Part shown: in pieces, positions 1-64,000 of the stretch
How positions within the stretch are numbered: position 1 is the stretch's first letter
How the letters are laid out: every line of letters begins with the position of its first letter
NCBI GenBank assembly: GCA_963422645.2
Contig: CAXXVO010000007.1
Location: 800,001-864,000 of the forward strand
DNA length: 64,000 nt
From: Alphaproteobacteria bacterium
Lineage (GTDB): Bacteria; Pseudomonadota; Alphaproteobacteria; UBA828
Direction of reading: 5' to 3'
Notes under the pieces: generated by a model
Databases searched by the model: none
Told to the model about the DNA's origin: nothing
What the model saw: only the letters and a program-made list of their open reading frames with translations
Position numbers and translations under genes: made by a program

Positions 1-300
1 GGCAGACAGGCAGAGCGAGCAGGGCTCGTGGGTGGAGAGGAACAGGCACTCTTCGGGTGCAGGGCGCGCCTCGCCGGGCAGCGCGAAGAACGCGTTGAGC
101 GTGGAGATCTCTCCGTGGAAGAGCGGGTTCTCGGTCTCGCGGTTGGTTGCGGCGATGACCAGCGAGAGGTCCGGCTTGCGGAGGATCGCCCCGCCGAAGA
201 CCTTGTCGCCGCGCTCCACGCCCGCCCGCGTCAGCGGAACGATGTCGTGCTCGATCACATCCAGGAAGCGGGTGGCGAGCGCCTGATCCGAATGGGTCAT
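1..300 (-). CDS. Nucleoside deaminase (cytidine/dCMP deaminase family), runs off the left edge
   Basis: Own translation from ATG at 300: MTHSDQALATRFLDVIEHDIVP...NPLFHGEIS...STHEPCSLCLSA. Has the HxE and PCxxC zinc motifs; start overlaps the upstream deaminase stop (ATGA). Confidence 0.85.
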   Translation of the reverse strand, partial: MTHSDQALATRFLDVIEHDIVPLTRAGVERGDKVFGGAILRKPDLSLVIAATNRETENPLFHGEISTLNAFFALPGEARPAPEECLFLSTHEPCSLCLSA

Positions 301-1319
301 GGCCCCACCTCCGACGCCGCGTAGCCCTCCAGTCGGCTGAGCAGGGCACGCTGCTCCTCCGCCGGCAGCCAGCTCGCCTCGAAGGCGTTGGCGGCGAGCC
401 GGACGACCTGATCCCGGCTCAGATCGGCCTCCTCCTGGGTCGCAACCAGGTTCTCCTGCACGTACCCCAGGAAATACGCGGGATCGTCGGAGTTGACGGT
501 TGCCCTCATGCCCTTCTCCAGCATGCGCCGGATCTCCAGCGCCTTGAGGCTGCCGGTGATGCACTTGTTGGAGATCGGGCAGACCGTGAGCGCCAGGCCC
601 CTGCGCATTATCTCGTCGCAGAGCGCCTCGTCCTCGAGCGAATTGACGCCGTGGTCGATTCTGTCGACCCCGATGTCCTCGATGGTCTGCCAGATGTGCC
701 GGGTCGAGTTCTCCTGGTCCACGTCGCAGTGCATGGTCAGCCGGTAGCCCTCGGCGCGCGCCCGGTCGAACACCGCCTTGAACTTGATCGGCGGATTGCC
801 CTTCTCGTCGGAGTCCAGGCCGACGCCGATGATCCAGTCCCTGTAGGGCAGGGACTCTTCCAGCGTCGCCATCGCGGACTCGGCGCTCATATCCCGCAGG
901 AAGCACATGATGAGCTGGGTGCGGATGCCGAGCGTGTCCTGCGCGTCCACCTGCGCCCGGCGAATCCCCTGAATCACGGTGTCGTAGTCGATGCCGCGCA
1001 CGGCGTGCGCCTGGGGGTCGAAGAATATCTCCGCGTAGACCACGTTCTGGGCGTGCGCCTTGGCCAGGTAGGCGGCGGTTAGATCGCAAAAATCCTGCTC
1101 GGTCACCAGGACGCTCATGCCCTCGTAGTACATCTTGAGGAACGAGGGCAGATCGTCGAAATCGTAGGCCGCCCGCATCTCGTCGACCGATCGGTAAGGC
1201 AGCTCGACGGCATTGCGCCGGGCAAGCTCGAACTTCATCTCCGGCTCCAGCGTTCCCTCCACGTGAACGTGCAGCTCGGCCTTCGGCATGCCCTCGATGA
1301 AGCGTCTCATGTCCGTCAT
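297..1319 (-). CDS. add: Adenosine/adenine deaminase
   Basis: PKAELHVHVEGTLEP, RIDHG, TVCPISN and NSDDPAYF motifs. Start taken at MTDMRRF (1319). Confidence 0.9.
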   Translation of the reverse strand: MTDMRRFIEGMPKAELHVHVEGTLEPEMKFELARRNAVELPYRSVDEMRAAYDFDDLPSFLKMYYEGMSVLVTEQDFCDLTAAYLAKAHAQNVVYAEIFFDPQAHAVRGIDYDTVIQGIRRAQVDAQDTLGIRTQLIMCFLRDMSAESAMATLEESLPYRDWIIGVGLDSDEKGNPPIKFKAVFDRARAEGYRLTMHCDVDQENSTRHIWQTIEDIGVDRIDHGVNSLEDEALCDEIMRRGLALTVCPISNKCITGSLKALEIRRMLEKGMRATVNSDDPAYFLGYVQENLVATQEEADLSRDQVVRLAANAFEASWLPAEEQRALLSRLEGYAASEVGP

Positions 1320-1517
1320 GACTTCAAGCCTGTAGTTTGGCGTCGACTGGTCGGCCCCTCGGATACATGAGAATTCAAGAGGCTGCCACACTCTTCGGCC
1401 TCCAGCCAGCACCACCGAGCAGCGAACGGAAGCACAAGTTGCCGGCGACAATTGCAACCGCCCGCACACGCACTATGCTAGGTACTCGCGAATCGTGATT
1501 GCAGGGGGGCACCAGAC

Positions 1518-1610
1518 ATGACCAACCCGCTGACTTCTCTTTCCAAAACAGTGATCATGGGAGTCGCTCTCACCGTGATCATGGTCGCTATTCTCGCGGC
1601 TATCAGCTGA
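1518..1610 (+). CDS. 30-aa single-TM small protein (MTNPLTSLSKTVIMGVALTVIMVAILAAIS)
   Basis: ATG 1518 to TGA 1610 with a G-rich RBS (GCAGGGGGG); one hydrophobic helix; ends 16 bp before the next gene. Below the ORF-track size cutoff. Confidence 0.6.
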   Translation: MTNPLTSLSKTVIMGVALTVIMVAILAAIS

Positions 1611-1626
1611 CCAGAAGGGTAGGGAG

Positions 1627-2166
1627 ATGGACATGGACATTCCATTCGTAGACTACTACTGGTGGGCGTTCTTCTTCCGCTGGACCCATGTCCTCGCGGG
1701 CGTGATGTGGATCGGGCTGCTCTGGTATTTCAACTTCGTCCAGATCCCGAACATGCCGAAGATCCCGGACGAGCAGAAGCCCGCGATCGGCAAGGTGATC
1801 GCGCCGGCGGCGCTCTTCTGGTTCCGCTGGGCGGCGCTCGCCACGATCGCGACCGGCATCGTGCTCGCGCTGATGAACGAGTATTTCTCGGATGCCATCA
1901 CCCTCGGCATCCTCGGCGCGGCTACCGACGGGCACGTGCTGAGACACACCGCGATCGGCATCGGCATGTGGCTCGGCATCATCATGATGCTGAATGTCTG
2001 GTTCATCATCTGGCCGAACCAGAAACGGGCCCTCGGCATGGTGGAGGTCGAGGCAGGTCGCAAGGCGCGATCCGCGCGCTACGCCATGCTGGCGTCGCGC
2101 ACCAACACGATGCTCTCGATCCCGATGCTCTACTCCATGGTCTCGGCGCAGCAGGGCATCTACTGA
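1627..2166 (+). CDS. Urate oxidase N-terminal / urate hydroxylase PuuD-like membrane protein
   Basis: FRWTHVLAGVMWIGLLWYFNFVQ, NVWFIIWPNQKRALG and SRTNTMLSIPML motifs; divergent from purine deaminases. Confidence 0.8.
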   Translation: MDMDIPFVDYYWWAFFFRWTHVLAGVMWIGLLWYFNFVQIPNMPKIPDEQKPAIGKVIAPAALFWFRWAALATIATGIVLALMNEYFSDAITLGILGAATDGHVLRHTAIGIGMWLGIIMMLNVWFIIWPNQKRALGMVEVEAGRKARSARYAMLASRTNTMLSIPMLYSMVSAQQGIY

Positions 2167-2183
2167 CGCGATAGCGCACAGGC

Positions 2184-2220
2184 ACCCGCCCGGCCGCCGA
2201 ATCCTCCGGCTCCGGGCGGG
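2184..2220. terminator. GC-rich hairpin between convergent genes
   Basis: CCCGCCCGG...CCGGGCGGG inverted repeat; no clear U-tract. Confidence 0.45.
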
Positions 2221-2233
2221 GCCCTTCCTCAGA

Positions 2234-3508
2234 TCAGTCGGCGGCGAGCGCGCGCAGCGCGTGCTGCGCCGCGGTAACGCCGGAGCGCACCGCCCCCTCG
2301 ATGGTGGCGGGCAGCCCGGTTGCGGTCCAGTCGCCGGCGAGGAAGAGGTTGCGAAAGCGGGTCTCGGCCGGCGGACGCAGCGGCAGCGCAGCAGGGATCT
2401 GGGCGAAGGTCGCGCGCTTCTCTTTCAAGATGCGCACCGCAGGCATGGCGGGCGGCTGATAGTCGAGTGCCCGCGAGACGTCGGCCCAGAGCAGTTCCGC
2501 GATCTCCGTCGCCGGACGCTCCGCCAGCGCGCCCGCCGCGCTCACGGTGACAGACGCGATATCGCCGCGGGCGAAGATCCATTGCGCCGTGCCGCCCACC
2601 ACGCCGAGGATGGCGCCGCCGCCCGGCATCGGCACCGGCCGGTCGAGGCGGAAGTGGGCGTTGACGATGGGCCGGGTCTCCAGCGGCGCCGGAATCCCGG
2701 GCAGGAGCTGCGTGCAGACCTGCGGCGTCACCGCGAGCACGGCGACATCGCCCGGCGCGAACTTCGCCGCGTCGTCGCCATCGCCGGCGAAAGCGAGGGC
2801 CGTCACCGCGCGCCCGTCGTGCTCGATGGCGCGCAGCCGGCGGTTGTAGAGGAGCCGGCCGCCGCCGCGCTCCACATAGCGCACGCCCGGCTCTACCAGA
2901 TCGGGGCCGAGCCCTTCGCGGGTGAGATAGGCGCGGCAAGCCGCCTCGCCCTGACCGAAGGTGAGGCGCACGACCGGCCAGAGCAGGCGCGCGGACGCCT
3001 CTTCCACCGAGGCGTTGAGCACGGCCACGATCAGCGGCTCCCAGAGCCGCTCCAGCAGCAGCCCGGTGCCGCGCAGCCGCTCTGCGGCGGTGTCGGCGTC
3101 CTGCGCGCGGGCGAGGGCGAGGCCGGCCAGATAGTGGCGCACGCGGCTGCCCGGCACGCGGCGCCCCGGCGCCATGATCCACCAGGGCAACGGCCCCGCA
3201 TTGGGGCGCAGGGTCCAGCGCTCGCCGGTCCGCAGGTCGACGAAGGGGAAGGCCGCACGCTCCTGGCCGACCAGCCCGTCGCGCGCGCCGATGGTCTCCA
3301 GATAGCCGAACACGGCGGGATTGGCGCCCAGGATCAGGTGGTTGCCATTGTCGATGGTCCGGTCCAGGTTGGCGTCGTGAAACGAGCGGCAGCGGCCGCC
3401 TGCGTGCGCCGCCGCTTCCCAAAGGACGACGCGCTGCCTCGCCTTCACCAGCTCCACGGCGCAGGAAAGCCCCGCCATGCCGGCGCCGATCACGTGAACG
3501 GTCGCCAT
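2234..3508 (-). CDS. hpnE: Hydroxysqualene dehydroxylase HpnE (FAD-dependent)
   Basis: VIGAGMAGLSCA, GGRCRSFHD...IDNGNHLILGAN and LAGDWTATGLPATIEGAVRSG. Confidence 0.85.
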   Translation of the reverse strand: MATVHVIGAGMAGLSCAVELVKARQRVVLWEAAAHAGGRCRSFHDANLDRTIDNGNHLILGANPAVFGYLETIGARDGLVGQERAAFPFVDLRTGERWTLRPNAGPLPWWIMAPGRRVPGSRVRHYLAGLALARAQDADTAAERLRGTGLLLERLWEPLIVAVLNASVEEASARLLWPVVRLTFGQGEAACRAYLTREGLGPDLVEPGVRYVERGGGRLLYNRRLRAIEHDGRAVTALAFAGDGDDAAKFAPGDVAVLAVTPQVCTQLLPGIPAPLETRPIVNAHFRLDRPVPMPGGGAILGVVGGTAQWIFARGDIASVTVSAAGALAERPATEIAELLWADVSRALDYQPPAMPAVRILKEKRATFAQIPAALPLRPPAETRFRNLFLAGDWTATGLPATIEGAVRSGVTAAQHALRALAAD

Positions 3509-3592
3509 GCTCCCTCTCATCCCTCCGGCGCGTCCATGTATAGGGGAGGGAAGGCGCCTGGCAAACGCAGGGTGGGCCGGGGAGGCGCCTGA

Positions 3593-4438
3593 GTGACGCC
3601 CGCGCTCTCATCCGTCGGCGCGCTGGCGCGGGTGGCCGACTACGACCGCTACCTCTCCGCCGTGTTCGCGCCGGCCCCCCGCCGCGAGGCGCTATTCGCA
3701 CTGATCGCCTTCAACCACGAGATCGCGCGAATTCCCGAGGCGGTGAGCGAGCCGATGCTGGGCCGCATCCGGCTGCAATGGTGGCGCGAGGTCCTCGATG
3801 CGGTCTATGCCGGTGAGCCCGCCCGGCGCCACGAGGTGGCGCTGCCGTTGGCCGACTCGATCCGTGTGTGCGGGCTCGACCGCGCCCCCTTCGACGCGCT
3901 GCTGGAGGCGCGGGAGGACGATCTGGGGTCGGAAGGACCGGCCGATCTTGCGGCGCTGGAGCGCTATGCCGCCGCCACCGGCGGGAGCCTTGCGGAACTC
4001 ATGGTGCGGGCTGCCGGCGCCGACCCTGGCCCGGCGCTGGAGGCGGGGCGGCAGGTCGGCACCGCCTGGGCCTTGGTCGGCACGCTTCGGGCGGCGCCCC
4101 GAACTGCGGCGCAGGGCCGGGTCACGCTCCCGGCCGACCTGCTCTCCAAGGCCGGGATCGCCGCCGAGGATCTGGGGGCGGGCCGGGGGTTCGAGCGTTT
4201 CGCCGCCCTTGCCGAGCCGGTGGCGGACCGCGCCGCCGAATTGCTGGCCACGGCGCGGCAGGCCCGGCGCGCGGTGCCCCGGCAGTGCCTGGGCGTGCTG
4301 CTGATTGCCCGCCTCGCCGATCTCTACCTGGCGCAATTGCGGCGCGCCGCCTGGGACCCGCGCAACCCGCGCGTGGCCTGCGGCCCGCTCCGCAAGCAGG
4401 CGGTGATGCTGAGGGGCGCGGTGTTCGGACGCTACTGA
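3593..4438 (+). CDS. Squalene/phytoene synthase family protein (NDUFAF6-like)
   Basis: DYDRYLSAVFAP, AFNHEIARIPEAVSEPMLGRIRLQWWRE. Confidence 0.85.
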   Translation: MTPALSSVGALARVADYDRYLSAVFAPAPRREALFALIAFNHEIARIPEAVSEPMLGRIRLQWWREVLDAVYAGEPARRHEVALPLADSIRVCGLDRAPFDALLEAREDDLGSEGPADLAALERYAAATGGSLAELMVRAAGADPGPALEAGRQVGTAWALVGTLRAAPRTAAQGRVTLPADLLSKAGIAAEDLGAGRGFERFAALAEPVADRAAELLATARQARRAVPRQCLGVLLIARLADLYLAQLRRAAWDPRNPRVACGPLRKQAVMLRGAVFGRY

Positions 4439-4490
4439 CCCTCACGCGGCGAGGGAAGGGGCCGGTCACCCGGTCCACCCCGGATCAGGG

Positions 4491-4540
4491 TGTAGCCGGA
4501 CGAAAGTCTTTGCGAATCGCGGCCGGAAGTCTTTGCGAAT
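4491..4540 (+). repeat. Left end: two copies of putative transposase-binding motif AAGTCTTTGCGAAT
   Basis: Copies within 4498-4518 and at 4527-4540. Confidence 0.85.
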
Positions 4541-4662
4541 GGCCTGGAAAATCGTCTGGTTTTCGGGGCTGAATCGGGCTGGAAAAACCGGCCTGTGCAT
4601 GGGCCGTGAAGGAGCGCTGCGCGGGGGGTTCAGGGCCCGTGCACGGGCGGTGCGTGAGGGTT

Positions 4663-5544
4663 TCAGGCGCGGTCGGGACCGGGGCGGGCGCCGGGGCGGC
4701 ACGGGCGTTCGAGTTCGGCCTTCCACCATTCGGGGTCTTCGACGGCGCGTTCTGCGGCGTCGTATCCGTCGTGACCGGTCCATCTTCCGGGGTCGGCGTC
4801 GGCGTACCATCGGCCTGCGCCGCGGTGTCGTTCGAGGGCGTCGTCGATGCGGGCGACCTGGTCCGCCGGGCGTCCCCGGCAGAAGCGCTCGAAGAAGGCG
4901 TTGAGGCGGCATCTGGGGCAGCGTCCGCAGGGCTCTGCCGCGGCGGTGCACCGGTAGGTGAGCGCCTCCAGCCCGGGCGGGAGCAGGGCCTGGAGCATGA
5001 AGCGCCCGGCGACGGGTCCGAAGGGGTCGTCCCGCGACGGCGGCCACTGCGCGCCGTCCTCCCAGCCGGGGAAGAAGGGGAGTTCCATGGGGACGGCGGT
5101 GCGCGCGCGGTAGACGGGATACCAGTACATGCGGTGCATGTCGTCGGCGGTGCCCCACGAGGTGATGCCGAGCATCACCCGGTCGGCGCGGTGGCGCTCG
5201 GCCTCGTCGGCGTGGGTTGCGTACCGGTCGAGGCCCCAGGGGCCGAATGTGGGGTCGCAGACGCCCTCCCACCCTCTCCCGTCCCTGATCGGGTATTCGG
5301 CGCCGGCGTCGAGGTCGAGGCGCAGGGCGTCGCGGCTGACGTGGCGCACGGGCCGGACGTTGCGGGAGAGCCAGTCTGCGACGGCCTCGCTTGCGGCCTG
5401 CTCGCGGGCGATGCGCTCCGGCAGCTCGCGGGCCGGTTCGCGGTAGTAGGAGAGGACGACCTCGTCTTCGGTCTCGCGCAGGACGAGGAGGGCGAGGGCG
5501 GTGCTGTCGATGCCGCCGCCTGCGGGGACGAGGGTGCGGCGCAT
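4663..5544 (-). CDS. QueC-like PP-loop ATPase with C-terminal Zn motif (phage-encoded)
   Basis: N-terminal TLVPAGGGIDSTALA (variant of SGGxDS) and CTAAAEPCGRCPRC (C-x6-CGxCxxC). Start at MRRTL. Confidence 0.65.
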   Translation of the reverse strand: MRRTLVPAGGGIDSTALALLVLRETEDEVVLSYYREPARELPERIAREQAASEAVADWLSRNVRPVRHVSRDALRLDLDAGAEYPIRDGRGWEGVCDPTFGPWGLDRYATHADEAERHRADRVMLGITSWGTADDMHRMYWYPVYRARTAVPMELPFFPGWEDGAQWPPSRDDPFGPVAGRFMLQALLPPGLEALTYRCTAAAEPCGRCPRCRLNAFFERFCRGRPADQVARIDDALERHRGAGRWYADADPGRWTGHDGYDAAERAVEDPEWWKAELERPCRPGARPGPDRA

Positions 5545-5549
5545 CGCGA

Positions 5550-6320
5550 TCAGCCCCACTCGATGACGATATAGCCGGCGGAGACCGGGGAGGGCACGGT
5601 GAGCTGGGTGTGTCGGCTGACGCCGCTTGCGCCGGCGGGGGCGGATGCGGTTCCGTCTGCGCCGTCTGCGCCGTCGCGTCGGCCATACGCTCTCTTGCCG
5701 CCCTTGCCGCCGCGCGCCGTGCCGCCGAGGACGGCGGTGTTGCTGCCGTCGCCGCCGTCCCTCAATCGCGCTCCGTCCACGCCGTTGCTTCCCACGGACC
5801 AGAAGTAGGAGCTGCCCGCCGAGACCGCGATCTCGAAGTAGATGAAGCCGCCGTCGCCGCCGTCGCCGCCCGTCCAGCTGATCGGCGCGGCGCCCCTGTT
5901 TTGTTCGAAGCCGCTATCGCCGGCGCCGTCGCCGCCGTCGCCGCCCCGCAACTGCACGCGCACGCGGGTCACGCCCGCGGGCGCGCGCCAGTACCCGGAG
6001 CCGGGCGTGGTGAAGGTCTTGCGCCCGCGCGGCGTGGGCCGGGGCGCCGGCTCGGGCGCGGGACGCGGCGGCGCCGCGCGCTCGCTGAGGTTGGCCAGCC
6101 GCGTGCGCTCGGCGGCGGTGAACACCTCGCCCCGCATCTGGCGGAAGGGGTGCAGGCCGGAGCCGTCGAGGGTGGCGACGCCGCCCGGATCGCCGGCGGC
6201 GGCGATCATGGCGTTTATGGTGTCGGCCATGGCCTTGATGGCGGCGCGGGCGTGGGCGGGCGAATCGCTGCCCTGGTCGAGGTGGGTGGTGTCGATCTTC
6301 CTGGTGGGCCATGCGGTCAT
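5550..6320 (-). CDS. Phage tail-fibre-like protein with glycine-rich domain
   Basis: TTHLDQGSDSPAHARA N-terminus, GVATLDGSG, TFTTPGSGYWRAPAGVTRVRVQLRGGDGG and terminal GYIVIEW. Confidence 0.7.
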   Translation of the reverse strand: MTAWPTRKIDTTHLDQGSDSPAHARAAIKAMADTINAMIAAAGDPGGVATLDGSGLHPFRQMRGEVFTAAERTRLANLSERAAPPRPAPEPAPRPTPRGRKTFTTPGSGYWRAPAGVTRVRVQLRGGDGGDGAGDSGFEQNRGAAPISWTGGDGGDGGFIYFEIAVSAGSSYFWSVGSNGVDGARLRDGGDGSNTAVLGGTARGGKGGKRAYGRRDGADGADGTASAPAGASGVSRHTQLTVPSPVSAGYIVIEWG

Positions 6321-6341
6321 GGGGTTTCCTTTCGCGATCGC

Positions 6342-7699
6342 TCAGCCCGCCGGCGCGGCGATATGGGCGCGGGCGAGGCCGAAGCAGAGGTACTTGACGG
6401 TGGGAATCTGCCCCCGTTCCCAGGTCCAGGTCCACTCGACCTGGACCACGCGACCGGTAATCGCGTCGCCGGCGGCGTAGCCGGTCCAGGCGGCGTCGTC
6501 GAGGTCGTCGCGGCCGTCGGCGGCGCGCACGCGCACCGTCGGTTGGACGGGGGAATCGGACTCCCAGGTGAGCAGCGACACGACGCCGTCCTGGCCGAGG
6601 GCCGCCGGCATGGAGGTGTAGACGGTGGGCTCCGCCGTCCAGCCCGCGCCGGGGAGCGCCCATCCGGTCCAGGCGTCCCAGGTGGTGAGGCCGCCCCAGG
6701 CGTAGTCGGCGGCGCCGGTGGCGGGATCGGCCCAGGAGAAGTCGAGGGCCGCGCCGGCGAGCGTGCCGCGGGTCCATCCCTCGGCGCTGGGGCAGGCCCA
6801 GAACAGGCTCTCGCCCCGGCGCTGGGCGCCGAGGCGCGCGGTGACGCGGCTCTCGGGGCCGTAGCGCCCGCCCGTGTCGAGCGGGCGAAAGGAGAAGATC
6901 CAGTCGCCGGCGGCGGGCTCGACGGCCTCCCACGGGCTTGCGGTGAGCCACCCGCGGTGGATCGCGCGCAGCTCTTCCCACGGCGTGCCCGGATCTGCGG
7001 GCCAGCCGGGCGCGGGTCCGTATCTGATGCGGACGCCGAGCAGGTCGGGGTCGGCCGGCTCGACCCAGCGGAAGCGCCGGGTGCCGTCGCCGAGGCGCTC
7101 GACGTGGGCCTCGGTGACCGCGCCGGGGGGCGTGCGCAGGCCGCGGATCGTATATGCGGTGCGGTGCGGCGGTCCGCCGCCGCGGGGCAGGACGACGATC
7201 TCGATCCAGCCCTCGGGCGGGCTGGTCCAGCGCGCCTCCGTGTCGCCGCCGTCGAGGCTGGCGACGGTGCGCATGGGCCGGCGCTCCCACGACGCGCGGA
7301 CCTCGGCGCCGCGCCAGTCGCCGGCGACGGTGAGGGAGAGCGCGATCTCGACGAGGAAGGCGGCGCCGACGCGGATCAGGGTCTCGGTGACGGTGGCGTG
7401 CAGGACCCGCGGCAGATTGCGCCGTATCTGCGGCAGATCGACCGAGAGGTCGGCGGTGGCGGCAGCGTAGTAGGCGCCGACCTCGTCGACGGCCTCGAGG
7501 CGCACCCGGTCCCCGGATCTGGGGCTGACGCCCACGACCTTCACCCTCGCCGGCCCGGCGCCTGCGGGATAGAGGCGCCAGAGCGTGTCGACGGGCTCGC
7601 CGATTCCGTCCTCCGGCGCGGGTGTCGTCCACACGCGGGCGGTTTCGGCGCCGTTCGCGCGCGCGTCGGAGCCGGGCGGGCCGGCATGGGCGCGCACGG
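6342..7699 (-). pseudogene. 5'-truncated phage tail-tip / host-specificity (J-like, FnIII) protein
   Basis: VKVVGVSPRSGDRVRLEAVDEVGAYY and FRWVEPADPDLLGVRIRY are FnIII-like. The frame is cut at the inner transposon end (7700). Confidence 0.65.
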
Positions 7700-7798
7700 T
7701 GAGCGTGCGCCCAGCATTTGATGGTGCGGTTTTCGGATTATTTGATGTTCGTGATGCGGCGCTTGGTTGATCTGCGAGAGCGGTGAGTGGCCTGGCTT

Positions 7799-8668
7799 TC
7801 ATCGAGACCGCAGGAGCATCTCGTTCCAGTCCTTGGCGTGTCGTGGGCGCAACCTTTTCACCCTTGGATCGTTGAGCACGAGATGCTCGGCGGCAGTGTC
7901 GCCGGCGCTGTCTGCGTCGTAGGCACAGACGATGCGACGTGGCTTCCACTCCTTGATCCAGGGCGGGACCGAGCTGGCGATGCCGGCGGTTGAGGCGACG
8001 ACGGCGCCGTTCTCGCGCGTCCCCTCGACGCGCAGGCTTCGTGCAGAGATGGCGTCGACGGCGCTCTCGGTGAGGATGACGAGGGCGGGCTGGTTTCGGT
8101 CGCAGTGGAGCCAGAAGCCGCCACGCGCCTTGCGCGATCCCGGGGCCATGCCCCTGAAGCGTTTTGTTCCGGGCTGCGGCGCGGTGCCGAGGATCTCGGC
8201 GCCGGTCGTGTGCCCGCTGGCGTTTCGGCAGATGAAGACGGCGTTGATCCTGTCATCGGCGTAGAGGAGGCCTCGGCCGTGGCAGGCTTCGAGCACGTCG
8301 GTGCCGATAGCGCGTTGGCGGATGAGGGCGTCCCGGACCCTGGGCCAGGCGCGGGGACTGGGCCTTGGCAGCCGCAGGCGTCGCGGGGCGGCTGGGATGG
8401 TGGTGATCTCCCTCCGCCCCTCATGGCTTCCGAGGAAGCGGAGGGCTTCCGGGAAGCGGCATCCCGTCGCATGGATGACGAGGTCGATGGCGCCACCCCC
8501 TCCCGTGCCGCGCAGGTGATCGAAGAACTTCTCGCCGTTGATGCTGATGACCGAGCCCCCGCGCTTGAAGCGCGCCCGGTCGGTCGGGTCTCTGCGGTAG
8601 CCGAGGGCGGCGGCGACCCGGTCGAGGGGGATGTTGCGGCAGGTGGCCAGGGGATCGCCGCCGCTCAT
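7799..8668 (-). CDS. DUF3991/Toprim primase-like protein
   Basis: KFFDHLRGTGGGGAIDLV (primase N-terminal-like), ILTESAVDAIS, VCAYDADSAGD and KDWNE Toprim motifs. Confidence 0.8.
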   Translation of the reverse strand: MSGGDPLATCRNIPLDRVAAALGYRRDPTDRARFKRGGSVISINGEKFFDHLRGTGGGGAIDLVIHATGCRFPEALRFLGSHEGRREITTIPAAPRRLRLPRPSPRAWPRVRDALIRQRAIGTDVLEACHGRGLLYADDRINAVFICRNASGHTTGAEILGTAPQPGTKRFRGMAPGSRKARGGFWLHCDRNQPALVILTESAVDAISARSLRVEGTRENGAVVASTAGIASSVPPWIKEWKPRRIVCAYDADSAGDTAAEHLVLNDPRVKRLRPRHAKDWNEMLLRSR

Positions 8669-8709
8669 TGCCGGGTCCCGGCGAAGGTCTGCTTGGAAGG
8701 GAGGCTGAC

Positions 8710-8770
8710 GGCGTTCCCGTTCCTGTACCCTTCAACGCTTAAGAGTTCCGGGAACGGGAACGGGAACGCC
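8710..8770. repeat. 14-bp inverted repeat with (GGGAAC)3 between helicase and primase genes
   Basis: GGCGTTCCCGTTCC (8710-8723) is the reverse complement of GGAACGGGAACGCC (8757-8770). Confidence 0.7.
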
Positions 8771-9769
8771 TCATCCCGCACTTCCGTTGATGGCGGCAGG
8801 GGATTGCGGCTCCCGGTGCGCCTCGGCGGCTGCGAGGCGATAGCCACCCCTGGGCGCCCGTTCGATGCGCCCCTCCCTGGTGAGGCTCTCGATGGCGGCA
8901 ACGACGGTGGCGTTGCGGGCAGCGGCGCGTGAGCGGATCTGGGCTTTCGAGAGCGGCTTTTCGGCCTGCTCGATCGCCTTGAAGACGCGCTGCTCGACGG
9001 TGGCGGGCTCGTGCCTGTCTTCATCTGCCGCGTCCTGGTGCAGACGGAAGGCCGGCCCATGTCCGCCGTCGACGAGTTCCAGCTCGATGTCGTTGAGGCC
9101 CCGGGCGTCGCGCTGCTCGACCGTCATGACGATCTTCTTGTCGCGCCGGCGCAGGTACAGATTTGAGTCACCCCAAGCGTGCAGCTCGCTGCTCCCGCGC
9201 AGGGCCTGCCCCGGCCGGGTGCCGCCGCTCTTGCGGGCGTGGTGGACGAGGAGGACGGCGGTTTCGAAGCGGCGCTGCAGTTCGCGCAGGAAGCCGAGGA
9301 TGGGGGCGATCTCTGCGACGGCGTTCTCGTCGACGCTGTGCAGGCGGACCAGGGGATCGAGGATCAGGAGGCGCGGTTCGATGCGCTCCACGGTCTGCTG
9401 CAGGCGTTGACGGTCGCCGGGCCGGTCGAGACGCAGGGTGGGCACGTCGATGACGGCGATGTCGAGTTCGTCGAAGGGGGTGGCGGCGGCGCGGGCGATC
9501 CCCTGCAGACGCTTGCGCACCCTGTGGCCGGCGTCCTCGGCGGCGAAGAGCAGCACGGTGCCGCTTGCGCTGGGGCGGTAGTGGCGCAGGCATGGGACGC
9601 CGGTGGCCACGGCGACGGCGAGATCGAGCGCGAGCAGGGATTTGCCGCACTTGGGCTCGCCGCCGACGATGCCCACGGCCTGCTCGGCCCACAGCGTGTC
9701 CACCATCCACTGTTGCGCCCGGGGGCGATCCTCGAGCTGCATCGGCGCCCGTGTCGGGAAGCCCTTCAC
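8771..9769 (-). CDS. AAA_25 / RepA-like (RecA-superfamily) helicase with C-terminal winged HTH
   Basis: GGEPKCGKS Walker A, FAAED, LLILDPLVRLH, VHHARK and ALRGSSELHAWGD. GTG start at 9769 overlaps the upstream stop. Confidence 0.8.
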   Translation of the reverse strand: MKGFPTRAPMQLEDRPRAQQWMVDTLWAEQAVGIVGGEPKCGKSLLALDLAVAVATGVPCLRHYRPSASGTVLLFAAEDAGHRVRKRLQGIARAAATPFDELDIAVIDVPTLRLDRPGDRQRLQQTVERIEPRLLILDPLVRLHSVDENAVAEIAPILGFLRELQRRFETAVLLVHHARKSGGTRPGQALRGSSELHAWGDSNLYLRRRDKKIVMTVEQRDARGLNDIELELVDGGHGPAFRLHQDAADEDRHEPATVEQRVFKAIEQAEKPLSKAQIRSRAAARNATVVAAIESLTREGRIERAPRGGYRLAAAEAHREPQSPAAINGSAG

Positions 9770-10599
9770 CGCCGTGCCCTCTTCGGCTTGGCGGGCTCGC
9801 CCAGGATCTCCATGAAGAGCTTCTCGTCGAGAACCTCGCGGTTCTTCTCGGCGCCGGCGGCGAGCAGCATGTCGCCCATGACGGTAAGCGCCCTGGGGTT
9901 GCCGCCGGCGTGGGTGACCAGGGTGTCCTTGAGCTCTGCGCTCATGAGGCCCGGATTGCCGGCCTGCTCGACCAGATGGTCGAGCAGGGCCGCGAGGTCG
10001 CCGGCGTCTGCCTGGGTCATGACCAGGCGCTGGCGCAGGCGCGAGGCGATGGGCTGCAAGTCGGGCTGGCGGAGCCTGTCGATCAGGCGGCTGTCGCCGG
10101 CGAAGACGACCGAGAGGATGGCGCGCGAGTCGAAGTCGGTGGACGCCAGCAGGCGGATCTCGGAGATCACCGAGGGCAGCAGCTCCTGGGCCTCGTCGAT
10201 GAGCACCACGGGCCGCATGCGGGTGTCGTCGACATGGGTGAGCCATCGCTCGCGCAGGTTTTTGAAGCTGGCCCAGCGGTTGTTGTACATCAGGTCGACG
10301 CCGAACATCCCGCCGATCTCGCGGTAGAAGTCGGACAGCCTGGAAGAGGGGTGGGTGATGGCACAGACCCTGAGCCCGTCCGAGCGGCCGAGGCGGTCGG
10401 CGAGCACGCGCAACGCCACGCTCTTTCCGGTGCCGGGCTCGCCGGCGATCAACGCGAAGCCGCCCTGGCGCACAAGATGATGCTCGATTCTGAGGCAGAA
10501 GCTGTCGACGGCGGGGCTCACCATGAGGCTGTCGACCGGAAGGTCGGTGGCGAAGGGGTTCCATTTGAGCCCGTAGAAGGTGAGCAGCTCGCGGTTCAT
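9766..10599 (-). CDS. ExeA/TnsC/MuB-like AAA+ ATPase (transposition helper)
   Basis: YGLKWNPF, GEPGTGKS, VVLIDEAQEL and GGNPRAL; coupled to the transposase stop (ATGA). Confidence 0.85.
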   Translation of the reverse strand: MNRELLTFYGLKWNPFATDLPVDSLMVSPAVDSFCLRIEHHLVRQGGFALIAGEPGTGKSVALRVLADRLGRSDGLRVCAITHPSSRLSDFYREIGGMFGVDLMYNNRWASFKNLRERWLTHVDDTRMRPVVLIDEAQELLPSVISEIRLLASTDFDSRAILSVVFAGDSRLIDRLRQPDLQPIASRLRQRLVMTQADAGDLAALLDHLVEQAGNPGLMSAELKDTLVTHAGGNPRALTVMGDMLLAAGAEKNREVLDEKLFMEILGEPAKPKRARR

Positions 10600-12074
10600 G
10601 ACGGATCTCCCTGATCGTCGTCCTCGCCCGGACCGGGCGTCTTGTTATGGGGTACCCAGGCCGGCGGCAGGCCTGTTGCGGCCTGGGCGTCGAGCACGCC
10701 CTTGAGCAGCGGCGGAAGTTCGCCGACGCCCGCGCTGGCGCCGCCATGGTCGCTGCCGGGTCTCGCAGGACGGCGGACGCCATCGGCGTTGCCGCGCTTG
10801 TCGAGGGGGTACAGCGTGCACAGCCGCTCGCCGCTTCGGCCTTCCACCAGATCGACGCCGCTGAGGTCCCAGCGCGCATAGCGGACCCAGAGCGTCCTCA
10901 GGTGGCGCCACGGCTGTGGCACCTGGTAGCGGATGCCCTCGACCGAGACGGTGCCGTCCGAGCGCCTGAGCGTGCGCTTCCTGGCGATGCGGAAGGCCGC
11001 CTTGAGCTCGTCCGAGGCGGGGCAGGGCCTCGATGCCTTGACGCTCCCGGCGAGGCGTTCATGCGGCGTCATGCCGAGCTCGCGGTGCACCCGCCGATGG
11101 TAGTCCTGCTCCAGCCAGGCTATGGTGGCGTCGTTGAGCATCTTCAGGGTGAGCGCGTCGACGCCTTCGAGCTGAGCCATCAGGCGGCCCTCGACCGTGC
11201 CCCAGAACGACTCGATTTTTCCATTTTGATGGGGGCTGTAAGCGAGTGTCGTGGCCCCCACGATGCCGATGAGGCGGTGCAAGCCCTCCTCGACCTCGCC
11301 CGCCGTCATCGGCCCGCCGTTGTCGGTCAGCAGGGACCTGGGCAAGTCCCTCTTCATGAAGGCCTGACAGAGCCCGTGGACGAAGACCTCGGCGGTCTCC
11401 TCCAGGTACCACTGCAGGTGGCAGCCAAGCCTGGAGTGGTCGTCGAGGAAGCCGAGCAGGATGGGCGTCTGCCATTCGCCCGACGCCGTCAGCACGCGGC
11501 GCTTGCCGTGGTGGAAGTCCCCGTGCCACAGCGCGTGACTGCGAGACACCTCGTAGCTAAGGACCTCGCGGGCTTCGACCGCCGGCTTGTCCTCACCCTC
11601 GTGCCACTTCCTGGGGCGCTCGCGCACCAGGCCGCGATTGCGCATCGCCCGCGTCAGCGTCGCGTAGGACGGCATCGGGCCGAGCTCGGGATGGGTCGCA
11701 ACATGAGCCTTGAGGGTCTCGTAGTGGAGCTGCGCCGCCCACGAGGGATGGACCCGGTACTGCTCGCGCAGCGCCGCGATCAGCCCCGCCGACATGGACC
11801 GCTCGCGGCCGACGTCGGTCCGAGGCTTCCGGCGCAGCGCCTTGACCGGGTCCTGCTCCTCTGCCCGCGCCCGGTAGTACCAGCGCTCGATCGTCGAGGC
11901 CGCAAAGCGCACCGGCCCCTTGCCCGACGGGTGCTCCCAGTCGCGCTGCGACAGACGCTCGAACTCGGCCCCCAGCTGGCCTGCAGGCGGCGGTGAAGCC
12001 AGAAGCGGCCCCACCACCGCAAAGCGCAGCCGGGCCCACTTCTCGCGCCTGGCGCCTGCGTCGTCCTTGTCCAT
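10596..12074 (-). CDS. DDE transposase (rve core with Mu-transposase-like C-terminal domain)
   Basis: WHGDFHH...FLDDHSR, LTDNGG, NGKIESFW and RSDGTVSVEGIRY. Start taken at MDKDD. Confidence 0.9.
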   Translation of the reverse strand: MDKDDAGARREKWARLRFAVVGPLLASPPPAGQLGAEFERLSQRDWEHPSGKGPVRFAASTIERWYYRARAEEQDPVKALRRKPRTDVGRERSMSAGLIAALREQYRVHPSWAAQLHYETLKAHVATHPELGPMPSYATLTRAMRNRGLVRERPRKWHEGEDKPAVEAREVLSYEVSRSHALWHGDFHHGKRRVLTASGEWQTPILLGFLDDHSRLGCHLQWYLEETAEVFVHGLCQAFMKRDLPRSLLTDNGGPMTAGEVEEGLHRLIGIVGATTLAYSPHQNGKIESFWGTVEGRLMAQLEGVDALTLKMLNDATIAWLEQDYHRRVHRELGMTPHERLAGSVKASRPCPASDELKAAFRIARKRTLRRSDGTVSVEGIRYQVPQPWRHLRTLWVRYARWDLSGVDLVEGRSGERLCTLYPLDKRGNADGVRRPARPGSDHGGASAGVGELPPLLKGVLDAQAATGLPPAWVPHNKTPGPGEDDDQGDPS

Positions 12075-12123
12075 TCCGGCATCCCTCCCTCGCCGCATCG
12101 GAGAGATGCCCATGTAGAACGCC

Positions 12124-12741
12124 CTATCCGGGCGTGACAGGAACACTTTCTGCGGGCGGCGCCGAGCCATCGCCGAGCCCGCAATAGCCCGTCCACGGCT
12201 TGAACCAGATCAGGCTCAGGAACAGACGCTCACCGAAGCGTCCGCCCCGCATCTGCCGCAGCACGAAGAGCAGCGGCACCTCCTCGGGTGGCATCACCAG
12301 TTCGCCACGCTTCGCTCCCCAGGGCTCCGTCGCCGGGAACGCCTCCAGCCACCACTTCCGCCAGCGGCGCAGTGTGGCGACCGAGACCCCCCACTTCCGC
12401 TTGATCGTCTGCAACCGCACCCCGCCTCTCAGAACCAGTGCACTCAACAGAACGAACAGGGCGCCCAGATAAAAGCGGCGCCCGAAGAATCGTACCGATG
12501 GTGGGGTCGCTCGCAGGCGGCAATCCGCGCAGCAGAAGCTGAACCGCCGCGTGCCCTCTTCCCTCAACTCGGCTGCCAGACCGTACGGCTTGCGCGGATA
12601 CGTCGCGCTGTGCAGCTTGCCGGGGCAGTGTCGGCAGCCCGCCTCGCGGCAGCGCGCCGCCTCGGCCTCATCGACCTCGCGCAGCCAGGCCCAGACCAGG
12701 GCGTTGCAAAGCATGGAGTGGCGGAAAATGTTGTGCGACAT
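12124..12741 (-). CDS. Cys-rich Zn-finger/HTH protein, first gene of the inner transposon
   Basis: GCRHCPGKLHSATYPRKP, RFSFCCADCRLRATPPSVRFFGRR and HTH-like GVSVATLRRWRKWW. Confidence 0.7.
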   Translation of the reverse strand: MSHNIFRHSMLCNALVWAWLREVDEAEAARCREAGCRHCPGKLHSATYPRKPYGLAAELREEGTRRFSFCCADCRLRATPPSVRFFGRRFYLGALFVLLSALVLRGGVRLQTIKRKWGVSVATLRRWRKWWLEAFPATEPWGAKRGELVMPPEEVPLLFVLRQMRGGRFGERLFLSLIWFKPWTGYCGLGDGSAPPAESVPVTPG

Positions 12742-12789
12742 TGGGGCCGTCTCTGGCGATTGTGACCGTCACCACGAGACAAAGCCCCC

Positions 12790-12814
12790 CGGCGAACTTC
12801 TTGCAAGTTCGCCG
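12790..12814. promoter_or_regulatory. Perfect 10-bp stem hairpin upstream of the transposon operon
   Basis: CGGCGAACTT-CTTGC-AAGTTCGCCG. Confidence 0.45.
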
Positions 12815-12891
12815 AGGGGCACCCGCCCCAAAACCTCAACAAATCCGAGCGGATCAGGCCCCGATCCCCGCTGAAAGACCGCGCGCGCTCA

Positions 12892-13506
12892 ACGGCGCCC
12901 ACGCCCGGAACCGTCCGCGTCCACAACGAGAGCGAGACCTGGCAGCCCCTCGCCCCCGACCTCGGCGGCCGCGACCTCGACGCAACATCCCGCCTCTTCC
13001 GCAACCACCTGCTCGGCGGCGCCGGCATGCCCGAGCACTGGTTCGGCGGCGGCGGCGACGTCAACCGCGCAACCGCCGCAGAGATGGGCGATCCCGCCTT
13101 CAAGACCCTCAAGATGCGCCAGAGGCTGTGGACCGAGATCCTGCGCCGGGCCGCAGACTACGCCATCGCCCGCAGGCTCGACCCCTCCGGCGCATCATGG
13201 CCCGATCCCGCAGACCCCGCCCTCGCCGTCTCCGTCGAATGGCCCGAGATGGTGGTCGCCGACGCCTCCCGACACGCCGCCGCGCTCGCCCAGACCGCAG
13301 GCGCCGCGGCGCTGGCCATCGAGCGCGGCCTGCTCTCGGACGCCACCGCGCTCCGCGTCATCGCCGCCGTCGCCGGGCGCCTCGGCGTCGAGATCGACGC
13401 CGACGCCGAACTCGAGGCGGCGCGCGAAGACGCCGCCGGACGGGCCGAAGAAGACGCCTTCCGCGAGCCCCCGCAGGACGAGGACGCCGACGACGGCGAG
13501 GCGTAG
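12892..13506 (+). pseudogene. 5'-truncated phage portal protein
   Basis: Frame extends upstream of the listed Met: PTPGTVRVHNESETWQPLAPDL...NHLLGGAGMPEHWFGGGGDVNRATAAEM...RQ. It begins at the transposon end and precedes a gpF-like gene. Confidence 0.7.
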
Positions 13507-13509
13507 CAC

Positions 13510-14445
13510 GTGGCTACCGACCGTCAGCGCCAGCACAGGCTCAAGGGCGAGCGATCCCGCCGCGCCCGCGCCCTGCCCCGCATCCAGAAGGACACCGCCG
13601 CCGAGGTCGGCCGCATCCTCGGGCGCGCCGAGCGCGACATCCGGGCCACCCTCGCCGGCGCGCCCTCCGATTACCAGGCATGGGCGCTGCCATCCCTCCA
13701 GGCCTCCGTCCGGGACGCCCTCGACAGCCTCGGCGCAGACGCCGGGCAGGCCATGGCCGAGGGCGCAACCCGCGCCTGGGACGCCGGCATCGATACCATG
13801 GACGCCCCCGTCGACGCCGCCATGCGCCTCGATGCCCCCGACTTCCGCATCGCCGCCGTCCTGCCCGAGGTCGACACCCGCCAGCTCCTCGCCATGCGAT
13901 CCTTCCTCACCGACAAGATGAAGGGCGTCACCGCCGCCCTCGCAGACCGCGTCAACACCCAGCTCGGCCTCGCCATGACCGGCTCGGTCCCCGTCGGCGA
14001 GACCACCGGACGCGTCGCCGCCATCCTCAAGAGCGGCCGCTCCCGTGCGCTCACCGTGATCCGGACCGAGCTCGGCCGCGCATACTCCATGGCCGGACAG
14101 CAGCGCATGGAGCAGGCCGCCGGGATCCTGCCGGGGCTGAGGAAGCAGTGGCGACGCTCCGGAAAGCTCAGAAGCCGCATCGCCCACGACGCCGTCGACG
14201 GACAGACCAGGGAAGCCGCCAGGCCCTTCGACGTCGGCGGCGCTTCGCTCATGTACCCCCGCGATCCCGCCGGACCCGCCGCCGAGACGATCAACTGCGG
14301 ATGCCAGTCGCTGCCATGGATGGAAAGCTGGGAGGTCGAGAACCCCGGGCGAAAGCCGTTCTCCGACGAGGAGATCGCACGCGACCCGCGGCGCGCCGAT
14401 CTCGAAGGGAAGGAGGCCGGCGCGGGGACAACGCCGGCATCGTAG
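13510..14445 (+). CDS. Phage head morphogenesis protein (Mu gpF / SPP1 gp7 family)
   Basis: RALTVIRTELGRAY, KQWRRSGK..SRIAHDAVDGQ...PF and LMYPRDP...ETINCGC. Confidence 0.85.
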   Translation: MATDRQRQHRLKGERSRRARALPRIQKDTAAEVGRILGRAERDIRATLAGAPSDYQAWALPSLQASVRDALDSLGADAGQAMAEGATRAWDAGIDTMDAPVDAAMRLDAPDFRIAAVLPEVDTRQLLAMRSFLTDKMKGVTAALADRVNTQLGLAMTGSVPVGETTGRVAAILKSGRSRALTVIRTELGRAYSMAGQQRMEQAAGILPGLRKQWRRSGKLRSRIAHDAVDGQTREAARPFDVGGASLMYPRDPAGPAAETINCGCQSLPWMESWEVENPGRKPFSDEEIARDPRRADLEGKEAGAGTTPAS

Positions 14446-14591
14446 ACCGGGCGAGGCGAAGCCCCGCGCCGCACCCCGATTTACCGGCGAATCCGCACCC
14501 CCGGAACCGCCCCGATTTACAGGCCTTTCAGCACCCCTGAAACGCCCCGAAAATCACCGTTTCCAGCCAATTCACGGCCCTTTCCGGGCCG

Positions 14592-14715
14592 GATTCGCAA
14601 AGACTTTCGTCCGGCCCGCCAGACCCCGGAAACGCCGCCAACCCCTTGACCGTCCGCCTTCTTCCGCCTTCTTCCCGGCATCTTCCGGATTCGCAATGAC
14701 TTTCGTCCCCCTACA
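14592..14715 (-). repeat. Right end: two inverted copies of the end motif
   Basis: 14592-14615 is the exact 24-bp reverse complement of 4495-4518; the terminal copy is 14688-14715. Confidence 0.9.
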
Positions 14716-14840
14716 CAGGGTGCGGTGCGCGGCGCGCTCCGCCCGCATGACGCGATTGCCGCGCCCGCGACCCTTCAGGCGCAGGAGACACGCGTGCGGG
14801 ACTCCTGATTTCGCGCGCACGACGCTGCGCGAGCGCGCGA

Positions 14841-14897
14841 CCCACTCATCCCACTTGAATCCCACTTATCCCGCGAATCCCGCATAAAATTTTTCGC
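14841..14897 (-). repeat. Phased GGGAT boxes next to an A/T tract (dispersed intergenic motif, copy 1)
   Basis: TCCC at 14849, 14860, 14869 and 14878, then AAAATTTTT; resembles 37898-37947. Confidence 0.5.
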
Positions 14898-15079
14898 CCT
14901 CCGCATCGCGGCCCCGCGCACGACTCTGCGGGCGGGCGCAACGTCGCCTCCGGCCCTTACCAATACCTGCACCGGCGGCGTCTCCGCCGTAGTTGCCGAA
15001 GCGAGGCGATGGCTGATCCCGCCGAGCTTGACCCTGTCTCCGGCGATAACGCGCACAGGTACCCCGCTAAGCGGCCGGC

Positions 15080-16435
15080 TCAGGCTGCCGCGGCGCGGCC
15101 TTCCCCCAGCCAGTGGCCGAGATCCGCGCGGGCGCGCTCTACCATCGCGACCTTGCGTGCGCGCTTGGGCACGCGCCCCGCGAGCGGCGGGAACAGGCCG
15201 AAGTTGACGTTCATCGGCTGGAAGGTCCCGCCTGCGCCCAGATGACCGCCGGTGATGTGGCTGAGCAGCGCGCCGAACGCCGTGGTTGGCGGCGGCGGCG
15301 GGGCGGTCGCACCCGTAATCTCCGCCGCAGCGAAACGCCCCGCGAGCAGCCCGATCGCCGCGCTCTCGACATAGCCCTCGACGCCGGTGATCTGACCCGC
15401 GAAGCGCAGATGCGGGGCGCGGCGCAGCCGCAGCTCCGCGTCCAGCAGCACCGGGCTATTGATGAAGGTGTTGCGGTGAATGCCGCCAAGCCTGGCGAAG
15501 CTCGCCTGCTCCAGCCCCGGGATCAGACGGAAGATCCGCTTCTGCGCCCCGTGCGTGAGCTTGGTCTGGAAGCCCACTATGTTGAAGAGGGTGCCGAGCG
15601 CGTTGTCCTGACGCAGTTGCACCACCGCATGCGGGCGGGCGCCGGTGGCGGGGTCGGTCAGACCCACGGGCTTCATGGGGCCGAAGCGGAGCGTTTCGCG
15701 GCCGCGCGCCGCCATCACCTCGATGGGCAGGCAGCCCTCGAAGTAGGGCGTGTCGCGCTCCCAGTCCCTGAAGGGGATCGTGTCGCCGGCGAGCAGGGCG
15801 TCGATGAAGGCCTCGTAGCGCTCGCCGTCGAGCGGGCAGTTGATGTAGGCCGCGCGGTCGCCGCCGGGACCCGCCTTGTCGTAGCGGGACTGGAACCAGG
15901 CCCGGTCGAAGTCGATGCTGTCGCGGTGGACGATGGGTGCGAGCGCGTCGAAGAAGGCGAGGTGGTCCTCGCCGGTCTCGTCCAGGATCGCCTGGCTCAG
16001 CGCCGGGGCGGTGAGGGGGCCGGTGGCGACGATGGTCAGGCCCTCCGCCGCATCGGGCAGGCCGGGGGCTTCCGCACGGCGCAACCGGATTGCGGGCTCG
16101 TCTTCGATTGCTTGCTGCACGGCCTCGGCGAAGCCCGTGCGGTCCACGGCGAGCGCCTGCCCGGCCGGCACCTTGTGGCGGTCGGCGGCGGCCATGACCA
16201 GCGAGCCCGCGCGCCGCATCTCCTCGTGCAGGAGGCCGACGGCATTGCGCTCGGCATCGTCGGAGCGGAAGGAGTTGGAGCAGACCAGCTCGGCAAGCCG
16301 GTCCGTGATATGCGCCTCGGTGGCGCGCACCGGCCGCATCTCCCACAGCTCGACCGCTCCGCCTTGGCGCGCGATTTGCCACGCCGCCTCGCAGCCGGCG
16401 AGGCCGCCGCCGATGATGCGGATCCGCTCTTCCAC
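15080..16435 (-). CDS. trmFO: tRNA (uracil-54) methyltransferase TrmFO
   Basis: [34 protein letters not shown] and [15 protein letters not shown]. Confidence 0.95.
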
Positions 16436-16465
16436 CCGTCTGCTCTCCGCGCTCCGCCGCCCGGC

Positions 16466-19357
<2,892 letters not shown>

Positions 19358-19527
19358 GGGCGCGGACGAATTGGCTTGGGGATCGGTAGCAGAATATAGG
19401 AGCTTCGCCCTGCGAAGGCGAGAGCCGCCGCTATGGGTCGCCGGCATCGTGAGGTCGGTTTGAGGCGGCCCGGGCAATCGGCTAAGAGTGGCCACCGGAA
19501 CCTGCGAGCACAGAGGGAGTTTGGGTC

Positions 19528-19992
19528 ATGGCGGGGAGCGTCAACAAGGTCATTCTGGTCGGCAACCTGGGACGCGACCCGGAAACCCGTCAGACACAGG
19601 ACGGCAGGCCCATCGTCAACATGTCGGTCGCCACCAGCGAAAACTGGAAGGACCGTCAGACCGGCGAGCGGCGCGAGCGGACCGAGTGGCACCGAGTCGT
19701 TATATTTAACGATCGCCTCGGCGAGGTCGCGCAGAACTACCTGCGCAAGGGCTCCAAGGTCTATCTCGAAGGCCAGCTGCAGACCCGCAAGTGGACCGAC
19801 CAGTCGGGGCAGGAGAAATACACCACCGAGGTGGTGCTGGGGCGCTTTCGCGGCGAGCTCACCATGCTGGACAGCCGTGCCGATAGCGGCGGCGGCGGGC
19901 GCGACTATGGCGGCGAGCAGGCCGCCGCCCCGGCCGCCGCCCGCGACAGCGGACCCTCATCCACCGACCTGGACGACGACATCCCCTTCTAG
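19528..19992 (+). CDS. ssb: Single-stranded DNA-binding protein
   Basis: [19 protein letters not shown] and C-terminal DDDIPF; divergent from uvrA. Confidence 0.97.
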
Positions 19993-20240
19993 CCCTCGGT
20001 TGCCGCGCCGGCGGGACGCGGCGCTACTGCCCGACCGGAATCCGTTGATGGGGCGGCCCATCAACTTTGCATTTGCGTGATTCGGTTGCGCGATGCGTCT
20101 TCACCGGACTCCGTCCAGTTGGAAGTCGAACGCGGTCGTACGCGAGCGACCGCAGATCACTGGACAATGGAAGGGTGAACGACACAGCGCAGCAGCGCGC
20201 GCTCCGCTGACCCGGCGGAGAGCGGGCGAAGGGGCAGGGC

Positions 20241-21254
20241 ATGAGCAGGACAGGGAAAGATCTGATCGTAAGCGTGGCGGCGGGTGCCGCCATTGTGGCG
20301 CTGTTCGCAAGCTTCGAACTGGTGGAGAGCCTGTTCGAGCTCACACGCGAGTACGAAGACTGGGATCTGGACGAGATCATCGCCTGCATCCCGGCGCTCG
20401 CCATCGTGGCAACGTGGTTTTCCCTGCGGCGTTGGCGAGAGGTCTCGGAACTGAACAGGACCCTGAACGGACAGGCCATCGAGCTCGCCGACGCGTTGGA
20501 GCAACGCCGGGCCATGGAGGAGCAGCTTCGCGAGGGGTACGAGGTCGCCGCCATGGGGACGCTTGGTGGCGGATTCGCCGGTGAGCTCCGTCGCGTGCTG
20601 GAGCCGATCGCAGGGCTTGCCGAGGAGGGACTCGAGCAGAGCGCCGCAGTCTCCGACGAGAAGATCCGACTGGAAGGGATCTCGGACGCGGCAAAGGGAG
20701 GTCTTGCGATCGTCAGTCGAATGCTCGCGTTCGGCGACGGCGGCATGCGGGTGCCGAAAACCATAGTGGCGGCCGACGGGGTGTTGGAGAGCATTTCGCT
20801 TGCCGGGGAGGCGCTCGATCCCGTCCCGGAGATCACTTGCCGCACCACCGACGACGCTTCCCGAATCCACGTCAACCCTTGGGAGCTCCACGAAGTCGCA
20901 GCACAGATCGTTACCAACGCGGCTGAGGCGACGGGCTCAGGCGGGCGGATGCAGGTGACCGTCGAGCGCACAGCGATCGATCCGCAGGGTGCAGAGGCGC
21001 GAGGCTTGACCGCCGGCAGCTATGTCCGGGTCACGGTGGAAGACGACGGACCGGGGATTCCACCGGGGCTCCAGGGCCAAGTGTTCGAGCCCTTCTTCAC
21101 GACCAAGGGGGCGGGGGATGGCAAGGGCCTCGGGCTTGCCATCGCCTATAGCCTGGTGCGCGGGTGGAAGGGCGATTTGTCGGTGGATTCCGAACCGGGA
21201 AGGGGCGCAATCTTCGAGATATTGATCCCAACCAGAGATGCGGACGAATACTGA
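20241..21254 (+). CDS. Membrane sensor histidine-kinase-like protein lacking the H-box His
   Basis: Two TM helices and a coiled coil; HATPase N/G1/F/G2 boxes intact; H-box reads GTLGGGFAGELRR. Confidence 0.8.
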   Translation: MSRTGKDLIVSVAAGAAIVALFASFELVESLFELTREYEDWDLDEIIACIPALAIVATWFSLRRWREVSELNRTLNGQAIELADALEQRRAMEEQLREGYEVAAMGTLGGGFAGELRRVLEPIAGLAEEGLEQSAAVSDEKIRLEGISDAAKGGLAIVSRMLAFGDGGMRVPKTIVAADGVLESISLAGEALDPVPEITCRTTDDASRIHVNPWELHEVAAQIVTNAAEATGSGGRMQVTVERTAIDPQGAEARGLTAGSYVRVTVEDDGPGIPPGLQGQVFEPFFTTKGAGDGKGLGLAIAYSLVRGWKGDLSVDSEPGRGAIFEILIPTRDADEY

Positions 21255-21447
21255 ATAACAGGTGGAAGAACTTGGAGAGATCAGGAGATTCGATCGCTGG
21301 AAGCAGCCATCGAAGGGTCCGCTGGCGGCATCGCAATTCGCGTCTGCAACATTGTGGATCAGGGCCGATTCCTGTAGCCTATATGTCATGAGGACCGAGT
21401 CACGACGCGTGGCCTAATTCCTTGTCTTCCAATAATCTTTCCGGTCA

Positions 21448-24154
<2,707 letters not shown>

Positions 24155-24162
<8 letters not shown>

Positions 24163-24661
24163 GCGGGTCGGCCTCTATCCCGGAACCTTCGACCCGATCA
24201 CCACGGGTCACCAGGACATCATCAAACGTTCCCTTAGAGTGGTGGACAGGTTGGTCGTGGGGATTGCCGTCAACGCCGGCAAGAGCCCGCTCTTCGACGT
24301 GGACGAGCGGGTGGCCCTCACCCAACAGGACCTCGAAGCGCTCGGTCTCAAGCCGCCGCAGCTAGAGGTCCGCAGCTTCGACAGCCTGCTCATGCACTTC
24401 GCTCATGAGGTCGGCGCCACTGTCATCATGCGCGGGCTGCGCGCGGTAGCCGATTTCGAGTACGAGTTTCAGATGGCAGGCATGAACTCCAGGCTCGACC
24501 AGGGTGTGGAGACCGTGTTCCTGATGGCGTCGGAGCGGCATCACTTCATCGCCTCCAAGCTGGTCAAGGAGATCGCCTCCCTCGGCGGCGACGTGTCGAG
24601 CTTCGTCTCGCCGCTCATCGCACAGCGACTCGCCGAGCGGTTCGGGACGCCGCCTCCCTGA
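24155..24661 (+). CDS. coaD: Phosphopantetheine adenylyltransferase
   Basis: [24 protein letters not shown]. Confidence 0.95.
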
Positions 24662-24685
24662 GGCAGGCGGCGCCGGCGGCCAGCG

Positions 24686-25714
24686 GTGCGTGTCGACCCC
24701 TTCGATTTCGACCTCCCACGCGAGGCAATCGCGACACGCCCCGCCCGTCCGCGCGATTCGGCGCGCCTGCTGGACCTGACCACCGGCCTCGCCCACCGTG
24801 GCATAGCGGATCTCCCGGCCCTGCTGCAGCCGGGCGACATGATGGTCTTCAACGATACGCGGGTAATCCCGGCGCGCCTTGTGGGCCGGCGGGGCGAGGC
24901 GAAGGTAGAGCTCACCCTGCACCGGCGCGTCGCGGACGACCGCTGGCAGGCACTCGCCAAGCCCGCGCGGCGGCTTAGGCCGGGGGACAGGGTGCGCTTC
25001 GCCGGAGATTTTTGGGCCACGGTCGAGGCGCGGGATGGGCCGGAGGTGAGCCTGGTCTTCGACCGGGGCGGTACGGCGCTCGCCGAGGCGCTGCAACGCC
25101 ACGGCGCCATGCCGCTGCCGCCCTATCTCCGCCGCGCCGCCGACGCGCGCGACCGCGATGATTACCAGACCGTGTTCGCACGCTGTGAGGGCGCCGTCGC
25201 CGCCCCGACTGCCGGTCTGCATTTCACCGAGCGAGTGCTGCAGGCCATCGACGCGCGCGGCATCGCGCGGCGTTTCGTCACCCTCCACGTCGGTGCCGGC
25301 ACGTTTCTGCCGGTCTCGGTCGAGGACACCGCCGATCACCCGATGCACGGCGAGTCTTGCGTGCTCACGCCCGACACAGCCCTCGCCATCAACCGCTGCC
25401 GCGCGGCCGGCGGGCGCATCGTCGCGGTGGGCACCACCGTCGTGCGACTGCTGGAGAGCGCCGCCCAGCCCGATGGTAACGTCGAGGCGTTCGCCGGCGA
25501 GGTCGATCTCTTCATCGAGCCGGGTTATCGCTTCAAGGCTGTCGACTTGATGCTGACCAACTTCCACCTGCCCCGTTCCACGCTCTTCATGCTGGTCTGC
25601 GCCTTCGTCGGCACCGAGCGGATGAAGGCGGCCTACACGGAGGCTCTTGCGGCAGGCTATCGCTTCTACTCCTACGGCGACGCCTGCCTGCTCGCGCGCG
25701 GGGAGGCCCCTTGA
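24686..25714 (+). CDS. queA: SAM:tRNA ribosyltransferase-isomerase
   Basis: [32 protein letters not shown] and YRFYSYGD. Confidence 0.95.
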
Positions 25715-26829
25715 GCCTCGGCTTTGCCGTCGAGGCGACGGACAGCCACGCCAGGCTTGGCCGGCTGGAGACCGCCCATGGGCCTGTACACACGCCCGCG
25801 TTCATGCCGGTTGGGACCCAGGCAACGGTTAAGGGGCTCACGGTCGATGCCGTGAGGGCAAGCGGCGCGGAGATGGTGCTTGCCAACACCTATCACCTGA
25901 TGATCCGCCCCGGCGCAGGCCGTATCGCCCGTCTCGGCGGCCTGCGCAGGTTCATGAACTGGCCGGGGCCCATCCTCACGGATTCGGGTGGCTTTCAGGT
26001 GATGTCGCTCGCCCAGCTCCGCACCGTGCAGGAGGACGGCGTCGTCTTCCGCGCGCACACCGACGGCTCCCGCCATCATCTGACGCCGGCGGGCGCCATG
26101 GAAATCCAGCATGCGCTGGACAGCAATATCACCATGGTGCTGGACGAATGCACGCCCTATCCGGCCAGCGAGCCGGAGGCGGCCGACTCCATGCGCCGCT
26201 CCATGCGCTGGGCCGCGCGCTGCAAGGAGGCGTTCGTGCCCAGGCCGGGCTATGGGCTCTTCGGCATCGTGCAAGGCGGCGTCTACCCTGAGCTACGGGC
26301 GGAGTCGGCGGCAGCGCTGACGGAGATCGGCTTCGACGGCTACGCCGTGGGCGGGCTCGCGGTGGGCGAGGGGCAGGCCCAAATGCTGGCGGTGCTCGAT
26401 GGGCTCGAGGGCGCGTTGCCGGCGGAGCGGCCGCGTTACCTGATGGGGGTAGGCACGCCGGACGACATCGTGAAGGCGGTCTGCCGTGGGATCGACTTAT
26501 TCGACTGCGTGCTGCCCACCCGCTCGGGCCGCACCGCGCGCGCCTATACCGCGAGCGGCACCCTCAACATGCGGAATGCCCGACACGCCGAGGACCCGTC
26601 GCCGGTCGATACCGCCTGCGCCTGCCCCACTTGCGCGGACTACAGCCGCGCCTACGTCCACCACCTCTTTCGCACCGGCGAAATGCTCGGCCCCATCCTG
26701 CTGAGCCAGCACAATCTCTACGTCTATCAGCGGCTGATGGCCGATCTGCGCGCCGCGATCGCAGACGGGCGCCTCGACACCTTCGCGGCGGCGCAGGGAA
26801 GGGGCGGGGAGGCCGAGGAAGACGACTGA
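25711..26829 (+). CDS. tgt: Queuine tRNA-ribosyltransferase
   Basis: [33 protein letters not shown] and CxCxxC. Confidence 0.95.
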
Positions 26830-26838
26830 CCGGTGAGG

Positions 26839-27594
26839 TCAGTCGCCGAAGCTCTTGACCCGCTCTGCCGTCTCGGGGTCGAGGAAGCGCTGCACCGTCG
26901 CCTCGGTCTCCAGCGCTAGCGCGCCCTCGATATCGAGGCCGCCCGCCCGGTTGAGCACCCGCTTGAGGTCGCGCACCGCGCCCTGGGGCAGGACGGCGAT
27001 ACGCGCGGCCGTCTCGTGCGCCGTCTCGAACACCGCATCGTCCGGCACCACGCGCCAGGCGAGGCCCATCTCGTGCGCGTCTGCGGCGCCGAAGGTCTCG
27101 CCGAGCAGGAGCAGTTCACGGGTCTTCGCCAGCCCCACGATGCGCGGCAGGATCGCCGTTACGCCGCCGGTCGGGAACATGCCCCACTTGATCTCCGGGA
27201 AGAAGCACCTGGTGCCCTCGCCGAAGACGGCGAGGTCGCAGTTGATCGCCCACTCCAGCCCGCCGCCCACGGCCCAGCCGTGAATGGCGCCGACCACCAC
27301 TTTGTCGCCCAGTACCAACCGGCGCGAGACCTCCTGGATCGCCTCGATAAAGGCCCGGGTTTCCACTTCGCCGGCGGTCTGGTTCTCGATCTCCTTGAGG
27401 TCATCGCCGGAGCAGAAGGCGCGTCCCGCCCCGCGCAGGACCAACGCGCCCACGCCATCGTCGGCAAGCGCTGCATCGAGTGCTGCGCAGAGATCGGCGA
27501 GCAGCGTGTCGTTGAGCGCGTTGAGCCGTTCCGGCCTGTTGAGCGTGAGCGTGGCCACTCCCGCCGTCACCTCGGTGAGCACGGTACCCGCCAT
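26839..27594 (-). CDS. Enoyl-CoA hydratase/isomerase family protein
   Basis: LTLNRPERLNAL, AFCSGDDL, GWAVGGGLE. Confidence 0.9.
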   Translation of the reverse strand: MAGTVLTEVTAGVATLTLNRPERLNALNDTLLADLCAALDAALADDGVGALVLRGAGRAFCSGDDLKEIENQTAGEVETRAFIEAIQEVSRRLVLGDKVVVGAIHGWAVGGGLEWAINCDLAVFGEGTRCFFPEIKWGMFPTGGVTAILPRIVGLAKTRELLLLGETFGAADAHEMGLAWRVVPDDAVFETAHETAARIAVLPQGAVRDLKRVLNRAGGLDIEGALALETEATVQRFLDPETAERVKSFGD

Positions 27595-27596
27595 CC

Positions 27597-28895
27597 TCAA
27601 TCCTCCCGGATCAGCCGCTGCGTCTTGCCGCCGGTGCGCGGCAGCGAGCCAGGCGGCAGCAGGGTCACGTTGGCCGAGGCGCGGAGCGTCGCCTTGATCG
27701 CCTCTTCCACCCGTGCGGCAAGCGCGCCCGAGGCCGCGGCGCCTTCCTCCATCTCGGCTTCCACCGGCAGCCGGTCGTAAGGTCCGCTCCCCTTGAGCCG
27801 AATGCGGAATTCTCCCGAGAGCGCGTCGAAGCCGCCGATCACGCCGCCGACGGCGGTGGGAAAAATATTGACGCCGCGCACCACCACCATGTCATCGCTG
27901 CGACCGAGGACGCGGAAGCGGGTCGCCTCGCGCCCGCAGGTGCACATGCCCGTGCCGGTGATCACGATCACGTCGTTGGTGTGAAAGCGCACCAGCGGTT
28001 GCGCCTCGCGCTTGAGGTGTGTCAGCACCAGCTCGCCGCGCGCGCCCTCGCGCCAGGGCACCGGCTCGCCGCTCTCCGGCTCGATCAGCTCCGGGTACAG
28101 CACGTCCTCCCCTAGGAAGTGCAGGTCGTTGTTGGCCCAGCACTGGCTCGCGAAATTGCTGAACACGTCGGAGACGCCGTAGTTGGCGTTGCGCGCGGTC
28201 AAGCCCCAGACGGATTCCAGGCGTTCACGAAAGCTGGGATTGTCGAGCCCCGCCTCGCCGCCGAAGAGGCCGAGCCTCAGCCCCAGGTCACCTGGCGCGA
28301 GGCCCGGGAAGTGCTCCGCGATCGTCCGCTCCAGGACGGCGGGGTAAGAGGGCGTGCAGTGGATCACGCTGACCTTGAGGTCGAGGATCGTGCGCACCAG
28401 CAATTGGCTGTCTCCCGCGCCGAAGGGAATTACAGTCGCGCCGGTGGCCTCGAGGGAGAGATGATCGCTCACGCCACCCATCCACATCCGATAGTTGAGG
28501 CAGTGGACCGTGAGCGTCCCGGTGGTGAGCCCCGCGGCCTGGAAGCAGCGCGCGCCGACCTCGGCCGTCTGCGCCGCGTCGGCCTCAGTCTGGGCGATGT
28601 TCATGGCCTGGCCCGTGGTGCCGGAGGTGCGATGCAGGCGGATGACGAACTCGCGCACGGCCGCGAGGTAGTCGCCGAAAGGCGGATTCGCCGCCTGGGA
28701 CTCGCGCAGCATTGCCTTGTCGCAGAGGGGGAGCGCAGGCAGGTCCTTCAGCCGCTCCGGCACTGAGCGGCCAGCCCACAGCCGAGCGAAGAAGGGCGAT
28801 CGCCCGATCACGTAAGCCCGCTGGGCACGCCAACGCTCTTGCTGGAGTGCGGCAATGCCTTCAGACGGCCGAAGCGCCTCGCTTACAGGGCTCAT
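27597..28895 (-). CDS. Phenylacetate-CoA ligase family protein
   Basis: HRTSGTTG, NYGVSD, LGRSDDMVVVRGVNIFP. Confidence 0.85.
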   Translation of the reverse strand: MSPVSEALRPSEGIAALQQERWRAQRAYVIGRSPFFARLWAGRSVPERLKDLPALPLCDKAMLRESQAANPPFGDYLAAVREFVIRLHRTSGTTGQAMNIAQTEADAAQTAEVGARCFQAAGLTTGTLTVHCLNYRMWMGGVSDHLSLEATGATVIPFGAGDSQLLVRTILDLKVSVIHCTPSYPAVLERTIAEHFPGLAPGDLGLRLGLFGGEAGLDNPSFRERLESVWGLTARNANYGVSDVFSNFASQCWANNDLHFLGEDVLYPELIEPESGEPVPWREGARGELVLTHLKREAQPLVRFHTNDVIVITGTGMCTCGREATRFRVLGRSDDMVVVRGVNIFPTAVGGVIGGFDALSGEFRIRLKGSGPYDRLPVEAEMEEGAAASGALAARVEEAIKATLRASANVTLLPPGSLPRTGGKTQRLIRED

Positions 28896-28937
28896 GGGTT
28901 ACGACCCCGCGCGCATTCGGCCGCGTCCGCGAGCGGC

Positions 28938-33448
<4,511 letters not shown>

Positions 33449-33452
<4 letters not shown>

Positions 33453-34885
33453 GCGGCTGCCTCCCTCACGCCGTCGCGCTCGTCAGCGTTCGCCTGGATA
33501 TAGCGGTGGATTGAGCGCGCGGCGTCGCGCCCGTCCTTGATCGCCCATACCACCAAGGAGGCGCCGCGCACGATGTCACCGACGGCGAAGACGCCGTCGA
33601 GGCTCGTCATCATGGTGCTCCAGTCGATCAGCAGCGTGCCCCAGCGCGTCGTCTTGAGCGCGGGCTCTCCGAACAGCGCTGGCAGGTCCTCGGGGTCGAA
33701 ACCGAGCGCCTTGATCAGCAGGTCGGCGTCGATGGAATAGCTCGAGCCCGGTATTGCCTGGGGCGTCTGACGCCCGCTGGCATCGGCGACACCAAGGTGA
33801 ATGCGCACGGCGCGCACGCCCTCCACACTTGTGTCGCCGAGCACGGCCTCGGGCGCGGACAGCCAGACGAACTCGACGCCCTCCTCCTCGGCGTGGGTGA
33901 CCTCCTGCATGGAGCCCGGCATGTTCACGCGGTTGCGCCGGTAGAGGCAGCGCACCGACCGTGCTCCCTGGCGTACCGCCGTGCGCACACAGTCCATCGC
34001 CGTGTCGCCGCCGCCGACGACAACGACGTTCTTGCCGCTGGCATCGAGGGTGCCGTCGTCGAAGGCCGGCACCGAATCGCCCAGCCCCTTGCGGTTGCTG
34101 GCGGTGAGGTAGTCCATTGCCTGGAAGATGTTGCCGAGGCCGATCCCCGGCACGGTCATGTCGCGCGCGTTGTAGGCCCCGGTTGCGACCACGAGCGCAT
34201 CGTGCCGCGCGCGGAGCTCTTCGAGCGAAATGTCGCGCCCGACTTCGACGTTGAGGTGCAGGTGCACGCCGCCTTCGATGAGCAGGTCGGCGCGGCGCTG
34301 GACGATGGTCTTCTCCAGCTTGAAGTTCGGAATCCCGTAGATCAGCAGGCCGCCCACCCGGTCATAGCGGTCGTAGATGTGGGCCTGATAGCCCATCCGG
34401 CGCACTTCCTCGGCGACGGTCATCCCACCGGGGCCGGCGCCCACGATCCCCACCGATTGCGGGCGCTCGACCCTGGGCCTCGGCGGCTTGACCCAGCCGT
34501 TGCGGAAGGCCGTGTCGGTGATGTAGCGCTCTACAGCGCCGATGGTGACCGACTCGAAGCCCTTTTCGATCACGCAGTTGCCTTCGCAAAGCCGATCCTG
34601 AGGGCAAATGCGGCCGCAAATCTCGGGCATATTGTTGGTGGCGGAGGAAATCTCGTAGGCTTCTTCCAGCCGCCCCTGCGCCGTCAGCATCAGCCAGTCG
34701 GGAATGTTGTTCGAGACAGGGCAGTGAATCTGACAAAACGGGACCCCGCACTGGGAACAGCGCGCTGCCTGGTCGGAGGCGGCCTCCGGGCGGTAGTCGT
34801 CGTACACCTCTCCCCAGTCGCGGCGGCGGAGCGCCGGCGCCCGCTTGTCCGGGTGCTGCTGCTCGAGCGTGACGAACTTGAGCAT
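33449..34885 (-). CDS. gltD: Glutamate synthase small subunit
   Basis: RCSQCGVPFCQIHCP, CGRICPQDRLCEGNC and GGGDTAMDC. Start near MLKFV; the longer listed ORF is an upstream extension. Confidence 0.95.
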
Positions 34886-35209
34886 GTCTGAGCCCACGCG
34901 CTCTCTCCCTAGCGTTTCTGCGTGGCGACCGCCGCCGCCACCGGTCTTGCGCTGATGCCCCAACGTACTATAGCGGCATGTCGGTGTGCGCGCTAGGCAA
35001 TTCGACTCTTTGCGGCAGTAACATTGTCTAAAAGTTGCGGCGCGTGCTCCACGAAAATTCTCGGTGAGCGGTCGGACCAATGCTCGCGCCGATTTTGGGT
35101 CCGATACGCGACGATACGTCACGAGCGGCGCATCGTGCCTGATCGGGCCAGCGATGGTATAAGCGCGCCGCCGCCCCGAGTCGGTCGACAGTGAGGCAGC
35201 AGCACGGCC

Positions 35210-36019
35210 GTGCCGTTTCTTCATATCGTCGTTCTCACGATCATCCAGGGCATCACCGAGTTTCTGCCGGTGAGCTCCTCCGGTCATCTGGTGCTGGTGC
35301 CATTCGTCACCGGGTGGCAGGATCAGGGGCTGCTCATGGACGTGGCAGTGCACGTCGGCACGCTCGCTGCAGTCCTGGTCTATTTCTGGCGCGATCTCGG
35401 GCAAATGCTCCTCGGCTGGATCGGCGGACGCTGGCGGCGGCGGGACCGGCAGCTGGGTCGGGCGCTCGGCTTCTATCTGGTGGTCTCGGCGGTCCCGGTC
35501 ATCATCGCAGGCGGCGCGATCTACGTGCTGGGACACGAGATGCTCCGCAATCCGGAGGTCGTTGCCTGGGCGACCATCGGATTCGGGTTCCTGCTCTACG
35601 GCGCCGATCGCATCGGGCTCACCGTGCGAGAGGTCGAGCACATGACGCTCGGTCATGCATTCCTCCTCGGCCTCTTCCAGGTCCTCGCGCTGATTCCGGG
35701 CGCGAGCCGCTCCGGCGTCACCATGACGGCGGCGCGCTGGCTCGGCTACGAGCGGCCGGAGGCGGCCCGCTTCGCGATGCTCATGTCGATCCCGGTGATC
35801 GCGGCGAGCGGCGCGGTTGCCGGCTACGAGGTCTGGCAGCAGGGCGACCCGTTCGTCACCGCCGACGCAGCTCTGGCAGCGGCGCTCTCCTTCGGGGTGG
35901 CGCTCGTGGCAATCGCGCTGCTGCTCGCCCTACTGCGGCGCGTGAGCTTCACGCCCTTCGTGATTTACCGCCTGCTGCTGGGCGGGGCTGTTCTGGTCTG
36001 GCTCTACTACTGGTCGTGA
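35210..36019 (+). CDS. uppP: Undecaprenyl-diphosphate phosphatase
   Basis: QGITEFLPVSSSGH, ALIPGASRSGVT. Confidence 0.95.
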   Translation: MPFLHIVVLTIIQGITEFLPVSSSGHLVLVPFVTGWQDQGLLMDVAVHVGTLAAVLVYFWRDLGQMLLGWIGGRWRRRDRQLGRALGFYLVVSAVPVIIAGGAIYVLGHEMLRNPEVVAWATIGFGFLLYGADRIGLTVREVEHMTLGHAFLLGLFQVLALIPGASRSGVTMTAARWLGYERPEAARFAMLMSIPVIAASGAVAGYEVWQQGDPFVTADAALAAALSFGVALVAIALLLALLRRVSFTPFVIYRLLLGGAVLVWLYYWS

Positions 36020-36054
36020 CGCGCCGGCGCGTCCGGCTGACGGTTCGCGCCGGC

Positions 36055-37056
36055 TCAGGTCTCGCCCACCGGAGCGGATTCGGTGTTGCCGCGCCGGTAG
36101 TCGCGCAGATAGGTCGGCAGAATGAGCTCGGCTGCCGTCGCCTCGACGCCGAGGTCGGCAAGTCCCGGCTTATCGGGCGCCACGACGTTGTCGATCCTGA
36201 GCAGCTTGACCTGATCCGGCGTGAGCGGCGGGATCGGCGCGAACTGCAGAAACTTCGCCATCACCGCCGCCCCGAAGAAGGGCACCGGCACGCAGAGCGC
36301 CTTACGGCCGGTCTCGCGCGCGACCAGCGCCATCAACTCGGCGTAGCTGTAAATCGAGGGCCCGCCAAGCTCGTAGGTCTTACCCTCCGCCGCGTCGTCG
36401 CCGAGCGCCCGCTGGGCGGCCTCGGCGATGTCGCCGACGAAGACCGGCTGGAAGCGCGTGGTGCCCGCCTCGAACTCCGGCGTGAGGAAGAGCCCGTCGA
36501 GCTTCATCTTCGGCATGCCGTCGAAGAAGAGCGGCAGCACCGGGAGCAGACGCACCATGGACGCGAAGCGATTGAAGAAATCGTCCTCCGGCCCGAACAC
36601 GAGGCTCGGCCTGAAGATGGTGGCGTTGGGGAACGCCCCCCGGACCGCCGCCTCGCCGGCCGCCTTGGAGCGCGCATAGTCCGAGGGCGAAGCCGCGTCG
36701 GCACCGATCGCCGAGACATGAAGCAGATGCTTGATGCCGGCCTCCGCCGCAGCGCGCGCAATGCGGTCGGCCGAGGCCACGTGGACGGCATAGAAATTCT
36801 GCCGGCCGCGCTCGTAGAGAATGCCGGTCAGATTGATGACGGCGTCCGCGCCGGCGACGGCGCGCCGCACCGACTCCTCGTTCCGCACGTTGGCCTGGAC
36901 CGGCACGATCTGGCCGACATCGCCGCACGGGCGCAGGAATCCGGCGAGCTCCGGCCGCCGCGTCGCGACACGGATGCCGTAGCCCTCCTGCGCCAGCCGC
37001 TGGACGATGTGGCGCCCGAGAAACCCGGTCCCGCCGAAGATGGTGACGATTTGCAA
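36055..37056 (-). CDS. Complex I NDUFA9-family SDR protein
   Basis: VTIFGGTGFLGRHIV, GDVGQIVP, FGPEDDFFNRFA. Confidence 0.9.
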   Translation of the reverse strand: MQIVTIFGGTGFLGRHIVQRLAQEGYGIRVATRRPELAGFLRPCGDVGQIVPVQANVRNEESVRRAVAGADAVINLTGILYERGRQNFYAVHVASADRIARAAAEAGIKHLLHVSAIGADAASPSDYARSKAAGEAAVRGAFPNATIFRPSLVFGPEDDFFNRFASMVRLLPVLPLFFDGMPKMKLDGLFLTPEFEAGTTRFQPVFVGDIAEAAQRALGDDAAEGKTYELGGPSIYSYAELMALVARETGRKALCVPVPFFGAAVMAKFLQFAPIPPLTPDQVKLLRIDNVVAPDKPGLADLGVEATAAELILPTYLRDYRRGNTESAPVGET

Positions 37057-37220
37057 CTCGACTCCGTTCGCCCGTCGCTGCCAGTGATGAGTTCCGTCTA
37101 TCTAGGACAACTCGCGGTGATCAGCCAGAGAAAACCACGCCGTCATATCTGTTGCCCCGCACGGCGGGCCTGCGGGACATCGCGTTGACATCGCCCGGCC
37201 TGCGGACTAGGCAGCACGCC

Positions 37221-37838
37221 ATGGCTCAGCACCTCCATCGCGGCGATCTGCCGCCGGGGCTCACCTTCGGCGATTCGGTGGCCATCGACACCGAGACGAT
37301 GGGCCTCAACCCGCATCGGGACCGGCTCTGCCTGGTGCAGCTCTCGCGCGGCGACGGCGACTGCCATCTGGTCCAGCTTCCCCCGGGCGAGCCCATCGAC
37401 GCGCCCAATCTGGCATCGCTGCTGGCCGATGAGGCGGTGCTGAAGATCTTCCACTTCGGCCGCTTCGACATCGCGGTGCTCGTGCACGCGCTCGGGGTCC
37501 GGTGTGCGCCGGTCTATTGCACGAAGATCGCCTCCCGCCTTGCGCGCACCTTCACCGACCGCCACGGCCTCAAGGACCTCTGCCGCGACCTGCTCGGCGT
37601 CGAGATATCCAAGCAGCAGCAATCCTCGGACTGGGGCGCGGACCGGCTCTCCTCCAGCCAACTCGACTACGCCGCGAACGACGTCCTCCACCTGCATCCG
37701 CTCAAGGAGAAGCTCGACGGGATGCTCGCCCGCGAGGGGCGCACCGAGCTCGCCGAGGCCTGCTTCGCCTTTTTGCCCCACCGTGCCCGCCTCGATCTCG
37801 ACGGCTGGCCCGAGGTGGACATCTTCTCCCACGACTAG
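37221..37838 (+). CDS. rnd: Ribonuclease D (short alphaproteobacterial type)
   Basis: AIDTETMGLNPHRDRLCLVQ, SKQQQSSDWG, YAANDV. Confidence 0.9.
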   Translation: MAQHLHRGDLPPGLTFGDSVAIDTETMGLNPHRDRLCLVQLSRGDGDCHLVQLPPGEPIDAPNLASLLADEAVLKIFHFGRFDIAVLVHALGVRCAPVYCTKIASRLARTFTDRHGLKDLCRDLLGVEISKQQQSSDWGADRLSSSQLDYAANDVLHLHPLKEKLDGMLAREGRTELAEACFAFLPHRARLDLDGWPEVDIFSHD

Positions 37839-37897
37839 CGCGCGTCTGTCTTCGGCTGTTGCGCGACAGGCCGCGACCGAAACCCGCCGGGGCCAAA

Positions 37898-37947
37898 GCG
37901 CAAATTTTTTGCCGGGATTCAGCGGGATTGGGCGGGACAGGCGGGAT
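37898..37947 (+). repeat. Phased GGGA(T) boxes next to an A/T tract (dispersed intergenic motif, copy 2)
   Basis: AAATTTTTT, then GGGA at 37914, 37924, 37934 and 37943. Confidence 0.5.
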
Positions 37948-38101
37948 CGGCAGAATGCCCCGCGCGCAGAATGTGAGCCCGCTCGTGCAACCGTCCCGCC
38001 TGTCGTCGCCTGATCGCTCGCGCACCGCATGGCGCGACAGTGGCGCAGACGGCACCCGCCGTGCTCCGTACCATGGTCCGGGGAGCGGGTTCAGAGCGCG
38101 G

Positions 38102-39091
38102 TTAGAAATGCCGGTAGCCGGCGCGAGCGAGCGCGAGCGGCTGGCCGTCGGCGTCCACGACGTTGACGCCTCGCCCCGGCTCGATCACGCCGATGCGGGT
38201 GAGCGCGAGGCCGAGGCGGCGGCCCAGTTCGTCGATATCGCCCCGCGCCGACGGCGGCGCGCAGAAGAGCAGCTCGTAGTCGTCGCCGCCGGTCAAGAGG
38301 TCGGCGATCTCGACCTCGCCACCAGCTAGCGCGCGCCGCGCCGGGTCCGACAGCGGCACGGCATCTGCCGCGATGCGCGCCGCGGTTCCCGATCTTTCGC
38401 TGATATGGCCGAGGTCGGCGACGAGACCGTCGGAGACATCGATGGCGCAGGTCGCGAGTCCGACGAGCGCGGTGCCGAGCGCGAGCCGGGGCTCGGGCAG
38501 GCGGAAGCGCTCGGCCAGGGTCGCGCGGTCTTCGGGCGGGAGCGCGGCGAGGCCGCCCTGCACCGCGCGCAAGCCCAGCGTCGCGTCGCCAATGGTGCCC
38601 GAGACGTAGATATCGTCGCCCACGCCAGCGCCCGAGCGGGTGAGGCAGGCATCGCCCTCGACTGTGCCGAAGGCCGTGAGCGAGAGCACCGCCGGCCCCC
38701 TTGTCGCCACCGTGTCGCCGCCGATCAGCGCGACGCCGAACGCCTCCTGGTCGCGGGCAAGGCCTGCGGCAAACGCCTCCACCCAGGTGTCGTCAACGTC
38801 GGCAGTCAGCGCGAGGCCGAGCGCGTAAGCCCTGGCATCAGCGCCCATTGCCGCGAGGTCGGAGAGGTTCACGCGGAGCAGCCGGCGGGCGAGGATCACG
38901 GGCTCCTCGCCCTCGGGGTAGTGCACGCCGGCCACCATCAGGTCCTTGGTGACGACGAGGCTTGCGCCTTCCGGCGGCGTCAGCAGCGCGCCGTCGTTGC
39001 CGAGCGCGAAGGCGCCCGGCGCAGCGCGGCTCAGCGGCTCGAAGAAGCGGGCGATAAGGTCGAATTCACCCTGCCCGCGCCGGCCGGTCAT
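38102..39091 (-). CDS. thiL: Thiamine-monophosphate kinase
   Basis: GEFDLIARFF, VNLSDLAAMGA, IGGDT, DVSDGL and GGDDYELLF. Confidence 0.95.
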   Translation of the reverse strand: MTGRRGQGEFDLIARFFEPLSRAAPGAFALGNDGALLTPPEGASLVVTKDLMVAGVHYPEGEEPVILARRLLRVNLSDLAAMGADARAYALGLALTADVDDTWVEAFAAGLARDQEAFGVALIGGDTVATRGPAVLSLTAFGTVEGDACLTRSGAGVGDDIYVSGTIGDATLGLRAVQGGLAALPPEDRATLAERFRLPEPRLALGTALVGLATCAIDVSDGLVADLGHISERSGTAARIAADAVPLSDPARRALAGGEVEIADLLTGGDDYELLFCAPPSARGDIDELGRRLGLALTRIGVIEPGRGVNVVDADGQPLALARAGYRHF

Positions 39092-39590
39092 GATCCGCTC
39101 CGTCCGCCATCTCCGCCGTGCGCAGCCTGCGCGCCAGGCTGTCCAGCGCACCGTTGACGAAGGCGGGCTCCCGCTCGGAGAAAAATGCACGCGCGAGTTC
39201 GACGTACTCGTTGATCACCACGCGCGCGGGCACGTCCGGGCAGGCCGCGAGCTCGCAAGTGGCGGCCCGCAGGAGGGCGCGCACCACGGCGTCCAGCCGT
39301 TCCATGCTCCAGCGCTCCGCCAGCGTCGCAGCCACCAGCGCGTCGAACTCGTCTGCCCGCGCCGCCGCCTCGCGCACCGTGCGCTCGAAGTGGCGGCGGT
39401 GGGGCACCGCGTAGCGCTCGCCGTCGATCTCGTGGCCTGCGCGGTGGCTCAGGAACTCCTCGATCACCTCGTCCGCCGACTGGCCGGATATCTCGATTTG
39501 ATAGAGCGCCTGGACACAGGCGAGCCGCGCGCTGCTCCGCCCCTGCCCCCGTGGCGGATTAGCCTCTGCGGCGCCGGGGGCGGCGGTCAT
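39066..39590 (-). CDS. nusB: Transcription antitermination factor NusB
   Basis: RSSARLACVQALYQ, PARVVINEYVELA, FVNGALD. Confidence 0.93.
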   Translation of the reverse strand: MTAAPGAAEANPPRGQGRSSARLACVQALYQIEISGQSADEVIEEFLSHRAGHEIDGERYAVPHRRHFERTVREAAARADEFDALVAATLAERWSMERLDAVVRALLRAATCELAACPDVPARVVINEYVELARAFFSEREPAFVNGALDSLARRLRTAEMADGADHDRPARAG

Positions 39591-39595
39591 CGCGT

Positions 39596-40034
39596 CTAGT
39601 CCTGCGAGGCCGCGCCGAGGGAGGCACGGATCGCCATCATTGCGAGGCACGCCTGGGCGGCGTCGGCGCCCTTGTTCTTCCGGTCCGTCGTCGCCCGCTC
39701 CCAGGCCTGCTCGCGGTTCTCGGCGGTCACCACGCCGAAGCCGAGGGCGATGCGGTGGCGCTCGGCCAGCATGGCGAGCCCGCGCGCGCACTCGCCGCAG
39801 ACATGCTCGTAATGGCTGGTCTCGCCCCGGATCACGCAGCCGAGCGCGACGAAGCCGTCGTAGCGCCCGCTGTCGATCGCCATCGCAAGCGCCGCCGGCA
39901 GCTCGAAGGCGCCGGGCACGCTGATCCGCTCGTGGCTCGCCCCGGCGGCGTCGAGGGCGCCCGCCGCGCCCGCCACCAGCTGGTCGGCGATATCCTCGTA
40001 GAAGCGCGCCTCCAGGATGAGGACCCGCTGCCCC

Positions 40035-40042
<8 letters not shown>
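39596..40042 (-). CDS. ribH: Lumazine synthase
   Basis: VPGAFELP, LGCVIRGETSHYE. Confidence 0.95.
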
Positions 40043-41183
<1,141 letters not shown>

Positions 41184-41192
41184 CTCGACCCT

Positions 41193-41786
41193 TCAGCGCT
41201 CGGAATGAAGGCGCGCAAGGTAGCGCGCGATCAGGTCCACCTCAAGATTTAGCCTACGGCCGGCGGCGCAGTCACCGAAGTTGGTCTCGGCCAGCGTGTG
41301 GGGGATGAGATTGATGCCGAACACATCGTCCGCCACCTCGTTCACCGTCAGCGAGACACCATCGAGCGCGACCGATCCCTTGGAAGCCACAAAACGCGAG
41401 AGCTCCGTCGGGCAGCACGCCGTGAGCCGGAGCGAGTCCCCTTCCGGCTCCGCACTCTCGAGCACCGCGACGCCATCGATATGGCCGGTCACCAGATGGC
41501 CGCCGAGCTCGTCGCCCAAGCAGAGCGCGCGCTCCAGATTGACCCGTGTGCCCGCGCGCCAGTCGCCGAGGGTGGTGCAGTCCGCCGTTTCGCGGGAGAC
41601 ATCGACCGCAAACCACCCCGGCCCCTTGTCGACCACGGTGAGGCAAGGGCCCGAGCATGCGATGGAGGCGCCGAGCGCCATGGTGCCGGTGTCGTAGGCG
41701 GTGTCGATCGCCAGCCTGTGCCCACCGCCGGGAGCATCGGCAATCTCCCGCACCTGTCCGACATCGGTGACGATTCCGGTGAACAC
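41193..41786 (-). CDS. ribE: Riboflavin synthase
   Basis: [31 protein letters not shown]. Confidence 0.95.
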
Positions 41787-41796
41787 GGCGCGCCGT

Positions 41797-42915
41797 TCAG
41801 CCTGCCGGCACCAGGGTGTCCAGCACGTCTTCGCCCAGCGGGGCCGAGGAGACGCGGTGGAAGCGCGGCATGTCGTCGGCGCGTTCGACGCCGAGCGCGG
41901 CCAGCGCCGGCACGCCGTCGCCGCCGATGGCGCCGGGCGCCCGGAACCATTCGATGCGGTCCACCAGGCCTGCGTGCAGCAACGACGCCGCGAGTCGGCC
42001 GCCGCCTTCCACCAGGACGCGGGTGAGACCGCGCGCGGCCAACGCTTCCAGCGCCGCCGCGAGCGCCGGGCGGTTGTCCGCCTCGGCCGCCACCTCGATT
42101 ACCTCCACGCCCGTCTCGCGCCAGTCCGCGTGCCGTCCGTCGCCGCCGAGTGTCTCCGTCGAGACAATCCAGGTCGGATGCGCGCCGGCATCCGCGATGA
42201 GCGCGTGGCCCGCCGGCAGCCGCTCGCTGCCGTCGATCACCACCCGCACGGGGCTCTGGCCGTCCATGCCGGGCAGCCGGCAGGTGAGCGCCGGGTCGTC
42301 GTCGAGCGCGCTCGCAGCGCCCACCATCACGGCGTCATGTTGGGCCCGCATCAAGTGCCCGCGGGCCCGGGCCGGCGCGCCGGTGATCCAGCGGCTGTCG
42401 CCGCTACGCGTCCCGATCCGCCCGTCGAGCGTGCTCGCCAGCTTGAGTGTCACGTGAGGCCGGCCCTTCTCCACGCGCGAGAGGAAGCCCGCGTTGAGCG
42501 CTCTCGCACGGTCCTCCATGCAGCCGCGCACGACCTCGATGCCCGCTTCTTCGAGTATCGCGATTCCACGGCCCGCGACACGCGGATCCGGGTCTTCGAG
42601 CGCGACGACAACGCGGGCGATCGCGGCCTGCACCAGCGCTTCGGCGCAGGGGCCGGTCTCGCCTTGATGGGCGCAGGACTCCAGGGTGACGTAGCAGGTG
42701 GCGCCTCTTGCGCCGTCCCCAGCGCGGGCGAGGGCCTCGGTCTCGGCATGGGGCCGGCCGCCGGGCTGGGTCCAGCCCCGGCCGACGATGTGTCCCGCTT
42801 GGACCAGCACGCAGCCCACCGCCGGGTTGGGCCACACGTTGCCGAGGCCCCGGCCAGCCAGCGCGAGCGCGAGCCCCATGAAGCGTCGGTCGAGGGCCGA
42901 ATCGGCCTCCGCCAT
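41797..42915 (-). CDS. ribD: Riboflavin biosynthesis deaminase/reductase
   Basis: WPNPAVGC, PHAE, KLASTLDG, LVEGGG. Confidence 0.95.
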   Translation of the reverse strand: MAEADSALDRRFMGLALALAGRGLGNVWPNPAVGCVLVQAGHIVGRGWTQPGGRPHAETEALARAGDGARGATCYVTLESCAHQGETGPCAEALVQAAIARVVVALEDPDPRVAGRGIAILEEAGIEVVRGCMEDRARALNAGFLSRVEKGRPHVTLKLASTLDGRIGTRSGDSRWITGAPARARGHLMRAQHDAVMVGAASALDDDPALTCRLPGMDGQSPVRVVIDGSERLPAGHALIADAGAHPTWIVSTETLGGDGRHADWRETGVEVIEVAAEADNRPALAAALEALAARGLTRVLVEGGGRLAASLLHAGLVDRIEWFRAPGAIGGDGVPALAALGVERADDMPRFHRVSSAPLGEDVLDTLVPAG

Positions 42916-42919
42916 GCGC

Positions 42920-43378
42920 TCAGTCCCGCTCGTCGGCGAGGCCGCCGATGAACTCCTCGAAGTCCTTCTTCTCGCCGAAGTTCCGGTAGACCGAGGCGAA
43001 GCGCACGTAGGCGACCTGATCGAGGCCCGCGAGCGCCTCCATCACCATCTCCCCGATCACCGTGCTCGGGATCTCGGTCTCGCCCAGGCTCTCGAGGCGG
43101 CGCACGATGCCGGTCACGATGTGTTCGACCCGATCGGGCTCGACCGGCCGCTTGCGCAGCGCGATCTGCATCGAGCGCGCCATCTTCTCGCGCTCGAAGG
43201 GGGCCCGCTGGCCGTTGCTCTTGATCACCGAGAGCTCGCGCAGCTGGATCCTCTCGAAGGTGGTGAAGCGGCCGGCACAGTTGGTGCATTGCCGGCGGCG
43301 ACGGATCGCGGTGTTGTCCTCCGTCGGCCGCGAATCCTTCACCTGCGTGTCGTCATTACCGCAGAACGGACAGCGCAC
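42920..43378 (-). CDS. nrdR: Transcriptional repressor NrdR
   Basis: MRCPFCG...DSR...[23 protein letters not shown]. Confidence 0.97.
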
Positions 43379-43391
43379 GGCGAGCCTCCTC

Positions 43392-44702
43392 TCAGGCGTG
43401 ATCGGGGTAGACTGGAAAAGCGGCGCAGAGCGCGCGGACCTCCTCGCGGATCTCGGCCGCGAGGCTCTCGCTGCTGCCCTCTGCGTCGACCTCCCGGTCG
43501 AGCAGGTCGGCGATCCAGCCTGCGATCCGCCGGAACTCGGCCGTACCGAACCCGCGGCTGGTCGCCGCCGGGGTGCCGAGCCGGATGCCGGAGGTGATCC
43601 ACGGCTTCTGGGGATCGAAGGGGACGCCGTTCTTGTTGCAGGTGATCCCGGCGTGCTCCAGCACCGCCTCCGCCACCTTGCCGGTGAGTTCCTTGGCCCG
43701 CAGGTCCACGAGCAGGAGGTGCGTGTCGGTCCCGCCGGAAACGATGTCGTAGCCGCGCTCCATCAGCGTGCCGGCCAGCACCTTGGCGTTGGCCACGACC
43801 TGCTGGGCGTAATCCTTAAACGCGGGCGTCATCGCCTCACCCAGCGCCACCGCCTTGGCCGCGATGACATGCTCCAGAGGCCCGCCCTGGAGGCCGGGGA
43901 AGACCGCCGAGTTGATCCGCTTCGCGAGCGCCTCGTCGTCGGTCAGGATCATGCCGCCGCGCGGGCCGCGCAGGGTCTTGTGGGTCGTGGTGGTGACGAT
44001 ATGGGCATGCGGGAATGGGTTCGGATGGATCCCGGCCGCGACCAGTCCTGCGAAGTGGGCCATGTCGACCATGAAGACCGCGCCCACCGAATCCGCGATC
44101 TGGCGGAAGCGCGCGAAGTCGATGATGCGCGGGTAGGCCGACCCCCCGGCGAGGATCAACTTGGGCTTCTCGGCCTCCGCGAGCGCTTCCACCTCGTCGA
44201 AATCGATCACCCCGTCCTGGCGGCGGACGCCGTACTGGATCGCCTTGAACCACTTGCCGGAGAGATTGGGCGGCGCGCCATGTGTAAGGTGGCCGCCGGC
44301 CGCCAGCGAGAGCCCGAGGAAGGAGGCGCCCGGCTCCAGCGTGGCGAGAAAGGCCGCCTGGTTGGCCTGCGCGCCCGAATGGGGCTGCACGTTGGCGAAG
44401 CCGCAGCCGAAGATCGCGATGGCGCGCTCGATGGCCAGCGCCTCTCCGATATCGACGTTCTCGCAACCGCCGTAGTAGCGCCGGCCGGGGTAGCCCTCGG
44501 CGTACTTGTTGGTGAGCACCGAGCCTTGCGCCTCCAGCACTGCGCGGCTCACGATGTTCTCCGACGCGATCAGCTCGATGGTCGTCTGCAGGCGCTCGAC
44601 CTCGCCGGACACCGCTGCGTACACCGCCGCGTCGGCCTCCTGCAGGGAGCTGGTGAAGAACGAAGTCCCGGCCCCGCTCTCGGGGCGCGTGGAAGCGGCC
44701 AA
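43392..44702 (-). CDS. glyA: Serine hydroxymethyltransferase
   Basis: [36 protein letters not shown]. Confidence 0.97.
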
Positions 44703-44725
44703 GATCGTTTTCCTTTCTCTGGCGG

Positions 44726-45160
44726 TCAGGAGAGCTTGGCGACACGCGCCTGGTGGCGGCCGCCCTCGAATTCGGTGTCCAGAAACGCCTCCAGGCAGCG
44801 GCGCGCGGTCTCCTCCGACACGCGCCGCGCGCCCAGGGCGAGGACGTTGGCGTCGTTATGGGCGCGCGCGAGCCGCGCCTCCTCCGCGTCGTGGCAGAGC
44901 GCGCCGCGCACCGCTCGGCTGCGGTTGACCGCGATGCTCATGCCGATGCCGCTCCCGCAGATCAGGACGCCCCGGTCGGCGTGCCCGCTTTCGATCGCCT
45001 GCGCCAGCGCTTGCGCGTAGTCGGGGTAGTCGACCGATCCGTCGCCCTCCGGCCCCAGATCGACGACCTCATGTCCCGTCGCCTCTAGCTCGGCGCGCAG
45101 CATCGCCTTGAGGCTGACGCCCGCATGGTCGGAGGCGATGGCGAATCGCTGGTCTGGCAT
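44726..45160 (-). CDS. rpiB: Ribose-5-phosphate isomerase B
   Basis: [32 protein letters not shown]. Confidence 0.95.
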
Positions 45161-45297
45161 AGCCACCCCTCGCACGGCCTGTGGCGGGCCCTGTATACGC
45201 CCATGACCAAGAGGCGGGCAACAGTTGTTGGTGCACCCCTCCGTATGCGCTGCCCAGCAGGTGGGCTACTATATTTTGGTTGGACAAGGAGGAAGCC

Positions 45298-47001
45298 ATG
45301 GACGTCGTCACGATGAACATCGTCGAATCGACGATGCTCTCCATCTGCCGGGAGATGGGGATCACCATGATGAAGACGTCCTATTCGACGATCTTCAACG
45401 AATCCCTCGACTTCAGCTGCGCCATCGCCGACGCCAACGGCGACATGATCGCGGTCGCCGACTATTGCCCGGCGCAGATCGGCGGCATGTCGCTCCTGAT
45501 CAAGTCCTGCATCCTCGAGATGGCGGACGATCCGGTGCTCGAGGGCGATGTCATCTTGCACAACGATCCCTACCGGGGCGGGCTGCATACGCCGGAGCAC
45601 ACCTTCTTCACGCCCTTCTTCGTCGACGGCGAGTTCATGGGCTACGCGGTGGCGATCGGCCATGTCGCCGAGGTCGGCGGCATGGTGCCGGGCGGCTTTG
45701 CCAGCGAGGCCACGGAGATTTTCCACGAGGGCCTGCGCGTCCCCCCGGTCAGGATCAAGAAGCAGGGCAAGGACGTGGACGAGGTCTGGAAGCTGCTGCT
45801 CGCGAACGTCCGTACCCCTCGCTACAACTACGGCGACTACCGGGCCATGATCAGCGCCTGCGAGCTCGGCTCAGACCGCATGGCCGGGCTGATCCGGAAG
45901 TACGGCCTGCCGCTCTTCCGCCAGACCATCGGCGATCTCATGGACTATTCCGAAGCCCGGATGCGAGCCGAGATCGCGGCGATCCCCGACGGCCAGTACT
46001 CCTTCGAGGACTACATGGAGGACGACGGGATCGACGACCGGCCCTACAAGATTGCCGTCGACATGGTGGTGCAGGGTGACGAGATCGTCGCCGACTTCGG
46101 CCGCTCGGACGCACAGGCGAAGGGTGCGATCAACGCGACTCTCGGCGTCACCTGCTCCGCCACCTACAACGCCATGCTGCACCTGACCGACCCGTCGATC
46201 CCGCGCAACGCGGGTTGCTACCGGCCGATCCGCGTGCTGGCGCGGCCGACGACCGTGGTCAACGTGGATTACCCGGCGCCGGAGGTGGGCGGCAACACGG
46301 AGACCCACGTCCGCATCTGCTTCACGGTAATCGGGGCGATGTCCCGCTGCCTGCCTGGGCGCGCGTTCGCCACCGACGCCGGCACCCACGGCAACTTCCT
46401 CTTCGGCGGCCACGATCCGGAGAACGACGAGTTCTACGTCTGCTACGACTTCATGGTCGCCGGCTGGGGCGGGCGCCCCTTCGCCGACGGCAACGACACC
46501 TGCAACTGCATCAACGGCAACTGCCGCACCGTCCCGGTCGAGGTCTACGAGAGCCGCTACCCCTGGCTGGTCGAGAACCTCTCGCTCACCGAGGATTCCG
46601 GCGGCGCCGGCAAGTACCGGGGCGGGCTCGGCTCGACCAAGACACTGGAGTGCACGGCAGACGAGATCATCATCAGCTACATGGCCGACCGCCACAGGAA
46701 TGCGCCTTGGGGCCTGCTCGGCGGCAATTCCGGGGGATCGGCCGCGCTGCTCATCAAGAAGGCGAACGAGAACGCCTGGAAGGACGTCTGCGAGGGCCAC
46801 GACAAGGTCTCGCCCAGCAAGTTCGGCAACGTCTCGGTCCGCCGGGGCGACCGGGTCCGCCTGCTCTCGGGCGGCGGCGGCGGCTACGGCCCCGTGACAG
46901 ACCGGCCGCAGGAGATGGTGGACGAAGACGTGGCCGAGTGTTTCGTCTCGTCAACCGCTGCCGCCGAGCGCTACGGCCAAGCCGCCCAGGCCGCGGAGTA
47001 G
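45298..47001 (+). CDS. Hydantoinase B / oxoprolinase family protein
   Basis: NDPYRGGLHTPE, EIFHEGLRVPP, DSGGAGKYRGG and GGGGGYG; RBS AGGAGG. Confidence 0.9.
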   Translation: MDVVTMNIVESTMLSICREMGITMMKTSYSTIFNESLDFSCAIADANGDMIAVADYCPAQIGGMSLLIKSCILEMADDPVLEGDVILHNDPYRGGLHTPEHTFFTPFFVDGEFMGYAVAIGHVAEVGGMVPGGFASEATEIFHEGLRVPPVRIKKQGKDVDEVWKLLLANVRTPRYNYGDYRAMISACELGSDRMAGLIRKYGLPLFRQTIGDLMDYSEARMRAEIAAIPDGQYSFEDYMEDDGIDDRPYKIAVDMVVQGDEIVADFGRSDAQAKGAINATLGVTCSATYNAMLHLTDPSIPRNAGCYRPIRVLARPTTVVNVDYPAPEVGGNTETHVRICFTVIGAMSRCLPGRAFATDAGTHGNFLFGGHDPENDEFYVCYDFMVAGWGGRPFADGNDTCNCINGNCRTVPVEVYESRYPWLVENLSLTEDSGGAGKYRGGLGSTKTLECTADEIIISYMADRHRNAPWGLLGGNSGGSAALLIKKANENAWKDVCEGHDKVSPSKFGNVSVRRGDRVRLLSGGGGGYGPVTDRPQEMVDEDVAECFVSSTAAAERYGQAAQAAE

Positions 47002-47235
47002 AGGATTCACGGTAGGCAACATTCCGCGCACAAGTTGGCTGCGCGCAACAGCTCCAGGGTTGAAATCGCGATTAACCGTACCCGTAACTACCCAGGTACC
47101 CCGCCGCCAGTTCTGAGTGCGTGCTGATGTTGCTTGCCGTCGGTGCCGTTTCGCCGTCGGCGCGTCGTTGATCCCCGCTTGACTGTATAGGTTCTCTCGC
47201 CTATGGGTTGCACTCTCGCATGAGAGGAGCAGCCG

Positions 47236-47904
47236 GTGGGGTATTTCGGGTCGAAGGCGACGACCGGTCTGAGCCAGGCGCTGATTGCGCTGATGCCGCG
47301 GCACTCTGTCTATATCGAGAGCCATCTTGGGGGCGGGGCGCTGATGAAGCGCAAGCCTGCGGCCATGCGCTCGATCGGGATCGACCGCGACGAGCGGGCG
47401 CTTGAGGCCTTTGGCTGCGACTACCCGGTGGAGTTGGTGCACGGCTGCGCCCATTCCTTCCTGGCCTCGTTCCCGTTTCTGGGCCCGGAGCTGGTCTACA
47501 GCGATCCGCCCTATCTGCACGCGACCCGGCGTTCGTCGCAGCGCTACCGCTTCGAGTACGAGGAGGCCGACCACGTCGCGCTCCTCGAACTGCTCAAGGG
47601 TCTGCCCTGCCAGGTGATGGTCTCGGGCCACCCGTCTGCGCTCTATGACGAGCTGCTGGCGGGCTGGCGCCGGCTGGCGCTGCAGGTGACGACCCAGGCC
47701 CAGGTGCGGACCGAGGTCGTGTGGTTCAACTTCGCGCCTGACCGGGTGCACTGGGCGAGCTTCGCCGGCCGGAACTTCACCGAGCGCCAGTGCATCAAGC
47801 GCAAGGCGGCCAACTGGGGCCGGCGCTACGAGGCCATGCCGGCGGGCGAACGCCTGGCGGTGCTGGCCGCGATCATGGCCGTCGAGGCCGACGAGGGTTC
47901 GTGA
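47236..47904 (+). CDS. Compact Dam-like (D12-class) DNA adenine methyltransferase
   Basis: YFGSK, YIESHLGGGA (motif I variant), VYSDPPY (motif IV) and RTEVVWFN; RBS GAGGAG. Confidence 0.8.
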   Translation: MGYFGSKATTGLSQALIALMPRHSVYIESHLGGGALMKRKPAAMRSIGIDRDERALEAFGCDYPVELVHGCAHSFLASFPFLGPELVYSDPPYLHATRRSSQRYRFEYEEADHVALLELLKGLPCQVMVSGHPSALYDELLAGWRRLALQVTTQAQVRTEVVWFNFAPDRVHWASFAGRNFTERQCIKRKAANWGRRYEAMPAGERLAVLAAIMAVEADEGS

Positions 47905-49442
47905 CAGTGTCGCGCTGGCACGAGGACCTCGCTGCCCACGACGAGGCCTTCGCGTGCCTGCAGGACCTTTTCACCCCACAATCCTTCGCAATGACCGCCG
48001 TCAAAGCCATTCGGGAATGGGGCCAGAGGTTGCTGCGCCTGAGCGCGGCCCTGGTCAAGGAGAACGACGCGCTGGAGCGGGAGAACGCCCGCTTGCGCGA
48101 GCGGATCGCCGAACTCGAGCGCAGCGCCGCGCTCGACAGCACCACCAGCTCCAAGCCGCCGGCCAGCGACGGTCTGAAGAAGAAGAGCGGTGACCGGGAG
48201 AAGCGCACCCGGAGCCAGCGCGGCAAGTCCGACAGGCCCAGTGGCGGCCAGCCGGGCCACAAGGGAACTACCCTGGAGCGGACCGCGACGCCCGACCATG
48301 TCGTCGATCATGATCCGTCCGCCTGTGAGGGCTGCGGCGCGCCGCTGTCGGACGCTGACCGTCACGGAGCCCCCGTCTGCCGGCAGGTCTTCGATGTGCC
48401 CGAGCCGCAGCCCCTCGAGGTCACCGAACATCGCGGCCATCGTTGCCTCTGCGCTGCCTGCGGCACCGTGACGACAGCCGTCTTCCCGAACGGCGTGAGC
48501 GCACCGGTCCAATACGGGCCGCGCATCACCGCGTGGGTGACCTACCTGCTGCACGCTCAGTTCATTCCCGAGAAGCGGGTCGCCGAGGTCATGAGCGACC
48601 TCTTCGCGGTCAAGCTCTCAACAGCCACCATCGTCGCCATGGGAAGGCGCACCGCCCGGCGCTTCGAGGGCTTCCTCGATCGCCTCGCGGAGATCATCCG
48701 CACCGCAGCCCCAGTCAAACACCTCGACGAGACCGGCATCCGCATCGCCGCCCGGACCCATTGGCTCCATGTGCTGTGCACCCCGTTGCTCACCATCCTG
48801 CGCGTCGCCACCGGGCGCAGCCACATCGACGAGAAGCTCAACGGCATCGTCATCCATGACGACTACGCCACCTACTTCGCTCTCGAGGGCGTGCGCCACG
48901 GGGCCTGCAACGCCCATCACCTGCGCGAGCTCCAAGCCCTCATCGAGATCGAGAAGGAAGACTGGGCAACGAGCACGCACCGGCTCCTCATCCGTGCCAA
49001 CAGAGCCGCCCGCTTCGCCCACAAGAACGACCGCGACGTGCCCGCCTCACTGGTGGCCCGCATCTCGCGAGCCTGGGACCGCATCCTCGAACGTGCCATC
49101 GCCTCTCACGAAGAAATGCCACCGCTCCAGACCGGAAAGCGCGGACGACAAAAGCGCCGCATCGGTCACAACCTCGCCCTCCGACTCCAGAAGTACAAGG
49201 AGGGGTGCCTGCGCTTCCTCACCGATCCGCGAACCCCCTTCTCCAACAACGAGGCCGAGCGCGACCTCCGAATGGGCAAGCTGCGCCAGAAAATCTCAGG
49301 CGGCTTCCGCTCGATACAAGGCGCCCGCGACTTCGCAAACCTGCGATCCGTCATCGCCACCGCTCGAAAACAGCGCTGGAATGTCCTCGAAACCCTGGCG
49401 CACCCCGATCCAATCCAGCTGATCCCCGTATTGCGCTTCTGA
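47901..49442 (+). CDS. IS66-family transposase (TnpC-like)
   Basis: Coiled coil, SSKPPASD, GGQPGHKG, Zn finger, HLDETG, IHDDY, CNAHHLREL and NNEAERDLR. GTG start overlaps the MTase stop. Confidence 0.93.
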   Translation: MTVSRWHEDLAAHDEAFACLQDLFTPQSFAMTAVKAIREWGQRLLRLSAALVKENDALERENARLRERIAELERSAALDSTTSSKPPASDGLKKKSGDREKRTRSQRGKSDRPSGGQPGHKGTTLERTATPDHVVDHDPSACEGCGAPLSDADRHGAPVCRQVFDVPEPQPLEVTEHRGHRCLCAACGTVTTAVFPNGVSAPVQYGPRITAWVTYLLHAQFIPEKRVAEVMSDLFAVKLSTATIVAMGRRTARRFEGFLDRLAEIIRTAAPVKHLDETGIRIAARTHWLHVLCTPLLTILRVATGRSHIDEKLNGIVIHDDYATYFALEGVRHGACNAHHLRELQALIEIEKEDWATSTHRLLIRANRAARFAHKNDRDVPASLVARISRAWDRILERAIASHEEMPPLQTGKRGRQKRRIGHNLALRLQKYKEGCLRFLTDPRTPFSNNEAERDLRMGKLRQKISGGFRSIQGARDFANLRSVIATARKQRWNVLETLAHPDPIQLIPVLRF

Positions 49443-49672
49443 AATCCTGCGCTGCTCCGGGAAAGCGCCGCCTGACCCCTGGCTGGTCAGAACCATCAAT
49501 CCATCACGTCCGAGTGCTCGGCAGAATCAGACCTGGGCAGTTACCCGTACCCACCTAATACCCTGCTCCTTCCCTCGCCCCAGGGTCCTGCCCGGTTCGT
49601 GGGAGGGAGAATTACGCGGACAATTTGAATCTCTAGCGACCAGATATCCAACCTCTGGAAGCGGAGACGAGT

Positions 49673-49867
49673 ATGTCCTCGTACAAGGAGATGAAGCAGA
49701 CCGTTCGGAAGTATGCGCGATTGGGCTTCAGCGTGATCAAGACCCGCCGCAACCATTGGCGGTTTTATCGCCCGGATATGGCTTATCCAGTGTTTGCACC
49801 CAGCACCCCATCCGACTGTCGCGCAATCAAGAACCTCGACGCGAAAATTCGGCGCAGTATGAGGTAG
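49673..49867 (+). CDS. Small basic HicA-like protein
   Basis: GFSVIKTRRNHWRF...PSTPSDCRAIKN, a HicA-fold-like pattern; followed by a strong hairpin. Confidence 0.55.
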   Translation: MSSYKEMKQTVRKYARLGFSVIKTRRNHWRFYRPDMAYPVFAPSTPSDCRAIKNLDAKIRRSMR

Positions 49868-49892
49868 TCCTTCCTCACCTATTCGGAAGTCC

Positions 49893-49921
49893 AAGGGACC
49901 GCCGTACTCGGCGGTCCCTTT
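49893..49921. terminator. Intrinsic terminator-like hairpin
   Basis: AAGGGACCGCCG-TACT-CGGCGGTCCCTT, a perfect 12-bp stem between convergent ORFs. Confidence 0.7.
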
Positions 49922-49964
49922 CCCCCTCGGTACGCTGGTGGGGTGGCGGCCGGGCCAGATTAGA

Positions 49965-50171
49965 CTATACCTCCGGCTTCTCCCTGGGCGGCCGGCGGGT
50001 CGCGGCCTCGACATCCTCGGCGCTCCAGCGCCGACCGTCGCGGGTGAGGAAGCCGCGAGCGTTGAGGTGCTGGGCCAGGGCCTCCGGGTCGCGCGCGCCG
50101 CGTGAGCGCGCGAACGCAAGCTCGGCCCGAATGCGGTCGGCGAAATAGTCGCTCTTTCTGCCCGTACTCAC
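49965..50171 (-). CDS. Small recombinase-domain-like HTH protein
   Basis: ALAQHLNARGFLTRDGRRWSAEDV resembles the DNA-binding recombinase domain of large serine recombinases. Confidence 0.55.
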   Translation of the reverse strand: MSTGRKSDYFADRIRAELAFARSRGARDPEALAQHLNARGFLTRDGRRWSAEDVEAATRRPPREKPEV

Positions 50172-50174
50172 GTC

Positions 50175-51089
50175 CTATTCCTTCCGCGACCAGGGACGCC
50201 GGGGCCGCCGTCCCCAGGGGCCGCTGCGGTCCCCCGGCGCAACGCCGCCGTTGGGCCGGCTGGGCGGGGGCTCCTGCCACGGCGCGTCGCCGTCGGCTTC
50301 GGGATCGGCGACCTCGTCGGCAGGCGGCTCCTCCCAGGGCCCCATTCCGGGGCTCTCGGCCGCAGGCGGCGGCTGGTAGGGCGTCCGCCTCCGGGAGCGT
50401 GAGTAACCGCGGTCGAAGAGCGGCACGCCGCGCTTGCGCATCGGCACCACCAGCAGCGCCCCGGCGGCGAAGCCGCCGATGTGGGCGTACCAGGCGACCC
50501 CACCCCCGGCCGGGCCGGCGACCAACGCGTTGAAGACCTGATAGCCGATCCAGAGCCCGAGCACCGCCCAGGCGGGGAAGCGGATCGGCATGAAGAAGAC
50601 CAGAATCCAGACGCCCCGCTTCGGGTGAAGCATGAAGTAGGCGCCGAGCACGCCGGAGACCGCGCCGCTCGCGCCGATGGTGGGGACCTGCGAGGCAGGC
50701 TCCACGGCTGCATGGGTGAGCCCCGCCACCGCGCCACAGAGCAGATAGAAGATCGCGAAGCGCCAGTGGCCCATCGCGTCTTCGACATTGTCGCCGAAAA
50801 TCCAGAGATAGAGCATGTTGCCGAACAGGTGCATGAAGCCCCCGTGCAGGAACATCGAGGTCACGATGGTGAGCCAGGGGGTGATGGTCACCATGTCGGG
50901 CTCGCGCCGGAGCTCGCCCAGCACGGTCACGGGGATCATGCCGAGGCGAAAGACCAGCTCGGCATCGAACTGATCCCCGCCCAGCCACTGGACCACCCAG
51001 ACGATGGTGCAGGCGAGGATCAGCGCCACCGTCACGAACTGGAAGCCGATGCGGTGGAGCGGATTGTCGTCCCTGAGCGGCAGAAACAT
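50175..51089 (-). CDS. Rhomboid family intramembrane serine protease
   Basis: TSMFLHGGFMHLFGNMLYLWIFGDNVED, GASGAVSG, AHIGGF. Confidence 0.93.
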   Translation of the reverse strand: MFLPLRDDNPLHRIGFQFVTVALILACTIVWVVQWLGGDQFDAELVFRLGMIPVTVLGELRREPDMVTITPWLTIVTSMFLHGGFMHLFGNMLYLWIFGDNVEDAMGHWRFAIFYLLCGAVAGLTHAAVEPASQVPTIGASGAVSGVLGAYFMLHPKRGVWILVFFMPIRFPAWAVLGLWIGYQVFNALVAGPAGGGVAWYAHIGGFAAGALLVVPMRKRGVPLFDRGYSRSRRRTPYQPPPAAESPGMGPWEEPPADEVADPEADGDAPWQEPPPSRPNGGVAPGDRSGPWGRRPRRPWSRKE

Positions 51090-51190
51090 CGGTCAGCTCC
51101 TGCCCCGGCAGCGGGGCCGGCGGTCGCGCCGGGGCCGCGTCAGAGTCTGCAGCATTATGGCGTCATTGCCGCAGGACCAGCGCCCGGCGT

Positions 51191-52654
51191 TCAGGCGTCG
51201 AGCTTCGCGCGCAGCGCCTCGTTCACCGCCTTCGGGTTGGCCTTGCCGCCTGAGGCCTTCATCACCTGGCCGACGAACCAGCCCGAGAGCTTCGTCTTGC
51301 CGCCGCGATAGTCAGCGACCCTGTCGGGATTCTCGGCGATCACCTGCTCCACGAGCGTCTCGATCGCGCCCGTGTCGCTGACCTGCCTGAGGCCCTCCTG
51401 CTCGATGATGGTGTCGGCGTCCTTGCCGGTCGAGACGATGGCCTCGAACACGTCCTTGGCCGCCCGGTTCGAAACGGTGCCGTCCGCCACCCGGTCGATC
51501 AACGCGCCGAGGGCAGCGGCAGCGACCGGGCTCTGCTCGATCCCGATCCCGGCCCGGTTGAGCGCGCCGAAGAGCGTGCCCGTGATCCAGTTGGCGGCCT
51601 GCTTGCCGTCGCGCCCCGCAGCCACTTCCTCGAAGTACTCCGCGATCTCGCGCTCCGCCACGAGCACGCCGGCGTCATAGGCCGAGAGGCCCAAGTCCGC
51701 CATGAAGCGCGCCTTCCGGGTGTCGGGCAGCTCCGGCAGTCGGGCGCGCTCGGCCTCCACCCAGGCGGGGTCGAGGGTGAGCGGCAACAGGTCGGGATCG
51801 GGGAAGTAGCGGTAGTCGTGGGCCTCTTCCTTGGAGCGCATGGAGCGCGTCTCGCCCCGCTCGGAATCGAAGAGGCGTGTCTCCAGCTCGATCGCGCCGC
51901 CCTCCTCCAGCACCCCGACCTGGCGCTCGGCCTCGATCTCGATCGCCCTCATGACGAAGCGGACCGAGTTGAGGTTCTTGACCTCGCAGCGCGTCCCCAG
52001 CTCCCCGCCCGGCCGACGCACCGAGACGTTGACGTCAGCGCGCAGCGAGCCCTGCTCCATGTTGCCGTCGCAGGTGCCGATGTAGCGCAGGATGGAGCGC
52101 AGCTTGCGCAGGTAGAGGCCGGCCTCCTCCGGGCTCCTGATGTCGGGCTCGGAGACGATCTCCATTAGTGCCACGCCGGCGCGGTTGAGGTCCACGCAGG
52201 TGGCGTCCGCGCGGCGGTCGTGGATGCTCTTGCCGGCGTCCATCTCCAGGTGCAGCCGGGTGATTCCGATGGTCCGCTGCGACCCGTCCTCCAGGTCGAG
52301 CGTGACCCGGCCCTCACCCACGATGGGTCGCGAATACTGCGAGATCTGATAGCCGGGCGGCAGGTCGGGGTAGAAATAGTTCTTGCGGTCGAACACCGAT
52401 GTCAGGTTGATCTCGGCCTCCAGCGCGAGCCCGGTGCGCACGGCTTGCGCCACGCAATGGCTGTTGATCACCGGCAGCATGCCGGGCATCGCGGCATCGA
52501 CGAGCGAAACCTGGGTGTTGGGCTCGGCGCCGAAGGCTGTGGGCGCGGTGGAGAAGAGCTTGGCCTCCGAGACCACCTGGGCGTGGATCTCCAGCCCGAC
52601 CGCGATCTCCCAGTCGCCGTCGCGGCCTCTGATCCGGTAGCCGCCCGCGCTCAC
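51191..52654 (-). CDS. gatB: Asp/Glu-tRNA amidotransferase subunit B
   Basis: [35 protein letters not shown]. Confidence 0.97.
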
Positions 52655-54138
52655 GCCGCGCCTCCCGCCCCGCTCCGGTTGGGGCGATGGCTGAAGCCGG
52701 CGGCGCTCTCCAGCACGCCGGCCGTGCGGAAGAGCGTGGGCTCGTCGAAGGGCCGCGCGATCAGGTGGAGGCCGAGCGGCAGCCCGTCGCCCGTAAGCCC
52801 GGCTGGCACCGAGATCGCGGGCAGGCCCGCGAGGCTCGCCGGCACCGTGAACACGTCGTTCAGGTACATGGCGATGGGGTCGTCCATCTTCTCGCCGATG
52901 GCGAAGGCGGCGAAGGGCGCGGTCGGCGTCAGCACCGCGTCCACGGTCTCGAAGGCGCTCTCAAAGTCGCGCGCGATCAGCGTCCGCACCTTCTGCGCCT
53001 TCAGGTAGTAGGCGTCGTAGTAGCCGGCCGAAAGCACGTAGGTGCCGATCAGGATGCGCCGCCTGACCTCGCGCCCGAAGCCCGCCGCGCGTGTCCTGGC
53101 GTACATCTCGGTGGAGTCGTCGCCCTCGACGCGCAGCCCGTAGCGGACCCCGTCATAGCGCGCGAGGTTGGAAGAGGCCTCCGCCGGCGCCACGATATAG
53201 TACGTGGGCAGCGCGTACTTGGTGAGCGGCAGTGAGATATCGACGACCTTCGCGCCTGCGTCGCGAAACCAGCGCACGCCCTCGGCCCAGAGCGCCTCGA
53301 TCTCCGCCGGCATGCCCTCCATCCGGTATTCCGCCGGCACGCCGATGGTGAGGTCGCGCACGTCGCCGGTGAGGCTCGCCCTGTAGTCGGGGACCGGGCG
53401 GTCGATGGAGGTCGAATCCTTGGGATCGTGGCCCGCCATCGCCTGCAGCATCAGCGCGGCGTCCTCGACCGTGCGCGTTAGCGGGCCGGCCTGGTCGAGC
53501 GAAGAGGCGAAGGCGATCATGCCCCAGCGCGAGCAGCGGCCGTACGTGGGCTTCATACCGACGATGCCGCAGAAGGCCCCCGGCTGGCGGATCGAGCCGC
53601 CGGTATCGGTCCCCGTGGCGCCGAGGCAGAGCCCCGCGGCCACGGCCGCCGCCGAGCCGCCGGAACTGCCGCCCGGAACCAGCGGCTTGTCCTCGCCCTG
53701 CCGGCGCCAGGGGTTGATGACCGGGCCGTCGGCGCTGGTCACGTTGGCCGAGCCCATGGCGAACTCGTCCATGTTGGTCTTGCCCAGCATGAGCGCGCCC
53801 GCGTCCCAGAGATTGGCGGTGACGGTCGATTCGTAGGGCGGCTCGAAGCCGTCGAGGATCTTGGAGCAGGCCTGGCTACGAACGCCGCGGGTGCAGAAGA
53901 GGTCCTTGACCGCGAGCGGGATACCTTCGAGCAGACGACCTTCGCCGGCCGCGAGCCGCGCATCGGCGGCATCCGCGTTGGCGCGCGCGGCGTCGAAGGT
54001 CTCGGCGACGAAGGCGTTGAGGTCGCGCCCGGCTTCGACGGCCGCGATATGCGCGTCGGTCAGTTCGCGCGCCGAGAACTTCCGCGCTGCAAGCCCGGCG
54101 CGGGCATCGGCGATGGTGAGCGCAGTCAGCGCGCTCAC
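52651..54138 (-). CDS. gatA: Asp/Glu-tRNA amidotransferase subunit A
   Basis: [35 protein letters not shown]. Confidence 0.97.
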
Positions 54139-54422
54139 TCGATCACCTTGGGCACGACGAAGAAACCGTCGTCCGCCTCCGGTGCATTGGCCAGCAAGTC
54201 GTCGGTCGGTGCGCCAGCCGAAGCGTCGTCGTCCCGTTGCGGGAGCGTCGAGGCAATGGCGCCGGTCATCGGCTCGACGCCCTCGGTATCCACCTCGCCC
54301 AGCTGCTCGACCCAGGCGAGGATGCCGTTCAGCTCCTGCGCCATGGGCTCGAGCGCGTCCTCCTCCATCGCGATGCGCGAGAGGCGGGCGATCCGCACGA
54401 CGGTATCCTTGTCAATGCTCAT
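54135..54422 (-). CDS. gatC: Asp/Glu-tRNA amidotransferase subunit C
   Basis: [10 protein letters not shown]...FFVVPKVIE; upstream of gatA. Confidence 0.95.
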
Positions 54423-55555
54423 TGCCGGCCCTGCTCCTGCCAGCGGGCGAGCACGTCGGGCGCGCTCACGTAGTCCACGGGCGGGCGCGGCGGCGGCGGC
54501 TTGCCGTCGATCCAGCCGGGGAAAAGAATCTCGTATGCGGGCGTCGGGTCATCGTGCCGGCGCAGCATCTGCCGCGCCTTGATCTGCGGGTGCTCCGGCA
54601 CGTCTTCCAGCCGATGAACCGGCTCGTAGCAGCAGTCGACGCCCTCCATCATCTCGTTCATCTCGTCGAGGGACTTGCCGCCCACGAAGGCGGCAACCTC
54701 GCCGATCAGCGCGTCCTGCGGCCGGGGCTCCCACTGGCGCCCGATCCATTCGGGCCGGCCGCAGGCGGTGCAGAAGTTGGCCCAGAACTTGTCCTCGAGC
54801 GCGCCCAGCGTGATGAAGCGGCCGTCGCTGGTTTCGTAGATGTTGTAGAAGGCCGCACCGCCGTTCGGGAACTGCGCGCCGCGCGCGGCATCCCATTCCT
54901 TGTGGAAGAGCCCGTTGAGCGCCCACACCTGCCAGGGCAGCACGGTCTCGGCGATGCTGACGTCGATGGCGGCGCCGCGCCCGCCTTCACTCCGACTACG
55001 GCCGATCAACCCGCCCATGATGCTGAGTGCAGCCTGCATCCCGCTCGCGAAATCGGCGGTGGGTGGGAAGGAGACGATCGGCCGCTCGGGCACGCCGGAG
55101 CGCTCCAGCCCGCCCATGAGCCCCATGTAGTTGATGTCGTGCCCGCCGCGCAGGCGATAAGGCCCTTCCAGGCCCCAACCCGAGAGCGAGCACGAAACTA
55201 TACCGGGGTTCATCTCGTGCAGCGCCTCGTGGCCGAAGCCGAGGCGGTCCAGCACGCCGGGCCGGTAGGATTCGAGGAATGCGTCGGACTGCTCCACCAG
55301 GGCGCGGAAGTCGCGCTTGCCGTCGTCCGACTTGAGGTCGATCTCCACCACGGTCTTGCCGCCGTTCACCATGCGGTACCAGATCGAGACGCCGGCTTCG
55401 TCCTTGGGCCCGACGCCCCGCATCGGCTCCCCGCCCGGCGGCTCGACCTTGATCACCTCGGCCCCGAGATCGGCCAGGATCAGTGTCCCGTACGGCCCGG
55501 GGATGTACTGGCTGAGGTCGAGGACCCTCAGCCCGGTGAGGAAGGGGATGGGCAC
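54419..55555 (-). CDS. Family III CoA-transferase (CaiB/BaiF)
   Basis: [34 protein letters not shown]. Confidence 0.9.
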
Positions 55556-55573
55556 CGCGCCGAGTGCAGCCGG

Positions 55574-57916
55574 TCAGGACGCGTATTCAGGCACGCGGGG
55601 GCGCTTGCCGGAGCCGCCGCGCCGGCCGGAACCGCCGCCGCCCTTGCGGCCGGATGCATCGGGTGCCGGGAAGCTGAATGTGAGCTTGCCGTCCTTGAGG
55701 CCAACCTGCACGCGCCCGCCCTTGGCCAGTTTGCCGAACAGGAGCTCGTCGGCGAGCGGCTTCTTGACTTCCTCCTGGATCAGCCGCGCGAGCGGCCGGG
55801 CGCCGTAGGTGGGATCGTAACCGTTTTCGGCAAGCCAGGTCCGCGCGGCCGCGCTCAGCTCGATCGTGACGTTGCGATCAGCAAGCTGCTCTTCCAGCTG
55901 GATGATGAACTTGTCCACCACGCGCACGATCACCTCCGGCGAGAGCGCGGCGAAGCGGATCACGGCATCGAGCCGGTTGCGGAACTCCGGCGCGAACATC
56001 CGCTTGATCGCCTCCTCGTCGTCGCCCTCGCGCTCCGTCCGGGCGAAGCCGATCGGCGGCTTGGCGAGCTCGGCGGCACCGGCGTTGGTGGTCATGATGA
56101 GGATGACGTTGCCGAAATCGACCGACTTGCCGTTGTGATCGGTTAGCTTCCCGTAGTCCATGATCTGCAGGAGGATGTTGAAGAGGTCGGGGTGCGCCTT
56201 CTCGATCTCGTCCAGCAGCAGGACCATGTGCGGGTTCTGGTCGGCAGCGTCGGTGAGCAGGCCGCCCTGATCGAAGCCGACGTAGCCGGGCGGCGCGCCG
56301 ATCAGGCGCGAGACCGAGTGCCGCTCCATGTACTCGCTCATGTCGAAGCGGACGAGCTCGACGCCCATCACGTGGGCAAGCTGGCGCGCGACCTCGGTCT
56401 TGCCGACCCCGGTCGGCCCGCTGAAGAGGTAGCAGCCGACCGGCTTGCCGGGCTCGCGCAGGCCCGCCCGGGACATCTTGATTGCGGTCGCCACTGCGGC
56501 GATCGCCTCGTCCTGGCCGAAGACCACGGTCTTCAGGTCGCGCTCCAGGCTCTCCAGGATCGTCTTGTCGCCCCGGCTCACGTTCTTGGGTGGGATCCGG
56601 GCGATCTTCGCCACCACGCCCTCGACGTCCTTCACGCCGACGGTCTTGCGCCGCTTCGATTCCGGCAGCAGGCGCTGCGAGGCGCCGACCTCGTCGATCA
56701 CGTCGATGGCCTTGTCGGGGAGCCTGCGGTCGTTGATGTAGCGGCTGGCGAGCTCGACGGCGGTGCGGATCGCCTCCGCCGTGTAGCGCACGCCGTGGTG
56801 CTCCTCGTAATAGGGCTTGAGCCCGCGCAGGATCTTGACCGTCTCGTCGACGCTTGGCTCGTTCACGTCGATCTTCTGGAAGCGCCGGACCAGCGCGCGG
56901 TCCTTCTCGAAGTAGTTGCGATATTCCCTGTAGGTGGTCGACCCGATGCAGCGCAGCGTGCCGCTCTGCAGCGCGGGCTTCAGCAGGTTCGAAGCATCCA
57001 TGGCACCGCCGCTGGTCGCGCCCGCGCCGATGACCGTGTGAATCTCGTCGATGAAGAGGATCGCGTTTTCGTGGGCCTCGATCTCGCCAAGCACCGCCTT
57101 GATCCGCTCCTCGAAGTCGCCGCGGTAGCGCGTGCCGGCGAGCAGCGCGCCCATGTCCAGCGCGAAGATCGTGGCGCCGTCGAGCACCTGCGGCACTTCG
57201 CCGTGTTCGATGCGCCGCGCCAGCCCTTCGGCGAGCGCCGTCTTGCCCACGCCCGCATCGCCGACATAGAGCGGGTTGTTCTTGGTGCGGCGGCAGAGCA
57301 CCTGGATGGTGCGCTCGATCTCGGCGTGGCGGCCGATCAGCGGGTCGATCCGCCCGGCATTGGCCTTGGCGTTCAGGTTGACGCAATAGGCATCGAGCGC
57401 CGCCGGCCCTTCCTTGACGATGTTCTCCTCGCGGGCGTCGTCGTCGGCGCCGGAGACGCCCTCGCCCGGTCCCGACTGGCCGGGGACCTTGGCGATCCGG
57501 TGCGAGATGTAGTTGACCGCGTCGTAGCGCGACATGTCCTGCTCTTGCAGGAAGTAGACCGCATGGGATTCGCGCTCGGAGAAGATCGCCACCAGGATGT
57601 TGGCGCCGGTGACCTCGGAATGGCCGGAGGACTGCACGTGCAGGACGGCGCGCTGGACCACCCGCTGGAAGCCTGTGGTGGGTTTGGCCTCGACCGCCTC
57701 CTCGGTGGCCAGGCTCTCCAGCTCTTCATCGATGAAGGTCTCGAGCTCGCGTTCGAGCCGCTCCAGATCGACGCCGCAGGCCTTGAACACGGCGATGGCG
57801 TCGGGATCCTCCAGCAGCGCGTAGAGCAGGTGTTCGAGGGTCGCAAACTCCTGCCGCCGCTCGACCGCAAGCGCCAGCGCGCGGTGCAGGCTCTTTTCGA
57901 GATCGCGGGAGAGCAT
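55574..57916 (-). CDS. clpA: ATP-dependent Clp protease ATPase subunit ClpA
   Basis: Two AAA modules (GDAGVGKT, GPTGVGKT) and RLIGAPPGYVGF; follows clpS. Confidence 0.97.
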   Translation of the reverse strand: MLSRDLEKSLHRALALAVERRQEFATLEHLLYALLEDPDAIAVFKACGVDLERLERELETFIDEELESLATEEAVEAKPTTGFQRVVQRAVLHVQSSGHSEVTGANILVAIFSERESHAVYFLQEQDMSRYDAVNYISHRIAKVPGQSGPGEGVSGADDDAREENIVKEGPAALDAYCVNLNAKANAGRIDPLIGRHAEIERTIQVLCRRTKNNPLYVGDAGVGKTALAEGLARRIEHGEVPQVLDGATIFALDMGALLAGTRYRGDFEERIKAVLGEIEAHENAILFIDEIHTVIGAGATSGGAMDASNLLKPALQSGTLRCIGSTTYREYRNYFEKDRALVRRFQKIDVNEPSVDETVKILRGLKPYYEEHHGVRYTAEAIRTAVELASRYINDRRLPDKAIDVIDEVGASQRLLPESKRRKTVGVKDVEGVVAKIARIPPKNVSRGDKTILESLERDLKTVVFGQDEAIAAVATAIKMSRAGLREPGKPVGCYLFSGPTGVGKTEVARQLAHVMGVELVRFDMSEYMERHSVSRLIGAPPGYVGFDQGGLLTDAADQNPHMVLLLDEIEKAHPDLFNILLQIMDYGKLTDHNGKSVDFGNVILIMTTNAGAAELAKPPIGFARTEREGDDEEAIKRMFAPEFRNRLDAVIRFAALSPEVIVRVVDKFIIQLEEQLADRNVTIELSAAARTWLAENGYDPTYGARPLARLIQEEVKKPLADELLFGKLAKGGRVQVGLKDGKLTFSFPAPDASGRKGGGGSGRRGGSGKRPRVPEYAS

Positions 57917-57923
57917 GCGCCGG

Positions 57924-58250
57924 TTACTCCTTCTCCATCGTGCACTGCAGCGGGTGCTCGTTGCGCCGCGCGAATTCGCAGACCTGCTTCACCTTGGTCT
58001 CCGCGACCTCATAGGAATAGACGCCGCAGACGCCCACACCCCGCCGGTGCACATGGAGCATGATCGTCGTCGCCCGCTGCTCGTCCATCCCGAAAAACCG
58101 CATCAGCACGATGACCACGAACTCCATCGGCGTGTAGTCGTCGTTCAGCAGCAAGACCTTGTACATCGACGGCTTCTTGGTCTCGCTGCGGGACTTCGTG
58201 ATGACCGAGGAATCGTCGCCGGGCCGTCCGGTTGTCCGTTGATCCGACAT
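57924..58250 (-). CDS. clpS: Clp protease adaptor ClpS
   Basis: [24 protein letters not shown]. Confidence 0.97.
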
Positions 58251-58262
58251 CGCTCACGTCAT

Positions 58263-58324
58263 CCCGCGTTCGCCACGCGAACGACACCCCGCGTTCGCCA
58301 CGCGAACGACACCCCGCGTTCGCC
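58263..58324. repeat. 2.5 x 25-bp tandem repeat with internal palindrome in the clpS leader
   Basis: CCCGCGTTCGCCACGCGAACGACAC at 58263 and 58288, partial at 58313. Confidence 0.9.
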
Positions 58325-58375
58325 GCGCGTGCCGAGCCGCACTATAACATGGGGAGCAGAACAGGACGCGCAACG

Positions 58376-58798
58376 TCAGCCGACGATATCGGTCTCAGCG
58401 AAGAAGAACGCGATCTCGATAGCCGCGTTCTCCGGCGAATCCGAGCCGTGCACTGAGTTGGCCTCCACCGACTCGCCGAAGTCCTTGCGGATGGTTCCCT
58501 CGTCGGCGTTGGCCGGGTTGGTCGCCCCCATGATCGTGCGGTTAGCCTCGACCGCGTTCTCGCCCTGCAGCACCTGAACCACGACGGGGCCCGAGGTCAT
58601 GAAGGCGCAGAGGTCGCCGTAGAACGCGCGTTCCTTGTGGACCTCGTAGAAGGCGCGCGCCTGGGTCTCCGTCAACCTGACCCGGCGCTGGGCGACGATG
58701 GAAAGACCGGCTTCCTCGAAGCGCTGGTTGATGGCGCCCGTCAGGTTGCGGCGGGTGGCATCGGGCTTGATGATCGAAAGGGTGCGCTGGGTCGCCAT
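58376..58798 (-). CDS. ndk: Nucleoside diphosphate kinase
   Basis: [18 protein letters not shown]. Confidence 0.97.
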
Positions 58799-58881
58799 GG
58801 GTTCTCCCCCGTGCTGTGACGGCGGGCCCTTATAGAGTTTGGGCACCCGAGCGGCAACGGCGGGAATGGGCGTGCGAGCCG

Positions 58882-59340
58882 CTACCGGCGCACTTCGAAG
58901 AAACGCCGCAGCAGCTCCGCGGCGCGCGCCTCCTGCACGCCGCCGATGACCTCGGGCCGGTGGTGGCAGGTGGGCTGCTGGAAGATGCGTGCGCCGTGCT
59001 CGACCCCGCCGCCCTTGGGGTCGGCGGCGCCGAAGTAGAGCCGGCGCAGCCGGGCGAAGGCGATCGCCTGGGCGCACATGGCGCAGGGCTCCAGCGTGAC
59101 GTAGATGTCGCAATCCACGAGCCGCGCCGTGCCCCGTGTGGCTGCGGCGGCACGGATGGCCAGCATCTCGGCGTGCGCCGTCGGGTCGTGCGTCGCTTCG
59201 GTCTCGTTGCCGGCCCGCGCCAGCACCGCGCCGGTGCGCCCGTCGACCACGACCGCGCCCACCGGCACCTCGCCCCGATCACGCGCCGCCTCGGCCTCGG
59301 CCATGGCGAGATCCATGGGGAAGGGCGATTCACTTAGCAT
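58882..59340 (-). CDS. tadA: tRNA adenosine deaminase
   Basis: [24 protein letters not shown]. Confidence 0.9.
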
Positions 59341-59452
59341 GGCCGCAGGGTCCAGCCGGTCCTTCGGCGGGTCAAGAGGGCGCGTTGCGGGCGCTGGTGC
59401 AGGCTCGTGTCACTCGGTTGCGGCGGGCTCGCGGCACTCCTACAGTCCGCCG

Positions 59453-60166
59453 ATGGCAGCACCCGTCATCGGTCTCACCCTCGATTCCGAGCCGCCCGGC
59501 GGCTATTCCGGCGAGCCCTGGTACGCGATCCGCGAGAATTACTGCACAGCGGTCGCGGCGGCGGGCGGAATTCCGATCGCGCTGCCGCACGAGCCGGAGC
59601 TCGCGGAACGCTATCTGGAGACGGTGGACGGCCTGATCATCACCGGCGGCGCCTTCGACGTGGACCCAGCCCTCTTCGGCGCCGCGTCAAGGCACGAGAC
59701 CGTCACCACCAAGGACCGCCGCACCGCCTTCGAGCTTGCCATCACCCGCAACGCGCACCAGAGGGCGGTGCCCTCCCTCGGCATCTGCGGCGGACAGCAA
59801 CTGATGAACGTGGCGCTCGGCGGCACCCTCATCCAGCACATCCCGGACGCGGTACCCGATGCCTTGGCGCACGAGCAGCCCAACCCACGCACCGAGCCGG
59901 GCCACACGGTCTCGCTGGAAGCCGGCAGCGTGCTGCAGGCCATCGTCGGCAGCGACGCAATGCAGGTGAACAGCGCCCATCACCAGGCCGTCGCCGAGGC
60001 GGCCCCCGGCCTCGTGGTCAATGCGCTGGCGCCGGACGGCGTGATCGAGGGCATCGAGGACCCAATGCACCGCTGGTTCGTCGGCGTGCAGTGGCACCCG
60101 GAGTACGCGATCGACCCCGGCGATGCCCGTATCTTCCGCTCTCTAATCGAGGCTTGTGTGACTTAA
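59453..60166 (+). CDS. Peptidase C26 / gamma-glutamyl-GABA hydrolase family
   Basis: LGICGGQQLMNVALGG, VNSAHHQA, GVQWHPE. Confidence 0.9.
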   Translation: MAAPVIGLTLDSEPPGGYSGEPWYAIRENYCTAVAAAGGIPIALPHEPELAERYLETVDGLIITGGAFDVDPALFGAASRHETVTTKDRRTAFELAITRNAHQRAVPSLGICGGQQLMNVALGGTLIQHIPDAVPDALAHEQPNPRTEPGHTVSLEAGSVLQAIVGSDAMQVNSAHHQAVAEAAPGLVVNALAPDGVIEGIEDPMHRWFVGVQWHPEYAIDPGDARIFRSLIEACVT

Positions 60167-60200
60167 GATTCCGCGCGCGCCAGGCTTCGCGGGCGCGTGG

Positions 60201-60821
60201 CTACGGCCGCCAGCCGAAGGGCGCGTAGTGACCGTTGTGGCCCCCCGCCGCATCGTCCCAGTCGATGCCGAAGGCGTGGAGGTGGCTGTGGGTCCCGATG
60301 GCGAGGTGCAGGCGCTTGTTGGCGGGATGGGCCGTGTTGTCGATCATGATGGTCTCGGAGGGATCGGGCAGGCTGGGCACGCCCTCGGCCCCATGGCTGA
60401 GCAGGTCGCCGGCTGTGATCGAGAAGCCCATCTCCCGCCGCTCGATCTTGATCGGCGCCCGCTCGACGCCGGCGAAGGTGCCGATGAGCGGCGCCATCAA
60501 CGCCATCGGGCCGCCCTCGTCACCGGAGCAGATGCGGCCGATGGCCTCCACTTGGCTCTCGCTCGCCCGCTCGTCGATGATGAGACCGAGGGTCCAGTTG
60601 CCGTCGCCCATGGGTCCCGCCACCATCGCCGCGGTGACGAAGGCCACGCCGTCGAGGCGGGTGTCGCCGTAGTGCCCCTCCGCAATGTCCAGCACGATCA
60701 CGACCTCGCAGACGCCGTCGGTCGGCATCGCGGTCATGTTGGTGAAGATGCAGGGGCAGAGGTAATCGCAGCTGCAGGTCTCGAAATAGTCGCCCTTGAT
60801 GTGCCAGTCAGCCCCGCTCAT
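60201..60821 (-). CDS. DUF1326 family protein
   Basis: W.IKGDYFETCSCDYLCPC, GHYGDTRLDG, IDERASESQ. Confidence 0.8.
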   Translation of the reverse strand: MSGADWHIKGDYFETCSCDYLCPCIFTNMTAMPTDGVCEVVIVLDIAEGHYGDTRLDGVAFVTAAMVAGPMGDGNWTLGLIIDERASESQVEAIGRICSGDEGGPMALMAPLIGTFAGVERAPIKIERREMGFSITAGDLLSHGAEGVPSLPDPSETIMIDNTAHPANKRLHLAIGTHSHLHAFGIDWDDAAGGHNGHYAPFGWRP

Positions 60822-60878
60822 GGCCGTGCCCTCCATCGCTCCAACACATCACCATAGCACGGCCCGTGCGGACGGCGA

Positions 60879-61310
60879 TCAGAGAAGACCGAGAGCACGA
60901 AGCTCGGCCGCCATATCCGGCGGGAAGGCGTCCTCGGGAATTTCGACGGTACCCACCGGGCCGAGGTCGCGCGGCGCGGCGGAGCCCTCCAGGTAACGCC
61001 AGCCCTGGTGCGGGCGGCGGTGCACCGGGTCGGTGGCAATCAGCTCGGGATCGAGCACGATGGCGCACTTGGGCTTGCCTGCGGCCTTCGTCTCGTGACG
61101 GTCCAGGCCCAGAATGCGCTGGCGCACGCGAATACGGTGCCTGATGACCCAGTACATGGAACCGCCGGCCAGGATTTCCTCGGCCCGGCGCGGTCGGAAG
61201 CGGGTGACGTGGATCAGGCGGCCCAGCCGCTCAAGCCGCGCCGCCTGGACCGCGCGCAGGTGGTCGACGCCGTCGATACCGACCGCCAGCTTTAGCAGGT
61301 TGAGTGCCAC
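60879..61310 (-). CDS. DUF1489 family protein
   Basis: LLKLAVG, GGSMYWVI, HQGWRYL and terminal ELRALGLL. Confidence 0.85.
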   Translation of the reverse strand: MALNLLKLAVGIDGVDHLRAVQAARLERLGRLIHVTRFRPRRAEEILAGGSMYWVIRHRIRVRQRILGLDRHETKAAGKPKCAIVLDPELIATDPVHRRPHQGWRYLEGSAAPRDLGPVGTVEIPEDAFPPDMAAELRALGLL

Positions 61311-61323
61311 CACACTTTCGGGT

Positions 61324-62109
61324 TCAGGCCCACCATCTGGGCGACCGCTTCTCCAGAAAGGCGGCGATGCCCTCCTTCCCGTCCTCCGATGCGCGCGCAT
61401 CGGCGATCCGGCGCGCGACGTCGTCGGCCAGCGCATCGTCGATCGGCCGGCCCGAGACCGCGTCGACCAGTGCCTTTACCCGGCGCTGCGCGTCGGGCGA
61501 GCAGCGCAGGAGAGTTTGGACGACCTCCGCGCCCCGGTCTTCGAGGGCTTTGGCGGGCACCACCTCGTGCACCAGCCCGATCCGGAGCGCGGTCTCCGCA
61601 TCGAAGCGCTCGCCCGTGAGCATGAAGCGCCGGCTGTGGGAGTCGCCGATCGCACGAACCACAAAGGGGCTGATCACCGCGGGGATCAGCCCAAGGCGCA
61701 CCTCGGTCAGCGCGAAGCTCGCGCCCTCGGCCGCGATGGCGATATCGCAGGCGCTGACCAGCCCGACGCCGCCGCCGTAGGCGGGCCCCTGAACTTGCGC
61801 AACGGTCGGCTTGGGCAGTCTGCCCAGCACCATGAGGAGGCCCGCGACCGCGCGGGCATCGACGATGTTTTGCGCCTCGGAGAATCCCGCGGCCCTCTTC
61901 ATGTAGGCAAGGTCGGCGCCGGCGCAGAAGGACTTGCCGCGCCCGGCGAGGACCACCACGCGCACGTCCTTGCGGCCGCCCAGATACCCGAAGGTGCGCG
62001 TGAGCTCGGCAACCAGCGCGTCGTCGAAGGCATTGTGCGCCTTGGGCCGGTTGAGCGTGACGGTAGCGACGGCGCCATCCATCCCCACCAGCACGGTGTC
62101 GTCCGCCAT
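61324..62109 (-). CDS. Methylglutaconyl-CoA hydratase-like enoyl-CoA hydratase
   Basis: LNRPKAHNAFD, SFCAGADL and EVRLGLIPAVISPFV; downstream of the MCC beta subunit. Confidence 0.85.
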   Translation of the reverse strand: MADDTVLVGMDGAVATVTLNRPKAHNAFDDALVAELTRTFGYLGGRKDVRVVVLAGRGKSFCAGADLAYMKRAAGFSEAQNIVDARAVAGLLMVLGRLPKPTVAQVQGPAYGGGVGLVSACDIAIAAEGASFALTEVRLGLIPAVISPFVVRAIGDSHSRRFMLTGERFDAETALRIGLVHEVVPAKALEDRGAEVVQTLLRCSPDAQRRVKALVDAVSGRPIDDALADDVARRIADARASEDGKEGIAAFLEKRSPRWWA

Positions 62110-62125
62110 CGCCCTGCGCTCCCCG

Positions 62126-63730
62126 CTACATCCTGAAGACGCCGAAGCGCGTCGCCTCAGCCGGCCCGCCAGTGACGATGCCCAGAGCCCGCGCCAGCAC
62201 CTGCCGCGTCTCCGCCGGGTCGATCACCCCGTCGTGCCAGAGCCGGGCTGCGGCGTAGTAGGGATTCCCCTGCTCCTCGTACTGGGAGCGGATCGGCGCC
62301 TTGAACGCCGCCTCATCGTCCTCGCTCCAGTCGTCGCCGCCGGCCTCGATCCGGTCGCGCCGGATGCGGGCGAGCACGCTCGCCGCCTGCTCGCCGCCCA
62401 TCACCGAGATGCGCGCATTGGGCCACATCCAGAGGAAGCGCGGCCCGAAGGCGCGCCCGCACATGCCGTAGTTCCCGGCGCCGTAGCTGCCGCCGATGAT
62501 GACCGTGAGCTTGGGCACGGCCGCGCACGAGACCGCGGTGACCAGCTTCGCCCCGTCCTTGGCGATGCCGCCCTGCTCGTAGCGCTTGCCCACCATGAAG
62601 CCCACGATGTTCTGCAGGAAGAGCAGCGGGATGCCGCGCTGGCAGCAGAGCTCGATGAAGTGCGCGCCCTTGAGCGAGGATTCGGAGAAGAGGATGCCGT
62701 TGTTGGCGAGGATGCCGACCAGGTGACCGCCGATGTGCGCGAAGCCCGTCACCAGGGTGGCGCCGTAGCGGGCCTTGAACTCGTCGAAGGCGCTGCCGTC
62801 CGCGATGCGGGCGATGACCTCGCGCACGTTGAACATGGTCCTGAGCGACTGCGGCACGATGCCGTAAATCTCTGCCGGGTCGTAGGCGGGCTCGGGCGCC
62901 ATCGCCGGCGCGGGCGCCGTCGGTGTGGCATCGAGGCGGGCGACGATGGACCGCGCCCGGTGGATGGCATCGGAATCGTCCGCCGCCATGTGGTCGGCGA
63001 CGCCCGAGAGCCGCGTGTGCACGTCGGCGCCGCCCAGCTCTTCTGCGCTCACCTCCTCCCCGGTCGCGGCCTTCACCAGGGGCGGGCCGCCCAGGAAGAT
63101 CGTGCCCTGCTCCTTGACGATGATGGTCTCGTCGGACATCGCCGGCACGTAGGCGCCGCCCGCCGTGCACGAGCCCATCACCACGGCGACCTGGGCGATA
63201 CCCTTCGCCGACATGCGCGCCTGGTTGTAGAAGATGCGCCCGAAATGCTCGCGGTCGGGGAACACCTCGTCCTGATGCGGCAGGTTGGCGCCGCCCGAAT
63301 CCACCAGATAGACGCAGGGCAGCCGGTTCTGCTCCGCGATCTCCTGGGCCCGGATGTGCTTCTTGACGGTCAGCGGGTAGTAGGTGCCACCCTTGACCGT
63401 CGCGTCGTTGGCGATGACGACGCACTCGCGCCCCTCGATCCGCCCGATCCCGGTGATGATGCCGGCGGCTGGCACCTCGGCGCCGTAGAGGCCGTCCGCC
63501 GCCAGCGCCGAGAGCTCCAGGAAGGGCGAGCCCTGGTCGATCAGCGCCGCGACCCGCTCGCGCGGCAGCATCTTGCCGCGCTCCCGGTGCCGCTCGCGCG
63601 CACGCGCCGGGCCGCCTTCCAGCACCCGCGCGTGGCGCGCGGCGAGGTCGTCGACCAGCGCCCGCATGGCCGCCTCGTTGCCCTTGAACTTGTCCGAGGC
63701 CGGATCGGCCGTCGAGCGCAATACGTCCAT
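62126..63730 (-). CDS. 3-methylcrotonyl-CoA carboxylase beta (carboxyltransferase) subunit
   Basis: [35 protein letters not shown] and terminal FGVFRM. Confidence 0.93.
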
Positions 63731-63903
63731 CGCCTCCTCGCTGGCTGGCGCCGCCAAGGTACAACTGGTCGCCTGCGCCTGAAAGGTCGTGCACCGCCGA
63801 AGGGTCGTGCTCGCGTATAGGTATTCCGCTCGCGGGCAGGGCGTTCCGTATGCTGACGCAACCGTGTGGAAGAAAGATTAGGTGAGACAACGTGAGATTT
63901 ATT

Positions 63904-64000
63904 GTAACTGCCCAGGTACCCCCTCTCTCTTATGGAACAAGCCAGTTCCTTTTGCGTCAACGCCCCCACGCCGCGGGGGTGCCTACTCTCTTGAGCGCGA
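63904..64000 (+). mobile_element. Probable end of a second IS66-family element, running off the right edge
   Basis: GTAACTGCCCAGGTACCCC (63904-63922) matches the 47084 end at 18/19. Confidence 0.65.

Follow-up and report, generated by a model that had tools for sequence, protein, structure and literature searches.

Evidence that a 10.2-kb phage-gene element in an alphaproteobacterial chromosome derives from a Mu-like transposable prophage by internal deletion

The chromosome of an Alphaproteobacteria bacterium of the UBA828 lineage (assembly GCA_963422645.2) carries, between a gene of the squalene/phytoene-synthase family and a GIDA-family (TrmFO-like) gene, a 10.2-kb unit with phage-like genes inside and transposon-like repeats at its borders. 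What kind of element this is, and whether it could move again, are the questions that we address here on a 64,000-nucleotide stretch of the genome (contig CAXXVO010000007.1, positions 800,001 to 864,000; hereafter the window, with coordinates counted from its first letter). We conclude with high confidence that the unit, at 4491-14715, is a copy of a Mu-like transposable prophage that has lost most of its interior and amounts to a natural 'mini-Mu'. The ends, the target-site duplication (TSD), the copy family, the phage gene content and a full-length relative were all observed directly in the search results. A first-pass annotation, made from the letters alone, had taken the unit for what is left of a transposable phage, non-autonomous and with MuA/TnsB-type ends, and this description is supported by the copies, by the parent-type prophage of a congener and by the flanking genes, which adjoin each other in relatives.

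The unit has TGT...ACA tips and an exact CAGGG on both flanks. The left boundary reads CAGGG followed directly by TGTAGCCGGACGAAAGTCTTTGCGAATC, with the TSD at 4486-4490 and the tip starting at 4491, and the right boundary reads GATTCGCAATGACTTTCGTCCCCCTACA followed by CAGGG, with the tip ending at 14715 and the second, identical TSD copy at 14716-14720 (both copies unstranded). The imperfect terminal inverted repeat has 28-bp arms that are identical at 25 of 28 positions; a repeat search scores the same arms as 29 nt at 90%, because one flanking base is included. AAGTC..TTGCGAAT sites are repeated within the ends. The 21-mer GGACGAAAGTCTTTGCGAATC occurs four times in the 64-kb window with at most three mismatches (4498-4518 and 4521-4541 on the plus strand, 14592-14612 and 14688-14708 on the minus strand), with an expectation of 0 from 100 shuffles, and these positions therefore place a terminal site and a second site at each end. 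At the left end the two sites are adjacent: the tip with the transposase-binding-type site L1 (4491-4518, plus strand; subfamily Ld, eight copies in the genome) directly adjoins L2 (4521-4541, plus strand). At the right end they lie 96 bp apart: inward of the tip with the terminal site R1 (14688-14715, minus strand; subfamily R1, 24 copies in the genome), a sub-terminal region (14560-14612, minus strand) holds the exact L1 21-mer at 14592-14612 and a degenerate third site at 14560-14590. In addition, a 56-nt stretch at the left end (4495-4550) recurs in mirrored form, with 79% identity, in the inner part of the right end (14560-14615). Each end thus appears to carry several putative transposase-binding repeats in an arrangement unlike that of the other. 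The tips, the 25/28 repeat, the inner motif copies and the exact CAGGG, all claimed at first pass, proved correct.

Outside a nested transposon (7700-12891), the window copy keeps about 5.0 kb of phage sequence. Adjoining the left end is a QueC-like accessory gene (4663-5559, minus strand, 298 aa) with a PP-loop-like motif, which also exists as intact ORFs in other family copies and matches phrog_1550 weakly (E 7e-5). It is followed by a glycine-rich fibre-like ORF whose product resembles a tail-fibre or fibre-assembly protein (5550-6320, minus strand, 256 aa; phrog_863, E 8.5e-5) and by the C-terminal part of a central tail fibre J-like gene (6342-7699, minus strand; phrog_31, E 7e-5), which is broken by the nested transposon at 7699/7700 and has longer counterparts of 1061-1444 aa in other copies. 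Beyond the nested transposon lie a C-terminal portal fragment (12892-13506, plus strand; phrog_10963, E 1.7e-14, profile positions 349-463 of 503), whose ORF from an internal start spans 13027-13506 and whose full 476-aa form is held by another copy, L013, and an intact 311-aa Mu F-like head-morphogenesis gene (13510-14445, plus strand; phrog_2468, E 2.3e-28), which reads towards the right tip and matches Pfam Phage_Mu_F under its curated cut-off (E 3.8e-5). The Pfam scan named no family for four of the five outer ORFs, the QueC-like and fibre-like ones among them. The interior outside the nested transposon had been called phage-like, and its ORFs do match phage profiles, three of the five (QueC-like, fibre-like and J-like) weakly, at E about 1e-4. 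Mu-type virion genes, represented here by the portal fragment, the F gene and the J fragment and elsewhere by fuller sets, therefore lie between the ends. Apart from the genes of the nested transposon, which is unrelated, the window copy showed neither a DDE transposase A nor an AAA+ protein B when scanned with Pfam and PHROG. We therefore class it as a defective derivative rather than a phage, a mini-element with both ends and a TSD that lacks its cognate transposase.

Other copies with different TSDs, which the first-pass annotation proposed to look for, are abundant. The genome contains 86 outer-type tips (41 L-type and 45 R-type), with TG...CA termini and imperfect terminal inverted repeats as in the window, and 116 occurrences of the site motif versus none of a reversed control. 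Twenty L/R pairs on the same contig, the window copy and 19 others, are flanked by perfect 5-bp TSDs, 19 of them distinct, at 20 different places, and delimit elements from 893 bp to 22.7 kb. The TSDs match the Mu-type consensus NYSRN (PMC12486242) in 11 of the 20 cases, against a background of 19.5% (binomial p = 4.6e-4); the CAGGG of the window fails NYSRN on both strands. Genes in the other copies include GemA, SLT, Mu Gp27, terminase, Portal_Mu, Mu F, Phage_tail_S, head protease and J. Some tips are unpartnered or have their partner TSD on another contig; for instance, the L flank at C5:244783 matches the R flank at C6:164266.

The full-length parent that had been sought is represented in the congener G002 by a 39,208-bp prophage (C1:174072-213279) with TGT...ACA tips and the TSD GCGAC, five base pairs long as in the window copy; its ends are built alike, and A, B and virion genes lie between them. 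Its A protein matches rve (56.7 bits) and Mu-transpos_C (46.4 bits), both over the cut-off, and phrog_310 (E 6e-71); its B is an AAA+ protein that matches AAA_22 and phrog_296 (E 7e-47). Both genes are intact, and they accompany a full myovirus gene set that includes baseplate, sheath, tube, tape measure, capsid, protease, terminase and F. As in the window copy, the L sites are adjacent, an arrangement seen in G006 as well, and the R end has a tip site and a further site about 100 bp inward. The AAGTC...GAATC cores are alike too, but the end sequences overall are not close, so that recognition across the two elements is not assured. From the A gene it is 23.3 kb to the L tip and 14.1 kb to the R tip; the A-to-F block reads towards the R tip and the protease-to-fibre block towards the L tip. 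The A-to-F block is thus inverted relative to the canonical Mu order, which makes the early genes central. A search with the A protein reached seven distant loci in delta- and gammaproteobacterial metagenome-assembled genomes (34-39% identity). The claim of an unusual lineage holds: no deposited phage exceeds 39% identity to A, and the genes are ordered differently from those of a canonical Mu-like phage.

From the known mechanism of the family, the phage A transposase, aided by B, would have bound the roughly 22-bp sites in both ends, nicked at the terminal ...CA-3' of each and inserted both ends into target DNA at points staggered by 5 bp; repair of this stagger would have left the CAGGG duplication. 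Missing from the window copy is about 34 kb of a roughly 39-kb parent, comprising the remainder of J, the head and tail genes, the repressor, both A and B, the lysis genes, the terminase and the portal's N-terminal part. The deletion junction is occupied by a separate 5.2-kb transposon, the relative timing of the deletion and this nested insertion being inferred. For the copy to move, a related phage would have to provide A and B.

No such helper was apparent in this genome. Profile and protein searches found no intact phage A or B but only fragments of both, including two A-gene remnants that each end at an IS21 insertion, and the window copy is therefore taken to be non-autonomous and at present without a helper in this assembly of 23 contigs, in which an intact helper could sit in unassembled repeats. 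Genome-wide searches with PF09299 and PF02914 gave no match, a blank of little weight because the control genomes were equally silent. The genome has 113 matches to rve and 78 to phrog_310; the strongest of the latter are to the gene of the nested transposon, and the others inspected look IS-type. A candidate frame was noted at C22:64929. Two pieces considered as halves of a split transposase (L018:6388-7326 and L018:9886-10458) matched no family, and the A remnant lies elsewhere.

How the copies came to be so numerous and so different is a matter on which we offer only a tentative account. A lineage of Mu-like myophages with a rearranged genome may have acted in this host as an ordinary transposon family, reaching at least 43 chromosomal copies through several bursts of amplification and leaving Ds- or MITE-like derivatives down to 0.9 kb that were at least partly copied in trans; the host would have survived repeated transposition, and the helper would since have been lost. 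A related history, possible but rather doubtful for the window copy, is that the element arrived already deleted, a helper phage having mobilized the mini-element in trans through its A and B in the manner of Ac/Ds, with no decay in place. Very small TSD-flanked members (893, 1127, 1567 and 2672 bp) are in line with such arrival, and so are tip subfamilies of 8-24 copies whose terminal 110-190 bp are near-identical; La ends are 100% identical in all 55 pairs and Lc ends in all 36 (pairs aligned over at least 90% of their length). Some internal IS21 junctions are likewise common to copies with different TSDs: one, 198 bp from the R1 tip, is found in three copies, and another, at La-arm position 5832/5833, in two. 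However, shared IS21 junctions could equally result from IS21 target preference or gene conversion, the two La copies with a common junction differ in their R-end type, every TSD-validated copy that was mapped has its own deletion pattern, and the J/portal junction of the window copy was found in no other copy.

Returning to the deleted prophage copy itself, the transposon within it, whose presence had been claimed and was verified at 7700-12891 (minus strand), is a discrete unit of 5,192 bp with TGAGCG...CGCTCA ends and ACGG on either side. It occupies the J/portal deletion junction and encodes a DUF3991/Toprim protein (7799-8668), an AAA_25 protein (8771 to about 9730), an AAA_22 ATPase (9766-10599), an rve DDE transposase (10596-12170) and a 205-aa Zn/HTH protein (12124-12741); the genome holds eight full-length copies (99.8-100% identity), 27 left ends and 24 right ends. 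Its DDE transposase and ATPase are of the MuA/MuB-TniA/TniB type (phrog_310, E 1e-33; phrog_296, E 6e-19) and are the only intact proteins of such type found in the genome, which could suggest that they recognize the outer ends and that the whole 10.2-kb unit is an autonomous transposon with phage genes as cargo. We consider this very improbable, since the two genes belong to a unit with its own ends and different sub-terminal repeats, that unit sometimes occurs away from any Mu-like tip (e.g., C8:788924-794115), at least 13 of the 20 TSD-validated outer elements are devoid of any piece of it, and its DDE transposase shares only 24% identity (E 0.002) with G002 A, whose gene does lie between outer-type ends.

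The locus itself bears on the last alternative. In relatives the two flanking genes adjoin each other with no insertion, and they are neighbours in 8 of the 11 loci examined. The exact empty site with a single CAGGG, which the first-pass annotation proposed to look for, was not recovered among these loci: in G005, the closest relative, some 180 bp around the insertion site are absent, and G009 carries a different insertion at the corresponding site. That the inverted repeats and CAGGG were brought together by chance or by recombination, for example between the ends of two copies, can be practically dismissed, even in a genome rich in repeats and rearrangements where some tips are unpartnered or have their TSD partner on another contig, in view of the exact 5-bp duplication, the adjoining flanking genes of the relatives and a chance expectation of 0 for the 21-mer in shuffles.

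A single insertion of a phage-derived element being thus retained, its closest model is bacteriophage Mu and the laboratory mini-Mu. Mu likewise has TG...CA ends, several sites of about 22 bp per end and a 5-bp TSD, and its attL and attR have adjacent sites at one end and spaced sites at the other, the pattern seen in the window copy. The parent-type DDE A and AAA+ B and the Mu-type GemA, Gp27, portal, F and G genes are also alike, and a mini-Mu, as a deleted element that keeps only its ends, is similarly non-autonomous. The differences are that G002 A matches Pfam rve and Mu-transpos_C, with no match to the Mu-specific DDE_2 in the same scan (E up to 0.01), that its sequence likeness to MuA chains is confined to the N-terminal DNA-binding domain (2ezk, E 1.6e-3; 4fcy, E 0.017), that gene order is unlike that of Mu, and that the minis here are natural and present in dozens of copies in one chromosome. 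By transposase, the nearest deposited phages are Rhodobacter phage RC1/Rhodovulum phage RS1, Shewanella phage MuM16-1, Pseudoalteromonas phage HS6 and Ralstonia phage RS138, which share an rve-type Mu-like transposase (35-39% identity over 53-62% of the length of G002 A), a neighbouring 'DNA transposition protein' and Mu-like head genes. In their records the matched transposase core lies 1.8-4.6 kb from the genome end, unlike the central G002 A; all genes of RC1 follow one another on a single strand in the order repressor, A, B, lysis, terminase, portal, F, G, protease, capsid, tail, J and fibre, whereas G002 is rearranged.

Tn7-like elements offer a second comparison. Their ends combine a short terminal sequence with arrays of transposase sites of about 22 bp (PMC9308760), and the end architecture and 5-bp TSD of the window copy appear comparable. 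A possible likeness of the end sequence itself to the Tn7 end had been suggested at first pass, and the nearest result to it is at the protein level: among solved structures, G002 A comes closest by sequence to the TnsB of a CRISPR-associated transposon (7svw, E 4.2e-7, over residues 148-489), and solved TnsB chains are matched better than MuA. Nevertheless, insertions here are at 20 different sites and virion genes are present, and no TnsA, TnsD or TniQ family was named when the window ORFs, the other copies and the G002 early region were scanned with Pfam and PHROG; a TnsA/TnsB/TnsC core with a TnsD/TniQ or CRISPR selector and a fixed attachment site is not what we see. Among alphaproteobacterial Mu-like prophages, Citromicrobium phiA-phiC have 5-bp TSDs that follow NYSRN and are described as inducible single prophages (PMC12486242); the comparison with the 11 of 20 TSDs here is one of TSD and description. 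Ac/Ds elements and MITEs resemble the family in that heterogeneous, internally deleted copies share only their ends, some are shorter than 1 kb and all depend on a transposase from another source; they differ in that the parent here is a tailed phage.

Transposable phages are usually present as one or a few prophages per genome, because they transpose replicatively in the course of lytic growth. In the present case a single chromosome has 86 phage termini and 20 validated insertions that span every state of decay, and it therefore offers a natural record of the passage from phage to inert or trans-dependent transposon fossils and of erosion by insertion sequences. Among the literature matches listed, none describes, in its title or the opening of its abstract, defective Mu-like elements in many copies or MITEs derived from phages in a bacterial genome. 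For annotation, these ends make sense of dozens of scattered 'phage fragments', which prophage finders would probably list as unrelated remnants. The G002 prophage provides a source of cognate A and B for direct tests of end recognition and indicates that Mu-type transposition tolerates an inverted early-to-F block. Across 40 relatives, the tip pattern was found as single tips only, in two genomes (G006 and G011), a count that underestimates the family because the pattern missed the G002 prophage with its diverged tips. The tip in G011 is an apparently lone R-type end.

The feature at 4491–14715 (plain coordinates are those of the window), flanked by CAGGG at 4486–4490 and 14716–14720, is a defective Mu-like transposable prophage, a kind of element already known. 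It departs from the usual in two respects: the gene order of its parent lineage is rearranged and the transposase distant, and at least 43 copies, very small ones included, are left in one chromosome. The first-pass annotation had read the feature as the remnant of a transposable phage, and this reading is supported by its phage genes, the family of copies and a full-length relative in another genome. Re-reading of the sequence also bore out its coordinates and its description of the ends (tips, 28-bp arms, repeated site and exact CAGGG). At the left boundary CAGGG is followed by TGTAGCCGGACGAAAGTCTTTGCGAATC, with the tip at 4491, and at the right boundary GATTCGCAATGACTTTCGTCCCCCTACA is followed by CAGGG, with the tip at 14715. 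The 28-bp terminal arms are identical at 25 of 28 positions, and the window has four matches to a 21-base site, each with no more than three mismatches, at 4498–4518 and 4521–4541 on the plus strand and at 14592–14612 and 14688–14708 on the minus strand. The inner right region (14560–14615) is mirrored by 56 nt of the left end at 79%. G+C content was 0.66–0.77 both within and outside the copy, and composition is thus no marker of the element.

On the left side of the nested transposon, all genes are oriented to the left tip; they comprise a QueC-like ORF of 298 aa (4663–5559, minus strand; phrog_1550, E 7e-5), a fibre-like glycine-rich ORF of 256 aa (5550–6320; phrog_863, E 8.5e-5) and the C-terminal part of a J-like central tail fibre (6342–7699; phrog_31, E 7e-5). 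Those to its right point to the right tip and are the C-terminal third of a portal gene (12892–13506; phrog_10963, E 1.7e-14, profile positions 349–463 of 503) and an intact Mu-F head-morphogenesis gene encoding 311 aa (13510–14445; phrog_2468, E 2.3e-28). A squalene/phytoene-synthase-family gene (3593–4438) and a GIDA-family TrmFO-like gene (451 aa; 15080–16435, minus strand) lie outside the copy.

The nested transposon (5,192 bp; 7700–12891) has TGAGCG...CGCTCA ends of its own and five genes, which encode a 205-aa Zn/HTH protein, an rve DDE transposase (phrog_310, E 1e-33), an AAA_22 ATPase, an AAA_25 RepA/DnaB-like protein and a DUF3991/Toprim protein; this combination of a Mu/Tni-type transposition module with primase/helicase-like genes looks unusual. 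The genome holding the window (G000) contains eight full-length copies with 99.8–100% identity, along with 27 left and 24 right ends. Since intact portal copies read GGGCC-ACGG-CGCC at the position of the nested transposon, and ACGG borders it on both sides, it was probably into the portal gene that the transposon first went. Direct repeats of 4–5 bp were found at three of the eight full-length copies, and ACGG may therefore be a true duplication, chance being the alternative. A deletion running from J up to the left edge of the nested transposon, possibly via a shared CACGG, would have followed, such that the centre of the window copy would have been lost after its insertion at the CAGGG site. 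That the copy instead arrived as an already deleted mini-element is a possibility to which we accord appreciable, if minority, weight.

The first-pass annotation had proposed a search for other copies with different target-site duplications (TSDs), and such copies proved to be abundant. Across the 5.9-Mb assembly the site motif was counted 116 times, compared with 0 for a reversed control, and the tip pattern identified 86 termini in the whole genome. Of these, 41 are left-type, falling into the subfamilies La (12), Lb (11), Lc (10) and Ld (8), and the remainder are right-type, namely R1 (24) and the related R2 (21), whose ends are about 72–78% identical to those of R1 over roughly 270 bp; the window copy combines Ld and R1. 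Facing left and right tips on the same contig formed 20 pairs with perfect 5-bp duplications, 19 of which are distinct. These TSD-validated elements are 893, 1127, 1567, 2672, 2875, 4539, 4933, 5046, 5129, 5361, 6344, 6896, 7828, 8250, 8549, 10225, 11421, 12143, 13881 and 22672 bp in size. NYSRN, the Mu-type target consensus given in PMC12486242, fits 11 of the 20 duplications, compared with 19.5% as the background in the genome at large (p = 4.6e-4); CAGGG of the window copy lies outside it.

Only the terminal 120–200 bp are common to all copies, and the interiors vary by deletions and by insertions of the nested transposon and of IS21-like, IS1595-type and IS4-like elements. Over the terminal 110–190 bp, within-subfamily identity was 96–100%, with R2 more heterogeneous (lowest pair, 72%); La and Lc ends were 100% identical in 55/55 and 36/36 pairs, respectively, with an alignment covering 90% or more of this length. 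When arms of 1 kb or longer, anchored at the tip, were compared pairwise, La had a median identity of 99.9% (21 pairs), while Lb, Lc and R1 had 97.7, 97.2 and 97.9%, respectively, and Ld, the subfamily of the window copy, was the most diverged at 92–97% (3 pairs). This unequal divergence indicates that the insertions were not all simultaneous.

Other copies carry GemA, an SLT lysis enzyme, Mu Gp27, the large terminase, Portal_Mu and Mu F, as well as a Mu G-type Phage_tail_S, head protease, capsid protein, full-length J and a 2OG-Fe(II) oxygenase. The orientation is uniform among them: terminase, portal and F face the right tip, and protease, capsid, tail and J face the left tip. The accessory cassette at the left end differs by subfamily: Lb, Lc and Ld arms carry the QueC-like PP-loop protein (4663–5559 in the window), and La arms instead carry the 2OG-Fe(II) oxygenase (Pfam, E 3.7e-10) and a 146-aa protein (extracted locus L021:7732–8880). 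The location of the cassettes, which we take to be that of mom in Mu, suggests by analogy that they may be DNA-modification or other moron genes.

A full-length parent, for which the first-pass annotation had proposed a search, was represented in the relative G002. When a fragment of the phage DDE transposase A on contig C16 was used as the query, long-open-frame homologues were found in 5 of 43 other family genomes, all of the same genus, and G002 holds a complete element of 39,208 bp (C1:174072–213279) that joins a similar end layout, A, its AAA+ partner B, virion genes and a GCGAC duplication. Its left boundary is GCGAC followed by TGTAGGCGCGCAAAAGTCGGGCGGAATC, its right tip reads TGTCGGGAAGCAGAAGTCGGACGGAATC in reverse complement, and GCGAC lies directly beyond. 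Both this element and the window copy have two adjacent AAGTC...GAATC sites at the left end and, at the right end, a tip site, a spacer of ~75–100 bp, a second site and a conserved block. The arm that runs to the left tip comprises fibre, baseplate, tape measure, tube, sheath, adaptor, capsid, scaffold and protease genes, and the middle is taken up by genes for a Dam-type methylase and an S24 repressor. The arm that runs to the right tip has genes for a 252-aa protein, A, B, GcrA-like, Gam-like, GemA, HNH and lysis proteins and small and large terminases, then an unannotated stretch at the expected portal position, and F. A (588 aa; C1:197410–199176) scored 56.7 bits for rve and 46.4 bits for Mu-transpos_C, both above the curated cut-offs, and matched phrog_310 (E 6e-71); B (325 aa; C1:199176–200153) matched AAA_22 and phrog_296 (E 7e-47). 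The best solved relatives of A by sequence are TnsB chains (7svw, E 4.2e-7), and its match to MuA is limited to the N-terminal DNA-binding domain (2ezk, E 1.6e-3). Within the stretch covered by L049 and L047 (G002:C1:193001–213279), the GcrA-like protein (PF07750, E 2.2e-10) is encoded just after B, and the methylase gene adjoins the central divergent region; the hosts of this prophage evidently use GcrA-type cell-cycle control.

The lineage is unusual, as had been claimed, in both transposase and gene order. Among deposited phages, those closest in transposase (Shewanella MuM16-1, Pseudoalteromonas HS6, Ralstonia RS138 and Rhodobacter RC1 with Rhodovulum RS1) are only 35–39% identical to A. 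In these phages the matched transposase core lies 1.8–4.6 kb from a genome end, whereas A of G002 lies 23.3 kb from the left tip and 14.1 kb from the right tip. In the RC1 annotation all genes follow one collinear order (repressor, A, B, lysis, terminase, portal, F, G, protease, capsid, tail, J, fibre); in the G002 lineage, by contrast, the A-to-F block is inverted and F adjoins one tip. The relative G006 has a left tip, tail and capsid genes and the same protease/Dam junction before its contig ends. Because the inverted order is common to G002, G006 (in part) and both R1 and R2 copies of G000, it is a lineage trait rather than a local rearrangement; all 45 right tips belong to these two types, whose mapped arms have phage head/packaging sequence beside the tip.

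No intact phage A or B was found in G000 (99.6% complete, 23 contigs) by tblastn with the G002 proteins, which returned four pieces: A residues 30–237 in two pieces on C10, A residues 12–146 on C16 and B residues 236–312 on C8. Both A remnants are terminated by IS21 insertions, and phrog_310 and rve searches of G000 yielded the nested-transposon gene and apparent IS-type genes. The DDE protein of the nested transposon is 24% identical to G002 A (E 0.002), and the ends around it are quite different; that it recognises the outer ends is unlikely, and we give this very little weight. That the repeats came together by chance or by recombination can practically be set aside as very unlikely, the 21-base site having appeared in none of 100 dinucleotide-preserving shuffles of the window. 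With only fragments of A and B found in G000 and a distant nested DDE protein, the window copy is non-autonomous, as the first-pass annotation had held, and stranded in this assembly. By analogy with the established MuA/TnsB mechanism, A would bind the repeated sites, pair both ends, nick at the terminal CA-3' and, with target DNA bound by B, join both ends to it at positions 5 bp from each other; gap filling by repair or replication would then yield the 5-bp duplication.

The left flank of the window copy is present in 19 of 20 other genomes of the genus. Among the 11 best loci of relatives, none has a 10-kb insertion, both flanks lie within one 3.5-kb locus in eight, and the synthase-family and TrmFO-like genes align 6 bp apart in five (L055, L056, L057, L059 and L061). 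This synteny supports insertion at this site; the exact empty site that the first-pass annotation had suggested looking for was not recovered among these 11 loci. In the closest relative, G005 (91–94% identity), ~180 bp around the site are missing. In G009 (L054, G009:C1:11597–15189), the intergenic sequence left of the insertion point is conserved to CCGGACCATGG and gives way to a different sequence, TGCAGTGTACG, and another element may have inserted at almost the same spot.

Several further observations were made on the copies in G000. The 2,672-bp copy (C18:138849–141520) has a deletion junction, with GCA(A)GGGCC microhomology, within ~10 bp of the portal position of the nested transposon in the window; this near-coincidence could be chance, a hotspot or shared ancestry. 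A 450-bp unit (C12:72306–72755) consists of two inverted R2-type ends without a matching 5-bp duplication. The 5-bp flanks of an unpaired left tip (C5:244783) and an unpaired right tip (C6:164266) match (CACAT), which reflects either one element split by rearrangement or an assembly join at repeats. The IS21-like element (about 2,551 bp, e.g., L018:7358–9908) has over 70 copies with 99.9–100% identity; its junction 198 bp from the R1 tip recurs in three TSD-validated copies, that at La-arm position 5832/5833 in two, and two further copies have junctions 114 and 127 bp from the left tip. Together with the IS21-ended A remnants, these recurrent junctions suggest that the IS21-like element prefers the phage as a target, or else that the junctions were inherited or spread by gene conversion. 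Finally, the 22.7-kb copy has in its head region a predicted ORF (L018:18601–19572 = C8:103171–104142) with similarity to the Acb2/Tad1 hairpin domain (PF24729, E 7.3e-11), which, judging from this match, may be an anti-defence 'sponge' gene.

Follow-up and report, generated by a model that had tools for sequence, protein, structure and literature searches.

A Tn6049-lineage DDE transposon with its own RepA-type helicase gene and an adjoining inverted-hexamer site in an alphaproteobacterium

The DNA analysed here (the window; 64,000 nucleotides of Alphaproteobacteria bacterium, GCA_963422645.2 CAXXVO010000007.1:800001-864000) contains a discrete, autonomous DDE transposon that belongs to the Tn6049 lineage and is currently active; it is 5192 bp in length (positions 7700-12891). 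On balance, we favor a reading in which its transposition core is coupled to a small replicon, made up of a RepA-type helicase and a hexamer origin, which would replicate the element's own DNA. The element possesses its own helicase, a matching repeat site and a primase-like gene, and therefore probably copies its own DNA.

The five co-oriented genes are all on the minus strand and lie between the outer bases TGAGCG...CGCTCA. Positions 7700 and 12891 are the points at which identity among the copies in this genome begins and ends, and the preliminary description, which had placed five such genes within TGA...TCA ends at these positions, was exact. The ends constitute an 11-bp inverted repeat matching at 10 of 11 bases: TGAGCGTGCGC on the primase side (7700..7710) and GCGCGCGCTCA on the side of the Zn-ribbon/HTH gene (12881..12891). 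The window copy is bordered by a 4-bp target-site duplication, ACGG, at 7696..7699 (cacgg directly before TGAGCG) and 12892..12895 (acggcg directly after GCTCA). BLAST reveals 44 pieces of the element in this genome at 89-100% identity (8 full length, approximately 36 partial) with the same two end bases; these amount to 120,171 bp, which is 23 copy equivalents or 2.03% of the genome. All five reading frames are intact in seven of the eight full copies, and the earlier view of a discrete, autonomous DDE transposon is borne out. In two related genomes, direct repeats of 4-6 nt surround all 14 copies that were read, mostly 4-5 bp with one apparent 6, and a five-gene copy at locus L034 is flanked by the 5-bp repeat CCGGT. 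In the present genome the duplication is missing from 7 of 13 reconstructable copies, which says nothing about mechanism because recombination between copies yields the same picture. The element has twice inserted into itself (C3:164349/164350 and C6:432375), which speaks against strong target immunity. The Pfam search of eight antisense ORFs revealed no other domain and Rfam gave no match in the element; since nothing further was found, the absence of a resolvase or other cargo, as previously claimed, is upheld within these searches. No end-to-end junction or back-joint was found in the Logan contigs of three runs (X1, X2 and X6), which is silence rather than refutation because contigs drop rare forms; overlapping ends were present in no metagenome contig of element size.

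The first gene (12124..12741, minus strand) specifies a 205-aa protein with a four-Cys Zn-ribbon and an HTH. HTH_23 matches the window protein (E 0.0018) and 18 of the 20 family members, and C36, C39, C70, C71 and C74 are invariant in the family. Next is the DDE transposase of 492 aa, read from the ATG at 12074 (10596..12074, minus strand; the frame is open to 12170), with homologues of about 491 aa. Both rve and rve_3 score below the Pfam cut-offs in the window protein; rve matches 22/22 family members, and D186, D251 and E288 are invariant. Its best family match is IS481/IS3-like, with 109.9 bits to NCBIfam IS481 (NF033577), under the cut-off of 224. The Mu-like C-terminus attributed to it in the preliminary description proved the weak point: three of 22 proteins of the family match Mu-transpos_C, the best of them at E 5.6e-4, and a search of the window protein with E up to 1 gave no match. 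The third gene (9766..10599, minus strand) specifies a 277-aa AAA_22 (MuB/ExeA-like) ATPase (AAA_22 E 6.2e-19, 69 bits for a cut-off of 27; TIGR03015 97.8 bits, short of its cut-off). This protein matches the transposable-phage PHROG phrog_296, "DNA transposition protein" (E 6e-19), and, weakly, TniB (2/21 members) and MuB 8xvb (E 0.18). The stop-to-start overlaps previously claimed for transposase, ATPase and helicase are real, reading ATGA at the transposase-ATPase junction and GTGA at the ATPase-helicase junction, and overlaps recur in many loci. We surmise that the Zn-ribbon/HTH protein is probably an end-binding or regulatory partner and the MuB-like ATPase probably a target-DNA activator, and that these two proteins and the IS481/IS3-like transposase would together produce simple insertions with 4-5-bp duplications.

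The closest named relative of this core is Tn6049, for which 12 copies of 3.5 kb are described in Cupriavidus metallidurans CH34 (PMC2864759), and 12-bp repeats with a 4-bp direct repeat in another source (PMC4739549). The transposases are 47.7% identical over 95% of their length, the ATPases (the Tn6049 protein being called "gspA") about 50%, and the Zn-ribbon/HTH protein is homologous to the product of the Tn6049 first ORF, a "transposase" of about 180-200 aa (E 2e-33 to the pMOL30 copy, with 41% identity across 152 aa). Both elements share gene order, the transposase-ATPase overlap, short TG-starting inverted repeats, a 4-bp direct repeat and the multicopy habit. They differ in length (3517 bp for Tn6049 and 5192 bp here) and in end sequence (TGTGCATAAGCA as against TGAGCGTGCGC), and in place of the helicase, hexamer palindrome and primase Tn6049 possesses an ordinary hairpin and a 71-aa ORF, which is unrelated to the helicase. 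Tn6049 is also present on Pseudomonas aeruginosa pHS87a. No published account of its mechanism was found in the literature searched. Because its core is homologous to this named, little-studied transposon, which lacks helicase and primase, the present element is not wholly undescribed; the preliminary description had ranked it as the best candidate for an undescribed system. NCBI assigns the Tn6049 transposase to the IS481 family, but the score here is below that family's cut-off and the element has five genes, unlike a single-gene insertion sequence. Mu A/B, Tn7 TnsB/C, Tn552, Tn5053 TniA/B and IS21 IstA/B also pair an rve-fold DDE transposase with an ATPase behind it, and share a duplication of about 5 bp; TnsA, TniQ and a resolvase are missing here. 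To our knowledge, none of these five encodes a replicative helicase or origin, and our literature search returned no report of either in transposons of these types.

The fourth gene (8771..9769, minus strand, GTG start) specifies a 332-aa protein with an AAA_25 domain (E 2.5e-36; 125.6 bits, cut-off 27) and a C-terminal winged helix. By sequence it matches RSF1010 RepA (1g8y, E 1.9e-8), and the top Foldseek matches of its model are RepA 1olo/1nlf; the leading matches by sequence and fold are RSF1010 RepA, DnaB, RadA and Rad51. Across an alignment of 25 sequences, with identity down to 41%, the invariant residues are G36, G37, P39, K40 and K43 of the P-loop, D138, D147, E148, N149, H176, H177, K180 and R191, stretches which we read as Walker A, Walker B and the arginine finger. 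Sequence and model thus place the predicted protein in the RepA/DnaB-type AAA_25 hexameric helicase family. The winged helix is modeled as helices 258-268, 275-282 and 286-298 plus two strands, and homologues carry precomputed GntR, MarR_2 or IclR HTH matches.

Two findings could have spoken against the helicase as a proper part of the transposon, namely its usual absence from inside the ends or a phylogeny incongruent with that of the transposase, and neither was observed. It lies inside the ends in all 25 close-relative loci with room for it, and of the 50 metagenome relatives that could be assessed, 41 have it after the ATPase (80 fetched, of which 29 were too short and one was without an ATPase). 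On the transposase tree its presence requires a single change, against a mean of 10.3 in shuffles. The helicase tree mirrors the transposase tree (Mantel r 0.937, n=35, 0/999 permutations as high), and transposase and ATPase distances give the same value, r 0.937. Judged by this distribution, the helicase is a core gene of the element and not cargo.

Directly past the helicase stop is an inverted tandem-hexamer palindrome (8695..8785, core 8710-8770), which we propose as the helicase binding site and origin. It consists of 3 x GTTCCC, a 19-nt spacer, and then GGGTAC/GGAACG/GGAACG, and in this genome it is present only within copies of the element. Under a relaxed pattern, 33 of the 41 loci have inverted hexamers in the interval from -80 to +260 nt around the helicase stop, with 0.027 expected per interval searched; the strict pattern is found in 20 of the 41. 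Three of the eight misses are due to a frameshift that displaced the ORF end; in these, the site is present where the helicase homology stops. In 11 helicase-less loci the strict pattern has no match and the relaxed pattern eight in 153 kb. The arms retain a TTCC/GGAA core around a short central spacer of 16-28 nt (here 8/19 bases are G+C, compared with about 69% in the surroundings), and in four-gene elements the site sits 100-460 bp from the distal end.

The hexamer sequence also co-varies with the recognition helix of the helicase. Residues 286/287, at the start of the modeled recognition helix, match the hexamer type in 11/11 loci of the close clade: N-A with GGGAAC (six loci), P-A or P-K with GGTAAC (three), and A-A or A-T with GGAAAC (two). 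This rule is based on few independent switches, about 3-4, and there is no single code across clades, A-A accompanying GGAAAC in L033 and GGGAAC in the large clade. In L060, the helicase has an ATPase domain that belongs with one group (87.5% to L011), but its winged helix (72.9-74.6%) and the hexamers belong with another. Most probably, on these comparisons, the winged helix recognizes the inverted hexamers that follow its own gene.

By analogy, helicase and hexamers are laid out like an initiator-helicase with its iteron origin, an arrangement known from the pri-rep-ori module of SaPI, the Staphylococcus aureus pathogenicity islands. According to PMC9371898, SaPI Rep is a self-loading initiator-helicase with a C-terminal winged helix and an adjoining separate primase gene, and the iterons are penta- or hexanucleotides just 3′ of the Rep frame, at least two per side of the center in opposed directions; a section title there gives 3′-5′ translocation for SaPI Reps. 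The likeness is one of layout: a winged-helix helicase, opposed repeats (at least two per side) straight after the gene, and a primase nearby. The top matches set the two apart, the ATPase here being of the RecA-fold AAA_25/RSF1010 RepA type, and no title among the best approximately 34 of at least 500 Foldseek matches was recognizable as SaPI Rep. Further differences are the downstream and optional primase, the short and only moderately AT-richer central spacer, and the carrier, which is a DDE transposon here and an integrase-borne phage satellite in SaPI. RSF1010/IncQ plasmids (RepA helicase, RepB′ primase, RepC initiator) supply the best sequence and fold match, RepA, and likewise possess their own helicase and primase for host independence, an idea common to the present element. 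By comparison, origin recognition here apparently resides in a winged helix that is part of the helicase itself, RSF1010 using a separate RepC; the primase is DUF3991/Toprim rather than RepB′; and no plasmid form was seen.

The fifth gene (7799..8668, minus strand) specifies a 289-aa primase-like protein with matches over cut-off to DUF3991 (E 1.7e-10; 41.6, cut-off 24.5) and Toprim_2 (E 3.3e-9; 37.4, cut-off 22.1), and has no PDB relative by sequence. The assignment is to the DUF3991/Toprim family, primase activity being predicted; in plasmids, homologues coincide with features that bear the annotation MobV relaxase or DUF3991 and TOPRIM domain protein. The segment containing it (7748..8709, minus strand; element positions 4183-5144) has no counterpart in L012 and L023 and shows 84% nucleotide identity to L034. 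The last 48 bp of the element (7700..7747; positions 5145-5192) are common to the four-gene relatives and align to the end of L023 at 79%, the primase being inserted between the hexamer site and these 48 bp. Two related genomes possess a four-gene unit of 4384 or 4409 bp (the L023 element being 4409 bp), and among 108 loci the primase occurs in the window element and about 4-5 others, including L033, L034, L036 and L132. L036 is a broken element: the Zn-ribbon/HTH gene and residues 1-98 of the transposase come before a primase of 46% identity, and neither ATPase nor helicase gave a match; the L132 primase is 36% identical. L033 gives a hint of two distal ends, one on either side of the primase. 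Given this patchiness, the "helicase-primase pair" of the preliminary description does not stand as a conserved unit, and the five-gene form recurs in the L034 copy but not in the two four-gene genomes. The primase is an accessory gene, recruited beside the hexamer site at least twice, in the deep lineages of this clade and of L132.

An alternative use for these genes is replicative transposition through a Mu/Tn3-type strand-transfer intermediate, in which the element's own helicase (with the primase where one exists) would replace the host restart primosome and the palindrome would be a loading or pausing site near the distal end. Mu depends on host PriA/DnaB, and the MuB-like ATPase, the few weak Mu-transpos_C matches, the position of the hexamer site and a helicase translationally coupled to, and co-evolving with, transposase and ATPase all accord with such a fork helicase. 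Yet there is no resolvase, and all 14 copies read in relatives are nevertheless simple insertions with duplications; the transposase is closest to the IS481/IS3 families, which use copy-out-paste-in and not Shapiro-type transposition; and a winged helix with lineage-specific repeats resembles origin recognition rather than structure-specific fork loading. We regard this alternative as unlikely.

Quite unlikely, too, is that the palindrome serves as an operon terminator/attenuator or forms an RNA or DNA hairpin structure, and that the winged helix has another target, such as the transposase or the ends of the transposon. The palindrome as such fits a structured hairpin equally well, which is a counterpoint to its role as an origin: the fold is strong (-69.8 kcal/mol, z -4.4), both sides have changed compensatorily in 7 of 14 predicted pairs, and in four-gene elements it occupies the operon 3′ end. 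Against this, the covariation term is just -0.25, no T-run follows the stem, and Rfam has no match. Furthermore, tandem hexamers make up the arms and their core is conserved; the arms of L092, L112, L120 and L138 are non-complementary, yet core and spacing are kept in both; and hexamer type tracks the recognition helix, L060 having swapped both together. That helicase and primase are a passenger module, captured plasmid or island replication genes or a defense-type ATPase with no role in movement or copying, is very improbable: the helicase-less Tn6049 clade, the patchy primase with its relaxase-fused plasmid relatives and the L033 hint would fit, but the helicase has invariant catalytic motifs, stop/start coupling, one change on the tree and a divergence as tightly tied to the transposase as that of the ATPase, and its relatives elsewhere are very few (four weak plasmid records, three weak viral loci and one of 400 other genomes of the class, at 46% identity).

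In the favored reading, the small replicon would be joined to the transposition core by translational coupling, and the RepA-type hexameric helicase would act as a self-loading initiator-helicase using its own origin beside the gene, this sub-lineage having added the Toprim primase between hexamer site and element end. The most likely use would be copying element DNA without host initiation proteins, the substrate being either the integrated copy or a circular intermediate that has been excised or copied out, and the outcome may be more donor molecules and an element able to work in many hosts. A counterpoint is that Tn6049 and its clade transpose without a helicase (12 copies in CH34; PMC2864759), so the helicase module is dispensable for transposition chemistry.

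Unlike textbook transposons, this element carries a replication-type helicase and a matching repeat site. We tentatively raise the possibility that it belongs to a large cross-phylum class of bacterial DDE transposons, "transposable replicons," which would form a circle after copy-out or excision and be replicated by a self-loading RepA-type initiator-helicase from the adjacent iteron origin, some lineages, this one among them, adding a primase for full independence from host initiation. If this is true, the fast-diverging winged helices and their matching repeats would function in the manner of plasmid incompatibility groups, so that related elements could coexist.

The 5192-bp element (window 7700-12891) carries five genes, all on the minus strand. 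The first encodes a Cys-rich/HTH protein (zf; 12741..12124, 205 aa) with a helix-turn-helix of the HTH_23/HTH_28 type, and is followed by genes for an rve-type DDE transposase (12170..10596), an ATPase (10599..9766, 277 aa; AAA_22, 69 bits, cut-off 27), a helicase (9769..8771, 332 aa; AAA_25, 125.6 bits, cut-off 27), and a primase-like protein (8668..7799, 289 aa), which matches DUF3991 (41.6 bits) and Toprim_2 (37.4 bits), each above its cut-off. The probable start of the transposase is the ATG at 12074, which yields a protein of 492 aa, since its homologues, among them thousands of unnamed metagenome relatives, measure about 491 aa. Stop and start codons overlap as ATGA between transposase and ATPase, and as GTGA between ATPase and helicase. 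The transposase scores weakly against the single Pfam model (rve, 23 bits; cut-off 32.6), and its top NCBIfam model is IS481 (110 bits; cut-off 224); rve matches 22 of 22 aligned family members. None of eight antisense ORFs in the element gave a Pfam match, and an Rfam search of the element returned nothing. The family alignment of zf reveals five invariant cysteines; its predicted model is poor (mean pLDDT 57), and a profile match to the DUF6431 protein of a distant relative (probability 51%, E 1.6e-4) is a lead only. Close to the transposase C-terminus (window 10596-10700), within its final 40 residues, lies a family-wide motif, PLL...ATGLPPAW, before an acidic tail. Docking peptides are known from other transposase/ATPase pairs, and by analogy this motif is a candidate docking peptide for the ATPase.

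BLAST analysis of the element's own genome with this stretch revealed 44 pieces, eight of them full length (5189-5192 bp, 99.8-100% identical), amounting to 120,171 bp of element DNA, that is, 23 copy equivalents or 2.03% of the genome. The boundaries proposed in the preliminary description, 7700 and 12891, are exact: all eight full copies start with TGAGCG and stop with CGCTCA. The ends form an inverted repeat in which 10 of 11 bases match, and ACGG is found on both flanks of the window copy. All five frames are intact in seven of the eight full copies; relative to the window copy, three bases at 11268 are absent from most copies in the sequencing runs. Inspection by eye of the 13 reconstructable copies revealed a 4- or 5-bp duplication at six (ATGT, ACGG, GGGAA, CCTGC, CAAGG, and CCGG) and none at the remaining seven. 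Missing duplications were rejected as a mark of replicative transposition; recombination among the many copies would yield identical flanks and account for them, so they say nothing on mechanism. In two other MAGs, the multicopy unit is a four-gene form of 4384 bp or 4409 bp, ending 270-330 bp past the helicase gene, and 4-6-nt duplications are present at all 14 copies read. In these other loci the ends were defined by comparison of near-identical copies.

At two places in the genome, contigs C3 (162385-166181; position 1832) and C6 (430794-436755; position 1582), one element copy abuts the interior of another. These are self-insertions, which argues against strong target immunity. The genome carries a heavy insertion-sequence load, and two other insertion sequences, one of 1764 bp with 47 near-full genome copies and one of 2159 bp with 13, interrupt element copies with 4-bp overlaps (C11:81206-82969; C19:10810-12968; C8:591889-594047). 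To the right of the window copy lies a C-terminal fragment of a portal protein (12892-13503, plus strand; phrog_10963, profile positions 306-459 of 503, E 1.1e-23), and to the left a weak match to "central tail fiber J" (6342-7697, minus strand; E 6.9e-5). The 4-bp duplication flanking the window copy indicates that the two were neighbors before insertion, and the insertion site is therefore a rearranged prophage- or GTA-like remnant.

The best PLSDB matches of the transposase (47.7% over 95%) are genes labeled "IS481 family transposase" on plasmids of Cupriavidus metallidurans and on pHS87a of P. aeruginosa. The annotated region comprises a 181-aa "transposase," the DDE gene, an ATPase of the AAA type, and an ORF of 71 aa. 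This region is Tn6049, whose first ORF is 41% identical to zf (E 2e-33). In the part of PMC2864759 that deals with it, Tn6049 is a 3.5-kb transposon with 12 copies in CH34, in which the ATPase gene "gspA" is always present; the corresponding part of PMC4739549 gives inverted repeats of 12 bp and a direct repeat of 4 bp, and neither of these descriptions includes a helicase. In the copy on pMOL30, the inverted repeats were located at a distance of 3517 bp from each other. The 71-aa ORF was considered as a helicase remnant and rejected, there being no similarity. More distant relatives (29% transposase identity) on C. necator and A. caldus plasmids possess a DUF6431 protein and a DDE gene; in C. 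necator, an ATPase and a small ORF come after these. The transposition core is of a known kind, its mechanism unstudied, since the first ORF and the transposase are homologous to those of Tn6049. Transposases 74-84% identical to that of the window (loci L011-L035, from other genomes) are on contigs binned to the Alphaproteobacteria, Gemmatimonadota, Acidimicrobiales, and Chloroflexota, and a relative at 70% is named from the Acidobacteriota; this spread reflects either cross-phylum transfer or the mis-binning of repeat contigs.

Species-representative genomes supplied 28 loci, of which 25 are close (74-84% transposase identity); each of these 25 has the order zf-transposase-ATPase-helicase as far as the contig extends. 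From at least 571 confirmed metagenome relatives, the best-ranking 80, with transposases about 50% identical, were examined: in 41 the helicase directly follows the ATPase, nine lack it despite at least 700 bp of room, 29 are too short to judge, and one has no ATPase. The resulting share, 41 of 50, is biased upward because the 80 loci are those most like the query. The preliminary description had named incongruent phylogenies as a sign of chance capture; in the case of the helicase, the comparison reveals congruence. Its presence maps to the transposase tree with a single change (support 88; shuffled mean 10.3), and 11 helicase-less rows, Tn6049 among them, all fall on one side of that tree. 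The transposase clades recur in the helicase tree. For pairwise distances of the two proteins (n=35) the correlation is r=0.937, a level reached in 0 of 999 permutations and equal to that for transposase and ATPase. These comparisons indicate that the helicase is a core gene of the family. Rooting with two distant helicase-less relatives places the root within the helicase-bearing part; as the outgroup branch is very long (8.5 changes per column), the helicase may have been either gained or lost.

The best solved sequence relative of this protein is RSF1010 RepA (1g8y, E 1.9e-8). A model built from 25 sequences (mean pLDDT 72.8) has RepA (1olo/1nlf) as its top Foldseek matches, followed by DnaB, RadA, Rad51, and KaiC, and the sequence matches phage primase/helicase PHROGs. 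Among the 25 sequences, down to 41% identity, the invariant residues are G36, G37, P39, K40, and K43 (the P-loop), D138, D147-E148-N149, H176-H177-K180, and R191-G192, which can be assigned by analogy to Walker A, Walker B, and an arginine finger. Residues 258-312 are modeled as three helices and a two-stranded wing, and precomputed GntR, MarR, or IclR HTH matches exist on helicase homologues. The family is large, since 1617 clusters (50% identity) attain E 1e-30. Outside a transposon context it is rare (four weak plasmid records and three weak viral loci), and 400 other genomes of the class contained one match, at 46%.

Immediately past the helicase stop codon (core 8710-8770) the window contains GGC-GTTCCC-GTTCCC-GTTCCC, a 19-nt spacer, and GGGTAC-A-GGAACG-GGAACG-CC. 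All helicase-bearing lineages read share this design, in which tandem hexamers built around TTCC, two or three in number, are followed by a spacer of 16-28 nt and then by the inverted set. A strict pattern matches 20 of the 41 helicase loci and none of 11 helicase-less loci. A relaxed pattern matches 33 of the 41, against 0.027 expected per window as computed from the remaining DNA of those same loci; of its eight misses, three have the site at the end of helicase homology, a frameshift having misplaced the ORF end, two are truncated helicases, and three have variant spacings seen by eye. That the motif belongs to other insertion sequences of the genome was ruled out: all 24 genomic matches are inside element copies and none outside. 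A selected stem is an alternative, the palindrome folding at z -4.4 with both-sided changes in 7 of 14 pairs. Nevertheless, four loci (L092, L112, L120, and L138) have non-complementary arms which both retain core and period, the alifold covariation term is only -0.25, and no T-run follows the stem. For these reasons the arms fit better as putative repeated protein-binding sites.

The hexamer type is tracked by helicase residues 286/287, at the start of the modeled third helix, in 11 of 11 close-clade loci: N-A with GGGAAC (the window, L011, L021, L022, L023, and L035), P-A or P-K with GGTAAC (L012, L031, and L060), and A-A or A-T with GGAAAC (L033 and L034). In the large clade, repeats of the GGGAAC type accompany RVR-AA, and those of the GGAAG type accompany RVR-T... 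The number of independent switches is small, because the groups mostly coincide with clades. The C-terminal domain diverges far faster between groups (47-60% identity) than does the ATPase domain (76-88%). Locus L060 is an informative exception: its ATPase domain is nearest to that of L011 (87.5%), whereas its winged helix is nearest to those of L034 (74.6%) and L012 (72.9%), at 62.7% to L011, and its repeats are GGTAAC, which indicates that the repeats were exchanged along with the winged helix.

The helicase-primase pair of the preliminary description stands for its first member only; the primase is not a core gene, and was found only in the window and in L033, L034, L036, and L132. Identity is 74-82% in L033 and L034, 46% in L036, a broken element, and 36% in L132, a deep lineage. 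In L034 the five genes form a complete element that is 84% identical at the DNA level across all 5192 bp and is flanked by a 5-bp duplication, CCGGT; a second organism thus harbors the five-gene form as a mobile unit. Compared with the four-gene element L023, the primase segment (window 7748-8709) takes the place of approximately 205 bp that lie there between the palindrome behind the helicase gene and the final 48 bp. Relatives of the primase on plasmids (30-38%) are annotated as MobV relaxase or "DUF3991 and TOPRIM," and include those of 2.9-kb Paracoccus plasmids. In L036 (7430-9931, another MAG), zf and the first 98 transposase residues (86-90% identical) are followed by a gap of approximately 830 bp and then the primase, with no ATPase or helicase match. 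In L033, approximately 700 extra bp separate the helicase repeats from the primase (2496-3300 and 4200-4280). This DNA includes an ORF weakly like the mobilization protein NikA (E 0.0048, below cut-off) and an internal duplicate of the distal end, which matches the final 32 bp of the L012 element at 90.6% identity; after this duplicate come the primase and a second, outer end. The layout hints that the primase may have been captured between two distal ends.

The part of PMC9371898 on the Pri-Rep-ori modules of SaPIs describes their Reps as self-loading initiator-helicases. The element resembles these modules in layout, with a C-terminal winged helix, two opposed iteron sets right after the helicase gene, and a primase beside it; the proteins are probably not homologous, however, and the element would be a system that works alike rather than a member. 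Because of this match in layout, it can be read as a minimal replicon joined to a transposon of the Tn6049 type. The main rival is a Mu-like role, in which the helicase would be loaded at the fork. As a minimal replicon, the module's most likely use would be to replicate the element's own DNA. The IS481 and IS3 families use copy-out-paste-in transposition, and the IS481/IS3-like affinity of the transposase suggests that the substrate would be a circular copied-out intermediate. No end-to-end junctions (window 7500-13100) were found in the Logan contigs of sequencing runs X1, X2, and X6, and no short genome or metagenome contig with overlapping ends represented a circular form.

Bacterial DDE transposons are taught as borrowers of host replication machinery. 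Full-text searches yielded no description of one with such a helicase or origin, ISfinder and TnCentral entries being outside this comparison. New are the form with five genes including a primase, the co-phylogeny of helicase and transposase, the repeat site conserved across the family, and the pairing of site and recognition helix. Here a replicative helicase is co-inherited with the transposase across a deep, metagenome-common family, together with an apparent origin of its own. The compact helicase/origin pair, with its naturally varied specificities, is useful for study, and the family is easy to test since the whole system is only 4.4-5.2 kb. If the module replicates the element, it would represent a new route to higher copy number and to function in unrelated hosts, would help to account for bursts like the one behind the 2% genome load, and would blur the boundary between transposon, plasmid, and satellite.
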